61,707 bases of DNA from Candidatus Heimdallarchaeota archaeon (GTDB lineage Archaea; Asgardarchaeota; Heimdallarchaeia; Heimdallarchaeales; Heimdallarchaeaceae): NCBI GenBank assembly GCA_016840095.1, contig JAEOSZ010000058.1:1-61707 (forward strand), given 5' to 3'. The position numbers and the translations under genes were made by a program. This document shows positions 1-61,707 of the stretch, one piece after another (within the stretch, counting starts at the first letter, position 1; every line of letters begins with the position of its first letter). The notes beneath the pieces were generated by a model, which saw nothing but the letters and a program-made list of their open reading frames with translations, was not told the DNA's origin and did no database searches.

Positions 1-2
1 GA

Positions 3-821
3 AAACCTCTAGCTTCTGAAGGAAAAATGAAATCAATTCAAAATAGTCTTCTAGCTTTGAAAGCTGTTTTGAGTCTTATTATGAACTCCAGTTATGAACA
101 ATTTGTAATTGCTACAGGTGTTCCCATCGCAACTGGAGTTGATGAAAGTAAAGAATTGAGTAGAGGTCTCAAAGGAACTCACGAAATTAAAGTAAGAAAT
201 GATGCAACTGGAGAATCAAAACAAATGAAAATCTTGATCGAACAAGTATTCATTGCACCAGAACCTTACGGAACTTATTGGCACACACTTAAAACAAGTG
301 GAGTTCAAACTGCAGTAGATTCTATAATTGTTGATATAGGTCATGGAACTACTGATATCCTCTGTATGTATAAGGGCAATATGATGAGAGCAGCATCAGG
401 TTCTCTTGAAGAAGCTGTTGATAGTTTGACTAGTGCTCTCTCAAGAGCAATTCAAGAAAAAGCAGGAAAAATAATTCGTCCATTTGACTTAATGACTGCT
501 ATAGAACAAGGCAAGAAGAATATTCTAGTTGGTGGTAAAGCTCTAGATATTGGTCCAGCTATGGATCAAGCTGTTAGTTCAATAGCTGATGTTATTGTTG
601 ATGAAAGCAATCGTCTTCTAAACAATCTCCCTCCAGATGCTTGGATTGAGAAAGTTATTATTTGTGGTGGTGGAGCCCATGTTTTCGGTGATTACTTGAC
701 ACAAGCCTTTTTTGAAGCAAATATTGTCAAAAGCACTAAAGAAGTTCTTCGACCAGAAGATGCTGTAATGTCAAATGCTTTAGGTTTCGAACAAATTGCA
801 TTGACAAAATTAAAGAAGTAA
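3..821 (+). CDS. ParM/StbA/Ta0583-like actin-fold ATPase, 5'-truncated by the window edge
   Basis: Frame is open from position 3 (KPLASEGKM...). Actin-fold motifs: connect PEPYG, phosphate-2 VDIGHGTTD, adenosine CGGGA, C-terminal NALGF. The phosphate-1 motif is presumably upstream of the window. Confidence 0.8.
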   Translation, partial: KPLASEGKMKSIQNSLLALKAVLSLIMNSSYEQFVIATGVPIATGVDESKELSRGLKGTHEIKVRNDATGESKQMKILIEQVFIAPEPYGTYWHTLKTSGVQTAVDSIIVDIGHGTTDILCMYKGNMMRAASGSLEEAVDSLTSALSRAIQEKAGKIIRPFDLMTAIEQGKKNILVGGKALDIGPAMDQAVSSIADVIVDESNRLLNNLPPDAWIEKVIICGGGAHVFGDYLTQAFFEANIVKSTKEVLRPEDAVMSNALGFEQIALTKLKK

Positions 822-833
822 TAAGCACTTAGC

Positions 834-1631
834 TTATTTTTCATTTTTCTTTTCAATTTCTTTATTTTCTTTAGGCCCTAGTTTTAGTTTTTCGTCTAGC
901 TTGATTGCGTAACCTGGACCTGCCATTAGGTAGATTATCATAAGAGTAGCAATTCCATAAGCAGGATAAATCATCCATTCAAATGGAAGAACTGCAAACA
1001 AGACTACAAAAAGTGTTGTGGATACAATCCAAAACATGTCAAATTTTGTTGGAACTCCCTTGAATGATGGGAAAGGTATTTTTGATAACATAAAACCTGA
1101 AATAATAACAGTTGATAACATTACAACCCATTGTAATGTGTCTGGAAAAATAGCTAAACATGCTACTACCATTCCAGCGAAAGGACTTGGTAATCCGTTG
1201 AAATATGGTGTGTAAAGAGGATCTCTTTTTATAAAACGGTATAATCTGAACCAGACTGCTCCTAGATAAACTAATCCAGTAAAAATACCTGCTACAATGT
1301 TCCACCCATAAATAGGCCAAGTAGCAACGTAGTAGCCTAAATAAATAGCTGGGAATATACCAAAAGCTATAGAATCAACAATCGTATCTATATCTACTGC
1401 GAGTTTCTTACTACCACTTATCCTTGCTAATTTCCCATCAGCAAAATCAAAAATTGAACATACTGCCATAATTTTTGCAAACCAGAAATTAAAATTTGTA
1501 GGATTAATGAAAGTAAAAACAATCCCCACAATTGCTAGAACTAAGCTTGAAAAAGTTAGAAAGTTTGCTAAAAACCAAGCAGATTTCTTTATCCAGTTCT
1601 TTTGTAAGAATTCTACATCTTGCCATTCCAT
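834..1631 (-). CDS. pssA: CDP-alcohol phosphatidyltransferase (archaetidylserine/phosphatidylserine synthase)
   Basis: DFADGKLAR...DTIVDSIAFGIFPA motif, FNGLPSP, multiple TM helices; abuts the decarboxylase gene. Confidence 0.85.
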   Translation of the reverse strand: MEWQDVEFLQKNWIKKSAWFLANFLTFSSLVLAIVGIVFTFINPTNFNFWFAKIMAVCSIFDFADGKLARISGSKKLAVDIDTIVDSIAFGIFPAIYLGYYVATWPIYGWNIVAGIFTGLVYLGAVWFRLYRFIKRDPLYTPYFNGLPSPFAGMVVACLAIFPDTLQWVVMLSTVIISGFMLSKIPFPSFKGVPTKFDMFWIVSTTLFVVLFAVLPFEWMIYPAYGIATLMIIYLMAGPGYAIKLDEKLKLGPKENKEIEKKNEK

Positions 1632-2282
1632 TTAATCACATTCAGCTATCACTGTTTTACCAGCTCTTACAATATCAGACAATCCAACTTTGAATTTAAA
1701 ACTTTTATCACTAATAATTTCAAGACTAGTCAAAGAACCAAATCTGATTGTTCCTATTACTTCTCCTTGAGTGACTTCATCTCCTTCATTCACATAAGAG
1801 ATTGTTCTTCTAGCAAAGATTCCAGATACTTGAGTAACTACTCCTTTAATGTTCTCTGTCTCATCAGATATACCTATTCTATTCCTTTGATTTCTCTTTG
1901 CATATTCAGGGAAGTAAGCTGGCCAATGAGATCCTTTCTTAAAATCTACTTCAGTTACCTTTCCTTTAATTGGGCTTCGAGTCATGTGTACATCAAATGG
2001 TGACATCCTAATGACACAATATATTCTTCCTTTTTCCTCTTCCAATTCCATTACTCTACCATCAGCTGGAGCTAGAATTTTCTTGATATCTGTATCTATT
2101 AATCTTTCAGGATCACGGAAAGACCAAATAATGAAAGAGCATGAAATAATAATTAAACCAAGAATAATGAAATGCCAATAGAAATCAGTAAAATACCATA
2201 TCACAAATGACAGAATTATACTTAGTAAAGAAAACGCTAGTGATAGCCAGACAATAAATTTAGTTCCTTGTGCTATAGTCAT
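1632..2282 (-). CDS. psd: Phosphatidylserine/archaetidylserine decarboxylase proenzyme
   Basis: FRDPER, APADG, SPFDVH, RNQRN and the self-cleavage motif IRFGS; two N-terminal TM helices. Confidence 0.9.
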   Translation of the reverse strand: MTIAQGTKFIVWLSLAFSLLSIILSFVIWYFTDFYWHFIILGLIIISCSFIIWSFRDPERLIDTDIKKILAPADGRVMELEEEKGRIYCVIRMSPFDVHMTRSPIKGKVTEVDFKKGSHWPAYFPEYAKRNQRNRIGISDETENIKGVVTQVSGIFARRTISYVNEGDEVTQGEVIGTIRFGSLTSLEIISDKSFKFKVGLSDIVRAGKTVIAECD

Positions 2283-2387
2283 TTGAATACATATACTTCC
2301 TTGTACAATTATACATACTAGAATTTCAAGAGAATAAAAGAAAAAAACGTTAAAAATGTTTGCTAAAGGAAGAAAAAAGAGGAAAAA

Positions 2388-5384
2388 CTAGTTTTTCCTT
2401 CTTCTAATTATAGTAACCATTGCTGCAAGTGAAGCCAAACTAGCCAGTATAGCAACCGTTGAAAATGGAGTCTTAACTTTCTTTGTTGGAATAAGATAAG
2501 TACTTTCAACTAGGTTGTTTGCTGCGTCTTTAGCAACCACGACTAGTTCATTAACATCTTCAGTAAGTTTAGATCCTAGTACTGAAAAAGTTCTTACTTT
2601 TCCTGCACCTGATACTCCAATATAACCTCCATTAAGTGTAGCACTTGCAGTTGCAATATCTGTAGTTGTATCTTCAATTTTGAAATCTATTCTACCTATT
2701 TCTGGAACGGTATAGTTTGTCCAAGCAGATTCAATAGTGATTACAGGAGGATTTGTATCAAAGAGGAACTTTTGCATCCACTTGTCATCTGCAGTTTCAA
2801 GAGTGAGAGTGTAGATTCCTTCATCTGAGTAAGTGATTCTGTAACTATATTGTCCTCCACCTAGATCTGTCAAAGTAACAGCTTGTGATGTTGTTCCTGT
2901 TGAATCCTCGAATGCGAGATTAGCTGTAGGAACTGCCAGAGCTAACGAATCAATGTTTACTGTTACGCCTGTTGCATCTTCAACATATTGTACATAGAGT
3001 TGCTCTTCAGCAATTAACCAGTTGATAATGTTAGTACAGAATAAATTATTCTGTGTTCCAGTATTATATAGGTCGGGGAATCCCATTGTGTCAAGAATGA
3101 AGTTTGTTCCAGAAACCCACACTCTTCCTCCTGCAGAATTCTCCCAAATTGCTTGTGTTGCTTCTCCTCCATATTTGGCTAAAGCAATAGCATCACCTGT
3201 AACAGATAATGTTCCACCAAAGTGATCAATGGAATTAACTCCATCAGTAACAGCATGGAAACCAGATATTGCTATCTTTGTTGTTACCTCAGTCTCAAAA
3301 GGCACACTCATTGCTTCAATTCCATATGGAGAGATAAGATTATTAGTTACTGTAACATTAGTTCCCCATTCGACTGGTTCTCCAAGAAACTCGTCCTCCT
3401 CGTAACCATTGAAGTCTATCATCATTCCTCCTCCACCTGCAATGAAGTTTTGGATTGCCGTGATTTCACTAGCAGTTATTTCTACAGCACCTCCCATACC
3501 AGTTTCTGTGAAATTTAATGTATTTCCAAAAGGATCTGGGAGCCAAATAGCATCATATTGATTTAGTAATTCTTCAGTAATTACGTTTTCTTCTCCAGTA
3601 ATATTGAATAAACCGTATTCATTGAGAGCTATACCATTTGCACTCAAGTAATCTGTTACTAATCTATATTGACCATAAAGTCCATCTTGTGCCCAATTTG
3701 TGAATAATCTAGCATAGAGGATTTTTGCAATACCAGCTTCGACAGTAATTTCTAACTGTGTAGTGGCAGTTACTCCTGCAGCTGTCTCGAAAGTGACTGT
3801 ACCTGTATAAACTCCTAGAACTGCATCATCTGGAACGTTTACAGCTAAGTAATAATTCTTTGTCCATGGACCAGTTAGGGCAGTTGTATTGAGATCTGCA
3901 ATGGCTGTAATGTTACCACTTAAAACTGGTGCTATGTCATTCCATGGAGTTGAAGAAACTGATTGAACCTTCATTTCTGAATGATATCCTTGTAGTACTG
4001 TTTGATGAGTTGACATTAAATCTGGGCGTGCATAAAGAATTGTTGGAAATCCTGAACCATTTGTTGGAGCTGATTGAATTGCAGTTAAAGCGCTTCCGAA
4101 ATTTGCTAATCCTGCGCCCCATTTCAACCAATCATTACTACCTAGGTTGGCTGTTTTCATAAGAGCTGCTTTAATCAGACCTACATCGTAGGGTATTGCT
4201 AGAGTTTTCAGAGCCTCAATTAAACAAAGAACTCCTCCGGCAATATGTGGAGCGGCCATTGAAGTACCACTAATTGTGTTATATGCTGTAGAGCTTCCTA
4301 CCCAGCAGCTTGTAATATCCTCGCCTGGAGCTGCTATGTCTGGTTTTGGGAAATTTTCTGCAGTTGGTCCAAAAGAACTATGACCATAGGCTCCTCCAGT
4401 AACAGTAGTACCTGCAACTTGTATTGCATTAGGTGCAGTTCCTGGAGAGCTTAATGATCCATATCCACTTGAAGCTTCATTACCCGCTGAACAAACTACA
4501 ACTACTCCTTGGGCACTCATCTCCTCAACTACTAGTTCTGTAAGTTCTAAACCTTCAGAATCTCCACCACCCCAACTTATGTTGATGACATCCATACCAA
4601 TAGTTAATCCATAATTCATAGCGGCAATTGCTGCTAAGAAATAAACTGATCGTCCTGGACCACCTATTTTTGTTACTAGAATATCTGCATCAGGAGCCAT
4701 ACCTATATTTGCTGAATTAGCTATACCTGCACCAGCAGCTGTTCCAGCTGTGTGAGTACCATGACCATTTGCATCTTCTATATCATATTCATTAACATCT
4801 GAACCATATATCTTTAGATTGAATGATTCACTTTCTGGCATAATTCTATCCTCAAAATCGACATGATTTGTGTTAATTCCAGTATCTGTATCTAAGAGTA
4901 CAGTGTTATTACCAGTGTAACCAAGAGCCCAAAGTGCATCAATGTTGATTAAATCTCTTGTTTGAACTGTTTGCTTCATACCGTATTCCACTACTTCATT
5001 CTCTCCTGGAGGGTCGATGAAATAGAGATTGGAATTAGTAACATCAAAAACTCGTTTTACTCCTTCTATTTTATTGTAGTTTTGTTTTGTACTCAGATAA
5101 TCGTCAAGAGCTATCATCCTGAGTTTTGAAAAAGTCAAGTCTTTAACAGGATTATAGATATCTACAAATTTATTGAATGAGCTAGTGTCTTCAAAATATA
5201 AAACAAAAGTTCTCATTGAATCAACAAATTGATAACTTGATGAATCTGAAACTACTTCTACTTCCATTCTCTCATAACTCACTGAATCAAATGAAAATAT
5301 CGTCATAGAGCCCATTTGAACCATGAGTAAAGAGAATAGAATTATTGTTGAAATTATAATTGCTTTTCGTTTCATAGAATCCAC
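2388..5384 (-). CDS. Membrane-anchored S8 subtilase with site-1-protease (MBTPS1)-like architecture
   Basis: Signal peptide, catalytic triad DTG / HGTHTAG / GTSMAAP, oxyanion AGNE, a GATase-like accessory domain, and a C-terminal TPF-hydrophobic-RRRKN anchor. Confidence 0.85.
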   Translation of the reverse strand: MDSMKRKAIIISTIILFSLLMVQMGSMTIFSFDSVSYERMEVEVVSDSSSYQFVDSMRTFVLYFEDTSSFNKFVDIYNPVKDLTFSKLRMIALDDYLSTKQNYNKIEGVKRVFDVTNSNLYFIDPPGENEVVEYGMKQTVQTRDLINIDALWALGYTGNNTVLLDTDTGINTNHVDFEDRIMPESESFNLKIYGSDVNEYDIEDANGHGTHTAGTAAGAGIANSANIGMAPDADILVTKIGGPGRSVYFLAAIAAMNYGLTIGMDVINISWGGGDSEGLELTELVVEEMSAQGVVVVCSAGNEASSGYGSLSSPGTAPNAIQVAGTTVTGGAYGHSSFGPTAENFPKPDIAAPGEDITSCWVGSSTAYNTISGTSMAAPHIAGGVLCLIEALKTLAIPYDVGLIKAALMKTANLGSNDWLKWGAGLANFGSALTAIQSAPTNGSGFPTILYARPDLMSTHQTVLQGYHSEMKVQSVSSTPWNDIAPVLSGNITAIADLNTTALTGPWTKNYYLAVNVPDDAVLGVYTGTVTFETAAGVTATTQLEITVEAGIAKILYARLFTNWAQDGLYGQYRLVTDYLSANGIALNEYGLFNITGEENVITEELLNQYDAIWLPDPFGNTLNFTETGMGGAVEITASEITAIQNFIAGGGGMMIDFNGYEEDEFLGEPVEWGTNVTVTNNLISPYGIEAMSVPFETEVTTKIAISGFHAVTDGVNSIDHFGGTLSVTGDAIALAKYGGEATQAIWENSAGGRVWVSGTNFILDTMGFPDLYNTGTQNNLFCTNIINWLIAEEQLYVQYVEDATGVTVNIDSLALAVPTANLAFEDSTGTTSQAVTLTDLGGGQYSYRITYSDEGIYTLTLETADDKWMQKFLFDTNPPVITIESAWTNYTVPEIGRIDFKIEDTTTDIATASATLNGGYIGVSGAGKVRTFSVLGSKLTEDVNELVVVAKDAANNLVESTYLIPTKKVKTPFSTVAILASLASLAAMVTIIRRRKN

Positions 5385-5515
5385 TATTTCAATCTAATAC
5401 ATAAATTTTGTTGAATACTATGTGTAAAAAAGTGTGTACTCGTGCATGTTTATACTAAAACTCTTATTAATTTCCAAACTATGTTTTTGACAGAAATGAG
5501 AATAAGTGAATAAGA

Positions 5516-6358
5516 ATGGAAATCAGAGAAAAAATCCCTCTCTTTCAGTTAGATTCCTTTAGTAATGAAGCATTTAGAGGAAATCCAGCTGCCGTGTGTT
5601 TAATAACAGAGGAATATGAGGATACAATCCTTCAAAAAATAGCAGCAGAGATGAATCTCTCTGAAACAGCTTTCATTTATGTAGAAGATTTTGACAAACT
5701 AGTTGATTCAGATACTTTCAGACTTAGATGGTTCACTCCTCAGATAGAAGTAAATCTGTGTGGTCATGCTACACTAGCATCAGCAGCTGTTTTGTTCAAT
5801 GAATATCAATTAAAAAGTGATCTTATTAAGTTTAAAACTTTGAGTGGAGAATTATTCGCAAGAAAGGTTGATGAGAAAATACAATTGAATTTTCCTTCAA
5901 CTGAAACAGAATCAATTGAACCTAATAATTCAATGCTTGAAGCACTTGGAATTGATGATTTTGAAGCATATACTTATTCAGAGGTTAGTCAAGATTTATT
6001 GATTCAAGTTAAAGAGTTAAACATTGTGAAGAACCTAACACCAGATTTCAGTGCAATGAAAGCAATAGACAATGAACAAAGAGTAAGAGGTGTAATTGTA
6101 ACATCTATTGGAGATAATACTTGCGATTTTGTTTCTAGATTTTTTGCTCCATGGGTGGGTATTAATGAGGATCCTGTAACTGGATCAGCTCATACACAGC
6201 TCCAACCATACTGGTCAAAGATATTGGGTAAAAATGAAATGAAGGCAAAACAAATCTCTAATCGAGGAGGAGAAGTTACTGTAAGAGCAACCCAAAATAA
6301 TAGAGTTGAAATAGAAGGAGATGCAAAGTTAGTACTCAAAGGGAATTTGTTCTTTTAG
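5516..6358 (+). CDS. PhzF-family isomerase
   Basis: GNPAAV, EMNLSETAF, RWFTPxxEVNLCGHATLA and EDPVTGSA motifs. Confidence 0.92.
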   Translation: MEIREKIPLFQLDSFSNEAFRGNPAAVCLITEEYEDTILQKIAAEMNLSETAFIYVEDFDKLVDSDTFRLRWFTPQIEVNLCGHATLASAAVLFNEYQLKSDLIKFKTLSGELFARKVDEKIQLNFPSTETESIEPNNSMLEALGIDDFEAYTYSEVSQDLLIQVKELNIVKNLTPDFSAMKAIDNEQRVRGVIVTSIGDNTCDFVSRFFAPWVGINEDPVTGSAHTQLQPYWSKILGKNEMKAKQISNRGGEVTVRATQNNRVEIEGDAKLVLKGNLFF

Positions 6359-6408
6359 TGCAGTTGATTTTGTATCAATTTAATATACTTCCTTTTTAAA
6401 TAACTGAG

Positions 6409-6433
6409 TGAAACATTGTGAATCAATGTTTCA
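6409..6433. promoter_or_regulatory. Perfect inverted repeat TGAAACATTG-N5-CAATGTTTCA (operator or hairpin)
   Basis: 10-bp perfect arms read directly from the 257-bp intergenic region upstream of the SDR gene. Confidence 0.5.
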
Positions 6434-6615
6434 ATAGTATAGGCGAATAACTAATACATTAATTAACTGTAATGGTAAAAAAACTGTTGAAATCTGTATT
6501 TCTGAACCTTGAAAACGCATTTTGTTGTAATTCTAAAAAATTAGAAATACATTTTTCCGTTCTTATAAATTCGTTTCACTGAACTGTATATAACTGCCGA
6601 TGTATCTGTTAACTT

Positions 6616-7638
6616 ATGAGAGTCTTACTCACTGGGGCATTTGGAAATGTGGGACAAAGTACTTTAGAGGTTTTACTTAGAAAGAAGTATTTTGTACGAT
6701 GTTTTGACTTAAAGAATCCTCGGAATCTGAAAATAGAAAAGAAGATGAAAAAACTAGGGGAGTTTGAAACCATCTGGGGAGATATTCGTGATTCAAGTAT
6801 ATCTGATGACTTGGTTAAAAATATAGATGTAATTATTCATCTAGCTGCAATTATACCTCCGTTAGCATATGAACAACCGGAATTAGCATATGCAGTAAAT
6901 GTTGGAGGTGCAACTAACATCTTACGTGCAGCAGAGGGCTTGAAAACACCTCCAAAATTGATTTACGCATCATCAATTGCAGTTCATGGTAACAGGATGG
7001 AATTTGAACCTCCTACTCAAATATCTGATCCTTTGATACCTCTTGATTATGATAATTATGCTCAACATAAAATGGAGATGGAAGAGAAAATAACAAAGAG
7101 CAATATATCGTGGACTATCCTGCGGTTTGCTGCAATTACTCCTTTTGAAATGGGGTGGAACGTTCCTGATATAATGTACGAAATTCCTCTGAAGCAAAGG
7201 ATAGAAGTTGCTGATACAAGAGATGTAGGTTTAGCATGTGCAAATGCTGTCGAAGTTGATACAGCTGGAAAAATTCTCTTTATTGGTGGTGGAATAGGGA
7301 ATCAGTTATACCAATTAGATTATGTTTCAAAAATGCTAGAAGCTCTAGGAATTGGTATGCTACCAGAAGAAGCATTCAAACCAGCAAAAAGTGTCGAAGA
7401 TTACTATCACTGTGATTGGATGAATACAGATGAAGCACAAAAATTACTAAAATTCCAAAGATACTCTTTTGAAGATTTTATCAGAGTATTCAAGAAGAAA
7501 ATTGGCTTCAAAAGATTTCTAGTAAAACTGTTTAAACCAACAGTTCGAGGAATTTTGTTAAGTAAATCCCCCTATTATAAAAAACAGAAAAAGAAACATT
7601 CTCATTATGATTCCAAAGGAAAACCATCCTTTGGTTAA
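6616..7638 (+). CDS. Extended SDR, NAD-dependent epimerase/dehydratase
   Basis: TGAFGNVG Rossmann motif, IHLAAI, YASS, YAQHK (YxxxK). Confidence 0.88.
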   Translation: MRVLLTGAFGNVGQSTLEVLLRKKYFVRCFDLKNPRNLKIEKKMKKLGEFETIWGDIRDSSISDDLVKNIDVIIHLAAIIPPLAYEQPELAYAVNVGGATNILRAAEGLKTPPKLIYASSIAVHGNRMEFEPPTQISDPLIPLDYDNYAQHKMEMEEKITKSNISWTILRFAAITPFEMGWNVPDIMYEIPLKQRIEVADTRDVGLACANAVEVDTAGKILFIGGGIGNQLYQLDYVSKMLEALGIGMLPEEAFKPAKSVEDYYHCDWMNTDEAQKLLKFQRYSFEDFIRVFKKKIGFKRFLVKLFKPTVRGILLSKSPYYKKQKKKHSHYDSKGKPSFG

Positions 7639-7750
7639 TTTTTTTTTCAATGGTAAGATATATATATCACTATTTGGCATCTAATTCAACAAAGCTAGTT
7701 TGAGTAACAGCTAATATTTCATAAAAACTATGTACCTAAATGGTGATAAA

Positions 7751-9637
7751 ATGAGCAAAGAAACAAAAAAAGAACTTGTTGTTGGAATTGATTTAGGAAC
7801 AACTAACTCAGGTATAGCATACATGGTAGCAGGTAAACCAGAGATTATTCCAAATATTGAAGGTGGAAGAATCACACCTAGTGTAATAACCTTCAATGAA
7901 GATGGAACTCGCACAGTAGGAATACAAGCTAAAAGACAAGCTATAGCCATGCCTGATCGAACAATAAGAAGTATAAAACGAAAAATGGGTACTGATTTTA
8001 AGTTTACAGTAGATGGTAAAGATCTTCGTCCAGAAGAAATTTCTGCTATGATACTATCAAAATTAAAAGAAGATGCTGAAGCTTATCTCAATCAAAAAAT
8101 TGAGAAGGCTGTAATAACTGTCCCAGCTTATTTCAGTGATTCACAGAGACAAGCTACAAAGGATGCAGGAGAAATAGCTGGTTTGGAAGTTTTGCGAATT
8201 GTAAATGAGCCAACTGCTAGTGCTCTTGCTTATGGTTTAGATAAAGCAGGTGCAGAAAGAGTTTTGGTATTTGATCTTGGAGGTGGAACCTTTGATGTTT
8301 CAATACTTGAACTTGATGAGGGATTATTTAGGGTAATCGCTACATCAGGAAACAATCTTCTAGGAGGAGATGATTGGGATCAAAGAATTATAGATCACAT
8401 TACTGAAGAATTCAAAAAGAAAGAAGGAATTGATTTAGCCAAAGATTCCAAAGTAGTTCAAAGACTAAAGGATGCTGCAGAGGAAGCTAAAATTGAATTA
8501 ACATCCAAATTAAGCACAAAGATTAGCCTACCTTATATTACTGCTGATGCTTCAGGTCCAAAACATCTTGAAATGGAACTTTCAAGAGCCAAATTTGAAG
8601 ATATGACTAAAGACTTAGTTGAGAAATGTGCAGGTCCTTCTAGACAAGCAATGAAGGATGGTAATATCAAACCTGGAGATCTTGACAAAGTAATCTTAGT
8701 TGGGGGTGCAACCCGAATGCCAATGATTAGAGATATGTCTAAGGAATTATTCGGAAAAGAACCTCACAAAGGTGTAGCTCCAGAAGAAGTTGTTGCATTA
8801 GGTGCAGCTGTTCAAGCAGCTGTTCTGGCTGGAGAAGTTAAAGACATTTTACTATTAGACGTAACTCCTCTAACATTAGGTGTAGAAACATTAGGTCAAG
8901 TTATGACTCCTATGATTGATAGAAACACAACTATTCCAGTTACAAAGAAGAAAGTTTACACAACAGCTGGAGATATGCAAACCTCAGTTGAAATTCATGT
9001 TCTTCAAGGAGAAAGAACAATGGCAGCTGATAATATTACACTTGGACAATTCCAGTTGGTAGGAATACCACCTGCACCTCGAGGAGTACCTCAAATTGAG
9101 GTTTCATTTGATATAGATGCAAATGGTATTTTACAGGTAGCTGCTAAGGATCTAGGCACTGGAAAAGAACAGACTGTAGTTATACAATCTTCACATTTAT
9201 CAGATGATGATATTGACAAGATGAAAAACGATGCAGAAAAATACAAGGAAGAAGATGAAAAGCGAAAAGCTATTATTGAAGCTAAGAATACTGCAGAACA
9301 AGCAATCTATTCGACTGAAAAAACAATCAAGGATCTTGGAGATAAAGTATCTGACAGTGAGAAGAAATCATTAGAGGAGAAAATGGAAGAACTGAAAAAA
9401 GAAGCTGAGACTGAAGATGCTGAAAAGATAAAAGCAAAAACAGATGAGCTTATGCAAGTAGTGATGCAAATTTCTCAAAGAATTTATCAAGAAACTGGAC
9501 AAGCTCCTGGTGCAGAACAACCAGAAGGTCAATATGGTCCTGGTGCTCCAGAAGCTCCTAGTGCTCCAACTCAACATGATATAGACGAAGAACAAGTTAT
9601 CGATGTGGATTATGAACCTGTAGAGGATGATGAATAG
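7751..9637 (+). CDS. dnaK: Chaperone DnaK (Hsp70)
   Basis: [40 protein letters not shown]. The ATG at 7751 follows a GGTGA SD-like element; the ORF track starts at 7730. Confidence 0.97.
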
Positions 9638-9659
9638 AATCATCACTCTAACCGATAAC

Positions 9660-9695
9660 ATTTTTATTCCCTTTTTATTTTTTATTTTGTTTGCT
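9660..9695 (+). terminator. T-rich putative archaeal terminator between dnaK and dnaJ
   Basis: Several oligo-T runs just after the dnaK stop. Confidence 0.4.
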
Positions 9696-9718
9696 TCTAA
9701 AATGGAAGAGGTCAAATC

Positions 9719-10891
9719 ATGTCACAAAAAAGAGATTACTACGAAGTACTGGGTGTATCTAAGGATGCATCAGAAGATGAGATCAAAAAAGCTTTCAGAA
9801 AGTTAGCAATGGAATATCATCCTGATAGGAATCCAGACAATCCAGATGCTGCAGAGAAATTTAAAGAAGCCACAGAAGCTTATGATATTCTATCCAACGA
9901 TGAAAAAAGAAATTCATATGATCGATTTGGTTTTTCAGGAGTTCATTCCGATTTCTCTTCAGTAAATTCAGGTGATTTCTCAACAATTTCTGATTTGTTT
10001 TCATCACTCTTTAGAGATGATTTCATGGGAGATGACCTTTTCAGTCAATTTTTTGGAGGCAGACGTAGATCTAGACCTTCAGGACCTCAAAAAGGATCAG
10101 ACCTACTAATGAACTATCAAATTACCTTCATTGAAGCTCTATATGGAACTAAGAAAGTTGTAGAAGTTCCAATTAAGAAAGAATGTGAATCATGTAAAGG
10201 AAGCGGAGCACATGAAGGAACTCAACCAAAGAAATGCGATAGCTGCCAAGGTCAAGGTGTTGAAACAGTAACAAGACAAATGGGTTTCACACGATACATC
10301 TCTCAACAAGCTTGTAGCAAATGTCAAGGCACAGGAGAAATAATCGACAAACCATGTAAAACATGCAAAGGTTCAGGTAGATCTAAAGAGAATGAGAGAT
10401 TGAAACTTGAAATTCCTCCTGGTGTTGATTCTGGATTTAGATTAAGGATTCGTAACAAGGGGGAAGAAGGAAGATTAGGAGGTTCAAGAGGTGATCTTCA
10501 AATTCGATTATTAGTTGAACCTCATTCTTTTTACAAGAGACAAGCTGACAATATCATTGTGGAAATAGATATTCCTTACCCATTAGCAATTCTTGGTGGA
10601 GAACTTGTTGTTCCTACACCATACGGTCCAGAAAAAGTAAAAATACCAAGGAAAACAAAAGAAGGTAGTGTACTTCGATTACAGAGAAAAGGTATTCAAA
10701 GAAAAACACAATATGGAATGAATTACGGAGATTTCTTAATTGTAGTTCATTATTCAGTTCCTGAAAGAATATCTGAAGAAGAGAAAGCAAAATTAACCGA
10801 ATTGAATGAAATTATGAAAATACCTTCTAAACAATCAAAAATGTTTGATGAGCTTATCAAAGAAGCTAAAGAGAATAAAGTAGACTACTAA
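9719..10891 (+). CDS. dnaJ: Chaperone DnaJ
   Basis: J domain with HPD, G/F-rich region, four CxxCxGxG zinc repeats. Confidence 0.97.
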
Positions 10892-10943
10892 GTTGTTCCC
10901 TTTGTAGATACTTTTTTAATTTCTATTCTTCTATTATTTACTA

Positions 10944-11744
10944 ATGAGTGAAGAATTTGTACGTTGTCCAGAGTGTGGGAATTTAAACATCAAAGGAACT
11001 AAATTATGTGTTTTCTGTGATGCAGATGTTTTAGAAGCTGAAGTAGTTACTCACGAGGTTGAAGCTCCTCCTGAAATCGCTGAAATTCCATCTGCTGTAG
11101 ATACATCTCCTGGTACTCAAGAGGAAGCTGAAGAAGAACCAGTTGCTCCTAAAATGCCTGATTTTGACAAGATTGATACTCCAGCTGAAAAGAAAAAAGA
11201 GATTACTATTACTGATGCTGTTGGAAAGGAATATAGTTTAATTTCCAAATTATTGTTTATTTCACTCTTCACAATTATTGTTTCAATCATACATTATTCT
11301 ATTAACTTCTTAATAGCACTAGCTTCTATAGATTTTGATGCTGCTGCTAGAAGCTTAGACGTCATAACTTTTCTATCCAATATATTAGATAACATGTACA
11401 TCAGAGGTGTTTCATTATTACTTTGCATTCCATTTGCTATTTTAGTAGGATATGTTCTTGGAAAAATTGTAAGAAAATACACAACCTCAAAGAAGAGTAC
11501 AATCATTTGGGTTATTTTTAGTTATATTCTGAATGTTATTCTGAATGTGGTATTCACAGTTGCTCTAATCTTCATAACAGATGCTTGGAATAATAGTACT
11601 GTAATGTTTATCTGGATGGCTGGAGCTGCATTCATATTTGTAGTAACACTTGTAATAACTCTGTTTATACCAATGATTTCAGGATCCTTTCTTATCTTTA
11701 AAAATATAGACAAAGTATTCTTCAGAGGTAAATATACTGATTAA
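10944..11744 (+). CDS. Zinc-ribbon membrane protein
   Basis: CPECG...CVFC, acidic Pro-rich linker, about 4 TM helices. Confidence 0.7.
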   Translation: MSEEFVRCPECGNLNIKGTKLCVFCDADVLEAEVVTHEVEAPPEIAEIPSAVDTSPGTQEEAEEEPVAPKMPDFDKIDTPAEKKKEITITDAVGKEYSLISKLLFISLFTIIVSIIHYSINFLIALASIDFDAAARSLDVITFLSNILDNMYIRGVSLLLCIPFAILVGYVLGKIVRKYTTSKKSTIIWVIFSYILNVILNVVFTVALIFITDAWNNSTVMFIWMAGAAFIFVVTLVITLFIPMISGSFLIFKNIDKVFFRGKYTD

Positions 11745-11758
11745 GTAGTGGTGTAATT

Positions 11759-12196
11759 TTGGGTTTTGATGATAAATTTTCCAAATTTCTTAAACATGAA
11801 ATAGATTCAATAAATATGCATCTACCAAAGAAGAGAGTATCTCTGAGATTGGCTCTAGAAGGTTACAACTATTATATAAGTAAAGAAAATACCAAGCTAT
11901 ACATTGATAAAAATGAAGTAGAGTTAATTAGCTCTTTGTGTCCAGAAGAAAAAACTTCCTCTCTTCTTCTACCTATTTTAATTGTAAGAAGAAGGGATAT
12001 AGGACAAGGAACTTATGTCATTTCTGGTGAGTTGGTAGAGCAATATGTTGTGTTACTGGCATTAGACAAAATTAGTAAAGATTGGAAAACTTGGTTGAAA
12101 GAACAATCATCTTCAAAGGAAGTCTATCTTTACAAACCTGATTTAATTTCATTAAGAAAGAAACTTCCTACAAGCACTGTAATTGGTTTCTCATAA
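11759..12196 (+). CDS. DUF61/UPF0216-family archaeal protein
   Basis: EIxxINxHLPxxRxSL, LxLPI and C-terminal YKPDLxxLRKKLPTSTVIGF patterns; TTG start after GGTG. Confidence 0.75.
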   Translation: MGFDDKFSKFLKHEIDSINMHLPKKRVSLRLALEGYNYYISKENTKLYIDKNEVELISSLCPEEKTSSLLLPILIVRRRDIGQGTYVISGELVEQYVVLLALDKISKDWKTWLKEQSSSKEVYLYKPDLISLRKKLPTSTVIGFS

Positions 12197-12270
12197 ATGG
12201 AATGCAAATTTTCAAAGATATTCAAAGATTTTGAGAAAAGATTTTAACATTACATTGAAAAAGCATTATC

Positions 12271-13455
12271 ATGAATAAATATGCGATTTCAAAAGATAAT
12301 CATCTTAAAAGAATTGAGAAAATAAGAAATTTTATGGAAAAAGAAGAGCTTGGTTCTATGGTTTTCTTTAGTCCATTATCTATTTACTATCTAACAGGTT
12401 ACCACTTTATACCAACAGAAAGACCAATCTGTCTTGTTCTACCTATGTCTGAGGAACCTTGGTTCTATGTTCCTCGTTTAGAACAAGAACATCTTATAGA
12501 AAAAATTCCTTGGGTTGAAAGAGAAATATACTTTGAATACCCTGACAAAAAGCATCCTGCAAACATTTTCATTGATCGACTTGAAGAAAGGAAAGTAACA
12601 AGCTCAAAAATTGGTATGGAATCACCATCATTCTCTAGTTATTGGGGATATGAAGGGCCTAATCTAACGGAATTACTAGAAGGCAAAACTAAAACTGAAC
12701 TGTACCCAATCCTAATCAGAGAAATGAGGAAAATCAAGGATGATGAAGAACTCCGTTTGATCAGAATCTCAGCTAAATATGGTGATTTAGCTCACAGATT
12801 ATTACAGGAGTATACTGCTGAAGGTAAGAATGAAGTTGAGGTTTCTTTACAAGCTTGTAGAGAAGCTTCAGAAAAAATGCTTAATGATTTAGAAGGTTTC
12901 ATTCCTAGAGGTTTGCTTCCAGCTGGAGCTGGTTATAGAGGTCAAATAGGTGAATGGTCAGCTATACCTCATTCTGTAATTCAAAAAACTATTTTCAAAA
13001 AAGGAGATGTACTAGTAACAGGTGCTTCTGCTAATGTTTCAGGATATCACTCTGAACTGGAAAGAACAATGTTTATCGGACCTCCTGATGAGAAACAGAA
13101 AAAATACTTTGAAGCTATGAAAAAATCTCAAGATGCGGCTTTAGATGCATTTAAACCAGACATACCATGTAGCGAAGTTGATAAAGCAGCAATAAAAGTG
13201 CTCAAAGATGAAGGAGTGTATCATCTAGCTCAACATCACACAGGTCATGCTATAGGACTTGAAGGACATGAAGCACCTTTCTTAGATATTGGTGTTGAGG
13301 AGATACTAAAACCAGGAATGGTTTTAACATGTGAACCTGGAATATATGAGTACAAGTTTGGAGGTTTTCGACACTCTGATACTGTGATAATAACTGAAGA
13401 TGGTTCTGAATTAATTACTCCTTATCCAAGAGATCTTGATGATTTAATAATCTAA
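12271..13455 (+). CDS. M24B Xaa-Pro aminopeptidase/creatinase-family protein
   Basis: Creatinase N-domain, HHTGHAIGLEGHE, TCEPGIY, GFRHSDTV. Confidence 0.88.
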   Translation: MNKYAISKDNHLKRIEKIRNFMEKEELGSMVFFSPLSIYYLTGYHFIPTERPICLVLPMSEEPWFYVPRLEQEHLIEKIPWVEREIYFEYPDKKHPANIFIDRLEERKVTSSKIGMESPSFSSYWGYEGPNLTELLEGKTKTELYPILIREMRKIKDDEELRLIRISAKYGDLAHRLLQEYTAEGKNEVEVSLQACREASEKMLNDLEGFIPRGLLPAGAGYRGQIGEWSAIPHSVIQKTIFKKGDVLVTGASANVSGYHSELERTMFIGPPDEKQKKYFEAMKKSQDAALDAFKPDIPCSEVDKAAIKVLKDEGVYHLAQHHTGHAIGLEGHEAPFLDIGVEEILKPGMVLTCEPGIYEYKFGGFRHSDTVIITEDGSELITPYPRDLDDLII

Positions 13456-13466
13456 AATTTCTCTCT

Positions 13467-14387
13467 CTATTTTCTTTTTGTTAAGATAGTTATTTTATCC
13501 TCATTGATGAAAATAGTTTCCTCTTCTTGAGTTACTGGAGAATCTGTAGCTTCAACTAGTACTGGATAACCATGGACAATATTACGTTTTAGAAGAGATA
13601 GTTTTGTTTTATGTATTTTCTCTTTGGAAAATCCAGCATTATAAACCCATCTCCAGCTAAATGGTAATCCATGGAAATTCTCATCAATGTAGCGATAAAT
13701 CTCCCTGATTTGATTCGGAAGAACTGATGCATCAATCTCCCTATAGTGTCTGAAAATTGTTTCTTGTTCTGTGTCAACTACTCGACCAATACCTGATGTA
13801 ACAAACGGTTCAATTGCATAGGCATTTCCAGCTTTGAAAACATGTGAAGAATCCCTTGCTTCTTTTGAAACACTATAATTTGGAATTGATATACCATCAT
13901 GAAGAGAATAGTGTGACAATGAATGCCCACTTAGATTTACAATTGGTTTAAAGCCTTCTTTTTCAATAGTTTTTTGAACAATTTCTCCTACTTTGAAGAC
14001 GCTTTCATTTACTTTTACAATATCCAAGGCATCATTTAGAGCTTTCCGAGCCAAATCTTTCATTGGCTTCCACTTTTTGTCTAACACTATTGTTCTAGCT
14101 GCATCAGTCAGATAACCATCTACTGATACACCACAGTCAATTTTAACTATAGATTTTTCGGGAATAACACTTACATCTTGAATTGTTGGAGAGTAATGTG
14201 CTGCTATCTCATTGATAGAAATATTAAGAGGAAAAGCTGGTAATGCTTTATGTTTACGGATGTATTCTTCTGTTTGCTCTGCAATATCCAATAACTTCAT
14301 CCCCGGTTTTATAATGCTTTCAGCAAATTCGAGAGTCTTAGCTAAGATTTGTCCAGATTTTTCATATTTCTCGAATGAATTATCCAT
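13467..14387 (-). CDS. map: Methionine aminopeptidase type II
   Basis: AFPxNISINEIAAHYSP, KIDCGVSVDGYLTDAART, NLSGH, AIEPF, and the type II helical insert (LPF). Confidence 0.93.
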   Translation of the reverse strand: MDNSFEKYEKSGQILAKTLEFAESIIKPGMKLLDIAEQTEEYIRKHKALPAFPLNISINEIAAHYSPTIQDVSVIPEKSIVKIDCGVSVDGYLTDAARTIVLDKKWKPMKDLARKALNDALDIVKVNESVFKVGEIVQKTIEKEGFKPIVNLSGHSLSHYSLHDGISIPNYSVSKEARDSSHVFKAGNAYAIEPFVTSGIGRVVDTEQETIFRHYREIDASVLPNQIREIYRYIDENFHGLPFSWRWVYNAGFSKEKIHKTKLSLLKRNIVHGYPVLVEATDSPVTQEEETIFINEDKITILTKRK

Positions 14388-14443
14388 TGTTTTTCTACCT
14401 TGTTAGCTTCTAAACTTTGATATCTCATTTATTAGTTGTGCTT

Positions 14444-14863
14444 TTACCGATTTTTATTTTTGATTTGCCCTAGAGTGGAATAAAGAGTATCACCTATGAT
14501 TGTTGATATTAAAGTTGTTTTTGTATTTCCTCTTGTGCCAATAGTTTCAAAGAATCCAAGATCTCTTAGTTTTGTAATGTTCCATTTAGTAGTTGAAAAT
14601 GAAATATCCAATCGATCTGAGATAATCTCAGCTAATCTGTTAAGAGATGTTCTTTTTCTTTCTAGAAATCTATATCCTTCAAAGAAAATTTCTTTTTGTT
14701 TATCATTTAACTGCTCAAACAGTATGATCAAACTCTGATTAAGTAAATCAAACAAAAATAAGTTATCTTCTTCAAGTTTCCTTATCCTCTCTTGAGCAAA
14801 GGCTATCCCTTCTTCTAAATAGTCCAAGCCTTCCAGCTTTGCGGGATTTAACAAAACGTTCAC
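14444..14863 (-). CDS. Winged-helix DNA-binding protein (putative)
   Basis: SLNRLAEIIS..LDISFSTTKWNITKLRDLGFF HTH followed by a wing; divergent from the ATPase operon. Confidence 0.6.
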   Translation of the reverse strand: MNVLLNPAKLEGLDYLEEGIAFAQERIRKLEEDNLFLFDLLNQSLIILFEQLNDKQKEIFFEGYRFLERKRTSLNRLAEIISDRLDISFSTTKWNITKLRDLGFFETIGTRGNTKTTLISTIIGDTLYSTLGQIKNKNR

Positions 14864-15027
14864 CTATCATATTTTACACCTCTGCTTTGAGTTATGATAC
14901 TTCTTGCACTAACCCTTTTAATTTTTTCTACTTACAAGTAAGACATACTTTAAGAATGAAATACAACAGAGTCACTTTTGGTCAATTAAAATCTATAGCT
15001 TTAGTGAATATTATGAACATTCATAGA

Positions 15028-15075
15028 TTTTATAAGATACGGTTAATATTAACAGAATAGAATTAAAAGTGAGGT
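15028..15075 (+). promoter_or_regulatory. Putative promoter of the ATPase operon: TATA box, palindrome and SD
   Basis: TTTTATAA at 15028-15035, perfect palindrome GTTAATATTAAC at 15042-15053, GAGGT before the ATG at 15079. Confidence 0.45.
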
Positions 15076-15078
15076 CAA

Positions 15079-16842
15079 ATGAGTACTCAAGATTCGAATC
15101 TTTTCCTACCCTGCAATCCTGACGATTTTTATGGATCAAGGGATTTAATAAAAGATTTTACAGACATAACTGAAGAAATGAGCAAAGAAGGTGAAAAAAC
15201 TCATTCTATACTCGTTATAGGAGATGAAGGAACTGGAAAAAGCTCACTTCTAAAGAAATTATCAACATATATTCCTGTTAGGAAAGATGCATCTCATTTA
15301 TTTGATTTAGTTCCTGAAGAAGAAAATCTTCTCAACTTTTTCAAAGAATGGAAAAACATGATTGATGAACTGTCTCCAGCTTGGAGATCTGTTCTAGAAA
15401 AAGTAGGAAAGAAAAAACTTGGAGATGATCTTCCAGCTCTTAGAGATAAAATCAAAAAACAAGCATCTCAAACATACATAGAAACTTATGTTAATCTGTT
15501 TTTAGAAAGTCTGGATAAAGTAAATCAAAAATTAATGGAAACACAATCGACTTTGTATTTCTTTATTGATAATATACACTTATTCAAATTGATGGATATA
15601 CAGGAGTTCTATCCCATTTTTTCAACAATTATTAAGAAAATATCATCTAGAGGTTACAGATTAGTTGTAATCTCAGCTTTCACTAATCAATATCTTTTCG
15701 ATTTTGATTATGAAAAGAATTTAACTGAAAATTCAAAAATCTTCAGTATAAATCCTTTATCAGTTTCCGAAACTGAAATTTATTTGAGGAGAATTGCACC
15801 AGAATTTGTGAATAAAGGAATCTTAGAACTTGCAAATAACAGCCAAAGAAGCTTTTTTGATCTTAATCTAGGTAATTTCTTTGTCCAATCAGGATATGAA
15901 ATGGATGACTTTGTAGAACGAAATATACCAAAGATATTCGAATTAACCGATGAAGAAGAATCTGTTTTGGCTGAAATGGCTTCATATAATGAAAATTTGT
16001 TTCCAATTGAGCAAATAACTGCATATGTTCCATTAACTGCAATTAAGTCACTTGAAGAGAAAGGATTTTTATGGGTAGGAACGACTCATACACGATTAGT
16101 TCAAGAATCATTGTTAACAGCAATGAAATTTAGAATGCGATTATTTAGTCCTTTAACATCTTTAATGGTGGCTCTTGATACAATACTAGAAAATCTTGGA
16201 AAGCAAATTTCACCAACAGATAAAGCGATTGAAAAAGTAGGGAAACTATCAGAAAAGATTAGAGATAGACTTGCTGATTTTGCCGTTGCATCAAAGATTC
16301 AAAAAATAGCAAATATCTGTATAGAAAGAAAGATGTATCAAAAAGCATTTGACTTGACTTTGATAAATACAAAACAATTTGAGCAGATAAAAGAGCTAGA
16401 ACAAGCTGGAGCTTTTTGTGAAAGAATCGCGAGAGAATTTGAGGAGAAGAATTTCTATTTTGCAGCAAGACTTTACTTGAAATCCGCTTCCTACTACAAA
16501 GCAGTAGAAGAGGATCTTAAAGCAAATCGATCATATGCTCGAGCTGCAGATCAGTTTGAAAAACTTTCAGTATCTCTTCCAGTAGAAAAGAGCGAATATG
16601 CTGTTAGAGGATATCTAAAATCAAGCCTTGACTGCTATAAAAATATGGGAGATAAAAATAACTTTGACAGGTTGAGGAAGAAAGCAATTGAGCTGTTTGA
16701 TAAAGAGAGCATACATCATGATTATTTTACAAACATGATATACGAAAAAGAAGAGGAAGTAATAATTCCTGAAGAAGATCCAAAGCCAAAGGAAATAGAA
16801 GAAATTTCTATAGAAAATATTGAGAAAGAATTGGATTTTTAG
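15079..16842 (+). CDS. STAND/archaeal-ATPase-like P-loop NTPase with winged helix and C-terminal SNAP/TPR-like repeats
   Basis: FYGSRD N-motif, Walker A GDEGTGKS, Walker B YFFIDN, PLSVSE, wHTH (LTDEE...SLEEKGFL), repeats such as AARLYLKSASYY and ANRSYARAADQF. Confidence 0.7.
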   Translation: MSTQDSNLFLPCNPDDFYGSRDLIKDFTDITEEMSKEGEKTHSILVIGDEGTGKSSLLKKLSTYIPVRKDASHLFDLVPEEENLLNFFKEWKNMIDELSPAWRSVLEKVGKKKLGDDLPALRDKIKKQASQTYIETYVNLFLESLDKVNQKLMETQSTLYFFIDNIHLFKLMDIQEFYPIFSTIIKKISSRGYRLVVISAFTNQYLFDFDYEKNLTENSKIFSINPLSVSETEIYLRRIAPEFVNKGILELANNSQRSFFDLNLGNFFVQSGYEMDDFVERNIPKIFELTDEEESVLAEMASYNENLFPIEQITAYVPLTAIKSLEEKGFLWVGTTHTRLVQESLLTAMKFRMRLFSPLTSLMVALDTILENLGKQISPTDKAIEKVGKLSEKIRDRLADFAVASKIQKIANICIERKMYQKAFDLTLINTKQFEQIKELEQAGAFCERIAREFEEKNFYFAARLYLKSASYYKAVEEDLKANRSYARAADQFEKLSVSLPVEKSEYAVRGYLKSSLDCYKNMGDKNNFDRLRKKAIELFDKESIHHDYFTNMIYEKEEEVIIPEEDPKPKEIEEISIENIEKELDF

Positions 16843-18300
16843 GTGAGTAGGATGTCAGAAAGAATAACAAAAGATTTAGAAAAAGTAAAAAGAGAAATTG
16901 AAAATTTAGATAGTGAAATTGTAAATTTTAGGGAATCACTAGAGAATTTGCAGGAATTACATCAATTCTATCAGATTCTTGCAACTTTAGTTCAAAACAA
17001 GTTTATAGGTTTGAATGATAATCTACGCAATTTGATCGAATCAAACAAAGAATCATTAAATGAATTAATTGCAACTAATGTTGATGAAGAAAAGAAATTA
17101 CTCAGTGAATGGACAACCACACAAACAGATACTGTTGTAACAAAGTTGAATAATACCAAAGAACAATTAGCGGAGCTACAAGATTCAGTTTCCTCCATTC
17201 TTGAAGAAGGAAAAGTGAATTTTGAAGAATATTCCTCCTCTTTTGGAGAGAAAATTAGAAATACTCTGACAAACCATGAGCAAGATTTAGAACGTTTAGC
17301 AAATAACCAGGTAAATGCATTCAGAAAAGCAATTACAGGCGTAAAAGAAGATGTTAGTTCAGTAAGAGGAAATAATCTCTCTACTTTTAAGAAGAATTCA
17401 GATGATATGAGAAATCAGCTTGAATCAAATATTAATATAGCTCAAAACATCATGAAGGAATCAATAGAGCATTTAAGAGCCGAATATGGAGATAAATTAA
17501 CTGAAAACATGGAATCTGTTTTTGAGAGCTTTAACAGAATAAAAAGTGAATTAGGACAGCTTGTAAACAATGCTGTTCAAAGAATACAATCAGAATTATC
17601 AGATGTTACTGACTCAATGGACAAATATCTTGTTGATGAAATTGCAAAAGTGCAAGATGTTTTAGCTGAATATGAGACAGGAATGATTGATGTCAATGAA
17701 GTTGCAATGACTAATTTCAACACTTCAAAAGAATCAATGTTAAGCTCATATGATAGTTTAACAAACAAACAGTATAATACACACGATTCAGAACTTAAAG
17801 AATTTGAAAATGGTTTCACTGGAAAAGTAGATGAAATTCTTGCTACTCTCTCAGAACAGTCTGATTCTGTAAAACAAGAAATCAAATCCTTTGTGACTTC
17901 AGAACAAGATGATGTGAAAAATCATTTAGATGGTATATTAAATACAGTTGTAGATAAATCAGAAGAACTGAAGAGCAATGCTAAATCTACAGCTGATGAA
18001 AGAATTTCTGTTCTTGAAAATGAAATCGCTGATATCAAATCGTCGTTAGAAAGAACAAGTCAGCAAATCGTAACCAGAATAGATTCTACTCAGAGAGATA
18101 TTGTTGCAGATATTTCATCAATGTCTTCGAATGCTAAGAGCAAGATTGTGGAAACACAGGATTCAACTGTTTCTAATCTTGAAATAGAAGCAAAGGATAA
18201 TATCAAGAAAGCTGAGCAAGCTGAAAAATTAAGGAAGGATCTCTTAGGTCGTTTGGAAAGACTAGAGAGAAATCTGGAAACAATTAAAGATCAATTATAG
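16843..18300 (+). CDS. Long soluble hendecad coiled-coil protein (485 aa)
   Basis: No Pro, no TM segment, continuous 11-residue hydrophobic periodicity; GTG start directly after the upstream TAG. Confidence 0.75.
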   Translation: MSRMSERITKDLEKVKREIENLDSEIVNFRESLENLQELHQFYQILATLVQNKFIGLNDNLRNLIESNKESLNELIATNVDEEKKLLSEWTTTQTDTVVTKLNNTKEQLAELQDSVSSILEEGKVNFEEYSSSFGEKIRNTLTNHEQDLERLANNQVNAFRKAITGVKEDVSSVRGNNLSTFKKNSDDMRNQLESNINIAQNIMKESIEHLRAEYGDKLTENMESVFESFNRIKSELGQLVNNAVQRIQSELSDVTDSMDKYLVDEIAKVQDVLAEYETGMIDVNEVAMTNFNTSKESMLSSYDSLTNKQYNTHDSELKEFENGFTGKVDEILATLSEQSDSVKQEIKSFVTSEQDDVKNHLDGILNTVVDKSEELKSNAKSTADERISVLENEIADIKSSLERTSQQIVTRIDSTQRDIVADISSMSSNAKSKIVETQDSTVSNLEIEAKDNIKKAEQAEKLRKDLLGRLERLERNLETIKDQL

Positions 18301-18304
18301 GATA

Positions 18305-21300
18305 GTGAATAAAATGGAAGGAACATTAGATAAAATTGGTTTATCAAAGGATGAAGTTCAAGTATATTCAACCATTGTTCAATATGGATATAGAACAATT
18401 GGACAAATTCAAACATATTACAAACAGCCTGTGGATACACTCAGAGGAGCTTTGAATAGTCTTGTTAGTAAAGGATATATCAGAGAAATTAAAGCAAAAA
18501 ATCAAGAAGGAACACCGTATTTCATCCCACTACCACCACAAATCAAGCTTACTGAGGATGTATCTATTCGTTTAGAAAACGAACTAAAAGCGTTAAGCGA
18601 TGATGTGAAAGAAGATTGGAATAAGACTATGAGTAATTTCAGATCACAGTTATCAGCTTTTCACGATAAGATCACTGAAAATGTTGACGGTCATGCATCT
18701 GAAGTTGCTTTAATAACTAACAATTTTCTAGAATCACTAACAAATGTTGTCTCCACTGGAAAAAGTGAAACAGCTGAGATGTTTAATAGACTAAAAACTG
18801 AGACTTCTAATATCTCTGCAACAAATAGCGATGCTATTGGGAAAACAGCACAAAGAGTTAAGGAGAATGTGCTTAATTCTTTTGACTCAACTATTCATAA
18901 AATCGGAGAACACCATGAAGCTTTCAAAATAAAGGTGGAGGAAAGATTAGGTTTCCTACAAAAAGAACATGATGATCGAACACAATTACAACTTGATGCA
19001 GTTCTTGAAAAAGTTGAAGGGATAAAAGAAAGCTTATCAGTTCAACTTCAGGAATTCACAGTAGCTGCTGAAGAAAGAAAAAATGTTATAGTAAAAATTA
19101 CAGATGAAGCTTCTAAAAAAGCTCTAGCAGATTCAAACGTAGTTGCGAGAGATTCTTCAAAGAAACTTTCAGACACTGTAAATAAAATAGTAGGAAATTA
19201 TGAAACTAAGCTTGATGAATATCAAGAGAGAGTTCAACAAATACTCATTTCCCTAAATGACGAGCTGAAAAAACTTGAAGAAGCAACTACTGACAGAATA
19301 AGAACTTCTATTGACAAATCTAAAGAGACAGCAGTTACTATCTTGAAGGAAAATGAGAATCAATTTGTAGATTTACTGAATAAAACAAAAGTTGATTCAG
19401 TAGAAAAGTTAGGTGATTTAATTACACAAACTGAAGCAAAGACTGAAGAGATGAAAGTAAAGCTAAGCAATCATTTAACTTCTTATCTTAAAGATTTCAA
19501 AAAGAATAGTGACAATCTTCTCTCTCTCCTTAATTCAGGAATAGAAAATGGTTTCAATTTGTTTGAAGAAAATCTCTCTTCATCAATAGAAAATGTTAGT
19601 GCTCAAATTAAGCTTTTTGTTGATGATATAATGTCAGCATTCAAAGAATCTACTAATTCTTATCTTGAGAAATTATCAAAAACAACAAACAAATATGAAA
19701 AAGATCTCAAAACCAAACAAGAAACCTTTACAGCTGCTCATAATGAGTTTAAAAACAGCTTTACTTCTCATATCAATGAGTTGAAATCCACAGTTGTTTC
19801 TAACATTGAACAAAACGTCAAAGAAAATGATGAATCGATTAAAAGCAAAGTATCTGAAATCGAAACTAAGTTTAAAACTGAAGTTGAAATTTTCTCTGAT
19901 GATTTTGCAAAAAGAGGAAGAGATGTTAGAGATGAAGTACCCAATGTGGTTCAGATTAATTATCAAGCAAGCCTTGAAAGATTAAAAGAGTTAGATGATC
20001 AACTCAAATCAGCAATAGCTAAAATTGAAGTAATTAACCAAGCATTCCAAGGTCTAGATGAAAAACAACTTCAGAAAGTTTTTGGAAAAGATGAAGGACC
20101 TAGAATGGCTCAATTAATCGGAAGTATGCGAAGAGATATAGAGCTTGTAAAAGATAATGTTGGAAACAAAATGGATGAAATGATTCAGACCTTCACTAGC
20201 TCAATGAACACTTTATCAACTGAGATATTTGAAAAAATGAATGCAAGGTTAGAAGAACTTACCAGATTTACATCAAATACTCTTCAGACAACAGAACAAT
20301 CTCTTGAAAGTTCAAGAACTCAAATTAGTACTCAATTTAAAACTTCTTTAGATGAAATGAAGAAATCAGTAGAAGATACATACTCTACCTATGAGGAGCA
20401 GTTTAATGAACTGCAAGGAACCAGCACCAAAGCTTTAGCTGATGTAGTTGGTGCAGAGTCAAAAGCGTTTTCAGATGTTACTAAATCCATTCGAGAATCT
20501 TTGGAAGAACTTCTTAAACCTCCAGATTCAACTGAAGGTGAAGAGAACCAAACACAAATTCATCTAACAATTCAAGATGGTCTTAATGCTCTTCAAACAA
20601 CCAAACAAGACATCCTAGAACTGATGAAGAAAAACAATGTAGAAGTGACAACTAATCTTCAAGATACCCTTAAAACAAACATTGACGAACATTCCCAACT
20701 AGTAACTAAAACAACTTCCTCAATGGATGGAACAATGAAATCTCTGCAGGGTGAATTTGAATCTGCTAAAAAAGCGCTTGATACAGATGTGTCCGTTACT
20801 CTAGATGAAGCCGCTCAAAATTATAGTGTTCAAACTTCAAAAGTTGAAACTGAAATCAATGATTTAATTGAACAAGAAGTTCAGCAGTTCATAGAAGGCA
20901 CAGAAGGCGTTCTAGCTGAATTGAATGTATCACCAGAGAAATCATCACAGCTTGATGAAGCTCTAGCTGTCACTAAAGGAGAACTTCAAACACTTAGTGC
21001 AGATTATCCAAAGTGGGTAAAAACTGATTCAGATTCATTTACAAATAAACTGGGTTCTGCTATAAAGGAATTTCAAGGAACTGCTCAAACAGAAATAGAT
21101 ACAATGTTTACAGGTGTTCAAAATGATCTTGAAAAATCCTATGAAAGAATGTCAACAGACTTTACAAATAATGTTACAGAAATACAAAATGAATTCGAAA
21201 AAGAGAAAAATGACTATGAACTTAATATGACACATCAAGTTAATAGTTTTATCACTAATTCGGATTCTAATTCATCAGCTCTTGTTACCAATATTCAAGG

Positions 21301-22087
21301 AACAAAGGATGCACTTATTGAAGCAATAACAGCTGGAAATGATGCTGTTAATACTGATCTTAGTAATTTGGAGAAAACACTAACTGACTTATTCGATTCT
21401 TATCTAAGCTCTCTAACTGAGAAATTAGGTTCTATCCAAGAAGATTCTAAGGTTGTTGATGCAGAAAAAGATACTTACAGCTCAAAATTAATGAGATTCA
21501 AAGAAGATGTGATTAAAGGAACTCAACAAGAAGTTGAAAAAGTTGATACTAGTGTATCAGAAACTTTGAGTTCAATTCCAAATAAGATTAGCGGAGCATT
21601 AGATGCAACAGGAGAATCTATGAAATTGATCAAGAATGTTCTAACTCTTGGATCTGGTATAGAACCAAGTCCAATAGAGGATATGTGGATTGTTACTGGA
21701 AAAGAACAAGTAGATGGAACAATGATGTCTCTTTTAAGGAATACTAAATCCTCAGCTACTATTATATCTCCAAGAGTAAACTGGATAGATTCAGAGTTCA
21801 TTGATACTTTTGCAAGAAAACTAGAACTAGTTACTAATACAACAGCTCATACAGATGAAGACAAAGCCATTCTTGGTAAATTGCTTGGAATGGGAAACGT
21901 AGTAGTAAAAGATGATCCTAACCTTACCGTAATGATGGCTACAAGAGATGGTATTGAAGAAGGTTTCTTAGGTCATAAAGCTCCCAGTGGGGAACCTCTA
22001 CTCATTGTTACGTTTAATGAAGAGATGGTAAGGGAAATAACTAAGATTTACTATGATTTCAGAAGTAGAGCACCTATAAGACAATAA
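18305..22087 (+). CDS. TrmB-like HTH + about 1000-aa hendecad rod + TrmB/PLD-like C-terminal domain
   Basis: N-terminus LDKIGLSKDEVQVY...LNSLVSKGYI...YFIPLPP (TrmB HTH); C-terminus WIVTGKE...SATIISP...RDGIEEG (TrmB effector/PLD-like fold, no HKD motif). Confidence 0.75.
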   Translation: MNKMEGTLDKIGLSKDEVQVYSTIVQYGYRTIGQIQTYYKQPVDTLRGALNSLVSKGYIREIKAKNQEGTPYFIPLPPQIKLTEDVSIRLENELKALSDDVKEDWNKTMSNFRSQLSAFHDKITENVDGHASEVALITNNFLESLTNVVSTGKSETAEMFNRLKTETSNISATNSDAIGKTAQRVKENVLNSFDSTIHKIGEHHEAFKIKVEERLGFLQKEHDDRTQLQLDAVLEKVEGIKESLSVQLQEFTVAAEERKNVIVKITDEASKKALADSNVVARDSSKKLSDTVNKIVGNYETKLDEYQERVQQILISLNDELKKLEEATTDRIRTSIDKSKETAVTILKENENQFVDLLNKTKVDSVEKLGDLITQTEAKTEEMKVKLSNHLTSYLKDFKKNSDNLLSLLNSGIENGFNLFEENLSSSIENVSAQIKLFVDDIMSAFKESTNSYLEKLSKTTNKYEKDLKTKQETFTAAHNEFKNSFTSHINELKSTVVSNIEQNVKENDESIKSKVSEIETKFKTEVEIFSDDFAKRGRDVRDEVPNVVQINYQASLERLKELDDQLKSAIAKIEVINQAFQGLDEKQLQKVFGKDEGPRMAQLIGSMRRDIELVKDNVGNKMDEMIQTFTSSMNTLSTEIFEKMNARLEELTRFTSNTLQTTEQSLESSRTQISTQFKTSLDEMKKSVEDTYSTYEEQFNELQGTSTKALADVVGAESKAFSDVTKSIRESLEELLKPPDSTEGEENQTQIHLTIQDGLNALQTTKQDILELMKKNNVEVTTNLQDTLKTNIDEHSQLVTKTTSSMDGTMKSLQGEFESAKKALDTDVSVTLDEAAQNYSVQTSKVETEINDLIEQEVQQFIEGTEGVLAELNVSPEKSSQLDEALAVTKGELQTLSADYPKWVKTDSDSFTNKLGSAIKEFQGTAQTEIDTMFTGVQNDLEKSYERMSTDFTNNVTEIQNEFEKEKNDYELNMTHQVNSFITNSDSNSSALVTNIQGTKDALIEAITAGNDAVNTDLSNLEKTLTDLFDSYLSSLTEKLGSIQEDSKVVDAEKDTYSSKLMRFKEDVIKGTQQEVEKVDTSVSETLSSIPNKISGALDATGESMKLIKNVLTLGSGIEPSPIEDMWIVTGKEQVDGTMMSLLRNTKSSATIISPRVNWIDSEFIDTFARKLELVTNTTAHTDEDKAILGKLLGMGNVVVKDDPNLTVMMATRDGIEEGFLGHKAPSGEPLLIVTFNEEMVREITKIYYDFRSRAPIRQ

Positions 22088-22090
22088 TTA

Positions 22091-22121
22091 TTTTCTTTTC
22101 TCTTTTCTTTTCTTTTCTTTT
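22091..22121 (+). terminator. (TTTTC)n pyrimidine tract, putative operon terminator
   Basis: About 6 TTTTC units immediately after the stop of the 1260-aa gene. Confidence 0.55.
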
Positions 22122-22190
22122 GTTTATTAACGAGGGCACTTCTGTAAGATTTTTATTTATCAATGACAGATGTCTATATCAAAGGCGTAG

Positions 22191-22562
22191 ATGCTGATGT
22201 GGATAATGCAACCTTGTCCGATGCATAGAGAGATCGAATATGCGACTTATTGTATTCTAGAAGACGAGCTAGAAATGATTTTACTTATCTCTTTTTATGA
22301 TCCAGATGAGCTTCTATCTGCAGATTTGGATGAATTTGCAAACCCTACTTTTTGTCTAAATGCTGTTAAAGTAGATGAAGATGGCTTTATCTTCTGCCCA
22401 ACAAAGAAGAAAAGAATTGAAATCAGAGATAGACCAATACCACAAAAAGTCTATGAAAATACTAGAGAAACTTTGCTTTTCATGGATCCTGATGCCAAAG
22501 AATGTTCAGATTGCTTATACAAAGCTTTAGTTGCTTTGATAAAAAGCTTAGATGAGATGTAA
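22191..22562 (+). CDS. Cys-rich hypothetical protein
   Basis: 123-aa ORF with CPMH, YC, FC, FCP and CSDC; possibly metal-binding. Confidence 0.6.
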   Translation: MLMWIMQPCPMHREIEYATYCILEDELEMILLISFYDPDELLSADLDEFANPTFCLNAVKVDEDGFIFCPTKKKRIEIRDRPIPQKVYENTRETLLFMDPDAKECSDCLYKALVALIKSLDEM

Positions 22563-22570
22563 TTACATCT

Positions 22571-23584
22571 TTATATTTCTAAAGTTGAGATGTATTTCGC
22601 TAAATCAACCATTCTGTTTGAGTATCCACTTTCATTATCATACCAGGCTATAATTTTAGCTTGATTTCCTATGCATTGAGTAAGAGCTAAATCAACAGTT
22701 GCAGAATACTTGCTACCATTATAATCAATGGAAACGAGAGGTTCATCTGAGACTGCAATTATATTTTTTAAGTCACCCTTAGATACTTCAGTAAACCTTC
22801 CATTAATTTCCTCTGCAGTTACTTCTTTTTCAAACGTATAAATGGCATCTACTAAGGAAACATTGGGTGTTGGAACTCTTACTGACATAGCTTTGAGTTT
22901 TCCCGCAAGATGTGGTAAAACTTTACCAACAGCTCTAGCAGCACCAGTGGATGTAGGAATCATTGATAATGCAGCAGCTCTTCCCCTGCGAAGATCACTG
23001 TGAGGTAAGTCTAGTATTCTTTGATCTGTTGTATACGAATGAATTGTTGTCATGAAACCAGATTGAATCTTAAAAGCATCATCAAGCACCTTAGTAACAG
23101 GTGCGTAACAGTTTGTAGTACAACTAGCATTAGTTATGATTCTATTAATTTTTGGGTCATAATTTTTTTCATTTACACCTAACACAAAAGGTGGAATAGG
23201 TTTTTCTTTTCCCTTATCTGGTGCAGAAATAATAACTCTCTTAACTCCTCTCTCTAAGTGTTTTGAAGCTAACTCATATGTTCTGAAGATTCCAGTACAT
23301 TCAAATACATAATCCACATTCCAGTCATCCCATGGAATGTTTGCAGGATCTCTTTCCTTTGAAATAGGGATTTCCTTAGTTCCTATAATAAGTGAATTTT
23401 CTGTAAAATCAACTTGATATTCAGCTTTTCCATGAACACTATCATACTTTAAAAGATGAGCCAAAGTAGCTGGGTCCGTTATATCGTTAATACCAACAAA
23501 TTCGATATCATCTGATTCAAATCCGGCATTGAATACTCCTCTTCCAATTCTCCCGAAACCATTAATACCTATACGAATTGTCAT
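22571..23584 (-). CDS. gap: Type I (bacterial/eukaryotic class) glyceraldehyde-3-phosphate dehydrogenase
   Basis: GINGFGRIGR, KYDSVHG, NASCTTNC, PTSTGAA, RVPTPNVS, WYDNE. Confidence 0.96.
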   Translation of the reverse strand: MTIRIGINGFGRIGRGVFNAGFESDDIEFVGINDITDPATLAHLLKYDSVHGKAEYQVDFTENSLIIGTKEIPISKERDPANIPWDDWNVDYVFECTGIFRTYELASKHLERGVKRVIISAPDKGKEKPIPPFVLGVNEKNYDPKINRIITNASCTTNCYAPVTKVLDDAFKIQSGFMTTIHSYTTDQRILDLPHSDLRRGRAAALSMIPTSTGAARAVGKVLPHLAGKLKAMSVRVPTPNVSLVDAIYTFEKEVTAEEINGRFTEVSKGDLKNIIAVSDEPLVSIDYNGSKYSATVDLALTQCIGNQAKIIAWYDNESGYSNRMVDLAKYISTLEI

Positions 23585-23692
23585 ATAATCACCAATATGT
23601 GCAATTTAATAAAAACTAGGTTTTAAAGATTCTGCATAATTTTAAAATAAATGAAGATAGAAAAAGAAGTTAGAAGGATAAAACCTTCAAGT

Positions 23693-24685
23693 TTATTGTT
23701 CTGCTTGCTCAGTTGAAGGTGAAGAAGATACACCATTTACTAATGTAAAGAACCAAGTTGAGAAAACACCTATTCCAGCAAATATAATTGTACCTAAAAT
23801 TGCTGCATATCTAAGAATAGCATTTTCATCCCAGTTTTCTAAGACAATGCTTTGTTGGATAATTATAAAGATTGCAAAAATCCCCAGTCCTATAGTAACT
23901 AATGTTAGTAATAAGAAATTTGTCCAGAAGAAGTTCTTAGATCTTGTATCAATGTATTTCTGTCCATAAATATATTTTAGAACAAATGCTTTTATCGATT
24001 GACTCGTCTTCTTGATAGTATCTTTGATTTTGGCTTTTACTTTCCTGAACCATATAATCAACTTACCTTTCTTAATCATATTGTAAGTAAGTATGATTAG
24101 TCCTGTACCAACAATAATTACTGCAATTAGTACTAAAGTACCTTGCCATTGGTGATCTTTGAAGTAGTCAGATAGAGGTCTGCCAATCATATCTACTAAG
24201 AAAGTTACAAAAATTATTTGTAGTAACCAATAAATTCCGTATGCAATATCAACAATAACACTCCAAACTCCTTGCCAGAAACTTGGATCAGTTATTTCTT
24301 CTACTTGACCAATAACATCAAAGTAGAATAGCAAATAGAAGAGAAAAACACTCAAGCCAAACATTAGGAAAAGTGCAGGAATTTGTGAAAGAAAATCTCT
24401 ATCTTCATCAGTTAGCATCCCTTTACTTCTGTGTCTAAGGAATTTGAATCCTTTGACGAAAAGAACTCCAGTATACCAAAATGGGAATAAAAGATACTTC
24501 AAGATGAATTTAATAATTTTCCAAATTACTTTGAGAAAAACTAGTAATACTTTCTTGATCGGATTCCAAACATCGGACCACCCAAATTCAGTCTCTCTAG
24601 TTTTTTTCTGTTTTCTTATTTTTTTCTCTTTTTTTTGTTTTTGAGGTTCAATTTCTTCATCCATTTCCATGGCTTTGTCACTCAT
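23693..24685 (-). CDS. Multi-pass membrane protein of unknown function
   Basis: Lys-rich N-terminus, an amphipathic segment and about 5 TM helices. Confidence 0.65.
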   Translation of the reverse strand: MSDKAMEMDEEIEPQKQKKEKKIRKQKKTRETEFGWSDVWNPIKKVLLVFLKVIWKIIKFILKYLLFPFWYTGVLFVKGFKFLRHRSKGMLTDEDRDFLSQIPALFLMFGLSVFLFYLLFYFDVIGQVEEITDPSFWQGVWSVIVDIAYGIYWLLQIIFVTFLVDMIGRPLSDYFKDHQWQGTLVLIAVIIVGTGLIILTYNMIKKGKLIIWFRKVKAKIKDTIKKTSQSIKAFVLKYIYGQKYIDTRSKNFFWTNFLLLTLVTIGLGIFAIFIIIQQSIVLENWDENAILRYAAILGTIIFAGIGVFSTWFFTLVNGVSSSPSTEQAEQ

Positions 24686-24791
24686 AACTGTTTATTATTA
24701 TATCTTCTATTAAATTTTTTTGGGTTCTCCAACCATTTTTTGCAAATACAAAGGTTTTATAGATAAACTTGAGGATAATATGTTGAAGAGT

Positions 24792-25799
24792 ATGAATAAG
24801 AAACAGATATTACCAATACTAACATTGTTTATACTTGTTAGTATTAGTTTACAACCTACACATAATAATGTAAAAGCAGAATTTCAAAAAGGATCTATTG
24901 AAAATCTTGAAGATTGGTTTACAACTACAAATTTAGTTAATTTTACACAAGATTATAGAATCAACATTTTCTTTAATATCGCAAATGATACTCTAGGATA
25001 TGCTTTAGCTCCAAGATTATCCTTCCACACAAACATGAATCTTCCACTGAATTTTACTTCATACTTAAACAATGACATTCAAGAAGGGTCAACAAAATTC
25101 GGTTTACAAATAGGAAGTAGTTCAGGTAATTTCACACTTGGTTTGAATGGAACAATAATTGTTGTTACTCCAAGTACAGGACCAATTTACATTAATGTAA
25201 CAGAAGGTGAGAGTGAAACTTTCGCAAATTTTGAAACATTATTAGGTGAAAATCTCACAATTCCAGTAAATTTCAATCCAGTTTCATTTGCACTAAATGA
25301 TATCAATATCCCAGAATTCCCTGAGATTGAAACAGTTGGTGTAGAACTTGCTCCTTATTTCTTGTTAGAAGGAACTATTAGCTTAAAAGCTGTTGTACTT
25401 GGTGAAGAACTAACTTGGACAAATCCTGATGATATCTACTTTACTGATGTTCTTGTAGATGATGAGAATGATTTGTTTAATACTTTAATTAGTAATATTA
25501 CACTTGATTTTACAGATGTAAAATTGAAATTTATTGGTCTGGAAGCAGCTATATTTTACGATACTCCAATAGGAACCATTATCCAGAACTTTGAATTTGA
25601 CTTCAGTTCTATTGAATGGGTAGAAGGTGAACAATCTCTTGGAGAAGTATTCATCTTTCTAGTTGATAGCTTATTTGTTATCCCAGATTTCGAAGTTTAT
25701 GTTTCAATTGTTAGAACACCTTTCTCGATTTTGGCTATATTGTCAGCTATAAGTACACTATCTGTTTTAGTATTTGTTAGAAAAAGAAGAAGTTCTTAA
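24792..25799 (+). CDS. Secreted beta-rich surface protein with TPF C-terminal anchor
   Basis: Signal peptide MNKKQILPILTLF (ORF track starts at 24720), several NxT/S sequons, C-terminus RTPFSILAIL...RKRRSS. Confidence 0.7.
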   Translation: MNKKQILPILTLFILVSISLQPTHNNVKAEFQKGSIENLEDWFTTTNLVNFTQDYRINIFFNIANDTLGYALAPRLSFHTNMNLPLNFTSYLNNDIQEGSTKFGLQIGSSSGNFTLGLNGTIIVVTPSTGPIYINVTEGESETFANFETLLGENLTIPVNFNPVSFALNDINIPEFPEIETVGVELAPYFLLEGTISLKAVVLGEELTWTNPDDIYFTDVLVDDENDLFNTLISNITLDFTDVKLKFIGLEAAIFYDTPIGTIIQNFEFDFSSIEWVEGEQSLGEVFIFLVDSLFVIPDFEVYVSIVRTPFSILAILSAISTLSVLVFVRKRRSS

Positions 25800-25862
25800 C
25801 TAATCTTCTTTTATCTAAAATTTTAAAAGCCTACACGGCATTCAGAAAAATGAAAGTGGTGG

Positions 25863-27101
25863 TTGCATATGCCTAAAAATGTCAAAGATTTGACGAAATT
25901 TTATTTAGAACTAGATAAAAGATGGACAGCTCATAATTATAAACCGATTCAAGTTGTCATTGAGAAAGCAAAAGGAATCTGGGTTTGGGATGTTAACGGT
26001 AAGAAGTACATGGATTGTTTAAGTGCATATTCCAGTCAGAATTTTGGTCACAACAATCCTAAGCTTGTAAAAGCTCTCAAGAAGCAAGCAGATAAAGTTA
26101 TTCTGACTTCTAGAGCTTTCTGCAATGATGCAATGGGAAAAGCTGCAAAGAAACTTTGCGAACTTACAGGTTATGAAGTTTTCCTTCCAATGAATACAGG
26201 CGCTGAAGCCGTAGAATCAGCACTCAAAATAGCTAGAAAATGGGGATATGAAAAGAAGGGAGTTGACGAAAATAAAGCAGAGATTATTGTTTGTGAAAAT
26301 AATTTTCATGGAAGAACTATCACAATAGTAGGATTTTCAACTGATCCAGATGCATATGAAGGTTTTGGACCAAAAACACCTGGTTTCAAAGTTATCCCTT
26401 ATGGTGATGCACAAGCACTCGAAAAGGCAATAAACAAAAACACAGTAGCATTTATGTTTGAACCAATTCAAGGAGAAGCAGGTGTTTTAATTCCACCAGA
26501 TGGTTATCTGAAAGAAATAGCTACAATTTGTAGGAAAAACAAAATTCTTACGATTGCAGATGAAATTCAAACTGGGTTCTATAGAACTGGACTTCTTTTT
26601 GCTTCTGGTCATGAAGCAATTAAACCAGATATGACTCTTGTTGCTAAAGCAGTTGGTGGAGGTGTTTTCCCAGTATCCGGAGTCTTGTCAAGTTGGGAAA
26701 TCATGGATGTACTTACACCTGGAACTCATGGTTCTACTTGGGGTGGTAACAGCTTAGGGATGGCAGTTTTGGAAGCGGTGTGTGATTTAGTTAAGGAAGC
26801 TAATTTTGGAGAAATATCCACCGAACTGGGTAAATTCTTTGTTGATGGTTTGAAGAGAATTCAAGAAAAATTCCCTAAAAAGATCAAAGAAGTTAGAGGA
26901 AAAGGATTATTGGTTGCTATAGAATTATTTGATAAAGCAAGACCTTACACTGAAGCAATGAAAAACCACAAACCAGTTGGTCTTCTTGCAAAAGAAACAC
27001 ATGAATTTTCCATAAGATTTGCCCCTCCATTAGTTGTTACAAAAGCAGATTTATCATGGGCTTTAGAAGTTATTGAAGAAGTTTTTGATGAAGTAAATTA
27101 G
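25863..27101 (+). CDS. rocD: Ornithine--oxo-acid aminotransferase (class III PLP)
   Basis: AHNY, DCLSAYS, PMNTGAEAVE, FHGRT, EPIQGEAG, DEIQTG, PLP Lys in AKA, HGSTWGGN. Confidence 0.9.
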   Translation: MHMPKNVKDLTKFYLELDKRWTAHNYKPIQVVIEKAKGIWVWDVNGKKYMDCLSAYSSQNFGHNNPKLVKALKKQADKVILTSRAFCNDAMGKAAKKLCELTGYEVFLPMNTGAEAVESALKIARKWGYEKKGVDENKAEIIVCENNFHGRTITIVGFSTDPDAYEGFGPKTPGFKVIPYGDAQALEKAINKNTVAFMFEPIQGEAGVLIPPDGYLKEIATICRKNKILTIADEIQTGFYRTGLLFASGHEAIKPDMTLVAKAVGGGVFPVSGVLSSWEIMDVLTPGTHGSTWGGNSLGMAVLEAVCDLVKEANFGEISTELGKFFVDGLKRIQEKFPKKIKEVRGKGLLVAIELFDKARPYTEAMKNHKPVGLLAKETHEFSIRFAPPLVVTKADLSWALEVIEEVFDEVN

Positions 27102-27105
27102 AACT

Positions 27106-27342
27106 TCATCCGACATTTTTCTCATCAAAGTAGAAATCAGCTTCAGAATAATCATAATCATTCTTTTTTAGTATTTGATAAGCTCTTTCAATAGATGTTG
27201 TGAATATTTTTCTGTTTGGTTCTTTGTATATCCTAACCTGAAATATCGATTTGTTAATTGAGATGATCTCACCATTCTTATGAAGCAAAACTACTTCTTT
27301 CTCAGTCTGCTCATTTGATGGCAGAATTTGGTGACTATGCAT
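27106..27342 (-). CDS. Small hypothetical protein
   Basis: 78-aa ORF filling the gap between convergent genes. Confidence 0.5.
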   Translation of the reverse strand: MHSHQILPSNEQTEKEVVLLHKNGEIISINKSIFQVRIYKEPNRKIFTTSIERAYQILKKNDYDYSEADFYFDEKNVG

Positions 27343-27440
27343 GATATGATGTCTTGTTTAGGATATTTAAACCCAGAAAGGAAAATACTGAAGATTAGTT
27401 TCAGTTAGGTTAAAAGAAAAAATGAGAATAGAAGGAAGAA

Positions 27441-28670
27441 TCATACCAGGATTGCAATATCTTCAAACAGAATTATGAACACAAGTGTTTGAAGCACAAG
27501 TATCATTATAGCCTCAAACGTGTCAAACCTTCCATCGTGGATACAACGTTTAACAAACCAAAGCGTTCCCGCGATTGATCCTAGCTGAATTAATACAAAT
27601 GGATGCAGAGTAATAGAAACAATTATTCCAATGATTCCAAAGATAAGTAACGAAGATTGCAATATCCCACCCATTGCATTTCCAATTCCTACCTCTATCT
27701 CATCTTTTAAAGCAGATATTATTGCAATACTATGTTCTGGAATAGCACCTGCAGCTCCTAATATCAAAGCAGCTGTTATAGGACCTTTTGATGTAGCAAA
27801 GAAAGGTACATTGCCAATTAAGTGTTGAACACTTTCTGTTAGTGTTTCTCCTCCAAAATATATTCCAACAAATCCCATAACTAAAAGAATAAGTGTAATT
27901 GGTATTGAAAGACGTTCATCTCCATGAGAAGATTTCTCATCATGAACTTCATTCTCTTCAATTTTATCACTTATAACAGAATCTTCATTTTCTTCTAAAT
28001 GCTTAGCCATTTTGTTAGTATTATCTTTTACAAAAATTAAATAAACAAGATAAAATACATAACTTGCTGCAAGCATCGCTGCTACCGGTATCGTAAGTTG
28101 TGCCATATCTAGATCATCTTTACCGAAGTAAGCATACTGGATAAATCCGAATAGTACTGTCATGAGTAAAGCTACTATTGCCCATCTGATAATTGGCGAT
28201 TCCCTTTTTTCAAGATCTGAGGGAACATCAATACTTCCTCGTTTTCTTAGAGTTGCTATTAGAATCGCAATTCCCAAAATCAAAGTATTAAATCCAGCTG
28301 CTGATAATACTGTAACTACTGCAATAAGTTGATTTGTTGCTTTATCACCTACTTTAGATGTCAATAACATTATTGCAATTACTGCTTCTGGTAGGTTAGA
28401 TGCAAGGCTAGATAAGATTCCTGCTACATAATCTGATAATCCTACATATTTAGATCCACTATCTAATCCAGTAACAGCCCATTCTGAAGGTCTAAAAGCC
28501 AGCCAACCACCGACAACAAAACCACAAATAGTAAACCATAAAGGCGGATGACCATGATAGATTGTATTTGCTAGAACAAAATAAACAATAATCACAGCTA
28601 AAGCAACACAGGCTTCATAGATTGTTATATGAAAAGTATGTCTGAATTTCTTGAAAAAACTCATACTCAA
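27441..28670 (-). CDS. CaCA-family cation (Na+ or H+/Ca2+) antiporter
   Basis: Alpha-1 SNLPEA and alpha-2 GAIPEH repeats, acidic central loop, about 10-11 TM helices. Confidence 0.85.
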   Translation of the reverse strand: MSMSFFKKFRHTFHITIYEACVALAVIIVYFVLANTIYHGHPPLWFTICGFVVGGWLAFRPSEWAVTGLDSGSKYVGLSDYVAGILSSLASNLPEAVIAIMLLTSKVGDKATNQLIAVVTVLSAAGFNTLILGIAILIATLRKRGSIDVPSDLEKRESPIIRWAIVALLMTVLFGFIQYAYFGKDDLDMAQLTIPVAAMLAASYVFYLVYLIFVKDNTNKMAKHLEENEDSVISDKIEENEVHDEKSSHGDERLSIPITLILLVMGFVGIYFGGETLTESVQHLIGNVPFFATSKGPITAALILGAAGAIPEHSIAIISALKDEIEVGIGNAMGGILQSSLLIFGIIGIIVSITLHPFVLIQLGSIAGTLWFVKRCIHDGRFDTFEAIMILVLQTLVFIILFEDIAILV

Positions 28671-28732
28671 AATTTATCTCGAGTAATATATAAATTGTTG
28701 GGAGCTTATTTTGGATAGCAGAATCCAATACT

Positions 28733-31700
28733 TCATTCTTCTATTTGTTCATCTTCATCTATGTCTGAGCCCATTTCAGAATTTTCTAATGATTCAATTT
28801 CAGACCTAAGGATCTGTCTTACTTCCTCTGTTTCGAGATAACTTTCTGATATCTTCTGTGTGATTTCTTCTATTTTCTTTGCCTCTTCAATTATTATTGA
28901 GGAATGCATTGTTTCAGAAAGTTCGGCATATCCCATTACACTCATGAGAGGATTTCTGATTCTGTCAACCAATTCTGCAAAGTCTTCAATATTTTGAGCA
29001 ATTTGATCATAAGCTTGTCTTCTTAATTCTTCGTCTCTCTTTCTATCAGAAATATCTCTTGCTGTTACTAAAAGAGTTAATTCTTCTTGAAGAGTAAATG
29101 GTGATGCTGTAATTTCAACTGGGAAAAGTGTCCCATCTTTTCGAATGAACTCTCTTTCAAATCTTATAATATATTTTTCCATAATTTCAGAGAAATAATC
29201 AATTATTTCTTCTTCAGTTAAATCCTTTACAAGATCTAGTAGACTTAAACCAACTATATCTTCTCTGGAGTACTTTGTCATTTCTATTGCTGGATCGTTT
29301 GCTTCAATAATTCTACCTATAGTTCCATTTCTTGGGATGCTCAAGATTGCTATGATATCATTTGCCTCATGGAAGAGTTTTCGATATCTTTCTTCACTTT
29401 CCAGTAATTCTCTTTCAGCATCTTTTCGTTCAGTAATATCCCTTGCTACTGATAGAACAACTCTTTCTCCCCTTAATTCAAATACATGAGAGCTGATTTC
29501 TGTAGGAATTCTATCTCCATTCTTTGTAAGAAGAGTATTTTCGAAAGTTACCAAACCTTTTTCTAGAATCTGTTGGATATTTTTAGTAAGTATTTCCCTA
29601 TCTTCAGGAGCTGTTATTTGATAGGATTTTAGTGTTAATAGCTCTTCTCTCTCATATCCAAGAAGTTTACATGCAATATCATTAACTTCAAAGAAAGGGG
29701 TAGTACTAGTAAATTCATCATTAGGGTGTGTAAGGAAAATAGCATCATTTGTATTATTGAAAATTTGTCTGTATTGTTCTTCCTTTTCAATAAGTTCTCT
29801 TTCTGCTTCTTTCCTGTCAGTAATATCTCTTATAATTCCCTGAACAACTTGTACTCCTCCTATCTCAAACATACTGGAGGATACGTCTGCAGGGAAGATA
29901 GATCCATCTTTTCTCCTGAATTTAGTCTCGAAGTTAACTGATCCTGTCTCTTCGACAGTTTCAAATGCTCTTTTCGATATTTCTTGTTCTGTGATAGGGT
30001 GTAATTGAGTAATTGTAAGTTGTAGGAATTCTGTTTTTGAATAACCAAAGAGTTCTTTAACTCTCAAATTTACATCTAAAATCTGCCCTTTTAAATCATG
30101 TAAAAAGATTCCATCATTAGATTGATCAAAGGTTTGTCTGAATTTCTCTTCACTTTCTTTTAATGCTGTTTCAGCTTTTTTCCTTTCTTCAATATCTCCA
30201 ATAACTGCCATAATGGCAGAAGGTTTTCCTTCTTCATCAGTAATTAAAGATGCACTTATTTCAATAGGGAATCTGCTTCCATCTTTTTTGAGAGATATGA
30301 ATTGAGTATTATGCAATCTTCCCTCAGTAATAACTAACTGAAGCTTACTATTTACAGATTCAAGATCTTCTCTAGCGATAAAATCTACAGTAGTTAAACC
30401 AATCATGTCTTCAATATTACCATATTCATACATACTTGCAGTTTGGTGATTAGCAAAGGAAATTCTACCATCTAAATCGATTAAAAGAATAGCATCTGGG
30501 GATGTTTCGATTAAGGTACGATATCTTTCCTCACTTTTCTTAATTGAAAGTTCTGCCTTCTTTCTCTCTGTAATATCTCTTGCAATTGAAAGAAGTACCC
30601 GCTCATCTTTCATTGTAAACAAATGAGAACTAAATTCAACTGGTCTAATGTTCCCATTTTTATCCACTATAGTGGTTTCGAAGGTCTTTGTTCCTGAATG
30701 AACAATATCATCACTCACTTCTAAGGTTAATTTTAGGTTACCATAACTATTTTGTGATTCTTTGGCTAGTTCTAGAAGTTCATTTCGAGTATGACCTAAC
30801 CATTGACAAGCTGTTTCATTTATTTCTAACAATTCATCAATTTCCTCATGTTCATTGATACTATGAATGAAAATTGCATCCCGAGCATTTTGGAATATTT
30901 GTCTGAATTTCTCCTCACTTTCTTTGAGAGCTTCTTCAGCTTTCTTTCTCTCAGTAATATCAATTTCAACACCTATAAATCCAAGAATACTTCCTTCTGA
31001 ATCTTTTATTGAAGCAGCATGGAATTCTCCTGGAATGAAAGATCCATCTTTTCGCTTTATTGAATACTCAATGTCATGGACGAATCCTTCTTCTATCGTT
31101 TTCAACATTATATGTTGAGCTGTAAACGTATCTTCATATGAAATAAGATCATTAGTATTCATTCCAAGTAACTGATCTTCACTCTCATAACCATGAAGAA
31201 TAGCAGCTCTTTTATTGACAAAAGTGATATTACCAGATGAGTCGGAACGAACAATTGCAGCAGGTATCGTTTCTACTAATTTTCTGTACTTTTCCTCACT
31301 TTCCATTAAATCTCTTTGAGCTTTTTTCCTTTCAGTTATGTCTCTAGCCATTGAAAGTATAACTTTTTGTGATTGCAATTCAAATATTAGGGAACTAATT
31401 TCTACTGGTAACCTCTTTCTATCTTTAGTAAACAGAATTGTTTCAAAAGTTGCATGACCTTTTTCTATGATTTTGTGTGTATATGTCGAATTGAATTCTT
31501 TCTCTTCAGGGGCTGTGATATCAACAGAGTAGCTATCAAGCAACTCTTTTTTTGAGAATCCTAACCATCTTACAGCTACATCATTTACCTCAATGAATTT
31601 ACTAACAGAGTTTTCCTCATCAAGATATGTGAGAAAAATAGCATCACTTGTATTGTTAAAAATCTGCCTAAATCTTTCTTCACTTCTAGTTAATTCTTCT

Positions 31701-33202
31701 TCTGCTTTTTTCTTTTCTCGTAAATCTCTAGCAGTAGTTAGAACATACCGTTCATTGTTCATAACAAAAATGTTAGAATTATATTCAACAGGAATTGTAG
31801 TTCCGTTCCTATGAATGACATTTCCTTCAAAGTTAACTCTGTTATTCATTAGAAGAGTTTTTCCAATTTCTGAATCTCCAATAGTTTTTTCTGGGCTCTG
31901 GATATCTAAAGGTGTCATTTCTAGTAGTTCTTGTCTAGAGTAACCGGTCCATTCACAAGCTATTTCATTTACTTCAATGAACTTACCCATCTTATTCCCA
32001 AATTCGAGTGGCATCATGAAAATTGCTTCATCTACATTTTGGAAAATCTGTCTAAATTTCTCTTCTCTTTCTACTAATTCTTCTTGATCTCTTTTTCTCT
32101 GTGTAATATCTCTTACAACTGCTAGAGAAACTAAATCTTCACCAAGAGTAACGAGATGAGAATTAATTTCTACTATTAACTCAGTTCCATCTTTTGTTTT
32201 GTGTATTCTTTCAAAAGTAAGTTCTTTTTTATCCATAATTTCCTGAACAAATTCAAGACTTTCCTCTTCTCCAGAAACATTGAAATCAGCAGGTTTCATT
32301 TTCATGAACTCTTCTTTAGAGTAACCGTACATGGAAGCTGCTACATCATTTGCTTCAAGAATTTCTTCAAAAATTCCCTCCTCACTTCTTTTTACTACAA
32401 AAATCCCATCATTAGTGCTATTGAAAATTTGTTTAAATCTCTCTTCGCTTTCCTCAAGTTCCTTTGATGTTAGTTTACTTTCAGTTATGTCACTTGCTAA
32501 TTCTGCAACTCCAATTAAGTTCCCATCATCACCATAGACGGGGTAACCTCTAACAAACCAAATCTTATTGTCAGGAGTGTTAACCTCAGCTATGTGTTCT
32601 TCTCCCGTTTCTCTAGCTTTTATAACTGGGCATTGATCACACGGTTGATCCAGTTGATACCATAGCTTATAACATACTTCTCCAATAATTTCTTCTGGGG
32701 ATAGACCTAGTAGATCACTAGCAATCTTATTAGACCAAATTATTTTCATGTCTAAATCATAGAAAATGATATGTTCAGTAAGATAATCTAGAAATTTAGA
32801 TTTTTTGAACTCTGAAGCTACAACTTTAACTTCTTTATTCTTCTCCTTAGTAATATCTTCAGTCATTACTAGAAATTTATTCAATTTATCTCCTTCCCGA
32901 ATTGGAAAGAAGCGATTACGAACAAACTTACGGATACTATCCTTTGTTAAAATCCAAAAATCAATTTCTTTTACAAATGATCCTACTTTTTCATTTTCAG
33001 TTTTAATTTTTTGCAATCTATTCTTTTCCTCTTTAGCTGCAAAGAAAACACAATTCTTTCCCTTTATATCATTCAATGAATATCCTATTATCTGTAATAA
33101 TTTATCATTAGCATATTCAATTTTATAATCACTAATTACGTATACTCCAGTATCGATTTTATCGAATATCTCCCCTAAATCTTCTTCTGCCATCTGATTC
33201 AC
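28733..33202 (-). CDS. Soluble 11x PAS sensor with a His-less HisKA-like tail and no HATPase domain
   Basis: 11 PAC-terminal D(I/L)x(E/D/Q/K)xK motifs; tail DFAELVDRIRNPLMSVMGYAEL. Confidence 0.85.
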   Translation of the reverse strand: MNQMAEEDLGEIFDKIDTGVYVISDYKIEYANDKLLQIIGYSLNDIKGKNCVFFAAKEEKNRLQKIKTENEKVGSFVKEIDFWILTKDSIRKFVRNRFFPIREGDKLNKFLVMTEDITKEKNKEVKVVASEFKKSKFLDYLTEHIIFYDLDMKIIWSNKIASDLLGLSPEEIIGEVCYKLWYQLDQPCDQCPVIKARETGEEHIAEVNTPDNKIWFVRGYPVYGDDGNLIGVAELASDITESKLTSKELEESEERFKQIFNSTNDGIFVVKRSEEGIFEEILEANDVAASMYGYSKEEFMKMKPADFNVSGEEESLEFVQEIMDKKELTFERIHKTKDGTELIVEINSHLVTLGEDLVSLAVVRDITQRKRDQEELVEREEKFRQIFQNVDEAIFMMPLEFGNKMGKFIEVNEIACEWTGYSRQELLEMTPLDIQSPEKTIGDSEIGKTLLMNNRVNFEGNVIHRNGTTIPVEYNSNIFVMNNERYVLTTARDLREKKKAEEELTRSEERFRQIFNNTSDAIFLTYLDEENSVSKFIEVNDVAVRWLGFSKKELLDSYSVDITAPEEKEFNSTYTHKIIEKGHATFETILFTKDRKRLPVEISSLIFELQSQKVILSMARDITERKKAQRDLMESEEKYRKLVETIPAAIVRSDSSGNITFVNKRAAILHGYESEDQLLGMNTNDLISYEDTFTAQHIMLKTIEEGFVHDIEYSIKRKDGSFIPGEFHAASIKDSEGSILGFIGVEIDITERKKAEEALKESEEKFRQIFQNARDAIFIHSINEHEEIDELLEINETACQWLGHTRNELLELAKESQNSYGNLKLTLEVSDDIVHSGTKTFETTIVDKNGNIRPVEFSSHLFTMKDERVLLSIARDITERKKAELSIKKSEERYRTLIETSPDAILLIDLDGRISFANHQTASMYEYGNIEDMIGLTTVDFIAREDLESVNSKLQLVITEGRLHNTQFISLKKDGSRFPIEISASLITDEEGKPSAIMAVIGDIEERKKAETALKESEEKFRQTFDQSNDGIFLHDLKGQILDVNLRVKELFGYSKTEFLQLTITQLHPITEQEISKRAFETVEETGSVNFETKFRRKDGSIFPADVSSSMFEIGGVQVVQGIIRDITDRKEAERELIEKEEQYRQIFNNTNDAIFLTHPNDEFTSTTPFFEVNDIACKLLGYEREELLTLKSYQITAPEDREILTKNIQQILEKGLVTFENTLLTKNGDRIPTEISSHVFELRGERVVLSVARDITERKDAERELLESEERYRKLFHEANDIIAILSIPRNGTIGRIIEANDPAIEMTKYSREDIVGLSLLDLVKDLTEEEIIDYFSEIMEKYIIRFEREFIRKDGTLFPVEITASPFTLQEELTLLVTARDISDRKRDEELRRQAYDQIAQNIEDFAELVDRIRNPLMSVMGYAELSETMHSSIIIEEAKKIEEITQKISESYLETEEVRQILRSEIESLENSEMGSDIDEDEQIEE

Positions 33203-33330
33203 TCGAATAGATATTTTTACCCCAGATTGAGAACCAAACCACTAGTTGAATGAATTCTCTGATAAACTTAATAAAATAATTTTAATAAGGTTGTGATGGT
33301 TCTAGTCAGATTTTGCATAATTATTTTTAT

Positions 33331-34446
33331 CTAAAATGCTCTCTTGTTGTCTCTAGTAAAAACATATAAGTTTTCAGTATGAAGAAGAATAGATAATTTC
33401 TGATTTATTTTAAATTTCTTCTTAGTTCTAGTAACAAAGATTAAATTTTCTCCTGAAAAATCTAGTGTCAAAACTTGTTGATCAAGAATTTTTTCTGAAT
33501 CAACAACATTGCATTCTAATACAATTTGGTTTTCTTCAATGGTTTTATCCGGGTCTACTTCTCTAATTGATTCAGCTCTAAATCCTATCTCTCCTTCAGT
33601 TATCTCTCTCTTCAATAGTTCATTCAGAAGCTTTTTCGGAAGTGTAGTTTTCTCATCAAGAGCAAGATACGAAGTATTTTTTGATGATTTGAACTGAAGG
33701 AAGTTCATTGGAAAATTACCTATAAACTGTGCTACGAATTTTTGATTAGGATCATCATAAAGATTTTCAGGCGATCCCATTTGAGTAATTTCTCCCTCAT
33801 TTAACAAAATAATATTATCTCCAAGGCTAAGAGCTTCTGATTGATCATGAGTAACGTAAACCATTGTTGTTTTCACAATATCATGAAGTTTTCTTATCCA
33901 TGTTCTCATCTCATATCTCAATCTAGCATCAATATTACTCAAAGGTTCATCAAATAGAAAAACAACAGGTTTTCTAATTACTTCTCTTCCTATTGCAACC
34001 CTTTGTTGTTCTCCCCCACTTAGTTGAGATGGATACTTATTCCTATGCTCTTCTAGTTTCAATAATTCAAGAGTTTCGTCAACTTTGATTTGAACCTCTG
34101 AAGAGGTAAACACTCTCCTTCTAAATAGATTTCCTTCTCGTTGACTATCTAATGAAAAACCTAAATTTTCTTCTACAGTCATATGTGGAAAAAGAGGATA
34201 GTTTTGGAATACCATGGCTATGTTTCTCTTATTAGCAGGGATATCTGTAATATTGTTCTCATTAAAGAAAACTTGTCCATTCGAAGGGTAAAGTAATCCT
34301 GCCAATATCCTTAAAAAAGTTGTTTTCCCGCTTCCTGAAGGTCCAAGAATAACTGTAAAGCTTCCTTCTGGAATCGTAACACTAATGTCATTTAGAGCAA
34401 TCTTTTTTCCATATATTTTTGTGAGATTTTTTGTTTCAATTTTCAT
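33331..34446 (-). CDS. MalK-type ABC importer ATPase
   Basis: GPSGSGKT, LSGGEQQR, LFDEPLSN, VTHDQ, C-terminal TOBE-like region. Confidence 0.92.
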   Translation of the reverse strand: MKIETKNLTKIYGKKIALNDISVTIPEGSFTVILGPSGSGKTTFLRILAGLLYPSNGQVFFNENNITDIPANKRNIAMVFQNYPLFPHMTVEENLGFSLDSQREGNLFRRRVFTSSEVQIKVDETLELLKLEEHRNKYPSQLSGGEQQRVAIGREVIRKPVVFLFDEPLSNIDARLRYEMRTWIRKLHDIVKTTMVYVTHDQSEALSLGDNIILLNEGEITQMGSPENLYDDPNQKFVAQFIGNFPMNFLQFKSSKNTSYLALDEKTTLPKKLLNELLKREITEGEIGFRAESIREVDPDKTIEENQIVLECNVVDSEKILDQQVLTLDFSGENLIFVTRTKKKFKINQKLSILLHTENLYVFTRDNKRAF

Positions 34447-37400
34447 TTCTTACATCTCTTACATTAACTGAACTATCAATTCCTTTGAGTAAATAATTTC
34501 TAAGTAGAACAAACACTAACAGCAAAGGAATTGTAACTAATATTGATGCTGCTGCAAACAAACCCCATTCTGGTGTGCTTGATTCAATGGATCCTAAAAA
34601 CGTATACAATTTAATAGGAAGTGTATATTTCCCTGAAGATTGTAATAGTACAAATGCCATCAAAAAGCCATTCCAAGTACTAAGGAAGTTTAGGATGAAT
34701 GTTATAGCTAAAGCTGGTCCCGACAGTGGTAAGATTATTTTCCTTAATGTTCTAAATTTCGTATTTCCCATAATTGATGCAGATTCATCAAGTTCCTTTG
34801 GAATAGAATCTATATATCCTTTGATTATCCAAAGAGCTAATGGAATTGTGTGCGTGCTGTAAGCTAAAATTGTGCCTATATACGTATCAATCAAACCTAA
34901 ATTGAACATGATTAAATAAAACGGAATGAGCGTAAGAATTCCTGTAAACATCTTCAAAGTAAAAACACCAACCATCATTTCCTTTTTTGCTTTGACAGTA
35001 TACCTTGAAAAACCATAAGCAGCGAGAGCTGTCAATATCACACATATACTTGCAGATCCTAATGCAATGAGTAGTGAATTTGCGAAATTCACATGAATAC
35101 TCTCTTGAATAAATAAATCTTTGAAATTATCAAGAGTTGGATTAGATGGGAAGAATGACGTTGGAACAGAGCTATTTCCATCAGAAAATGCTATCCATGT
35201 TATATTCCATAGGGGGATTAAAGCTACAAACGTTACTAAAAACAAGAAGAAGATACTGTTTCTAGGTTTAGAAGTAATTGAATAGGTTTTTAGATGTATT
35301 TTATTCCGCTTCAAATTAAATTGGGAGTGAATTCTAAGATAATTCAAAATAAAAACGAATGACAAAACACTGAAAACTATTATCCATCCTGTTTGTTGCC
35401 AATTGAATACTATTCCAACCCATAAGATTGGTTGTAAAATTATAGATATTTTAACTAGGATGTTTGATAGAGAACTACATATTACATAAACACCAAATAG
35501 TGCGAAAATCGTCCAAGAGAACCAATCGTTTGCATTTAGAATTAGATTTGCAACTAAAATGGTAGTTCCTTGGACCAATATGATTCCATGAATTGAATTC
35601 AGTTTGACAATTTTTGAATCTAGCTTCTGAAGAAGATTGAATATTTTTTTCCTAACTTGTTGTAGACAAGATAAAACAGACTTAATTGGATTGAAATTTA
35701 CATCTTCTGTTTGTTGATTTTTAAGATTAGTAATCAAGAAAAACTCTAGAACTATAATGAAGATATTCCAGTTAAAAGCAAACCACATCTGATAGAAGAA
35801 GAACTGTGATAAAGAAAGGATTAAATCGATGATCAAAACTAATCTGATCAACTTGATTGAAACTTTCTTTTTCGAAAACAGAAGTACTAAAGATAGTAAG
35901 TAAAATCCTGCAATAACATAACTAAGTGCGTTATTCCAATAAATTCCAAAATATCTGAAATTAGTACTAGCAGCAGCTAAATATCCAGCTGACTGAAGAA
36001 GGAAAAGACTTGGTAAGATGTATTTGTTCCTTGTTGTTTTCTTCTGCTCAATTGGTATGAAAGAGCTCTTTGTACCTTTTGACATTTTCATCCAAATTAG
36101 CACAAAAAATAGCGTTAGTAAACTCATAATAGTAGAATAAGCAGCAGCTATCCCTATCTCTCTCTGCTGATAGAACATGTAAAAGGTAAACGTACTAAAT
36201 AAATCCGTTGCACCTATGATTCCAGCTTCACTAGACCCATATGAAAGGAGTGGATATCCATTCGTAAGTAGGAAAGCTACGTTAAAACTACCAAATGTTT
36301 TAATGATTTCCAATATTATTGCTGGAAGAATAATTGGTTTTATCAAAGGAACAATGATTTTTCTAATCTTTGATGATTCTCTAATCTGATCTATATCAGC
36401 AACATCATTTAGTTGTTTAGGAATACTACTTAATCCTCCAAGAAACAAGGTAGTTATCAGAGGTATTGAGTCCCATACCTCAACAAAACAAGCTATGAAT
36501 AAAGCAACATAAGGTTGAGAAAGAAGATTTACATTAGTACCAAATAAAGCATTGAAAAATGATATCCCTCCTGTACCATGGAAAAATGTTCTCCAAGAAA
36601 GAATTTTGATGTAAGATGGGATTGCCCATGGTATATACAGAAATAGATACCATAATTTCTTTCTTTTTACTTTATACTGAATAATATATGCTAGAATGAA
36701 ACCTAAAACAATTTTAGCAACAATGATTAATGTACTCCATACTAAAGTTGTAGTAAAAGCAATAGGAAGTTGAGGATTTTCAGTGATGTGAGCATAATTA
36801 TTGAAAGCATTGAATACTGGTTGCTCTCCTCTTTTTAAATTATAGGAGGTAAAAGATAGAAAAATACCGTAAAGAATTGGATAGACTTCAAGCAAAACCA
36901 AAGCAAGCAATGCAGGAAAAATAAAAACATATGCAGCTTTATTGAAAGGAACATCTTTCTTAGCTAGATAAATAAATATCGCGATGAACAAAATGACTAT
37001 GGCTAGTAAAGAGAGAGAGGTTGCCAGTTTTGTATATTGTAATTGTTCTTCCAAACTTTGTAGAGTTTCTATTTGATTTGAGCTCCAGAGGTGTTCATAA
37101 CTAGTTTGTTGAACAATTTGTGTACCAGAATAATCAATTAATGATGCATTAAGAAGATAGATTGAGAATCGATATAATTGTGAAGGTAAAAGTCCTGTAA
37201 TTCTTGCTTGAATATAATCTGATTCATTGCTAACAACATAAACAGTGTAGTTTTGAGTTAGTTTCTTCTGTGCAAGAAAATTAGTATCTGAAACAGTATA
37301 GTTCACTAACGAGAAATAGTTTTCTTCTTGTTCCACTGTTTGATTTAGAAAAATAACTGACCAAGTATGATTAAACCCTGTCTCATTTGCATAATCTACT

Positions 37401-37612
37401 CTAAAACTGTTAAAAGACGAGTTTATTGGAACAGACCAATTTAACAGAACATATCGATCATAAATATCTACAATCTCAGTTGAACCTGTTTGAGCATAAA
37501 CAGTATTATTTGTTGATGGTTGAATAAAATAAAAAATTGCACTTAAAGATAAGACTATTATTAAACCAATTTTGAGTTTATTTGATATTGGTTTTTTTCT
37601 CATTTTATTCAC
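34436..37612 (-). CDS. Fused MalF+MalG carbohydrate ABC permease with extracellular FN3-like N-domain
   Basis: Two EAA-type loops (SIPKQLNDVADID; SIPKELDESASIMG), FN3-like LNWSVP...ITGLLPSQLYRFSI, extra TM linker region. Confidence 0.8.
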   Translation of the reverse strand: MNKMRKKPISNKLKIGLIIVLSLSAIFYFIQPSTNNTVYAQTGSTEIVDIYDRYVLLNWSVPINSSFNSFRVDYANETGFNHTWSVIFLNQTVEQEENYFSLVNYTVSDTNFLAQKKLTQNYTVYVVSNESDYIQARITGLLPSQLYRFSIYLLNASLIDYSGTQIVQQTSYEHLWSSNQIETLQSLEEQLQYTKLATSLSLLAIVILFIAIFIYLAKKDVPFNKAAYVFIFPALLALVLLEVYPILYGIFLSFTSYNLKRGEQPVFNAFNNYAHITENPQLPIAFTTTLVWSTLIIVAKIVLGFILAYIIQYKVKRKKLWYLFLYIPWAIPSYIKILSWRTFFHGTGGISFFNALFGTNVNLLSQPYVALFIACFVEVWDSIPLITTLFLGGLSSIPKQLNDVADIDQIRESSKIRKIIVPLIKPIILPAIILEIIKTFGSFNVAFLLTNGYPLLSYGSSEAGIIGATDLFSTFTFYMFYQQREIGIAAAYSTIMSLLTLFFVLIWMKMSKGTKSSFIPIEQKKTTRNKYILPSLFLLQSAGYLAAASTNFRYFGIYWNNALSYVIAGFYLLSLVLLFSKKKVSIKLIRLVLIIDLILSLSQFFFYQMWFAFNWNIFIIVLEFFLITNLKNQQTEDVNFNPIKSVLSCLQQVRKKIFNLLQKLDSKIVKLNSIHGIILVQGTTILVANLILNANDWFSWTIFALFGVYVICSSLSNILVKISIILQPILWVGIVFNWQQTGWIIVFSVLSFVFILNYLRIHSQFNLKRNKIHLKTYSITSKPRNSIFFLFLVTFVALIPLWNITWIAFSDGNSSVPTSFFPSNPTLDNFKDLFIQESIHVNFANSLLIALGSASICVILTALAAYGFSRYTVKAKKEMMVGVFTLKMFTGILTLIPFYLIMFNLGLIDTYIGTILAYSTHTIPLALWIIKGYIDSIPKELDESASIMGNTKFRTLRKIILPLSGPALAITFILNFLSTWNGFLMAFVLLQSSGKYTLPIKLYTFLGSIESSTPEWGLFAAASILVTIPLLLVFVLLRNYLLKGIDSSVNVRDVRNEN

Positions 37613-38871
37613 CTATTTGCATCTATTCCTGCTTGAGCGTCATCTAGAGAACTCTGAATGTCTTCATGATTCAATAAAATGAACTGCAACGCCGCTCTCA
37701 CAAAATCTGAATAATAATTATATATGGGATCTAAAGGGTAGTATTGACTGTTTTCGATTTGTTTTATTTGATTCAAAATTAAGGGTTCATCCTGAACAGA
37801 AGGAGAATTTATTGTTTCAATTAACGTTGGAATTTTGTATTCAACTGATACAAACTCCTGCTGAACTTCATTTGATGAAAGATAAGAGATGATGTCATAA
37901 CAAATATCTGGATGAAGAGTATCTTTTGATATCCCCCAACCTTTTATTTCTGCCATTGGTGATATTCTTTCACCCGTACTTGATATCTTAGGAAGGATTT
38001 GAACCCCAAAATTTGTTCCTAAATCTAGAAGTACTGGAATATACCATCCTCCATAAATTAGCATTGCACCTTTATTAGTAATGAATGCTTGAGTTGCAGA
38101 ATGACTGGTATCATCATAGCTTACACATCTCTCTACATATTTCAGATTATAAATAAATTCCATAGCATTTCTGGATGCTGTATCATTTACTACAATGGAA
38201 TTGTTTTGGTATAATGGGCCATGATCAAAACCATATTGAAAAGCAGGCCACATATATGGAGACAATGTACCCCATACAAGTCCATATTCCTGATTTATAG
38301 ATCTGTCAGTCATATTTACTGCCGCTTCAATTAGTTCTACATCTGTCCAATTTTCTTGTGGGTAGGATTGACTATTTTCGTCAAATACATCTTTATTGTA
38401 AAACAATAAAATTGAGTCATACCATAATGGTAGTCCCCAGAGTTCGTTATTGTAACTCAGTCCATTAATAGATGATGGTTGATATTTTGCTTCATCTGTA
38501 GGAGAAAGGAAATTAGTTAAGGAGCGAATATATTCTAGATCTGCTAATTCCCCAAACCAAGAACCTTTTCCAAGGAAGATGTCTGGAGCATCACCTGTCT
38601 GAGCAACACTGATGAATTTATCTAACCATCCTGAAGAAGGCTGCTCAATAAGGTTGATATTGATGTCTGGATGCACTAACTCATATTGAGCTATAGCAGC
38701 TTCTATAATCTGAAATCCTTCATAAGTGTACCATAGGTCAATTTCGATATCCTTCTGAGGACCTTGATAGAAGCTAAAATAAAATGCTGGAATTATAACT
38801 CCAAGTACTGCTATTGAAATAACTGCGACTTTGATATACTTGGAGACCATTTGATTAATCCCTTTATACAA
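37609..38871 (-). CDS. Sugar ABC substrate-binding protein (MalE-like)
   Basis: N-terminal TM anchor, GDAPDI, LWGLP, LFYNKD, GGW; GTGA overlap with the permease start. Confidence 0.88.
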   Translation of the reverse strand: MYKGINQMVSKYIKVAVISIAVLGVIIPAFYFSFYQGPQKDIEIDLWYTYEGFQIIEAAIAQYELVHPDININLIEQPSSGWLDKFISVAQTGDAPDIFLGKGSWFGELADLEYIRSLTNFLSPTDEAKYQPSSINGLSYNNELWGLPLWYDSILLFYNKDVFDENSQSYPQENWTDVELIEAAVNMTDRSINQEYGLVWGTLSPYMWPAFQYGFDHGPLYQNNSIVVNDTASRNAMEFIYNLKYVERCVSYDDTSHSATQAFITNKGAMLIYGGWYIPVLLDLGTNFGVQILPKISSTGERISPMAEIKGWGISKDTLHPDICYDIISYLSSNEVQQEFVSVEYKIPTLIETINSPSVQDEPLILNQIKQIENSQYYPLDPIYNYYSDFVRAALQFILLNHEDIQSSLDDAQAGIDANR

Positions 38872-38996
38872 TTGGATTTAAATCTGAATTTACATGAATG
38901 AATATAAAGTTTCTATTCAATCTTGTTGTATATTGTTGGCTTCAAAAATATTGTCTAGTAAGAAAATTTATATCAATCTCTAAAGAAGAATCCTTA

Positions 38997-40001
38997 ATGG
39001 GTCTGAAGATAAATGCTATATATGCAGGTATAATTTCAGCTCTAGTTTTAACTGGAGTAGGTTTGGGAGTCTATTTCGGAGTTTTCTATGAAAAAACACC
39101 AAATGGAACAGAATCAACCGTTTTAACAATCCAAGGCTCCTTATCTACTAGCAATTATACATTGGAAGAAATCAAAACATTCAGCTCTGCATCTGGTTTT
39201 GCAACTTATAGAAGATCTACAGGATCTATTGAAGATCTTTTTCATTTCACAGGAGCTGTATTTCCGCCTGATACTGTGGATACTGGCATTTTTAGTCCAG
39301 AATATGAAGTTGAAGTCTTAGCTAGTGATGGATATAAAGTTGTTTTTACATATGATATGTTGTTAGGACATTTTCCAGCATACGATAATGAAACAGGAGA
39401 ATACATAGGAATTGGCAATTTCAGTGTTATATTAGCTTATGAGAAGAATGGAGAAAATTTGCCTCCAGAGGATGGAACACTTAGGATAGCTCTTTTACCA
39501 GAAGAGGGAGAAAGCTATATCTCCGATAGTTCTCCTTGGATAAAGGACGTTGTAAGGATAAATATAGTTCCAGTTAGCTCATGGATTACTTATTTATTTG
39601 GAATTACTAACGACAGCATTGATAGAAATACATTTGAAGCGTATATGCACTTCAATGAAGGAGAAGATAGACAAATCTATCAATTGCAAGAGGGAGATCG
39701 ATTAAATACATACGAAGGTTTGTCTCTTTGGCGATTACTAGCTATTATTGATGGTGGTCCTACAGATTCATTCAACGATACGCTAGCAGCAACAGGATAT
39801 AGTATAATTCTCAAAAATTCACTAGAAGAATCTGTAATTTTCGATAGTATAGATGTTGCAAGAAATGATAGTTACATACTCGCTGCTCTGAAGAATTCTG
39901 TTTTTCTTAGTGGGAGTGATGCACCACTCAGGTTAGTTGGTTCTGGTGTATCATCTCTAGAGATGCTAGGGGGAATAATAGAGATTAGATTGGTTTTCTA
40001 A
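38997..40001 (+). CDS. Membrane-anchored protein with two molybdopterin-binding-like (sulfite-oxidase fold) repeats
   Basis: ASDGY...ILAYEKNG...GTLRI...WIKDV and a second degenerate copy (YEGLSL...ILA...APLRLV). Likely start is the ATG at 38997; the ORF track starts at 38898. Confidence 0.6.
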   Translation: MGLKINAIYAGIISALVLTGVGLGVYFGVFYEKTPNGTESTVLTIQGSLSTSNYTLEEIKTFSSASGFATYRRSTGSIEDLFHFTGAVFPPDTVDTGIFSPEYEVEVLASDGYKVVFTYDMLLGHFPAYDNETGEYIGIGNFSVILAYEKNGENLPPEDGTLRIALLPEEGESYISDSSPWIKDVVRINIVPVSSWITYLFGITNDSIDRNTFEAYMHFNEGEDRQIYQLQEGDRLNTYEGLSLWRLLAIIDGGPTDSFNDTLAATGYSIILKNSLEESVIFDSIDVARNDSYILAALKNSVFLSGSDAPLRLVGSGVSSLEMLGGIIEIRLVF

Positions 40002-40110
40002 TTATCTCTTCTACTTTTTAATGATTTAGCTTGTTTTGTGGTACATCCTTATTGTTAAATATGTCACTTTTTATATCCAAAAATAATAACAAAGATAGAG
40101 TGGGAAAAGA

Positions 40111-42033
40111 ATGACTGATGAGAACTCTACCCTTCTTACTGGAGAGTTTTTTGACCCTATTATGACTAAATATAGTAAAAAAAGTCATTTCAAATGGGTA
40201 TTCAGTCATGTATTAGCTCATAAAGGAATGATTACGCTGTTCTTCCTTTTTGCTACTGTAACCGCAGCAATTGGAGCGATAACTCCAGTTATACTCGGTA
40301 ATCTAATTACTGAAATATTGTCTCCATCCGGATTATGGAATAAGATTACTTACTTCGCATTTATTCTATTGATACTTACCATCATTAGTGGTTTAGCAAG
40401 TTTTGCTTCTGGTTTGATTATTGAAGTAACCTCACAAAGAGTTGAAAGAGATATTAGAAATGAGTATTATGCATCAATGCTATCAAAGTCAATGACTTTT
40501 CATGACGAAGTTAAAGCTGGTGATGTAATGGCAAGAGCTACATTTGATACTAGAATGGTTAACTTCTTTGTTAATCCAGTTATTCATCTAGCTTACTCAG
40601 CAATATTTGGTGTTCTCTTTGCTATAGGAACAATGTTTTTTATTACTCCCTACTGGAATAGTTTTCCAGTTCTGATAATTATTCCAATTGGTATTTCAAT
40701 TCCAATTTTCTTCTTCGCACGACGATTCTATAAATCAGTTGGTCCAATATCAGTTCAAATCCAAGCTTCATACTCGAGTTTATCTGCATATTTACAGGAA
40801 AAACTCCTTGGGATAAGTGTGATTAAGACATTTGCTAGAGAGCCATTTGAAAGAGTATCTTTTAGAGAAAAAAATGACAAACTTTCAGAAGAAATAATCA
40901 CAAGAGGAAAAATAAGATCAAAATATTATCCAGTTCTTTTTGTGGGATTGGGTGTTGGTTTATCAATACTCTGGGGAAGTCTACTTATTAGCTGGGGAAT
41001 TGGTAATCCTGTAACCTCAGTATTATGGACACAAGAAACACTGTTAGCTGGAGGAGCAGTTATTTCAGGTTTTGGTATAGGAGAATTAATCACCTACTCT
41101 CTCTTAGCAGGAAATCTATTCTTTCCAGTTTGGGTACTATCTTGGATGCTAGTTCTTACACAAATGGGATTTGCAGGAGCAGATAGAATAGTCAATATTC
41201 TCATTAAGGAAACCATTATTCCAACACCAGAAAAACCTATTGAGAAGGATGAACTTGTTGGAAATATCGAATTTAATGATGTTACGTTTGCATACGAAGG
41301 AGATACGAAAGTTCTGAAGAATGTATCCTTCTCAATACCTACAGGAAGTAGAGTTGCAATTGTAGGTCCAGCAGGATGCGGAAAAACAACTCTGATGAAA
41401 TTATTAACAAGACTCTATGATGTAGGATCAGGTAGCATAAACATCGATGGTGTAGATGTGAGAAAATTATCTCTTGATACTATCAGACGAAATATCGGAG
41501 TTATAGAACAGGATATTGTTCTTTTCTCTGCTACAATCAAGGAAAATATCTCTTATGGAAAACCAGATGCAACTGACGAAGAGATTTTCAAAGCTGCAAA
41601 GATGGCTCAAGCTGAAGAATTCATAGAGAAATTTGATCAGGGTTATGATACAATAGTTGGAGAACGTGGAACCACACTTAGTGGCGGTCAAAAACAGAGA
41701 ATTGCTATTGCTAGAATGTTGTTAGCTGATCCCAAAATTCTAGTTTTTGATGATGCTAGCTCTGCAGTAGATTCTGAAACAGAAGATAAAATAAATACTG
41801 CTATCAATAGGGTATTGAAAGATCGTACCAGTTTTATAATTACACATAGACTATCCACTATAAGACATTCTGATATCATTGTTGTTTTGAAACAAGGAGA
41901 AGTTAAAGCAATAGGATCACATGATGATCTATTGAAAGAATCAGTTGATTATTGGAGAGTATTTGCTCGATTTTCTGAGATTAGAAAGATGATGCCTGAG
42001 CAAATGAAATCAGAACTTTTTACAGGTGAATGA
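40111..42033 (+). CDS. ABC exporter half-transporter (TMD+NBD), subunit A
   Basis: GPAGCGKT, LSGGQKQR, and Walker B VFDD with the catalytic Glu replaced by Asp (degenerate site). Confidence 0.92.
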   Translation: MTDENSTLLTGEFFDPIMTKYSKKSHFKWVFSHVLAHKGMITLFFLFATVTAAIGAITPVILGNLITEILSPSGLWNKITYFAFILLILTIISGLASFASGLIIEVTSQRVERDIRNEYYASMLSKSMTFHDEVKAGDVMARATFDTRMVNFFVNPVIHLAYSAIFGVLFAIGTMFFITPYWNSFPVLIIIPIGISIPIFFFARRFYKSVGPISVQIQASYSSLSAYLQEKLLGISVIKTFAREPFERVSFREKNDKLSEEIITRGKIRSKYYPVLFVGLGVGLSILWGSLLISWGIGNPVTSVLWTQETLLAGGAVISGFGIGELITYSLLAGNLFFPVWVLSWMLVLTQMGFAGADRIVNILIKETIIPTPEKPIEKDELVGNIEFNDVTFAYEGDTKVLKNVSFSIPTGSRVAIVGPAGCGKTTLMKLLTRLYDVGSGSINIDGVDVRKLSLDTIRRNIGVIEQDIVLFSATIKENISYGKPDATDEEIFKAAKMAQAEEFIEKFDQGYDTIVGERGTTLSGGQKQRIAIARMLLADPKILVFDDASSAVDSETEDKINTAINRVLKDRTSFIITHRLSTIRHSDIIVVLKQGEVKAIGSHDDLLKESVDYWRVFARFSEIRKMMPEQMKSELFTGE

Positions 42034-43855
42034 AAAGATGGGATTTATACAAGAACTACCTGATGACAAATACGATAGAAAGTATGGAGACATCTATCTT
42101 TTCAAACGCTTATTCGGTTACATTGCCAAGCATGATAAGAAGAAATTCTTAACTGTACTAACATGGATGATAATTCAAACTGGAGCTAACATTGGTATTC
42201 CTTTCTTCATAAAATTCGTAATCGAAGGAGTGCAAAATGGTGATTTCAATGCTATTTTCTACCTCGAAACAGTTGCTATTATATTATTTTATGGAATGTT
42301 CTGGTTTGCACAATATAGAGCATTGTATCATATTTCAATATTAACAGGGGAAATGTTGAGACGAGTTAGAAAAGATAGCTTTGAAACATTGTTGAAAAAT
42401 GATATGAATTTCTACGATGAAAATAAGAGTGGGAAGCTAGTTAGCAGAGTAACAAGTGATTCAGATACAATCTCCCAGATGGTTCAAATTACTACTTCAT
42501 TTATGATCAATATTTTAATTATGGTTGTTGTAATAATAATCCTATTCTTAACAGATGTAAGATTAGCTGGCATTACTCTAGCTGTCGTACCCTTTCTCTT
42601 TGGATTGGGAATAGCTATTAGATTATTCTCAAGAAGAACATCAAAGAACTGGAGAAAAACCATTGCCATACTAAATGCAAATGTTGCTGAATCTATCTCA
42701 GGTATAGAGGTTACAAAAAGCTTCAATCAAGAGAAGGAAGCATTTTCTAGATTTAAAGAAATCAACATGAGAAACTATCGAGCAGCATATACAAGAGCAT
42801 GGGGAATGAGTATTTTCTTCCCTATTATAGAAACTTTGTTTGGTGTAGGAACATTTCTAGTACTATATTTTGGTGGAAAGATAACTTTCCAGATAGGTGA
42901 TCTAACTGTCGCAACACTTTATTTCTTCATATTAATGCTGAATAGATTCTTTATGCCTTTATTAGAGATAACAAGATTCTTTAATCAGTTTGAAGCAGGT
43001 CTTGCAGCTGTTGAAAGAATATTCAGCTTGATGGACAGTAAACCAAAGGTGGTACAAGATCCAAATCCCGTTACTGTTCCTAAATTGACAGGTAGTATCA
43101 ACTTCAATGATATGACATTCTATTATAATGAGTCAGAACCTCTTTACAAGAATTTCACTCTTTCAATACCCTCAGCAGAAACGGTTGCTGTTGTAGGTAG
43201 AACAGGAGCTGGAAAAAGTACTCTAGTGTCACTTATAGCTCGCTTTTATGACGTTGTAGATGGATCGATAAAGGTAGATGGAACAGATATTCGAAAATAT
43301 GTAATGCATGATTATAGAAATCAAATAGGTATTGTTTTGCAGGATAACATATTGTTTAGTGGTTCTATTGAAGAAAACATACGATATGGGAAATTAGATG
43401 CTACTCGAGAAGAAATCGAAGAAGCTGCAAAGAATGTTTATGCATGGGAATTCATACAGAGCTTACCTAAAGGATTGGATACTGAAGTTGGAGAAAAAGG
43501 GACTAAGCTGTCAGCAGGTCAGAAACAATTGGTTGCTTTTGCTAGAGCATTACTATCTGATCCAAGAATTTTGATTTTGGATGAAGCTACAGCAGCTATT
43601 GATGCATATACTGAGAGTCTTATTCAGGAGGCTCTGAAAGTGTTGTTAAAAGACAGAACTGCTATTATCATTGCACATCGTTTAACCACAGTAGAAAATG
43701 CAGATCGAATAATAGTAATTGATGATGCTCAAATTGTTGAAGAAGGAAGTCACCAACAGCTAATGGAGAAGAAAGGAAAGTATTGGCAACTCTATGATAT
43801 GTATTTCAGACATCAATCTCTTGAATATGTCGAACAAGCAGTAGAATTAGTTTAA
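42026..43855 (+). CDS. ABC exporter half-transporter (TMD+NBD), subunit B
   Basis: GRTGAGKS, LSAGQ, ILDEAT, AHRL; overlaps subunit A, giving a TmrAB/TM287-288-like heterodimer. Confidence 0.92.
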   Translation: MNEKMGFIQELPDDKYDRKYGDIYLFKRLFGYIAKHDKKKFLTVLTWMIIQTGANIGIPFFIKFVIEGVQNGDFNAIFYLETVAIILFYGMFWFAQYRALYHISILTGEMLRRVRKDSFETLLKNDMNFYDENKSGKLVSRVTSDSDTISQMVQITTSFMINILIMVVVIIILFLTDVRLAGITLAVVPFLFGLGIAIRLFSRRTSKNWRKTIAILNANVAESISGIEVTKSFNQEKEAFSRFKEINMRNYRAAYTRAWGMSIFFPIIETLFGVGTFLVLYFGGKITFQIGDLTVATLYFFILMLNRFFMPLLEITRFFNQFEAGLAAVERIFSLMDSKPKVVQDPNPVTVPKLTGSINFNDMTFYYNESEPLYKNFTLSIPSAETVAVVGRTGAGKSTLVSLIARFYDVVDGSIKVDGTDIRKYVMHDYRNQIGIVLQDNILFSGSIEENIRYGKLDATREEIEEAAKNVYAWEFIQSLPKGLDTEVGEKGTKLSAGQKQLVAFARALLSDPRILILDEATAAIDAYTESLIQEALKVLLKDRTAIIIAHRLTTVENADRIIVIDDAQIVEEGSHQQLMEKKGKYWQLYDMYFRHQSLEYVEQAVELV

Positions 43856-44307
43856 GTTCTTAAAGAAAGTTCACAGCTAGTTTCATTATCTAAATTGATT
43901 ATTACATTTTTTTCTTCTTTCAATGCTAGAAACCTAGGTAAAATTTCCTTCAGGTTGGAAAGTGTAAATGAATCTGTTTTTCCACATTTATTCACAAATT
44001 CTATTAATACATCTCTGTAGGGTGTTGGATCAGTGTAAGTATCTAATAAAAATCCTATTGAAACAATAGTGTCTCTTGGATCTAAAGTCAAGTCAATTGG
44101 AGGGGTACTTGTTAGATATCCAGCTACTTGATATCCATTAAAGATAATAGAAGCAAAGTCTCCTTCTTTACTTCCCATTGGCATACATATTAAGGATAGC
44201 TGAGCTATTTCATTTTTTGATAAAGTTTCTTCTGGATGAAGTAAAATGACTTCAGGTCCTGTTTTTGGTATAACAGCTGCAAGGAAAGCTGCTCGCATAA
44301 GACACAT
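43852..44307 (-). CDS. Stand-alone longin (NPRL2/uDENN-like) domain protein
   Basis: hFhxxhxPxxGPxhxxxxP start, CMP, DPRDT, SIGF pattern matching the NPRL2/AVL9 longin fold. Confidence 0.65.
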   Translation of the reverse strand: MCLMRAAFLAAVIPKTGPEVILLHPEETLSKNEIAQLSLICMPMGSKEGDFASIIFNGYQVAGYLTSTPPIDLTLDPRDTIVSIGFLLDTYTDPTPYRDVLIEFVNKCGKTDSFTLSNLKEILPRFLALKEEKNVIINLDNETSCELSLRT

Positions 44308-44347
44308 AATATTATTATGATTAATAAGTTTTTAAGCTCCAAAGAAT

Positions 44348-45346
44348 TCAGATATCATATATCTTATTTGCATTTTCCCAATAGAGCTTTTTCAGGATGT
44401 TTTGTGGTAAATCTAAGCCATTAATCTTTGTCTTATTATCATTTTCTGGATCAGGAATGGGGAAGGGTAGATTTCTAACTTTTGTTTCAAAAAGAGCTTG
44501 AAAACTAAGAAAACGATTAATGTAGTATCCAGGAATTGGCTCTCTATCTCCTCTTCCTGCAACAAAGTCTGTACCAAACAATATTCGATCTTGATGTTTA
44601 TTGAAGAAATCTAAGGTTTCATCAATTTTGGTGCCAAATTCTCTAACCATCCATTTAGCTGAACCAGTATCAACATAGAGGTTAGGATATGTATCTAACC
44701 ATAGATCCAGCTGTTTGAGGTCCTCTGGTTGACTAGCCATATGAGCTCCAACAACTGTTATGTTTGGATACCATTCAAGAATGTTTTTCAGAGCATTGAT
44801 ATGGTCTTTTTTGACACCAAATTTGCTTGAAGGTTGATAGTTTTTAACATAAAGCAAGTCAGGATCACTGACATGAAGGAGTAATGTAAAACGAAGCTCA
44901 TTTAATCGTTGAAATATCGGTTCAAGTTTTGGATCATTCAGATGAACATCTTGAGGTCGGAATTCAACATTCATTTCATCTCTACCGAAGTAATTGACCC
45001 ATCTAGGAGAAAACCAAAGTTTACCAATTTTGAAACCGTCAGTATATGCTTCTTCAAGAAAATTCATTGAGCCATCGATGTCATCTTGTAATGCTTCTCT
45101 AATCGAGAGGAAGATAGAATAGACAAAGAGATCAGGAAAAACTTCCTCAATTTCATCTCTACTCTTTGAATCACGAACTATTCCAAAAATCTTCTTTACA
45201 TTAAATTGTTCTTCATATTTGACCATAGTGGCAACATCTTCAACTTTACCAAGATGAGTATGAGCATCAAAGACTGGACCTGTGTATTTTCTTTCGATGT
45301 TTTGAAAGAAAGGATCCATGTTGTTTCTTACGTAATCAGTATCCAT
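44348..45346 (-). CDS. Amidohydrolase-2 family metallohydrolase
   Basis: DAHTH, LLHVSDP, GAHM, YVDTG, RILFGTD. Confidence 0.88.
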   Translation of the reverse strand: MDTDYVRNNMDPFFQNIERKYTGPVFDAHTHLGKVEDVATMVKYEEQFNVKKIFGIVRDSKSRDEIEEVFPDLFVYSIFLSIREALQDDIDGSMNFLEEAYTDGFKIGKLWFSPRWVNYFGRDEMNVEFRPQDVHLNDPKLEPIFQRLNELRFTLLLHVSDPDLLYVKNYQPSSKFGVKKDHINALKNILEWYPNITVVGAHMASQPEDLKQLDLWLDTYPNLYVDTGSAKWMVREFGTKIDETLDFFNKHQDRILFGTDFVAGRGDREPIPGYYINRFLSFQALFETKVRNLPFPIPDPENDNKTKINGLDLPQNILKKLYWENANKIYDI

Positions 45347-45431
45347 TAGATGGTCTCCAACAGTAAAAAAACAAGCCTACTTATGTAAATTACGATAATA
45401 CAACAAATAAAAAAGAAAAAATGAGGAAAAA

Positions 45432-47306
45432 TTATCTTTTTCTTCTTCTAATAATCAAAGAACTGACAAAGACTATAGGAACTAAAAGGATAATGAAAAC
45501 TAAATTACTATATTCAAATACTCCTGGGGGAATACTGCCTAGTGGATAAGTATCATTAACCTTAAAGGTACCATCAAGAGTATAATTGCCGCTAACATGG
45601 TCATCCCAATAATTTCCTTCCATATTCCAAGGATCGTCCCATAAATTGAAATTATTTGAACCATCAAATGCTTGAACTCCTCCTAAGTTATTGCCAATGA
45701 ATGCATTATGATGTATCCAACTTCCTGTTGAAAGATCATTTAAGTACATTCCATACCCAATATTATTTTCAAAGAGATTGTGAGATACATTTACATAGTC
45801 ATAATTCTGAAACATTATTCCTTCGGAACCGGCATTTGTGAATGCATTGAATTTGATGTTACCTACACCACCTTCAGCAAAGAATCCATTGATGATTGTA
45901 TTCTGGTTGAATGTACTATTAAGAACAGAAGTATTAGTGCTGGAAACAACTTGTACTCCATAGTAATTGTTGCTAGCTGTACAATTAAGTAATGTTGTAT
46001 GCATTCCTCCACCTACAAATATTCCAGGTTTGTTAGGATTGTGAGTACATATTGTATTACTGACTGTACAATTCATTGTTCCATCAAGTTTTACACTTCC
46101 ACCAAGATTATTTTCAAGATTACAGTTATCTATTACAGAGGAGTCACAACCTCTAAGAGTAATAGCTATGTCTGTATTAGCAATAGTCAGATCTTTTACA
46201 ATTGAATTGTCACAACCTGCTAAATAGACTTGACCATAAATATCTACTGACAAAGTTAAACCATCAACATCATAGTAGAATCCAAATTGTTTACCATTGA
46301 TGAGATTGTCATTAACAGTTAAACCTCCATAAGCAGATAATCCTCCTAGATCAAAGTGTATTCCATCATTTGTTAGAATGTTGTCCTCTATCAGAGTACC
46401 TGTTGCAAGTTGTACGAAAATTCCTATTCCATCATTTGAATATACTGTGTTCTCAACAATTTTATTGTCTATTGAAGATTGTGTGAAAATACCGTGAAAA
46501 TCATTGTCATGTAAATTGTTAAGTGATATATTTGTTTGTATGTCTAAATAAGTCGCAATTCCATGATAGGAATTGTCATAACATTCATTATCCCAGAGAG
46601 AGGTAGCATTTGAATTACCAAGATAGATTCCTGCATAGTTATTGTTATTGCAAATATTCTCAGTTACATTGGAGTAATCACTGTTTACTAACCTAATACC
46701 ATATTCATCATTTTGACTAAGTTTGTTATCGATGAAAGTACTATAAGCAGCATCAGAACCAAAGATACCTATACTACTATTAATACAAGTATTGTTTTTA
46801 ACAAGAGTATCAAAGGCCATATCCACTTTCAGACCATTTACAGTATTATCCTCGATGTAATTGTTTGTAACATTAGCATAGTCTGTATGTTCAATTAGGA
46901 TTCCTGCAGCACAATTCTTGACTATATTATTATCAATCGCAGCTGTTGCATCATCTGTATCGTAGATATATATACCATATGAACCCGCTTCTATATAGCA
47001 GTTTTTGATGATGAAATTGACAGTAGTACCATCAATATAAATTCCATAAACATCAGTTGTAACAATGCTCAGATCTTCAATCACATATGGGTCTCCAGGA
47101 ATTCCAGAACCACTTGTACTGTTTCCTATAAGATCCGAATCATTATCGATATAGAGCGGATCACTAGTAGTATAGTTGAGGTAATTTTCTCTCTCAGAAA
47201 GAGGAGAATGATTCGAAAAAACGGTTACTAATGAAGAAATCATCAGTAAAAACATGAGAAGAAAAAGAATTCTCATTTTCTTAATTCTTAATGAATTTCT
47301 TTTCAT
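45432..47306 (-). CDS. NosD/right-handed beta-helix surface protein with xEY C-terminal anchor
   Basis: GxGxxxDPYVIE motif, many GIxL...N.I..N repeats, GNYWDD, DTYPL, tail VFEY-hydrophobic-RRRKR. Confidence 0.85.
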   Translation of the reverse strand: MKRNSLRIKKMRILFLLMFLLMISSLVTVFSNHSPLSERENYLNYTTSDPLYIDNDSDLIGNSTSGSGIPGDPYVIEDLSIVTTDVYGIYIDGTTVNFIIKNCYIEAGSYGIYIYDTDDATAAIDNNIVKNCAAGILIEHTDYANVTNNYIEDNTVNGLKVDMAFDTLVKNNTCINSSIGIFGSDAAYSTFIDNKLSQNDEYGIRLVNSDYSNVTENICNNNNYAGIYLGNSNATSLWDNECYDNSYHGIATYLDIQTNISLNNLHDNDFHGIFTQSSIDNKIVENTVYSNDGIGIFVQLATGTLIEDNILTNDGIHFDLGGLSAYGGLTVNDNLINGKQFGFYYDVDGLTLSVDIYGQVYLAGCDNSIVKDLTIANTDIAITLRGCDSSVIDNCNLENNLGGSVKLDGTMNCTVSNTICTHNPNKPGIFVGGGMHTTLLNCTASNNYYGVQVVSSTNTSVLNSTFNQNTIINGFFAEGGVGNIKFNAFTNAGSEGIMFQNYDYVNVSHNLFENNIGYGMYLNDLSTGSWIHHNAFIGNNLGGVQAFDGSNNFNLWDDPWNMEGNYWDDHVSGNYTLDGTFKVNDTYPLGSIPPGVFEYSNLVFIILLVPIVFVSSLIIRRRKR

Positions 47307-47380
47307 TTAATCACAAGAATGTATTAAGGTGAAAGCTATATAAAACATTTACTGGAAGTATTGCTTTTTTAATGTCGGCA

Positions 47381-48859
47381 TTACAATCCTAGTAATTTCT
47401 TGAAATCTAAATCTTTGTAGCTCATTATTTCAATGATATTTGACACTTTATCTTTATCTAAAGATACTCCAGGATATTTCTTCAAGAGCTTATCTACTTC
47501 TTCAGTAGCTCTCTGAGTAACAGTCTTTCTACCTTTATTGATCCATTCTTCATTTGTAGATCGATCAATTATTTTGTTTGGTATGAAGTGCTCTTCTCTG
47601 AACCACTTCAATGTGTGATCATGTGATAGTAGATGTGTTTTCTCCTCTAAATCTATTAATAGATTCTTAGCTATAGGTTCATCTCTTTGAATTATTCCTT
47701 TATTAAAACGGTGAATCATTCCACACATTTGATTATCAATGACAACTTTCTGAATACTTTGAGTTGTTTCAAAATCTATCATACCCGCTCCAGAAATCAT
47801 ATTCACTCCTTTAATTCCTGCTAGTAATGCCCCCATTCCAGATTCAACTCCTGACTGCATATCAAGAATCTTTGTGTCAGACATTCCTAAATAAGCATGT
47901 GTTGGCAAATTGAGATATTTACCCATTTCAACATATCCGAGATCAAGCAACATAGTATCTATTGATCCCATAGGAGTTGTACCTTTTCTCATATCAAATG
48001 CTGCGGGTGAACCTCCCCAAATTATAGGTGCTCCCGGAGAAACTAGTTGAGTTATTACTACACCTGCCAATGTTTCAGCTGCATGTTGAACAACTGATCC
48101 AAGTATAGTGACTGGTGCATTAGCTCCTGTCATCGGCATTGAAACAAATTCTGAAGGAATTCCATATTTAGCAGCATCAATTATGCTTTGACAAGTTAAA
48201 TCACTCCATTTGAGTGGGGGAGAAGGACATGCATCAAATATCGCTAGAGGTTTTCTTCTTAACTCTTCTTCACTTCCTCTTACAGCTACAAGCATATCTT
48301 TCATCACTTCGAAAGATTCCTTTGCGAAGGTTCCTGTGACAACTGGTTTTTGTGAGAACAATAATGCTATTAAAAGTCTGTATCTATCACCTATCTCCTC
48401 AGGTACATCAGAACAAATTATTGAAGTACTTTGAGCATAGATATTCTCGAGTTGGTCAACAACCTTAGTAAAATTGACGAAGTCTTTAGTTACAGCTAAT
48501 CTGATCTCATTTGTATCCGGATCTAAAACATTTAATGCTGCTGAACCAGGATCAAAACAGATATTATTTCCTTCTAATTTAACAACTAATTCACCTTCTC
48601 TATTATAAAGAGGAACAGATGATGGTGCAGTTTTCAATGCTTTCTTAACCATATCTGGAGAGATTTTTGCACGTCTGTTTTCTAAATCAACACTCACCCC
48701 TTCGTTTTGTAAAAGTTCAATAGCTTCATCATTTTCAACGAAGAATCCAATTTCTTCAAGAATTTCCATTGCTTCTACAAACACTTTCTCTTTCAAATCT
48801 TCATCAAGGATACTAATCTGTGGTCTCATAGAATTCCCTTCAATATACTCTACACACAT
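47381..48859 (-). CDS. Non-pyrrolysine MttB-superfamily (trimethylamine/quaternary-amine) methyltransferase
   Basis: SPPL, GANAPVT.LG, E.LAG, PGAP, LGMSDTK..D.QSGVE, GAGM; no in-frame TAG. Confidence 0.88.
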   Translation of the reverse strand: MCVEYIEGNSMRPQISILDEDLKEKVFVEAMEILEEIGFFVENDEAIELLQNEGVSVDLENRRAKISPDMVKKALKTAPSSVPLYNREGELVVKLEGNNICFDPGSAALNVLDPDTNEIRLAVTKDFVNFTKVVDQLENIYAQSTSIICSDVPEEIGDRYRLLIALLFSQKPVVTGTFAKESFEVMKDMLVAVRGSEEELRRKPLAIFDACPSPPLKWSDLTCQSIIDAAKYGIPSEFVSMPMTGANAPVTILGSVVQHAAETLAGVVITQLVSPGAPIIWGGSPAAFDMRKGTTPMGSIDTMLLDLGYVEMGKYLNLPTHAYLGMSDTKILDMQSGVESGMGALLAGIKGVNMISGAGMIDFETTQSIQKVVIDNQMCGMIHRFNKGIIQRDEPIAKNLLIDLEEKTHLLSHDHTLKWFREEHFIPNKIIDRSTNEEWINKGRKTVTQRATEEVDKLLKKYPGVSLDKDKVSNIIEIMSYKDLDFKKLLGL

Positions 48860-48908
48860 TCAAATTTACTCTATATTATAATTTTTCCTACAAGTGATGA
48901 TTATATAA

Positions 48909-49571
48909 TTAGATTCTTCTAAAAGCACAATTAGTCATATCACAGCTTTCGCAACCTCTTAAACCTAATTCCTCATCAACTTCTTCTCCAATATTAATCG
49001 CAAAAGAGACAGATTTAACAGGATTCATCATCATTGATTGGGTTAGTGATACTCCAATTTTAGGTCCTTCAAGAAAACCAAAAATAGTTCTTTGACCTTT
49101 ATCCAACTCCCACTGACAATATCCTGGGCTGAATCTGCATGTTACAGCTTTTCCTCTAGTTTCATCAACTATTTCTTTTAGGATTTCTTGATTTACATAT
49201 TCAGCAGTTTGTTCAGCAGCATGAGATGCTATTGCATCTAGAATAACTCCTTGAGCTAAATTGCCTTTCTTCAAATATGTTTTACTCAAGGATTCCAATT
49301 TATTACCAATAGTGGATATTGCTAAGACAGTCTTCTCAGATTTGTTGAATAAGAACCTAGGTTTTAGGATATCACTCGCAAAGATATCATAAACCGCTCT
49401 TGGTTGAATGAGAGGGAGTGCTTCTGTTTTCATCTCCTCAATATCTTCTAGTAATGATGGAGGTACTTCTCTTGGTTTTTCAGGTGAACTTTTGTTTTGA
49501 AGTAATCTAAGAATTTCTTCATCATCTAGTTCTATACTGAAGTTATCTATGATGTTCAAGGTATTATCCAC
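48909..49571 (-). CDS. Stand-alone MetH reactivation (AdoMet-binding) domain
   Basis: TIG, LDAIAS..AE, RFSPGYC.W, MM.PVKS, C-terminal CxxCxxxxCxxR. Confidence 0.85.
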   Translation of the reverse strand: MDNTLNIIDNFSIELDDEEILRLLQNKSSPEKPREVPPSLLEDIEEMKTEALPLIQPRAVYDIFASDILKPRFLFNKSEKTVLAISTIGNKLESLSKTYLKKGNLAQGVILDAIASHAAEQTAEYVNQEILKEIVDETRGKAVTCRFSPGYCQWELDKGQRTIFGFLEGPKIGVSLTQSMMMNPVKSVSFAINIGEEVDEELGLRGCESCDMTNCAFRRI

Positions 49572-50427
49572 TCAGATTCTTTACTATATCTTCGATATAC
49601 TTAGGGCTTGTACCACAGCATCCACCTACAACTTTAGCTCCTTTCTTAGTGATTTGTACGATGTCTGCTGTGAAATTTTTTTCGGTTGTAGGGTAAATAG
49701 TTCTCCCCTTAATTAATTGGGGTTTTCCTGCATTAGGTTTTGCCGAAATCGGAAGATCTGTTTCATTAGATGCGATGGAAATTAAATCAATCATTTCGTC
49801 ACTACCTATGGTGCAATTTGCACCTATAACGTCTGCTCCGACTTTCTCCAAAGTTGTCACACAGTCTCCAACAGAATTCCCCATAATTGTAAAATAACCT
49901 CGTTTAGTTAGTTGGTATGTTATTGAAGCAAAAACTGGGCGATTTGATGTTTTCTTTGCTGCTCTAACTGCTGCTTCAGCTTCTTTCAAATCAACCATGG
50001 TTTCAACAAAGAAAAAATCCACACCAGCATCATTAAGGATACCAGTTTGTTCAAGGAAATTCTCATAGAAGTCATCCACTGAAACTGTACCTACAGGTGG
50101 TAGAAAAGCTCCTGATGGCCCTATGTCTCCCCCTATGAATTTATCTTCTGGACAGATTTCTCTTGCCAGTTCTACTGCTCTCTTATTGTATTTATCAACA
50201 CTGTGACCATGTTTGTGTGCTGATAGTTTCATCCTTGAACCACCAAATGTATTTGTAAGTACAGCATCTGATCCGGCCTTAAAATAATCTAAGTGAATCT
50301 TTTGAATTTTCTCTGGATGAGAAACATTCCAGTATTCTGGAGGTGTTCCTGGTTCTAAACCTTGATCAATGAGCAGAGATCCCATTGCTCCATCTAAAAT
50401 AACAATTTTTTCTTGCAATAGTTCCAT
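49564..50427 (-). CDS. Homocysteine S-methyltransferase domain (split MetH)
   Basis: LDGAMG, TNTFG, GDIGP, ETM, GANC, PNAG, GGCCGT (Zn ligands). Confidence 0.92.
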   Translation of the reverse strand: MELLQEKIVILDGAMGSLLIDQGLEPGTPPEYWNVSHPEKIQKIHLDYFKAGSDAVLTNTFGGSRMKLSAHKHGHSVDKYNKRAVELAREICPEDKFIGGDIGPSGAFLPPVGTVSVDDFYENFLEQTGILNDAGVDFFFVETMVDLKEAEAAVRAAKKTSNRPVFASITYQLTKRGYFTIMGNSVGDCVTTLEKVGADVIGANCTIGSDEMIDLISIASNETDLPISAKPNAGKPQLIKGRTIYPTTEKNFTADIVQITKKGAKVVGGCCGTSPKYIEDIVKNLSG

Positions 50428-50459
50428 AATGGATTTCTTTCTGCTCAGTGAAAAACCTC

Positions 50460-51110
50460 CTAAATCCCTAATACTGTTTTTGCCAATTTTACTGCACTTA
50501 CAGCATTTTCAGCTGATCCATCTGCACCAATTTCCTCCACCCAAGACTTTGAAATAGGTGCCCCACCAATTAATATTTTAAACTTATCTCGGATATTCTT
50601 CTCTTTAAGCTGGTCAATTAAGCGTTTTTGACCTGTCATTGTAGTAGTTAGTAATGCTGAAATACAGATGATATTAGCATCTACTTCAATTGCTTTGTCA
50701 ATGAAAGTATCTACAGGAACATCCGCTCCTAGATCAAATACTTCAAATCCTTCAGCAGATAGCATAGAAGCTACAAGAGTCTTGCCTATATCATGAATGT
50801 CTCCTTCAATAGTTCCGATAACAACTTTACCTAAATATCTGTCATCTTTTCCTTCTTTAAGAATTGGATCAAAAATCACCATAGCTGCTTTCATCGCTTC
50901 TGCACTTCGCATTAGCTCGGGTAGGAAAAACTCTCCTTCTTCAAATAAATCTCCTGCTTCACGAATTGCTAAAGAAAAAGCGTCAATTGCTTCATTAATA
51001 TCTAATTTCTCTTTTACAGCTTTAGTAGCAAGATTTTTTGCTAAATCTAAATCTCCTTTTAGAATAGCTTCTTTACACTCATCACCGAAAGTCAAATTTA
51101 TTTCACCCAA
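50460..51110 (-). CDS. Corrinoid (cobalamin-binding) protein
   Basis: Cap domain FFLPEL, DIHDIG (DxHxxG), SALLTTT, IGGAP. Confidence 0.93.
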   Translation of the reverse strand: MGEINLTFGDECKEAILKGDLDLAKNLATKAVKEKLDINEAIDAFSLAIREAGDLFEEGEFFLPELMRSAEAMKAAMVIFDPILKEGKDDRYLGKVVIGTIEGDIHDIGKTLVASMLSAEGFEVFDLGADVPVDTFIDKAIEVDANIICISALLTTTMTGQKRLIDQLKEKNIRDKFKILIGGAPISKSWVEEIGADGSAENAVSAVKLAKTVLGI

Positions 51111-51163
51111 ATTCTGGTTATTACAGAATGCTTGTAAATTATGTATTAATTAGACTTTCTCTT

Positions 51164-51709
51164 TTAGTAGTAACTTGTTTTTAAAATCTCATATTGAGTT
51201 CTTTGTTTGAATTCTTTCATTTGAAGTATCTTCTTAAAATTCTCAATAGTTACCTTTTCACTGCTGATTAATGCTTGAATATCCTCATTGTAAAAATTGT
51301 TTATATCTTCTGTTTTAAATTCCTTGAGTCTATCTAGATAAAGTACATAGATTTTCTTTACTTTTTCATCTTCAAGAAGAAGTTTTGAAAATTCAAAAAG
51401 GTCACCGAAGTCCTCTGGTTCAATATAGTGGTGACCTTGAAATAGCATGTAGTCTCTATCTTGCTTAAGATTCATGAATATCTTGTAGATTTGATTGCAC
51501 AATAAACAGGTACTGTAGCCCGGTTGTGTATCTCTATATGTTAATCTGTGATAAAAGTGGTAATCATGATCTCTTACACTCTTTCTTTTGTTAAGTGAAA
51601 TATTATGTATTCTCTCTCTATCCGTTTCTTTCCAAGGATTTTGCGCTAGCACTAAAATGGAGAAATGGTCATAAATTCCATACTTTCCTTTTATGTATTT
51701 TTTCTTCAT
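51164..51709 (-). CDS. Hypothetical protein
   Basis: 181-aa ORF with HDYHFYH, CLLC and GHH; no recognised family. Confidence 0.55.
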   Translation of the reverse strand: MKKKYIKGKYGIYDHFSILVLAQNPWKETDRERIHNISLNKRKSVRDHDYHFYHRLTYRDTQPGYSTCLLCNQIYKIFMNLKQDRDYMLFQGHHYIEPEDFGDLFEFSKLLLEDEKVKKIYVLYLDRLKEFKTEDINNFYNEDIQALISSEKVTIENFKKILQMKEFKQRTQYEILKTSYY

Positions 51710-51723
51710 ATTAATCAGCCATA

Positions 51724-52107
51724 TTATTCATGACATGCTTTGATAGTCCACTCAATTAATGGTTGGAGAGCTTTTGATAACTCTTCGCCTTTTTCTGAAA
51801 GAGAATATTCCACTTTTGGAGGAATTTCAGCATGAATGTCTCGTAGAAGTAATCCTTCTTCTGATAACTCATTTAATCTTGCCGACAAAGTTGCATCACT
51901 TATTTTGTTTTGTTTCCAACCTTTATGTAGCAATTCTCTAAGTTCTTTGTATCTAACCTTTCTTCCATCACTTAAGACATTTATTAGCTGAATACTCCAT
52001 TTCTTTCCCACTAAATTCAAAACTCTTTGAGCTGGTATGAAACAAGGAAAACCATTTTTTTCGTGAGAACATTTCACTATAGACGGATATTCGTTGATTT
52101 TACTCAT
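51724..52107 (-). CDS. HxlR/DUF24-family winged-helix regulator
   Basis: LxLVGKKW, RYxEL, LSxRLxEL, EIPPKVEYSLSEKG; two N-terminal Cys. Confidence 0.9.
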   Translation of the reverse strand: MSKINEYPSIVKCSHEKNGFPCFIPAQRVLNLVGKKWSIQLINVLSDGRKVRYKELRELLHKGWKQNKISDATLSARLNELSEEGLLLRDIHAEIPPKVEYSLSEKGEELSKALQPLIEWTIKACHE

Positions 52108-52153
52108 ATTACTTCACAATTACATAGTTACTTAAAACTACATTAGAAAGACC

Positions 52154-52206
52154 TTTTATATAAATACTTTCATATCTAAAGTAATAACACTTTAAAAACT
52201 AAAGCA
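52154..52206 (+). promoter_or_regulatory. TATA box plus two tandem YACTTT-N7-AAAGYA operators
   Basis: TTTTATATAAA at 52154-52164; TACTTT-N7-AAAGTA at 52165-52183; CACTTT-N7-AAAGCA at 52188-52206. Confidence 0.6.
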
Positions 52207-52216
52207 GGTTAAAAAA

Positions 52217-52369
52217 ATGGACAAAGATTGTAAAGGAAAACATCACAACTGTGGAGAATTCAAAGGTAATGAAGACAAGGAAACAAAGCTGAAACATCTC
52301 AAAGAATGCAAGGAAGGCTTGTTGAAAAAGATCGAAAAAATAGACAAAGCTATCAGTGATTTAGAATAG
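52217..52369 (+). CDS. Small Cys/His + coiled-coil protein (50 aa; not in the ORF track)
   Basis: Hand translation MDKDCKGKHHNCGEFKGNEDKETKLKHLKECKEGLLKKIEKIDKAISDLE; AGGT and a TATA box upstream. Confidence 0.65.
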   Translation: MDKDCKGKHHNCGEFKGNEDKETKLKHLKECKEGLLKKIEKIDKAISDLE

Positions 52370-52382
52370 CAGCTTCCTCTTT

Positions 52383-52835
52383 CTACTCTTTTTTAGGAAA
52401 GTATTGGCTCAATTCCCATAGAGGTGGAACTAACTCAAGTTCTACTAGCATATCAAATAGAGAAAATGCCCCCCATCGATTTATTACCTTTCCATCACAA
52501 TCAATTTCTAGAATTGCCATCGCTTCAAGTTCGACTTTCTTATTTGATGGTTCAAAGCCCCAAGCATTTCCACTGTGTACTGCAGATGCTTTATAATGTA
52601 CCCAAACTTTTTTCTCATCTGCAATGATGTTTTGAATCTTATATGTCAAATCATGAAAAGCTGATCTGAAGTATTTCATCTCGTGAATTACTTGTTCTGG
52701 TCCCTTCTTAGGAATTTGTACCCACTCTGGATCATAATCTGGATGAATTATTTGATGTGCTAGGTCAAAATCAGGTTTACTCCACATTTCTTCAAACCAT
52801 AATCTACCTATTTCCTTGTTCCTTTCAACTGACAT
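52383..52835 (-). CDS. SnoaL-like ester cyclase / NTF2-fold protein
   Basis: NKEI.R.WFEE.W, FRSAFHDL, G.EPSNKKV. Confidence 0.85.
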   Translation of the reverse strand: MSVERNKEIGRLWFEEMWSKPDFDLAHQIIHPDYDPEWVQIPKKGPEQVIHEMKYFRSAFHDLTYKIQNIIADEKKVWVHYKASAVHSGNAWGFEPSNKKVELEAMAILEIDCDGKVINRWGAFSLFDMLVELELVPPLWELSQYFPKKE

Positions 52836-52886
52836 AAACTAGCAAGGTATGAAGCGTTAATATTTGTTCTGGATTTTCAAATTCTG

Positions 52887-53846
52887 TTAAAGTAAATCTA
52901 ATATCAGTTTTTTCGCTTCAAGATACTTATCTTTTTGATTAGATTCACTAAAAAAACCTGCAGCAGTCATTCCTATAAACAACTTATAGCACTGAAGCCT
53001 TTCATCATAGTTTTCAAAATCCAATCTTTCCGAACTCTTGTATTTCTCACAGTATAATTTAGAATAAGTATTTTCAGGTCGAAAGCACCAAAAGTCTATC
53101 CAAGCAATATCATAAACAAAATCACCAAAAAGTGAATGCTCCCAATCAAATATTGCAGTAATTTTTCCATTTTTATCTGCTAAAACATTATCATACCCAT
53201 AATCAGCATGAACTAAATATCGTTTTACTGAGCAAAATTCAGTGAGTTCGAGTATTTTACTTAAGCCATTTTCGTATAACTCTTTTTCATAAATTCCAGT
53301 TGAATATTTACTATTAATATAGATTTTTTGTTTTTCTATCAAATCTAGAATGTGTTCGTTCATAGAGTTGAAATGGGCTTTGCTCCATTCTTGCCATTTT
53401 CCATAGCCTTGTGTTTTAGAAACATCAACTAGATGAATTTGATGAAGATACTCTATTAAGAGATTATCAATAGATATAGCTTCGTCCTCTGGGAAGAGAT
53501 GTACTGGATTACCCGATGCTTTTTCGACTATGGTGTAGACAAATTTCTCTCCCTTATCTTCTTTGAAAACCCCATGTTGAATTGTCTTTGGTACTGGTAT
53601 GTCAAAACCTTGTTCCTTTAGGACATTAGCTATAATTATTTCCTTATGGAATGGGTGTTGTATTCTTAATCTCTTTCTCACTCTGCGAACTTTGATAACA
53701 AATTCATCGGATTGAGCTTCAAAAGAGAATGCCTTTGATAATTCCCCTCCTTTTAGTGTCTTTACATTACTTATGTTATTACTGAAATTCTTAATTAGAA
53801 AATCATAAACTTCAGCTGTTTCAATTTCAGTTTTCAATGAAGACAT
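52887..53846 (-). CDS. Aminoglycoside phosphotransferase-family kinase (hygromycin APH(4)-like)
   Basis: GELSKAFSF, LVHADYGYDNVL, ITAIFDWE, FGD. Confidence 0.8.
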   Translation of the reverse strand: MSSLKTEIETAEVYDFLIKNFSNNISNVKTLKGGELSKAFSFEAQSDEFVIKVRRVRKRLRIQHPFHKEIIIANVLKEQGFDIPVPKTIQHGVFKEDKGEKFVYTIVEKASGNPVHLFPEDEAISIDNLLIEYLHQIHLVDVSKTQGYGKWQEWSKAHFNSMNEHILDLIEKQKIYINSKYSTGIYEKELYENGLSKILELTEFCSVKRYLVHADYGYDNVLADKNGKITAIFDWEHSLFGDFVYDIAWIDFWCFRPENTYSKLYCEKYKSSERLDFENYDERLQCYKLFIGMTAAGFFSESNQKDKYLEAKKLILDLL

Positions 53847-53932
53847 GTAATAACACTGATACTTTGTACCACTAGTTTTTATAAGAAGATTTCGTGAAAA
53901 ATGTTTAAGTAGAGAGTTCTATTATTATAAAC

Positions 53933-55429
53933 TTGGTTTTTATGCTGACAAAGTTAGTTAACAGAAGTATACTACTTATCTTAATTTTGAGTTTTTCATT
54001 TGTTGCTATTTCTGATGGAGCTTATGCTGATTCCTTTGAAGATTCTTGGACTTGGCTTTCTGGAAGTGAGTTTGATAGTCAAGCTCCTTTATATGGTTTA
54101 ATTGGAGTCGAAGATTCAAATGCCTATCCTGGTGCGAGAGAAGGAAGTGCTACAATCTTGGATGCATCTAGAAATTGTTTGTGGATTTTTGGTGGATACG
54201 GTTATGATAATGACAGTTATACAGGATACATGAACGATTTATGGCGATTCAACATTACAAGCCAAAAATGGGCTTGGCTTTCTGGTTCTGCTTATAGAAA
54301 TAATCCGTATTATTTTGATACATGGAAAGAATTCAATGCAAGCAATGTCCCAAGTGCTCGATATGAATGTGCTTCTTGGATGGATCAAGAAGGTAATCTG
54401 TGGATATTTGGTGGTCAAGACCACACAAATTACTTCAAGGCTGATATGTGGTGCTACAATATTACTTCTAATTCTTGGGCAATAATGAGTGGAAGTATTA
54501 TAGCAGATGATTCAGGATATTTTAGTCCTCAAGGAGTTTACCATGTCTTGAACTTTCCACCAGCTAGAGCTACCTGTGCTTCATGGACTGCAGAAGATGG
54601 TGGATTCTATCTTTTTGGTGGGCAACTACCTAGTTCCAATCTAGCAAGTGATGTTTGGAAATTCGATACAACAATAAATCAATGGGCATGGATAGGGGGA
54701 AGTTCTTCTCCTAATACGGCAGGTATTTATGGAGTCCAATTTGTTGAAAGTGCTGTAAATATACCAGGTTCAAGAGCTACCGTAGCTGCAGTTAGTAATG
54801 GAACATATGCATACGTTTTTGGCGGTTGGGGAAGAAGTGAAACAGGTGCAGTAGGTTATCTAAATGACTTCTGGAGATTTAGTACTATAAACTTCCAATG
54901 GGCATGGTTATCAGGCTCAAAAGCAACTAATAGTGCAGGTTCCTATGGTGTAAAGGATGTCTTTAACTCTTCTAACAGTCCTCCCTCTAGAAGGCATGGT
55001 GTTTCTTGCATAGACACAAATGACGATCTTTGGTTATTTGGTGGATATCATCCTCTTAGTGGTGGTGGTTTATTGAATGATCTTTGGAAATATGATTTCG
55101 ATTTATGGCAATGGGCTTGGATATCAGGTAATAATACTCTAAATGCTGGAGGAAATTATGGAGTAGAAGATGAACCAAGCAGCTCAAATTTCCCTGGTAG
55201 TAGGCAACGAACAAATATGCACTGTGATGCAGATGATAATATTTGGATATTTGGTGGTAATGGTCTTGATAGTACAGCTGATCAAGGTCATCTTAATGAC
55301 TTGTGGATGTTTACTGAAGATGGCATCCTTGTGATACATGAGTACTCATACTACCAATATACAATAGTATTTGTCTTAGGGACACTAGTGGCAGTTTTTC
55401 TAAGTAAGAAGAAGAAAGAAGCTTCATAA
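53933..55429 (+). CDS. Secreted Kelch beta-propeller surface protein with xEY anchor
   Basis: Six repeats P.AR...LW(I/L)FGG...(N/S/A)D(L/V/M/F)W...W.W.SG; tail IHEY-hydrophobic-KKKK. Confidence 0.85.
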   Translation: MVFMLTKLVNRSILLILILSFSFVAISDGAYADSFEDSWTWLSGSEFDSQAPLYGLIGVEDSNAYPGAREGSATILDASRNCLWIFGGYGYDNDSYTGYMNDLWRFNITSQKWAWLSGSAYRNNPYYFDTWKEFNASNVPSARYECASWMDQEGNLWIFGGQDHTNYFKADMWCYNITSNSWAIMSGSIIADDSGYFSPQGVYHVLNFPPARATCASWTAEDGGFYLFGGQLPSSNLASDVWKFDTTINQWAWIGGSSSPNTAGIYGVQFVESAVNIPGSRATVAAVSNGTYAYVFGGWGRSETGAVGYLNDFWRFSTINFQWAWLSGSKATNSAGSYGVKDVFNSSNSPPSRRHGVSCIDTNDDLWLFGGYHPLSGGGLLNDLWKYDFDLWQWAWISGNNTLNAGGNYGVEDEPSSSNFPGSRQRTNMHCDADDNIWIFGGNGLDSTADQGHLNDLWMFTEDGILVIHEYSYYQYTIVFVLGTLVAVFLSKKKKEAS

Positions 55430-55496
55430 CAACTTCATACTTCTTTTTTTTTTCTCTATTATTATATGTAATTGTCTTTCTGTCTCATGTTGAATC

Positions 55497-56255
55497 TCAA
55501 TAGTCCATTCTGTGTAAATATGCTGATAATCTTGATGGAAAATTAGTTAAGATTCCATCAACAGCTTTACCACATAGTAAAGCGAATTCATCTAATTCAT
55601 CAGCACAACAAGCGTTCACTTTGAACTCTACATCTTTAAGAAGTAGCCAATCATCCTCAGCCCAGTTTCTCCATTGAATTTGTCCGATACCTATATTATT
55701 TTCGTACATCTCATTTAGAAATTCAGCAGGTGTTCTTCCTTTCTGCATTAGACCTATCTGGTGCTTGCTTGTTACGTCCTTTATTTTTCTGATTGTTTCA
55801 GAATTTTTAACAGAAATATAACCTAAACCTAGGGTTTTCCTACAATTGTCTAAAACATCTAGAAGTTGATAGATGAGTTTATCTTCGTTTCCTTTGATTT
55901 CGATGATTAAAGAAGCATTTTGTGGTGTCCCTGAAATTGCTTCTTCTAAAGTAGGGATTTTCATTTCTGAAAAGCTTTTATCAAACCATGATCCAACATC
56001 GAACTTCTTAAGTTCCTTGAGCTTATAATCACGTATAGTTTTGTCAGATCTAATCTCAAATATTCGTTCCACACCCTCATCATGGAAAACAACTATTTGA
56101 TCATCTAGGGTAAGTTGCACGTCAAGTTCAACAATATCTGCATTTTGCTTAATAGCTTCCCAGAATGCTTGTATTGTGTTCTCAGGAAACTCACCTGATG
56201 CACCTCTATGAGCAATAATCAAAGGCCTTTTCATTTCTCCAAACAATTCAATCAA
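55497..56255 (-). CDS. Glycerophosphodiester phosphodiesterase
   Basis: IAHRG, PENT, ELDVQ, VVFHD, IEIK, DGILTNFP. Confidence 0.92.
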   Translation of the reverse strand: MIELFGEMKRPLIIAHRGASGEFPENTIQAFWEAIKQNADIVELDVQLTLDDQIVVFHDEGVERIFEIRSDKTIRDYKLKELKKFDVGSWFDKSFSEMKIPTLEEAISGTPQNASLIIEIKGNEDKLIYQLLDVLDNCRKTLGLGYISVKNSETIRKIKDVTSKHQIGLMQKGRTPAEFLNEMYENNIGIGQIQWRNWAEDDWLLLKDVEFKVNACCADELDEFALLCGKAVDGILTNFPSRLSAYLHRMDY

Positions 56256-56618
56256 ATATATCTAAGAAATAGTTTCTTATAAAAGATATTTGTCAAATAG
56301 TTTGATCCATTTCTGTTTAGTTTAAATAAAAAATAACCAATTATGATTGGGAAGTTAGTTACCACTTGTTAGTCTATGTGACCACCTCCAAATAAGGACT
56401 GTAATCAAGCCAGCAAAGAAACAGAACACTTTCCACTTTACCGATCTAGAATTGGGATCCAACATGCGATACAAAAGCACTAGAGATAGTGTGAACGGGG
56501 TAGGAGGATAAGTGATGTACCCTGTAGAATGTGTGTATACCAGCAGGTATGAAACTTTAATCGTCTACTAAATATGTTCAACTATGTTTGGAATCAGCAC
56601 CAACATGACAAAGACACA

Positions 56619-57923
56619 TCATAAGGTTCCCCCCACTATGCTGACTAATGGATAAATCTGCATTAGTGGTTCTAGATCATAAATGTGTTCAATCAAATCA
56701 GCACTGAAAACTTCTCTCATTAGAGGAAGTTTTCTTCTGAAGCACATGTATCCTTTAACTTCTCTGAAATAGTTTGCTTTAACTCTGTCCAACATCTTTT
56801 CTCCTTTAGAGAATTGGATCTCAACGTTCTTTACTCCCTTCTTACTCAGATTTAATGTAAAACCTTTAACAGGCAGACGGAATTCATACCCCCCTCCATG
56901 AGGACTAAAATTGACTTTTTTAAGTTCGTTTCTATATCCTAAAGCTTTCACAGCATCATATTGCTCCCATTTTCTCAAAAATTCATCACTTAAATTTTGT
57001 TTAATTTCTACTATTATCATTCCTTCTTCAGAATTGAATGCTATAGGTACTTCACCATCATGTACTTGCACACCTAATCTGTGAAAATCACCATTCTCTG
57101 AAAGTCCTTGATGGGTTATTTCCTCCAATATTTTGAACCTTCCTTCTCCTATTATTTCCTCTAAAACTTCCTCTCGATAAAAAGCGTTTATCTTATCTCC
57201 TTCATGATATTTTTCTAAGTAAACTGTTCTAGCATCTCCTTCTAACAGTTCAACAAGTCCATGAGGTGTTTCTACTTTATGATATCCCTCATGACCATTG
57301 AGTCAATCAAGATTATAAAGAAAACGAGTTCCAAGTTTTCCACTACTGTGGACATTGATGTATCGTTTCATTGTGTCTTCACCAGTAATTGGATCTTTTA
57401 CACAATAAACAGCTGAAAAGTGGTTTCCTTTTCCAAGTTGTTGTAAGTAATCCTTGCCAATTTGTTTCTGTTTGTGTTTTAGATGGTTAACAAGGGCAAC
57501 ATCCGTTTTATCCCAAATTAGCTCTCCAATAGTATATCCACATGCATTAGGCATAGAATTGTTAGTTGAAATCATACCAGAAAATTCTCCTTTAACTAGA
57601 GCTCCATAGCTAAAACCTCTCTCATTTCTAGTTTTGTTAAAGGAAATAGTACAATCTGGGGCAAAAAGGATAAAGGGTTTACAATCTTCTACATTTGCTC
57701 CAAGTTCATTTGCTGCATAGAGTATTTTCCCAAATCCAATGCTCATTATAGTACATGCAATCGGAACTACTCTTTCTCCTGCTCCCAGACAAAAAATCCT
57801 TTTGTCTGCTTCTTCAATCCAAGGTTTCATCTCTTCAGATACGTTGTTGATCTTAAGTGGAAAGAATTTATTTTGTTTTTGAAGAGAAAGTTCCTCTGTC
57901 ACAAGCTTAACAAATAGATTCAA
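56619..57923 (-). pseudogene. Divergent RtcB-like protein interrupted by one in-frame TGA (57303-57305)
   Basis: ORFs 57303-57923 and 56619-57128 share a frame and the 58 intervening codons are stop-free. Motifs NACG, LGKGNHF, VHSSG, THQG and SPHGGG lie on both sides of the TGA. Confidence 0.65.
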
Positions 57924-57972
57924 GAAATAAAAAACTTGTTAAAATGGTTTTTTTTACCACAATTTTGCTTTA

Positions 57973-59556
57973 TTAAGTATTTGTTACATATTTTATCCTT
58001 TCAGGCAACTTCATTGGTTCTGCAATATCTGAAACATGGAATAAACCAATAGTTCTATACTTAAATTTGTTAATAATGTATTCTTCTACCTCGTAGTATT
58101 TACCTATGTTAGTTTTATATATTTTAATTAAATTGAAGCTGGTTCCCTCTTTTTTAGTTATATTGTAACTACTAAGGGTTCCAGAATTAACAAAAACTGT
58201 ATCTTCAACCTGCCAACAACCTGCTTGATTTTTAGCTCCTGTTAAAACTAGATTTACTCTATTTCTTGTTAGAGCAGCTAAAACATCACCTGCGTCTGTT
58301 AATTCAGCATCATGTTTGGTTCTAGGTAAAGGAATCAATGTATGATGAAATGCCACTACACCTAGTTTTGAAGAATTAGCAAGTTGTTCAATTATATTGC
58401 TTGTGTTACCTCTTCCAAGTCTTCCAAAATGCTCATCAATTATACAGCTATTATACCCTAGAACAAGAAGATTGTCATTTTCAAATATAGGGAGAGGTTT
58501 ACTTACATATTCTGGAAACAATTGACACCCTAGAGGAAAACTATCTCTATCACCAGGTACTATTAGTTTGGGTCGTTCTATCTTTTCCAGGAGGACTTTG
58601 GACCATTCAAATTCATTTAAGTATGAATTACCTGTTACTTCGCCACAGTGCACAACTAAATCACAGTGTGTGTCATTAATTGCAGTAACTGCTTTATTGT
58701 AAGATTCAGCATCAAAAAGATGATCAGAAATTGTAGTATTACCTATTTGAATAATCGAAGCAATGGGTTCTTTTTTCATTGGAGGAGTAATTTCTTGAAA
58801 TTTTCCAGAATATTGGATTTTTTCTTCAACAGGATCCTTATTTAACAAAGCGACTCTTATAGCTAAATCATTTGATTTTAAGTCAACATCTATAAGGGTC
58901 ATTGAATATTCCTCTCTATATCTAGTTTTCTTACAAGATAAAGTACCACAGTTGATTATCCAAGCTTGCATAGAGCCATCAGACATACGATAAACATTAC
59001 TAATGTGTCTATGGCCATTGAAAACAAGATGAATATTGTTGTCTAAAATCGCCTTGATTGCATCTCCAGCATCAAAAATTGCACTTCGTTCTCTCCCTGT
59101 ATAAGGGATGGGCAAAGTATGGTGGTGAAGAACTAGTACCTTTAACCAATGTTCAGGTATCTCCTCGAATTCTTCATAAATTCTCTTAATTGCTTTTGGG
59201 CCCATCCTTCCAGAATTACTATCTGGTTCAGTGGAGTCTAAAGCAAGTATTTTGACTTGCTTATTCTTATCTGCATGAACAAAAAATCTCTCTCCGATCA
59301 TTTCTTCCCATAATAAATCTCCAACATTTTTCACATCATGATTTCCAGGAATCATGAAGAATACCTTATCTTTGTTTATCTTTTCTAAATATAATTTGGC
59401 AATCTCATACTGAGCGAGTGTTCCATCATTAGTCAAATCACCACAGTGAATTAGATATTCAGCATCTACAGAATTTGCTATGTCAATCCCTTTGTAAAAC
59501 ATAAGCTCATCAAAGCGTCCTCCAATGTGGGTGTCAGAGATTAAAACAAATCTCAT
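57973..59556 (-). CDS. Tandem calcineurin-like metallophosphoesterase (intact + degenerate domain)
   Basis: Domain 1: DTH / GD / GNHD / HHH / GHRH. Domain 2: NTT / GE / GDRD / FHH / GAKN. Confidence 0.85.
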   Translation of the reverse strand: MRFVLISDTHIGGRFDELMFYKGIDIANSVDAEYLIHCGDLTNDGTLAQYEIAKLYLEKINKDKVFFMIPGNHDVKNVGDLLWEEMIGERFFVHADKNKQVKILALDSTEPDSNSGRMGPKAIKRIYEEFEEIPEHWLKVLVLHHHTLPIPYTGRERSAIFDAGDAIKAILDNNIHLVFNGHRHISNVYRMSDGSMQAWIINCGTLSCKKTRYREEYSMTLIDVDLKSNDLAIRVALLNKDPVEEKIQYSGKFQEITPPMKKEPIASIIQIGNTTISDHLFDAESYNKAVTAINDTHCDLVVHCGEVTGNSYLNEFEWSKVLLEKIERPKLIVPGDRDSFPLGCQLFPEYVSKPLPIFENDNLLVLGYNSCIIDEHFGRLGRGNTSNIIEQLANSSKLGVVAFHHTLIPLPRTKHDAELTDAGDVLAALTRNRVNLVLTGAKNQAGCWQVEDTVFVNSGTLSSYNITKKEGTSFNLIKIYKTNIGKYYEVEEYIINKFKYRTIGLFHVSDIAEPMKLPERIKYVTNT

Positions 59557-59637
59557 AAAACATACATACTCAAACTAGCATATATTTGTTAGGGATAAAA
59601 TAATTATTGAAGTATAAGAAAAAAGAAAAGGAAATCT

Positions 59638-60057
59638 TTAGGAAGAAATCAACTCAAAGACTGCTTGTGCAAGTTCTTCTTTCTTTTTTCTGTGCATTGC
59701 TACATAGTTTTTTACTTTACCTTGCTTCTCTTGAATTGTTCTCTCTATTCCAATAAGAGCATTACTTGGGAAGAACAAATATGTAGCAAATAAGAAAAAC
59801 TCTTTCTGCTGCAGATCCTCAGGAAGGGCTTTTACAAAATCTCTTGCTGGTTTTGCGGCATGTTGAGCAAACAGAATCAAACCATGTACTGGTGTTCCTA
59901 TAATAACTTTTTCTGCATTAATTATATCTTCTTCACTAACATTATTGACTTCTTTACAAACGATATCAATGTCAGCTTTTCTTGCTTTTTCTAAAATAAT
60001 TTCAGCTACCTTCTTGGTATTTCCTGAATGTGAAAAATATGTAATTAGATGTGTCAT
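59638..60057 (-). CDS. Flavodoxin-like protein
   Basis: YFSHSGNTKKVA, IGTPV, FAT. Confidence 0.85.
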   Translation of the reverse strand: MTHLITYFSHSGNTKKVAEIILEKARKADIDIVCKEVNNVSEEDIINAEKVIIGTPVHGLILFAQHAAKPARDFVKALPEDLQQKEFFLFATYLFFPSNALIGIERTIQEKQGKVKNYVAMHRKKKEELAQAVFELISS

Positions 60058-60113
60058 CGGGGGAATTTCCTCTCTTGTTTTATAGTTAGTTCGTTACACT
60101 GGTTTCTTAAATG

Positions 60114-60995
60114 TTAACATTCAAAAGATAAAGTCTCACCAACTTTAAAAGATTTAACTAGATTTTCACCAAAGTAGTTTTTTAGGTACTTAGTTGCTTT
60201 TTCTCCAGTACAGTGACTAAAGAATAACATAGGTTTTTTATAGACTTCTTCTAGTTTCTTAGCAACATATTCTAGATCTTTTTCTTCTTTTAGAGCTACT
60301 AGATGTGTGCCACCTATTATCATTTTAATGTCTTCTTGAGGGTAAAGCTCCTTAGCTCTAGCACAAATATTGAGTACCCCTGCATGACCACAACCAAGAA
60401 CGAGAACAATTCCTTCTTTGGTTTTTAGAGCTAATGAAAGGTCATCTAGAATGTCGTCTTCTACAAATTTTTTATCTATCTTAATAGCCAATGTTTTGTT
60501 TTTACTGTCCTTTTCAGGCCATTCAGATATTTCACCTATGGTTGTTAAGAATGGAGTTAACTCAAATGGTTCTGTAACAGGTTTGGGAATATATCTGTCC
60601 TGAAGTTCTTTGGATAGATTAGGAAAACCGAAATTAACCATTTTGTACTTTAGATAAGCCGCAAATCTTGTAATGAAGTTTGCAACTCTTCTTTCTTTAA
60701 ATGAATAAGGATGACCAATGATCTCAAGAGGGGTAGTATCACCTCTTGCTGATAACAAGTACTCAATTCCAAAAGTGTGATCATAATGTCCATGGCTTAG
60801 AATTAGTTTGTCTATAGTTTTAGGATCAATTTCTAATAACCTCATGTTATTCTCTAATATTAAACTTTGATCACCTGAATCAAAAAGGATTTTCTGATTC
60901 TCAAACTCTATTAAATAGGATAGACCATCTGAAGAGATAAAATCTTTGCTTGTTAAAGCAAATTTGTCAACAATATTGGTTAATTTTACTTGCAT
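60114..60995 (-). CDS. MBL-fold metallo-hydrolase
   Basis: GLSYLIE, LFDSG, SHGHYDH, GCGHAG, GGTHL, SHCTG. Confidence 0.88.
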   Translation of the reverse strand: MQVKLTNIVDKFALTSKDFISSDGLSYLIEFENQKILFDSGDQSLILENNMRLLEIDPKTIDKLILSHGHYDHTFGIEYLLSARGDTTPLEIIGHPYSFKERRVANFITRFAAYLKYKMVNFGFPNLSKELQDRYIPKPVTEPFELTPFLTTIGEISEWPEKDSKNKTLAIKIDKKFVEDDILDDLSLALKTKEGIVLVLGCGHAGVLNICARAKELYPQEDIKMIIGGTHLVALKEEKDLEYVAKKLEEVYKKPMLFFSHCTGEKATKYLKNYFGENLVKSFKVGETLSFEC

Positions 60996-61095
60996 TTGTT
61001 TCAGTAGGTATTAGTTCTGTGATTTTATATCTTTATCCCAATTTACTTAATAGTTCTCCGACATCTTTTTATTTTTAAGAGAAATAACTGGGAAT

Positions 61096-61305
61096 ATGCA
61101 CAAACTTTTTGCAAAAGCTGGCAAGAAAGAAGTTAGAAAAAAGATACCACAACGTGAGAAAAAAGAGAAACGTTTGAGTCCTGAAAAAGAATATGAAAAC
61201 TGTCCAGTATGTAAAAGAAAGATGGAAAAAGTTGTAAATTATAAGGAATGGCCTCGTCGCTGTGAACACTGCAGACTTACAATAAGAGAACCAAGATATA
61301 TATAG
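61096..61305 (+). CDS. Small basic zinc-ribbon protein 1
   Basis: MHKL start, CPVC...CEHC. Confidence 0.65.
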   Translation: MHKLFAKAGKKEVRKKIPQREKKEKRLSPEKEYENCPVCKRKMEKVVNYKEWPRRCEHCRLTIREPRYI

Positions 61306-61316
61306 GATTGTTGTCT

Positions 61317-61472
61317 ATGCATAAACTTCCAGGAAAAATCTTTAGAGTAACAAAAACTGTCAAAAAAACTACTGCTTTAGCAGAAGAAAAAAGATGTCCA
61401 GTTTGTCAAAAGGAAATTGACCCTAATTGGCGATTCTGCAAGAATTGCGGTTTCAAACTTCACACAGATTAA
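61317..61472 (+). CDS. Small basic zinc-ribbon protein 2 (51 aa; not in the ORF track)
   Basis: Hand translation MHKLPGKIFRVTKTVKKTTALAEEKRCPVCQKEIDPNWRFCKNCGFKLHTD. Confidence 0.7.
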   Translation: MHKLPGKIFRVTKTVKKTTALAEEKRCPVCQKEIDPNWRFCKNCGFKLHTD

Positions 61473-61578
61473 TTTCGTCCCGAATTCTGTTATTAATTAA
61501 GTTTATAGTCTAGTTGTTATGAAATGCTATTTTAAACTCTATATTCTTGTTCTAAGTCAAATTCTAATATTTATGGTT

Positions 61579-61645
61579 TTTTTTGTCCCGAGACAATAAT
61601 CTTTATATATTTGTGTGAGAATCTTTTTTGTCTCGAGACGATAAT
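61579..61645. repeat. Two 22-bp direct repeats with a palindromic core, flanking a TATA box
   Basis: TTTTTTGTCCCGAGACAATAAT (61579-61600) and TTTTTTGTCTCGAGACGATAAT (61624-61645), 20/22 identical, with TTTATATA between them. Confidence 0.75.
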
Positions 61646-61657
61646 GAGGTGGTCAAA

Positions 61658-61707
61658 GTGAATGACACAGAAAAAAAAGGTCCCGGAAGACCCAAGAAAT
61701 ATGCAAC
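61658..61707 (+). CDS. 5' end of a protein with an AT-hook-like GRPKKY motif (truncated by the window edge)
   Basis: GAGGTGG SD, then a GTG start: MNDTEKKGPGRPKKYAT... Confidence 0.55.
   Translation, partial: MNDTEKKGPGRPKKYA

Follow-up and report, generated by a model that had tools for sequence, protein, structure and literature searches.

We analysed the forward strand of contig JAEOSZ010000058.1 of Candidatus Heimdallarchaeota archaeon (GCA_016840095.1), the whole stretch of 61,707 nt being called the window hereafter, and located three open reading frames of one orientation within positions 15079-22087, namely 15079-16842, 16843-18300 and 18305-22087. Since the homologues of the second and third genes begin with MSERI... 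and ME(G/S)TL..., respectively, we took the ATG codons at 16852 and 18314 as the real starts, which gives intergenic gaps of 9 and 13 nt; the gaps of 0 and 4 nt in the original prediction are correct if the first possible GTG starts are used. The products of this operon were confirmed to be an NTPase of the AAA_16/STAND-like type (gene 1) and two rods, of 482 aa (gene 2) and 1257 aa (gene 3). Its genes and transcription signals are:

14931-14942, no strand: palindrome CTTAC-AA-GTAAG between the divergently oriented genes, candidate operator
15018-15036, plus strand: promoter block CATTCATAGATTTTATAAG (BRE/TATA-like), 43 nt 5' of the gene 1 ATG
15079-16842, plus strand: gene 1, 587-aa AAA_16/STAND-like P-loop NTPase (profile, alignment and feature evidence)
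16852-18300, plus strand: gene 2, 482-aa proline-free hendecad helix (periodicity, conservation and AlphaFold2)
18314-22087, plus strand: gene 3, 1257-aa TrmBL2-like protein with a winged helix-turn-helix (wHTH), N arm, tip, C arm and PLD-like domain
22088-22128, plus strand: (TTTTC)n T-rich tract, archaeal terminator-like, immediately 3' of the gene 3 stop codon

The promoter block is near-invariant across seven same-genus species whose ATPases are just 61-84% identical, and the Shine-Dalgarno sequence GTGAGG (15069-15074) is also kept in these species. The palindrome falls within a block conserved among same-genus species, and is a candidate operator, possibly of the three-gene operon. The open reading frames, the conserved block and the T-rich tract confirm that three co-oriented genes share a single promoter and a single (TTTTC)n terminator, as had been proposed earlier.

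The following elements were recognized in gene 1:

15220-15243, plus strand: Walker A GDEGTGKS, residues 48-55 (alignment A1)
15553-15573, plus strand: Walker B strand LYFFIDN with D164 (alignment A1)
16276-16758, plus strand: TPR-like helical repeats, approximately residues 400-560 (weak sequence and feature matches)

Gene 1 matches the Pfam family AAA_16 with 37.7 bits (cut-off 32.6), while its scores against nSTAND1 and NACHT are under their Pfam cut-offs. In alignment A1 of the gene 1 homologues, G48, G51 and G53 of Walker A are invariant, K54 is nearly so, and D164 is invariant, in agreement with the earlier assignment of gene 1 as a P-loop NTPase. Because Asn follows D164 in 9 of the 14 homologues, gene 1 has no conserved second Walker B acid. 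The C-terminal half is less clear-cut: residues 439-506 show weak matches to Sec17/alpha-SNAP (1qqe, E 0.029; 9cru, E 0.035), and an atlas feature search returned generic TPR/SNAP clusters, every score being below 0.9, and a weak WHD_MalT match (0.81). Judging from these weak sequence and feature matches, gene 1 probably carries a winged helix and C-terminal TPR-like repeats; R510 is invariant in the TPR-like region, and the protein ends in an acidic tail with the last residues KELDF. It has no effector domain at the N-terminus, and Fourier analysis gave no hendecad peak. Gene 1 is an effector-less STAND-like NTPase with an intact Walker A and a 'DN' Walker B. Its closest relatives outside its own family are AAA_16/nSTAND1/ATPase_2 proteins, and it shares with STAND proteins (AAA_16/nSTAND1/ATPase_2/MalT) the Walker A motif and the Walker B Asp, and probably also a helical/winged-helix region and TPR-like repeats. 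Unlike them, it lacks an effector/output domain and the conserved second acid, and forms a small family of its own (~36 clusters) that always adjoins hendecad rods.

Gene 3 can be divided into five parts:

18326-18514, plus strand: TrmB-type wHTH (Pfam PF01978)
18569-20074, plus strand: N arm, ~500 residues, unbroken constant-phase hendecad
20075-20101, plus strand: apex tip KVFGKDEGP, at the hendecad amplitude minimum, mirror centre and rod midpoint
20102-21604, plus strand: C arm, ~500 hendecad residues that fall into three to four phase blocks
21683-22084, plus strand: C-terminal alpha/beta PLD-like domain of TrmBL2/TrmB-type fold (AlphaFold2 and Foldseek)

PF01978 was detected in gene 3 with an E-value of 3.4e-8 and 33.7 bits (cut-off 25.6), and the N-terminus matches residues 10-103 of Pyrococcus furiosus TrmB (3qph) with an E-value of 0.0015. 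The C-terminal domain was modelled by AlphaFold2 with pLDDT >90 over its globular part; the best Foldseek matches of this model are the TrmBL2 structures 5bpd, 5bpi and 5box (E 5e-9 to 2e-8), followed by TrmB 2f5t (1.4e-6) and 3qph, and then by PLD-fold proteins. Five columns of this domain are invariant in alignment A2 (E55, K78, R144, D145 and E148), in which the HKD motif HxK(x)4D is absent and no histidine is conserved. The sugar-binding beta-barrel subdomain is absent as well, gene 3 stopping ~130 residues into the PLD-like domain, and the alignment to 2f5t spans 146 columns versus 233 residues in 2f5t. The two ends of gene 3 are joined not by the short single linker helix of the TrmB family, but by a hendecad helix of ~1000 aa. 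The PF01978 and 3qph matches and the PLD-like fold therefore support the original prediction that gene 3 is a TrmB-type protein with a helical insertion of ~1000 aa. From its sequence and modelled fold, we consider gene 3 to be a TrmBL2-type protein that is predicted to bind DNA. TrmBL2 is a nucleoid-associated protein of Thermococcales (PDB 5bpd, 5bpi, 5box and 5bqt). As in gene 3, the TrmB wHTH of TrmBL2 and TrmB stands at the N-terminus with a helix behind it, the C-terminal domain of these proteins is PLD-like and without the catalytic HKD, and TrmBL2 also lacks the sugar-binding barrel. Unlike in these proteins, the two halves of gene 3 are separated by the ~1000-aa hendecad coiled coil that appears to fold on itself, and the gene is Asgard-specific and shares an operon with those for a STAND-like NTPase and a second rod.

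The 11-residue periodicity noticed earlier in both rods, for which a Fourier period of 3.67 residues was expected, gave a sharp peak far above shuffled controls: at 3.67 residues, gene 2 has a power of 320 and the gene 3 rod one of 496, compared with maxima of 116 and 103, respectively, in shuffled sequences. Among the 2,185 open reading frames of at least 200 aa in the genome, only four show this period with a Fourier power >150, namely, both rod genes of this operon and a pair of shorter gene 3 paralogues. Hydrophobic positions make up ~26% of the rods and form a narrow a/d-e/h-i stripe of the coiled-coil type. Neither rod has a TM segment, the top 19-residue hydropathy mean being always <0.8, as the original prediction had stated.

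Several lines of evidence indicate that the helix of gene 3 pairs antiparallel with itself, most likely as an intramolecular hairpin or, alternatively, as a trans antiparallel dimer. Matched indels in both arms were found in three lineages. Compared with sister genera, gene 3 of the window's genus is short of 117 aa past residue 435 and of 115 aa past residues 724-732; a second lineage (f20) shows four deletions, of 33, 40, 33 and 33 aa, in a symmetric nested arrangement round a single centre; and in a third (f23), the N arm has lost 334 aa and the C arm 315 aa. Moreover, conservation is mirror-symmetric at residue 594 (463 residue pairs compared, r 0.64; background 0 +/- 0.2), the minimum of the hendecad amplitude and a Gly/Pro cluster lie at residues 592-593, and the rod midpoint is residue 586. 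Of the 20 orthologues, 13 have a hydrophobic-FGK tip motif no more than ~10 residues away from the middle of the rod. The most likely structure is therefore a hairpin of ~500 residues per arm and ~75 nm in length with the conserved FGK tip at its end, rather than the fully extended helix of up to ~150 nm considered earlier, with which the matched indels, the mirrored conservation and the midpoint break do not agree. As a consequence of the fold-back, both TrmB halves would meet at one end.

Gene 2 is two-fold symmetric too, as a hairpin or an antiparallel dimer, and its symmetry is centred on one element:

17404-17745, plus strand: conserved core of gene 2 (113 aa, residues 185-298), at the exact centre of the protein

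For 27 homologues with lengths of 425-770 aa, including families outside the set used to build the HMM, this core lies no more than 12 residues off the midpoint. Both termini of gene 2 change to a heptad-like pattern, and conservation of the arms alone is mirrored around residue 246 (r 0.73). The AlphaFold2 model is a hairpin consisting of helix 2-242, a loop at residues 243-249 (17578-17598) and helix 250-481, with pLDDT >90 in the arms and <50 at the apex, which lies inside the best-conserved region; it bears a weak likeness to the arms of Rad50, the MukB elbow and Smc5/6. The rod would be ~36 nm long if it is a hairpin, and ~70 nm if it is an antiparallel dimer.

The probable plan of gene 3, in which a long antiparallel intramolecular coiled coil with evolutionarily matched arms unites the N- and C-terminal domains in a predicted DNA-binding head, resembles that of SMC, Rad50 and MukB proteins. 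However, no SMC-family match was found in Pfam or NCBIfam at E-values up to 1, in line with the earlier remark that SMC Walker motifs are absent, and a canonical SMC_hinge domain is encoded elsewhere in the source genome. In contrast to SMC and Rad50, the termini of gene 3 are a wHTH and a PLD-like domain without an ABC ATPase head, and its apex is a short FGK tip, neither a hinge domain nor a zinc hook. It further differs from SMC, Rad50 and MukB in that the repeat is hendecad rather than heptad and the ATPase is a separate STAND-like protein. The 11-residue periodicity of the gene 2 and gene 3 rods is shared by the ZorA tail and by the peripheral stalks of rotary ATPases, where hendecads have been described (PMC6131620), and the coiled-coil segments of the rods give weak, sub-cut-off profile matches to ZorA tails, V-ATPase G and F-ATPase b'; unlike those proteins, the rods have no membrane domain (no MotA/ExbB TM) and no rotary ATPase context. 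KfrA-type plasmid proteins (PMC7821693) are also described as having a DNA-binding HTH head with a long coiled-coil tail of alpha-helix, for which a cytoskeleton-like nature has been proposed. By that description, KfrA differs from gene 3 in being bacterial, plasmid-borne and of another HTH family, and neither a fold-back nor a PLD-like domain at the C-terminus nor a STAND partner is mentioned for it.

The ATPase gene is single-copy and occurs in all 30 genomes of its own family and in 15 of the 16 genomes from the three other families of the order, the one negative genome being an 80%-complete assembly. Phylum-wide, it was found in 83 of 301 genomes, always with ~570-630 aa. Among 1.84 billion protein representatives searched, just 36 clusters matched at E <1e-30, and all named homologues are from Asgard archaea (Heimdall-, Hermod-, Wukong-, Hel- and Sif-archaeal, or labelled 'Promethearchaeota'). 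The order ATPase, rod 1, HTH-rod 2 is preserved at 20 loci in nine families; the three genes are thus kept as an ordered unit across many Asgard families, which answers the proposed check of co-conservation and synteny in the affirmative. The operon is Asgard-restricted, single-copy and vertically inherited, its divergence tracking taxonomy, and its neighbours are housekeeping genes such as those for M24 peptidases and GAPDH. Either rod can drop out of the cassette: in one lineage (f5), a gene 3-like gene is located 8-18 kb away, and in two others (f29 and f30), gene 2 was not found. Moreover, the rods are not strictly dependent on the ATPase in cis, since the two shorter gene 3 paralogues in the source genome have no STAND neighbour. 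Gene 2 lengths are fixed by lineage (479-487, 717-721 or 767-770 aa), and gene 3 ranges from 1176 to 1812 aa inside one family. We found no characterised system that matches the operon in Pfam, NCBIfam, PADLOC, the PDB or the literature searched, consistent with the view that the system is undescribed.

The explanation that best accommodates the whole operon, to which we assign a probability of about 0.45, is a coiled-coil scaffold that is anchored on DNA and controlled by a nucleotide switch, a function that we infer. The gene 3 head would bind DNA in the fashion of TrmBL2 and project a rigid arm, the struts or connectors would be provided by gene 2 and the arm tips, and the gene 1 NTPase would be a slow nucleotide switch, whose oligomerisation or TPR-tail binding might lead to the rods being assembled, clustered or released; together, the three proteins may form a DNA-anchored coiled-coil scaffold or nucleoid tether. 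TrmB-family proteins are frequently plain transcription factors, which counts against this scaffold. More tentatively, and with considerable doubt, the operon could be regarded as an Asgard-specific chromosome machine, a non-SMC means of scaffolding DNA over long distances, with DNA-bound TrmBL2-type heads, rigid fold-back hendecad arms of tens of nanometres, a cross-linking second rod of symmetric build and an effector-less STAND gate, that would serve as a nucleoid organiser or tether, for example by attaching the FGK tips to the membrane or cytoskeleton.

It is unlikely that the operon is instead a specialised transcription-regulatory module, in which gene 3 is a TrmB-type regulator, gene 1 a MalT-like STAND co-regulator, and the rods serve only for oligomerisation or for DNA looping over long range. 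The TrmB wHTH above its cut-off, the conserved CTTAC-AA-GTAAG in the upstream intergenic region, through which gene 3 as a repressor or activator might possibly autoregulate, and the weak WHD_MalT match of gene 1 (0.81) speak for such a module, and MalT-type STAND proteins are transcription activators. However, a ~1000-aa rod with matched arm lengths is poorly explained for a simple regulator, the C-terminus of gene 3 ends after the PLD-like subdomain as in TrmBL2 without a sugar-binding barrel, and, apart from the possible winged helix, no output domain that would bind DNA is recognisable in gene 1. We consider still less probable an NSF/SNAP-like remodeller, in which the TPR/SNAP-like tail of gene 1 grips gene 2/3 bundles that are disassembled by ATP hydrolysis. 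The neighbours of gene 1 are indeed long helical bundles, and SNAP/TPR-named atlas feature clusters are among its matches, but the Sec17/alpha-SNAP matches (E 0.03, residues 439-506) are marginal and inseparable from generic TPR similarity, gene 1 is STAND-like and not a double-ring AAA+ unfoldase, and its Walker B is without a conserved catalytic acid.

An equally slim chance remains for the proposals that genes 2 and 3 form a co-extensive heteromer, a rod or filament up to 150 nm long, or else a lipid/membrane scaffold of the apolipoprotein type. Both proteins are hendecad, operon-linked and TM-free, the FGK tip is basic and hydrophobic, and gene 3 exceeds the cut-off of ApoLp-III (PF07464; 42.4 versus 36.3 bits). 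The co-extensive rod is unlikely, though, because the length of gene 2 is fixed per lineage while that of gene 3 varies by hundreds of residues within one family, and each protein has its own internal mirror symmetry. As for lipid binding, the ApoLp-III match is broken into four stretches, the scores for Apolipoprotein (PF01442; 53.7 bits, and 82.9 bits in gene 3) are under the 90-bit cut-off, and the low share of hydrophobic positions and their narrow stripe are of the coiled-coil type; these matches look periodicity-driven, and the lipid scaffold is not favoured. Least probable of all, and only marginally credible, is an Avs- or Zorya-like system for anti-virus defence or signalling that is triggered by a STAND protein. 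Its layout of a STAND-like NTPase with a repeat sensor and the PADLOC/NCBIfam matches of genes 2 and 3 to ZorA tails and LmuB coiled coils are suggestive, but these matches are confined to coiled-coil tails far under the curated cut-offs, with no MotA/ExbB TM domain, and an effector domain is absent. A single-copy, vertically inherited operon that lies among housekeeping genes and occurs in all but one searched genome of the order is a poor fit for the defence role originally suggested.

Among known prokaryotes, Asgard archaea are the nearest relatives of eukaryotes, and to our knowledge little has been learnt of the organisation of their DNA and cell interior. The operon, conserved, lineage-defining and of unusual architecture, combines a chromatin-protein head on SMC-like fold-back arms of 11-residue repeats with an effector-less nucleotide switch and a second, symmetric rod. 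If it does encode a nucleoid scaffold or tether, it would represent a novel type of DNA-organising machine, which its three soluble proteins make tractable. Our analysis also corrects database labels such as 'sugar-specific regulator TrmB' and 'SbcCD ATPase', and the signatures of matched indels and mirrored conservation make fold-back rods detectable from sequence alone.

ORF calling resolved the locus into one operon, in which gene 1 encodes the STAND-like NTPase, gene 2 a 482-aa hendecad rod (rod 1) and gene 3 a 1257-aa TrmBL2-like rod (HTH-rod 2):

15079-22087, + strand: operon of three co-oriented ORFs

On the basis of homologue N-termini, we placed the true start of gene 2 at the ATG at 16852 and that of gene 3 at the ATG at 18314. 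With these starts the intergenic gaps are 9 and 13 nt. The co-orientation claimed in the original prediction stands, but its gaps of 0 and 4 nt do not. Seven same-genus species, whose ATPases are only 61-84% identical, have kept the upstream block CATTCATAGATTTTATAAG as well as the Shine-Dalgarno sequence (GTGAGG), and a (TTTTC)n tract directly follows the stop codon of gene 3. The operon has housekeeping genes as neighbours, which encode GAPDH and two M24 peptidases. The divergent intergenic region contains, inside a conserved block, a perfect inverted repeat of 5 bp, CTTAC-AA-GTAAG (window 14931-14942), a candidate operator that may serve either the gene 3 HTH (TrmB-type) or the divergent gene. 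The window belongs to a metagenome-assembled genome of the Heimdallarchaeaceae (Asgard), the label borne by its near-identical homologues. The sequencing runs containing the stretch were of marine-sediment DNA only, with no RNA run among those listed.

Our searches show that the operon is conserved in, and restricted to, Asgard archaea. The gene order ATPase, rod 1, HTH-rod 2 is held in 20 loci from nine families, bearing out the expectation that the three genes would be co-conserved across this group, and all named homologues are Asgard (organism names were taken from the members of protein clusters). The ATPase is single-copy in the window's genome (G000) and occurs in 30 of 30 genomes of its own family (f1; f-numbers denote taxonomic families), in 15 of 16 from the three other families of its order and in 83 of the 301 genomes across the phylum; searches of three large families found it rarely or never (1/76, 1/68 and 0/19). 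Two variant cassettes were found, namely, the ATPase with a 718-aa gene 2-like rod in f5, where a 1538-aa gene 3-like gene lies 8-18 kb away, and the ATPase with a gene 3-like rod in f29 and f30, where gene 2 was not found. The operon is undescribed in the literature that we searched, no description of it having been found there. Directly upstream of the ATPase, the loci of families f3 and f4 encode a membrane protein (~730-745 aa) that has the same orientation and contains HEAT repeats or an Rce1-like domain:

L024, 12316-14556, - strand: upstream HEAT/Rce1-like membrane protein
L025, 10938-13121, - strand: upstream HEAT/Rce1-like membrane protein
L026, 11772-14000, - strand: upstream HEAT/Rce1-like membrane protein

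We rejected this protein as a component of the system, since it is absent at the corresponding position in the window's family.

The gene 1 NTPase was shown to carry sequence features of a nucleotide switch. It matches Pfam AAA_16 above the cut-off, and in the alignment of its homologues (A1) the Walker A motif and D164 are invariant, the residue after D164 being mostly Asn. Among 1.84 billion representatives searched with a profile, only ~36 gene 1 clusters reached E <1e-30, beyond which the next relatives are generic AAA_16/nSTAND1/ATPase_2 proteins. Gene 1 has no N-terminal effector domain; its C-terminal region is TPR-like, with marginal matches to Sec17/alpha-SNAP. At the very C-terminus (window 16780-16839), a conserved KELDF motif comes after a linker that is acidic and contains Pro; this tail, which may be a docking peptide, is present in all f1 ATPases and absent from the other families.

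Fourier analysis of the rods of genes 2 and 3 revealed one sharp hydrophobic period of 3.67 residues, with a power of 320 for gene 2 and 496 for the gene 3 rod versus shuffle maxima of 116 and 103, and hydropathy indicated no transmembrane segment in either rod. Both results agree with the original prediction, which described an 11-residue periodicity and no membrane-spanning segments. The hendecads follow an a/d-e/h-i register, the fraction of hydrophobic residues being 0.86, 0.39-0.61 and 0.53-0.44. The phase of gene 2 does not change between about residues 25 and 460, both ends being heptad-like; that of gene 3 stays constant over residues 89-594, with a break at ~575-615 followed by three to four blocks until ~1100. 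BLAST comparisons of genes 2 and 3 with each other and of each with itself detected no significant paralogy and no internal sequence repeats; therefore, the periodicity does not stem from recent tandem duplication. Only four of the 2,185 ORFs of at least 200 aa in G000 are hendecad proteins, namely, gene 2, gene 3 and two ~750-aa paralogues; the remaining coiled coils of this genome are heptad-based, and a canonical SMC hinge is present elsewhere in it.

Judged from sequence, the gene 3 rod most likely folds back, as indicated by the agreement of five independent lines: matched indels in each of three families, mirrored conservation and a marked apex. In f1, the N arm is 117 aa and the C arm 115 aa shorter in the window's genus than in its sister genera; in f20, deletions of 33, 40, 33 and 33 aa nest symmetrically around a single centre; and in f23 the N arm lacks 334 aa and the C arm 315 aa. 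The conservation profile is mirrored about residue 594 (r is 0.64 for the family-level alignment and 0.55 for the order-level one), with an average r of ~0 for the alternative centres tested. This centre coincides with the minimum of hendecad amplitude and a Gly/Pro cluster (both at 592-593) and with the rod midpoint (586), and the apex carries a hydrophobic-FGK tip motif, at most ~10 residues from the rod midpoint in 13 of the 20 orthologues. An extended antiparallel dimer would give identical symmetry; the break at the apex favours a hairpin. Folding back would make each arm ~500 residues and ~75 nm long and would bring the wHTH and the PLD-like domain together at one end, so that the extended rod of up to ~150 nm proposed originally is not borne out. 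Residues 361-420 (about 19394-19573) and residues 781-840 (about 20654-20833) make up two moderately conserved patches that are equidistant from the apex, and thus would face each other in a hairpin, possibly as an elbow or as a site where a partner binds.

Antiparallel two-fold symmetry was shown for both rods. The best-conserved part of gene 2 is a 113-aa core, which in 27 homologues (425-770 aa) is located no more than 12 residues from the midpoint; these homologues include f5 and f15 proteins left out of HMM building. When the arms are taken by themselves, their conservation has its mirror centre at residue 246 (r 0.73), and the indels of gene 2 are multiples of 11. AlphaFold2 modelled helices at 2-242 and 250-481, with a pLDDT >90 in the arms and a low-confidence apex, and a Foldseek search with this model returned no match at E <=0.001, the weak matches being to long hairpins only.

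Gene 3 was further shown to have TrmBL2-type ends, in accordance with the predicted TrmB-type HTH and PLD-like domain flanking a long helix. Its N-terminus matches Pfam TrmB above the cut-off as well as the P. furiosus TrmB structure 3qph. For the C-domain, we aligned the last 190 residues of 20 orthologues (A2); the AlphaFold2 model is confident in its globular part, and the best Foldseek matches are TrmBL2 (5bpd, 5bpi and 5box; E 5e-9 to 2e-8), followed by TrmB (2f5t and 3qph) and then PLD-fold proteins. Searching PDB by sequence with the C-domain profile gave nothing meaningful, the relationship having emerged from the fold search. As A2 contains no invariant histidine, the C-domain is not an HKD enzyme.

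We infer that the three proteins would form a DNA-anchored scaffold or tether, which the NTPase would gate. By analogy, a link of the operon to chromatin is suggested by the resemblance of the gene 3 ends to TrmBL2; this nucleoid protein assembles into stiff filaments and causes Smc-ScpAB to stall (PMC11840125). A heteromeric rod of genes 2 and 3 had also been predicted, but the length of gene 2 is fixed within lineages while that of gene 3 varies widely, which argues against a co-extensive heteromer. The idea that gene 2 is matched in length to the gene 3 arms was rejected, as was a match between the arm of gene 2 and that of the ~750-aa paralogues, which holds in G000 but fails in lineages whose gene 2 is 770 aa long. 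A predicted complex of gene 1 residues 275-587 with full-length gene 2 had an ipSAE of 0.00 in both runs, which is evidence neither way.

The two shorter paralogues of gene 3 in G000 are encoded on contig C49:

L054, 6047-8290, - strand: gene 3 paralogue (747 aa)
L055, 5768-8032, - strand: gene 3 paralogue (754 aa)

Both consist of a TrmB wHTH, a hendecad rod and a PLD-like C-domain and have no STAND ATPase neighbour; the former adjoins an RFC/Rad17-like AAA+ gene and the latter an EndoIII-like HhH-GPD gene. Two other Asgard genomes (G094 and G266) encode 4-6 proteins with a gene 3-type C-terminal domain in open frames of ~326-1545 aa, and thus the TrmB-plus-hendecad-rod architecture is a multi-paralogue family in Asgard archaea.
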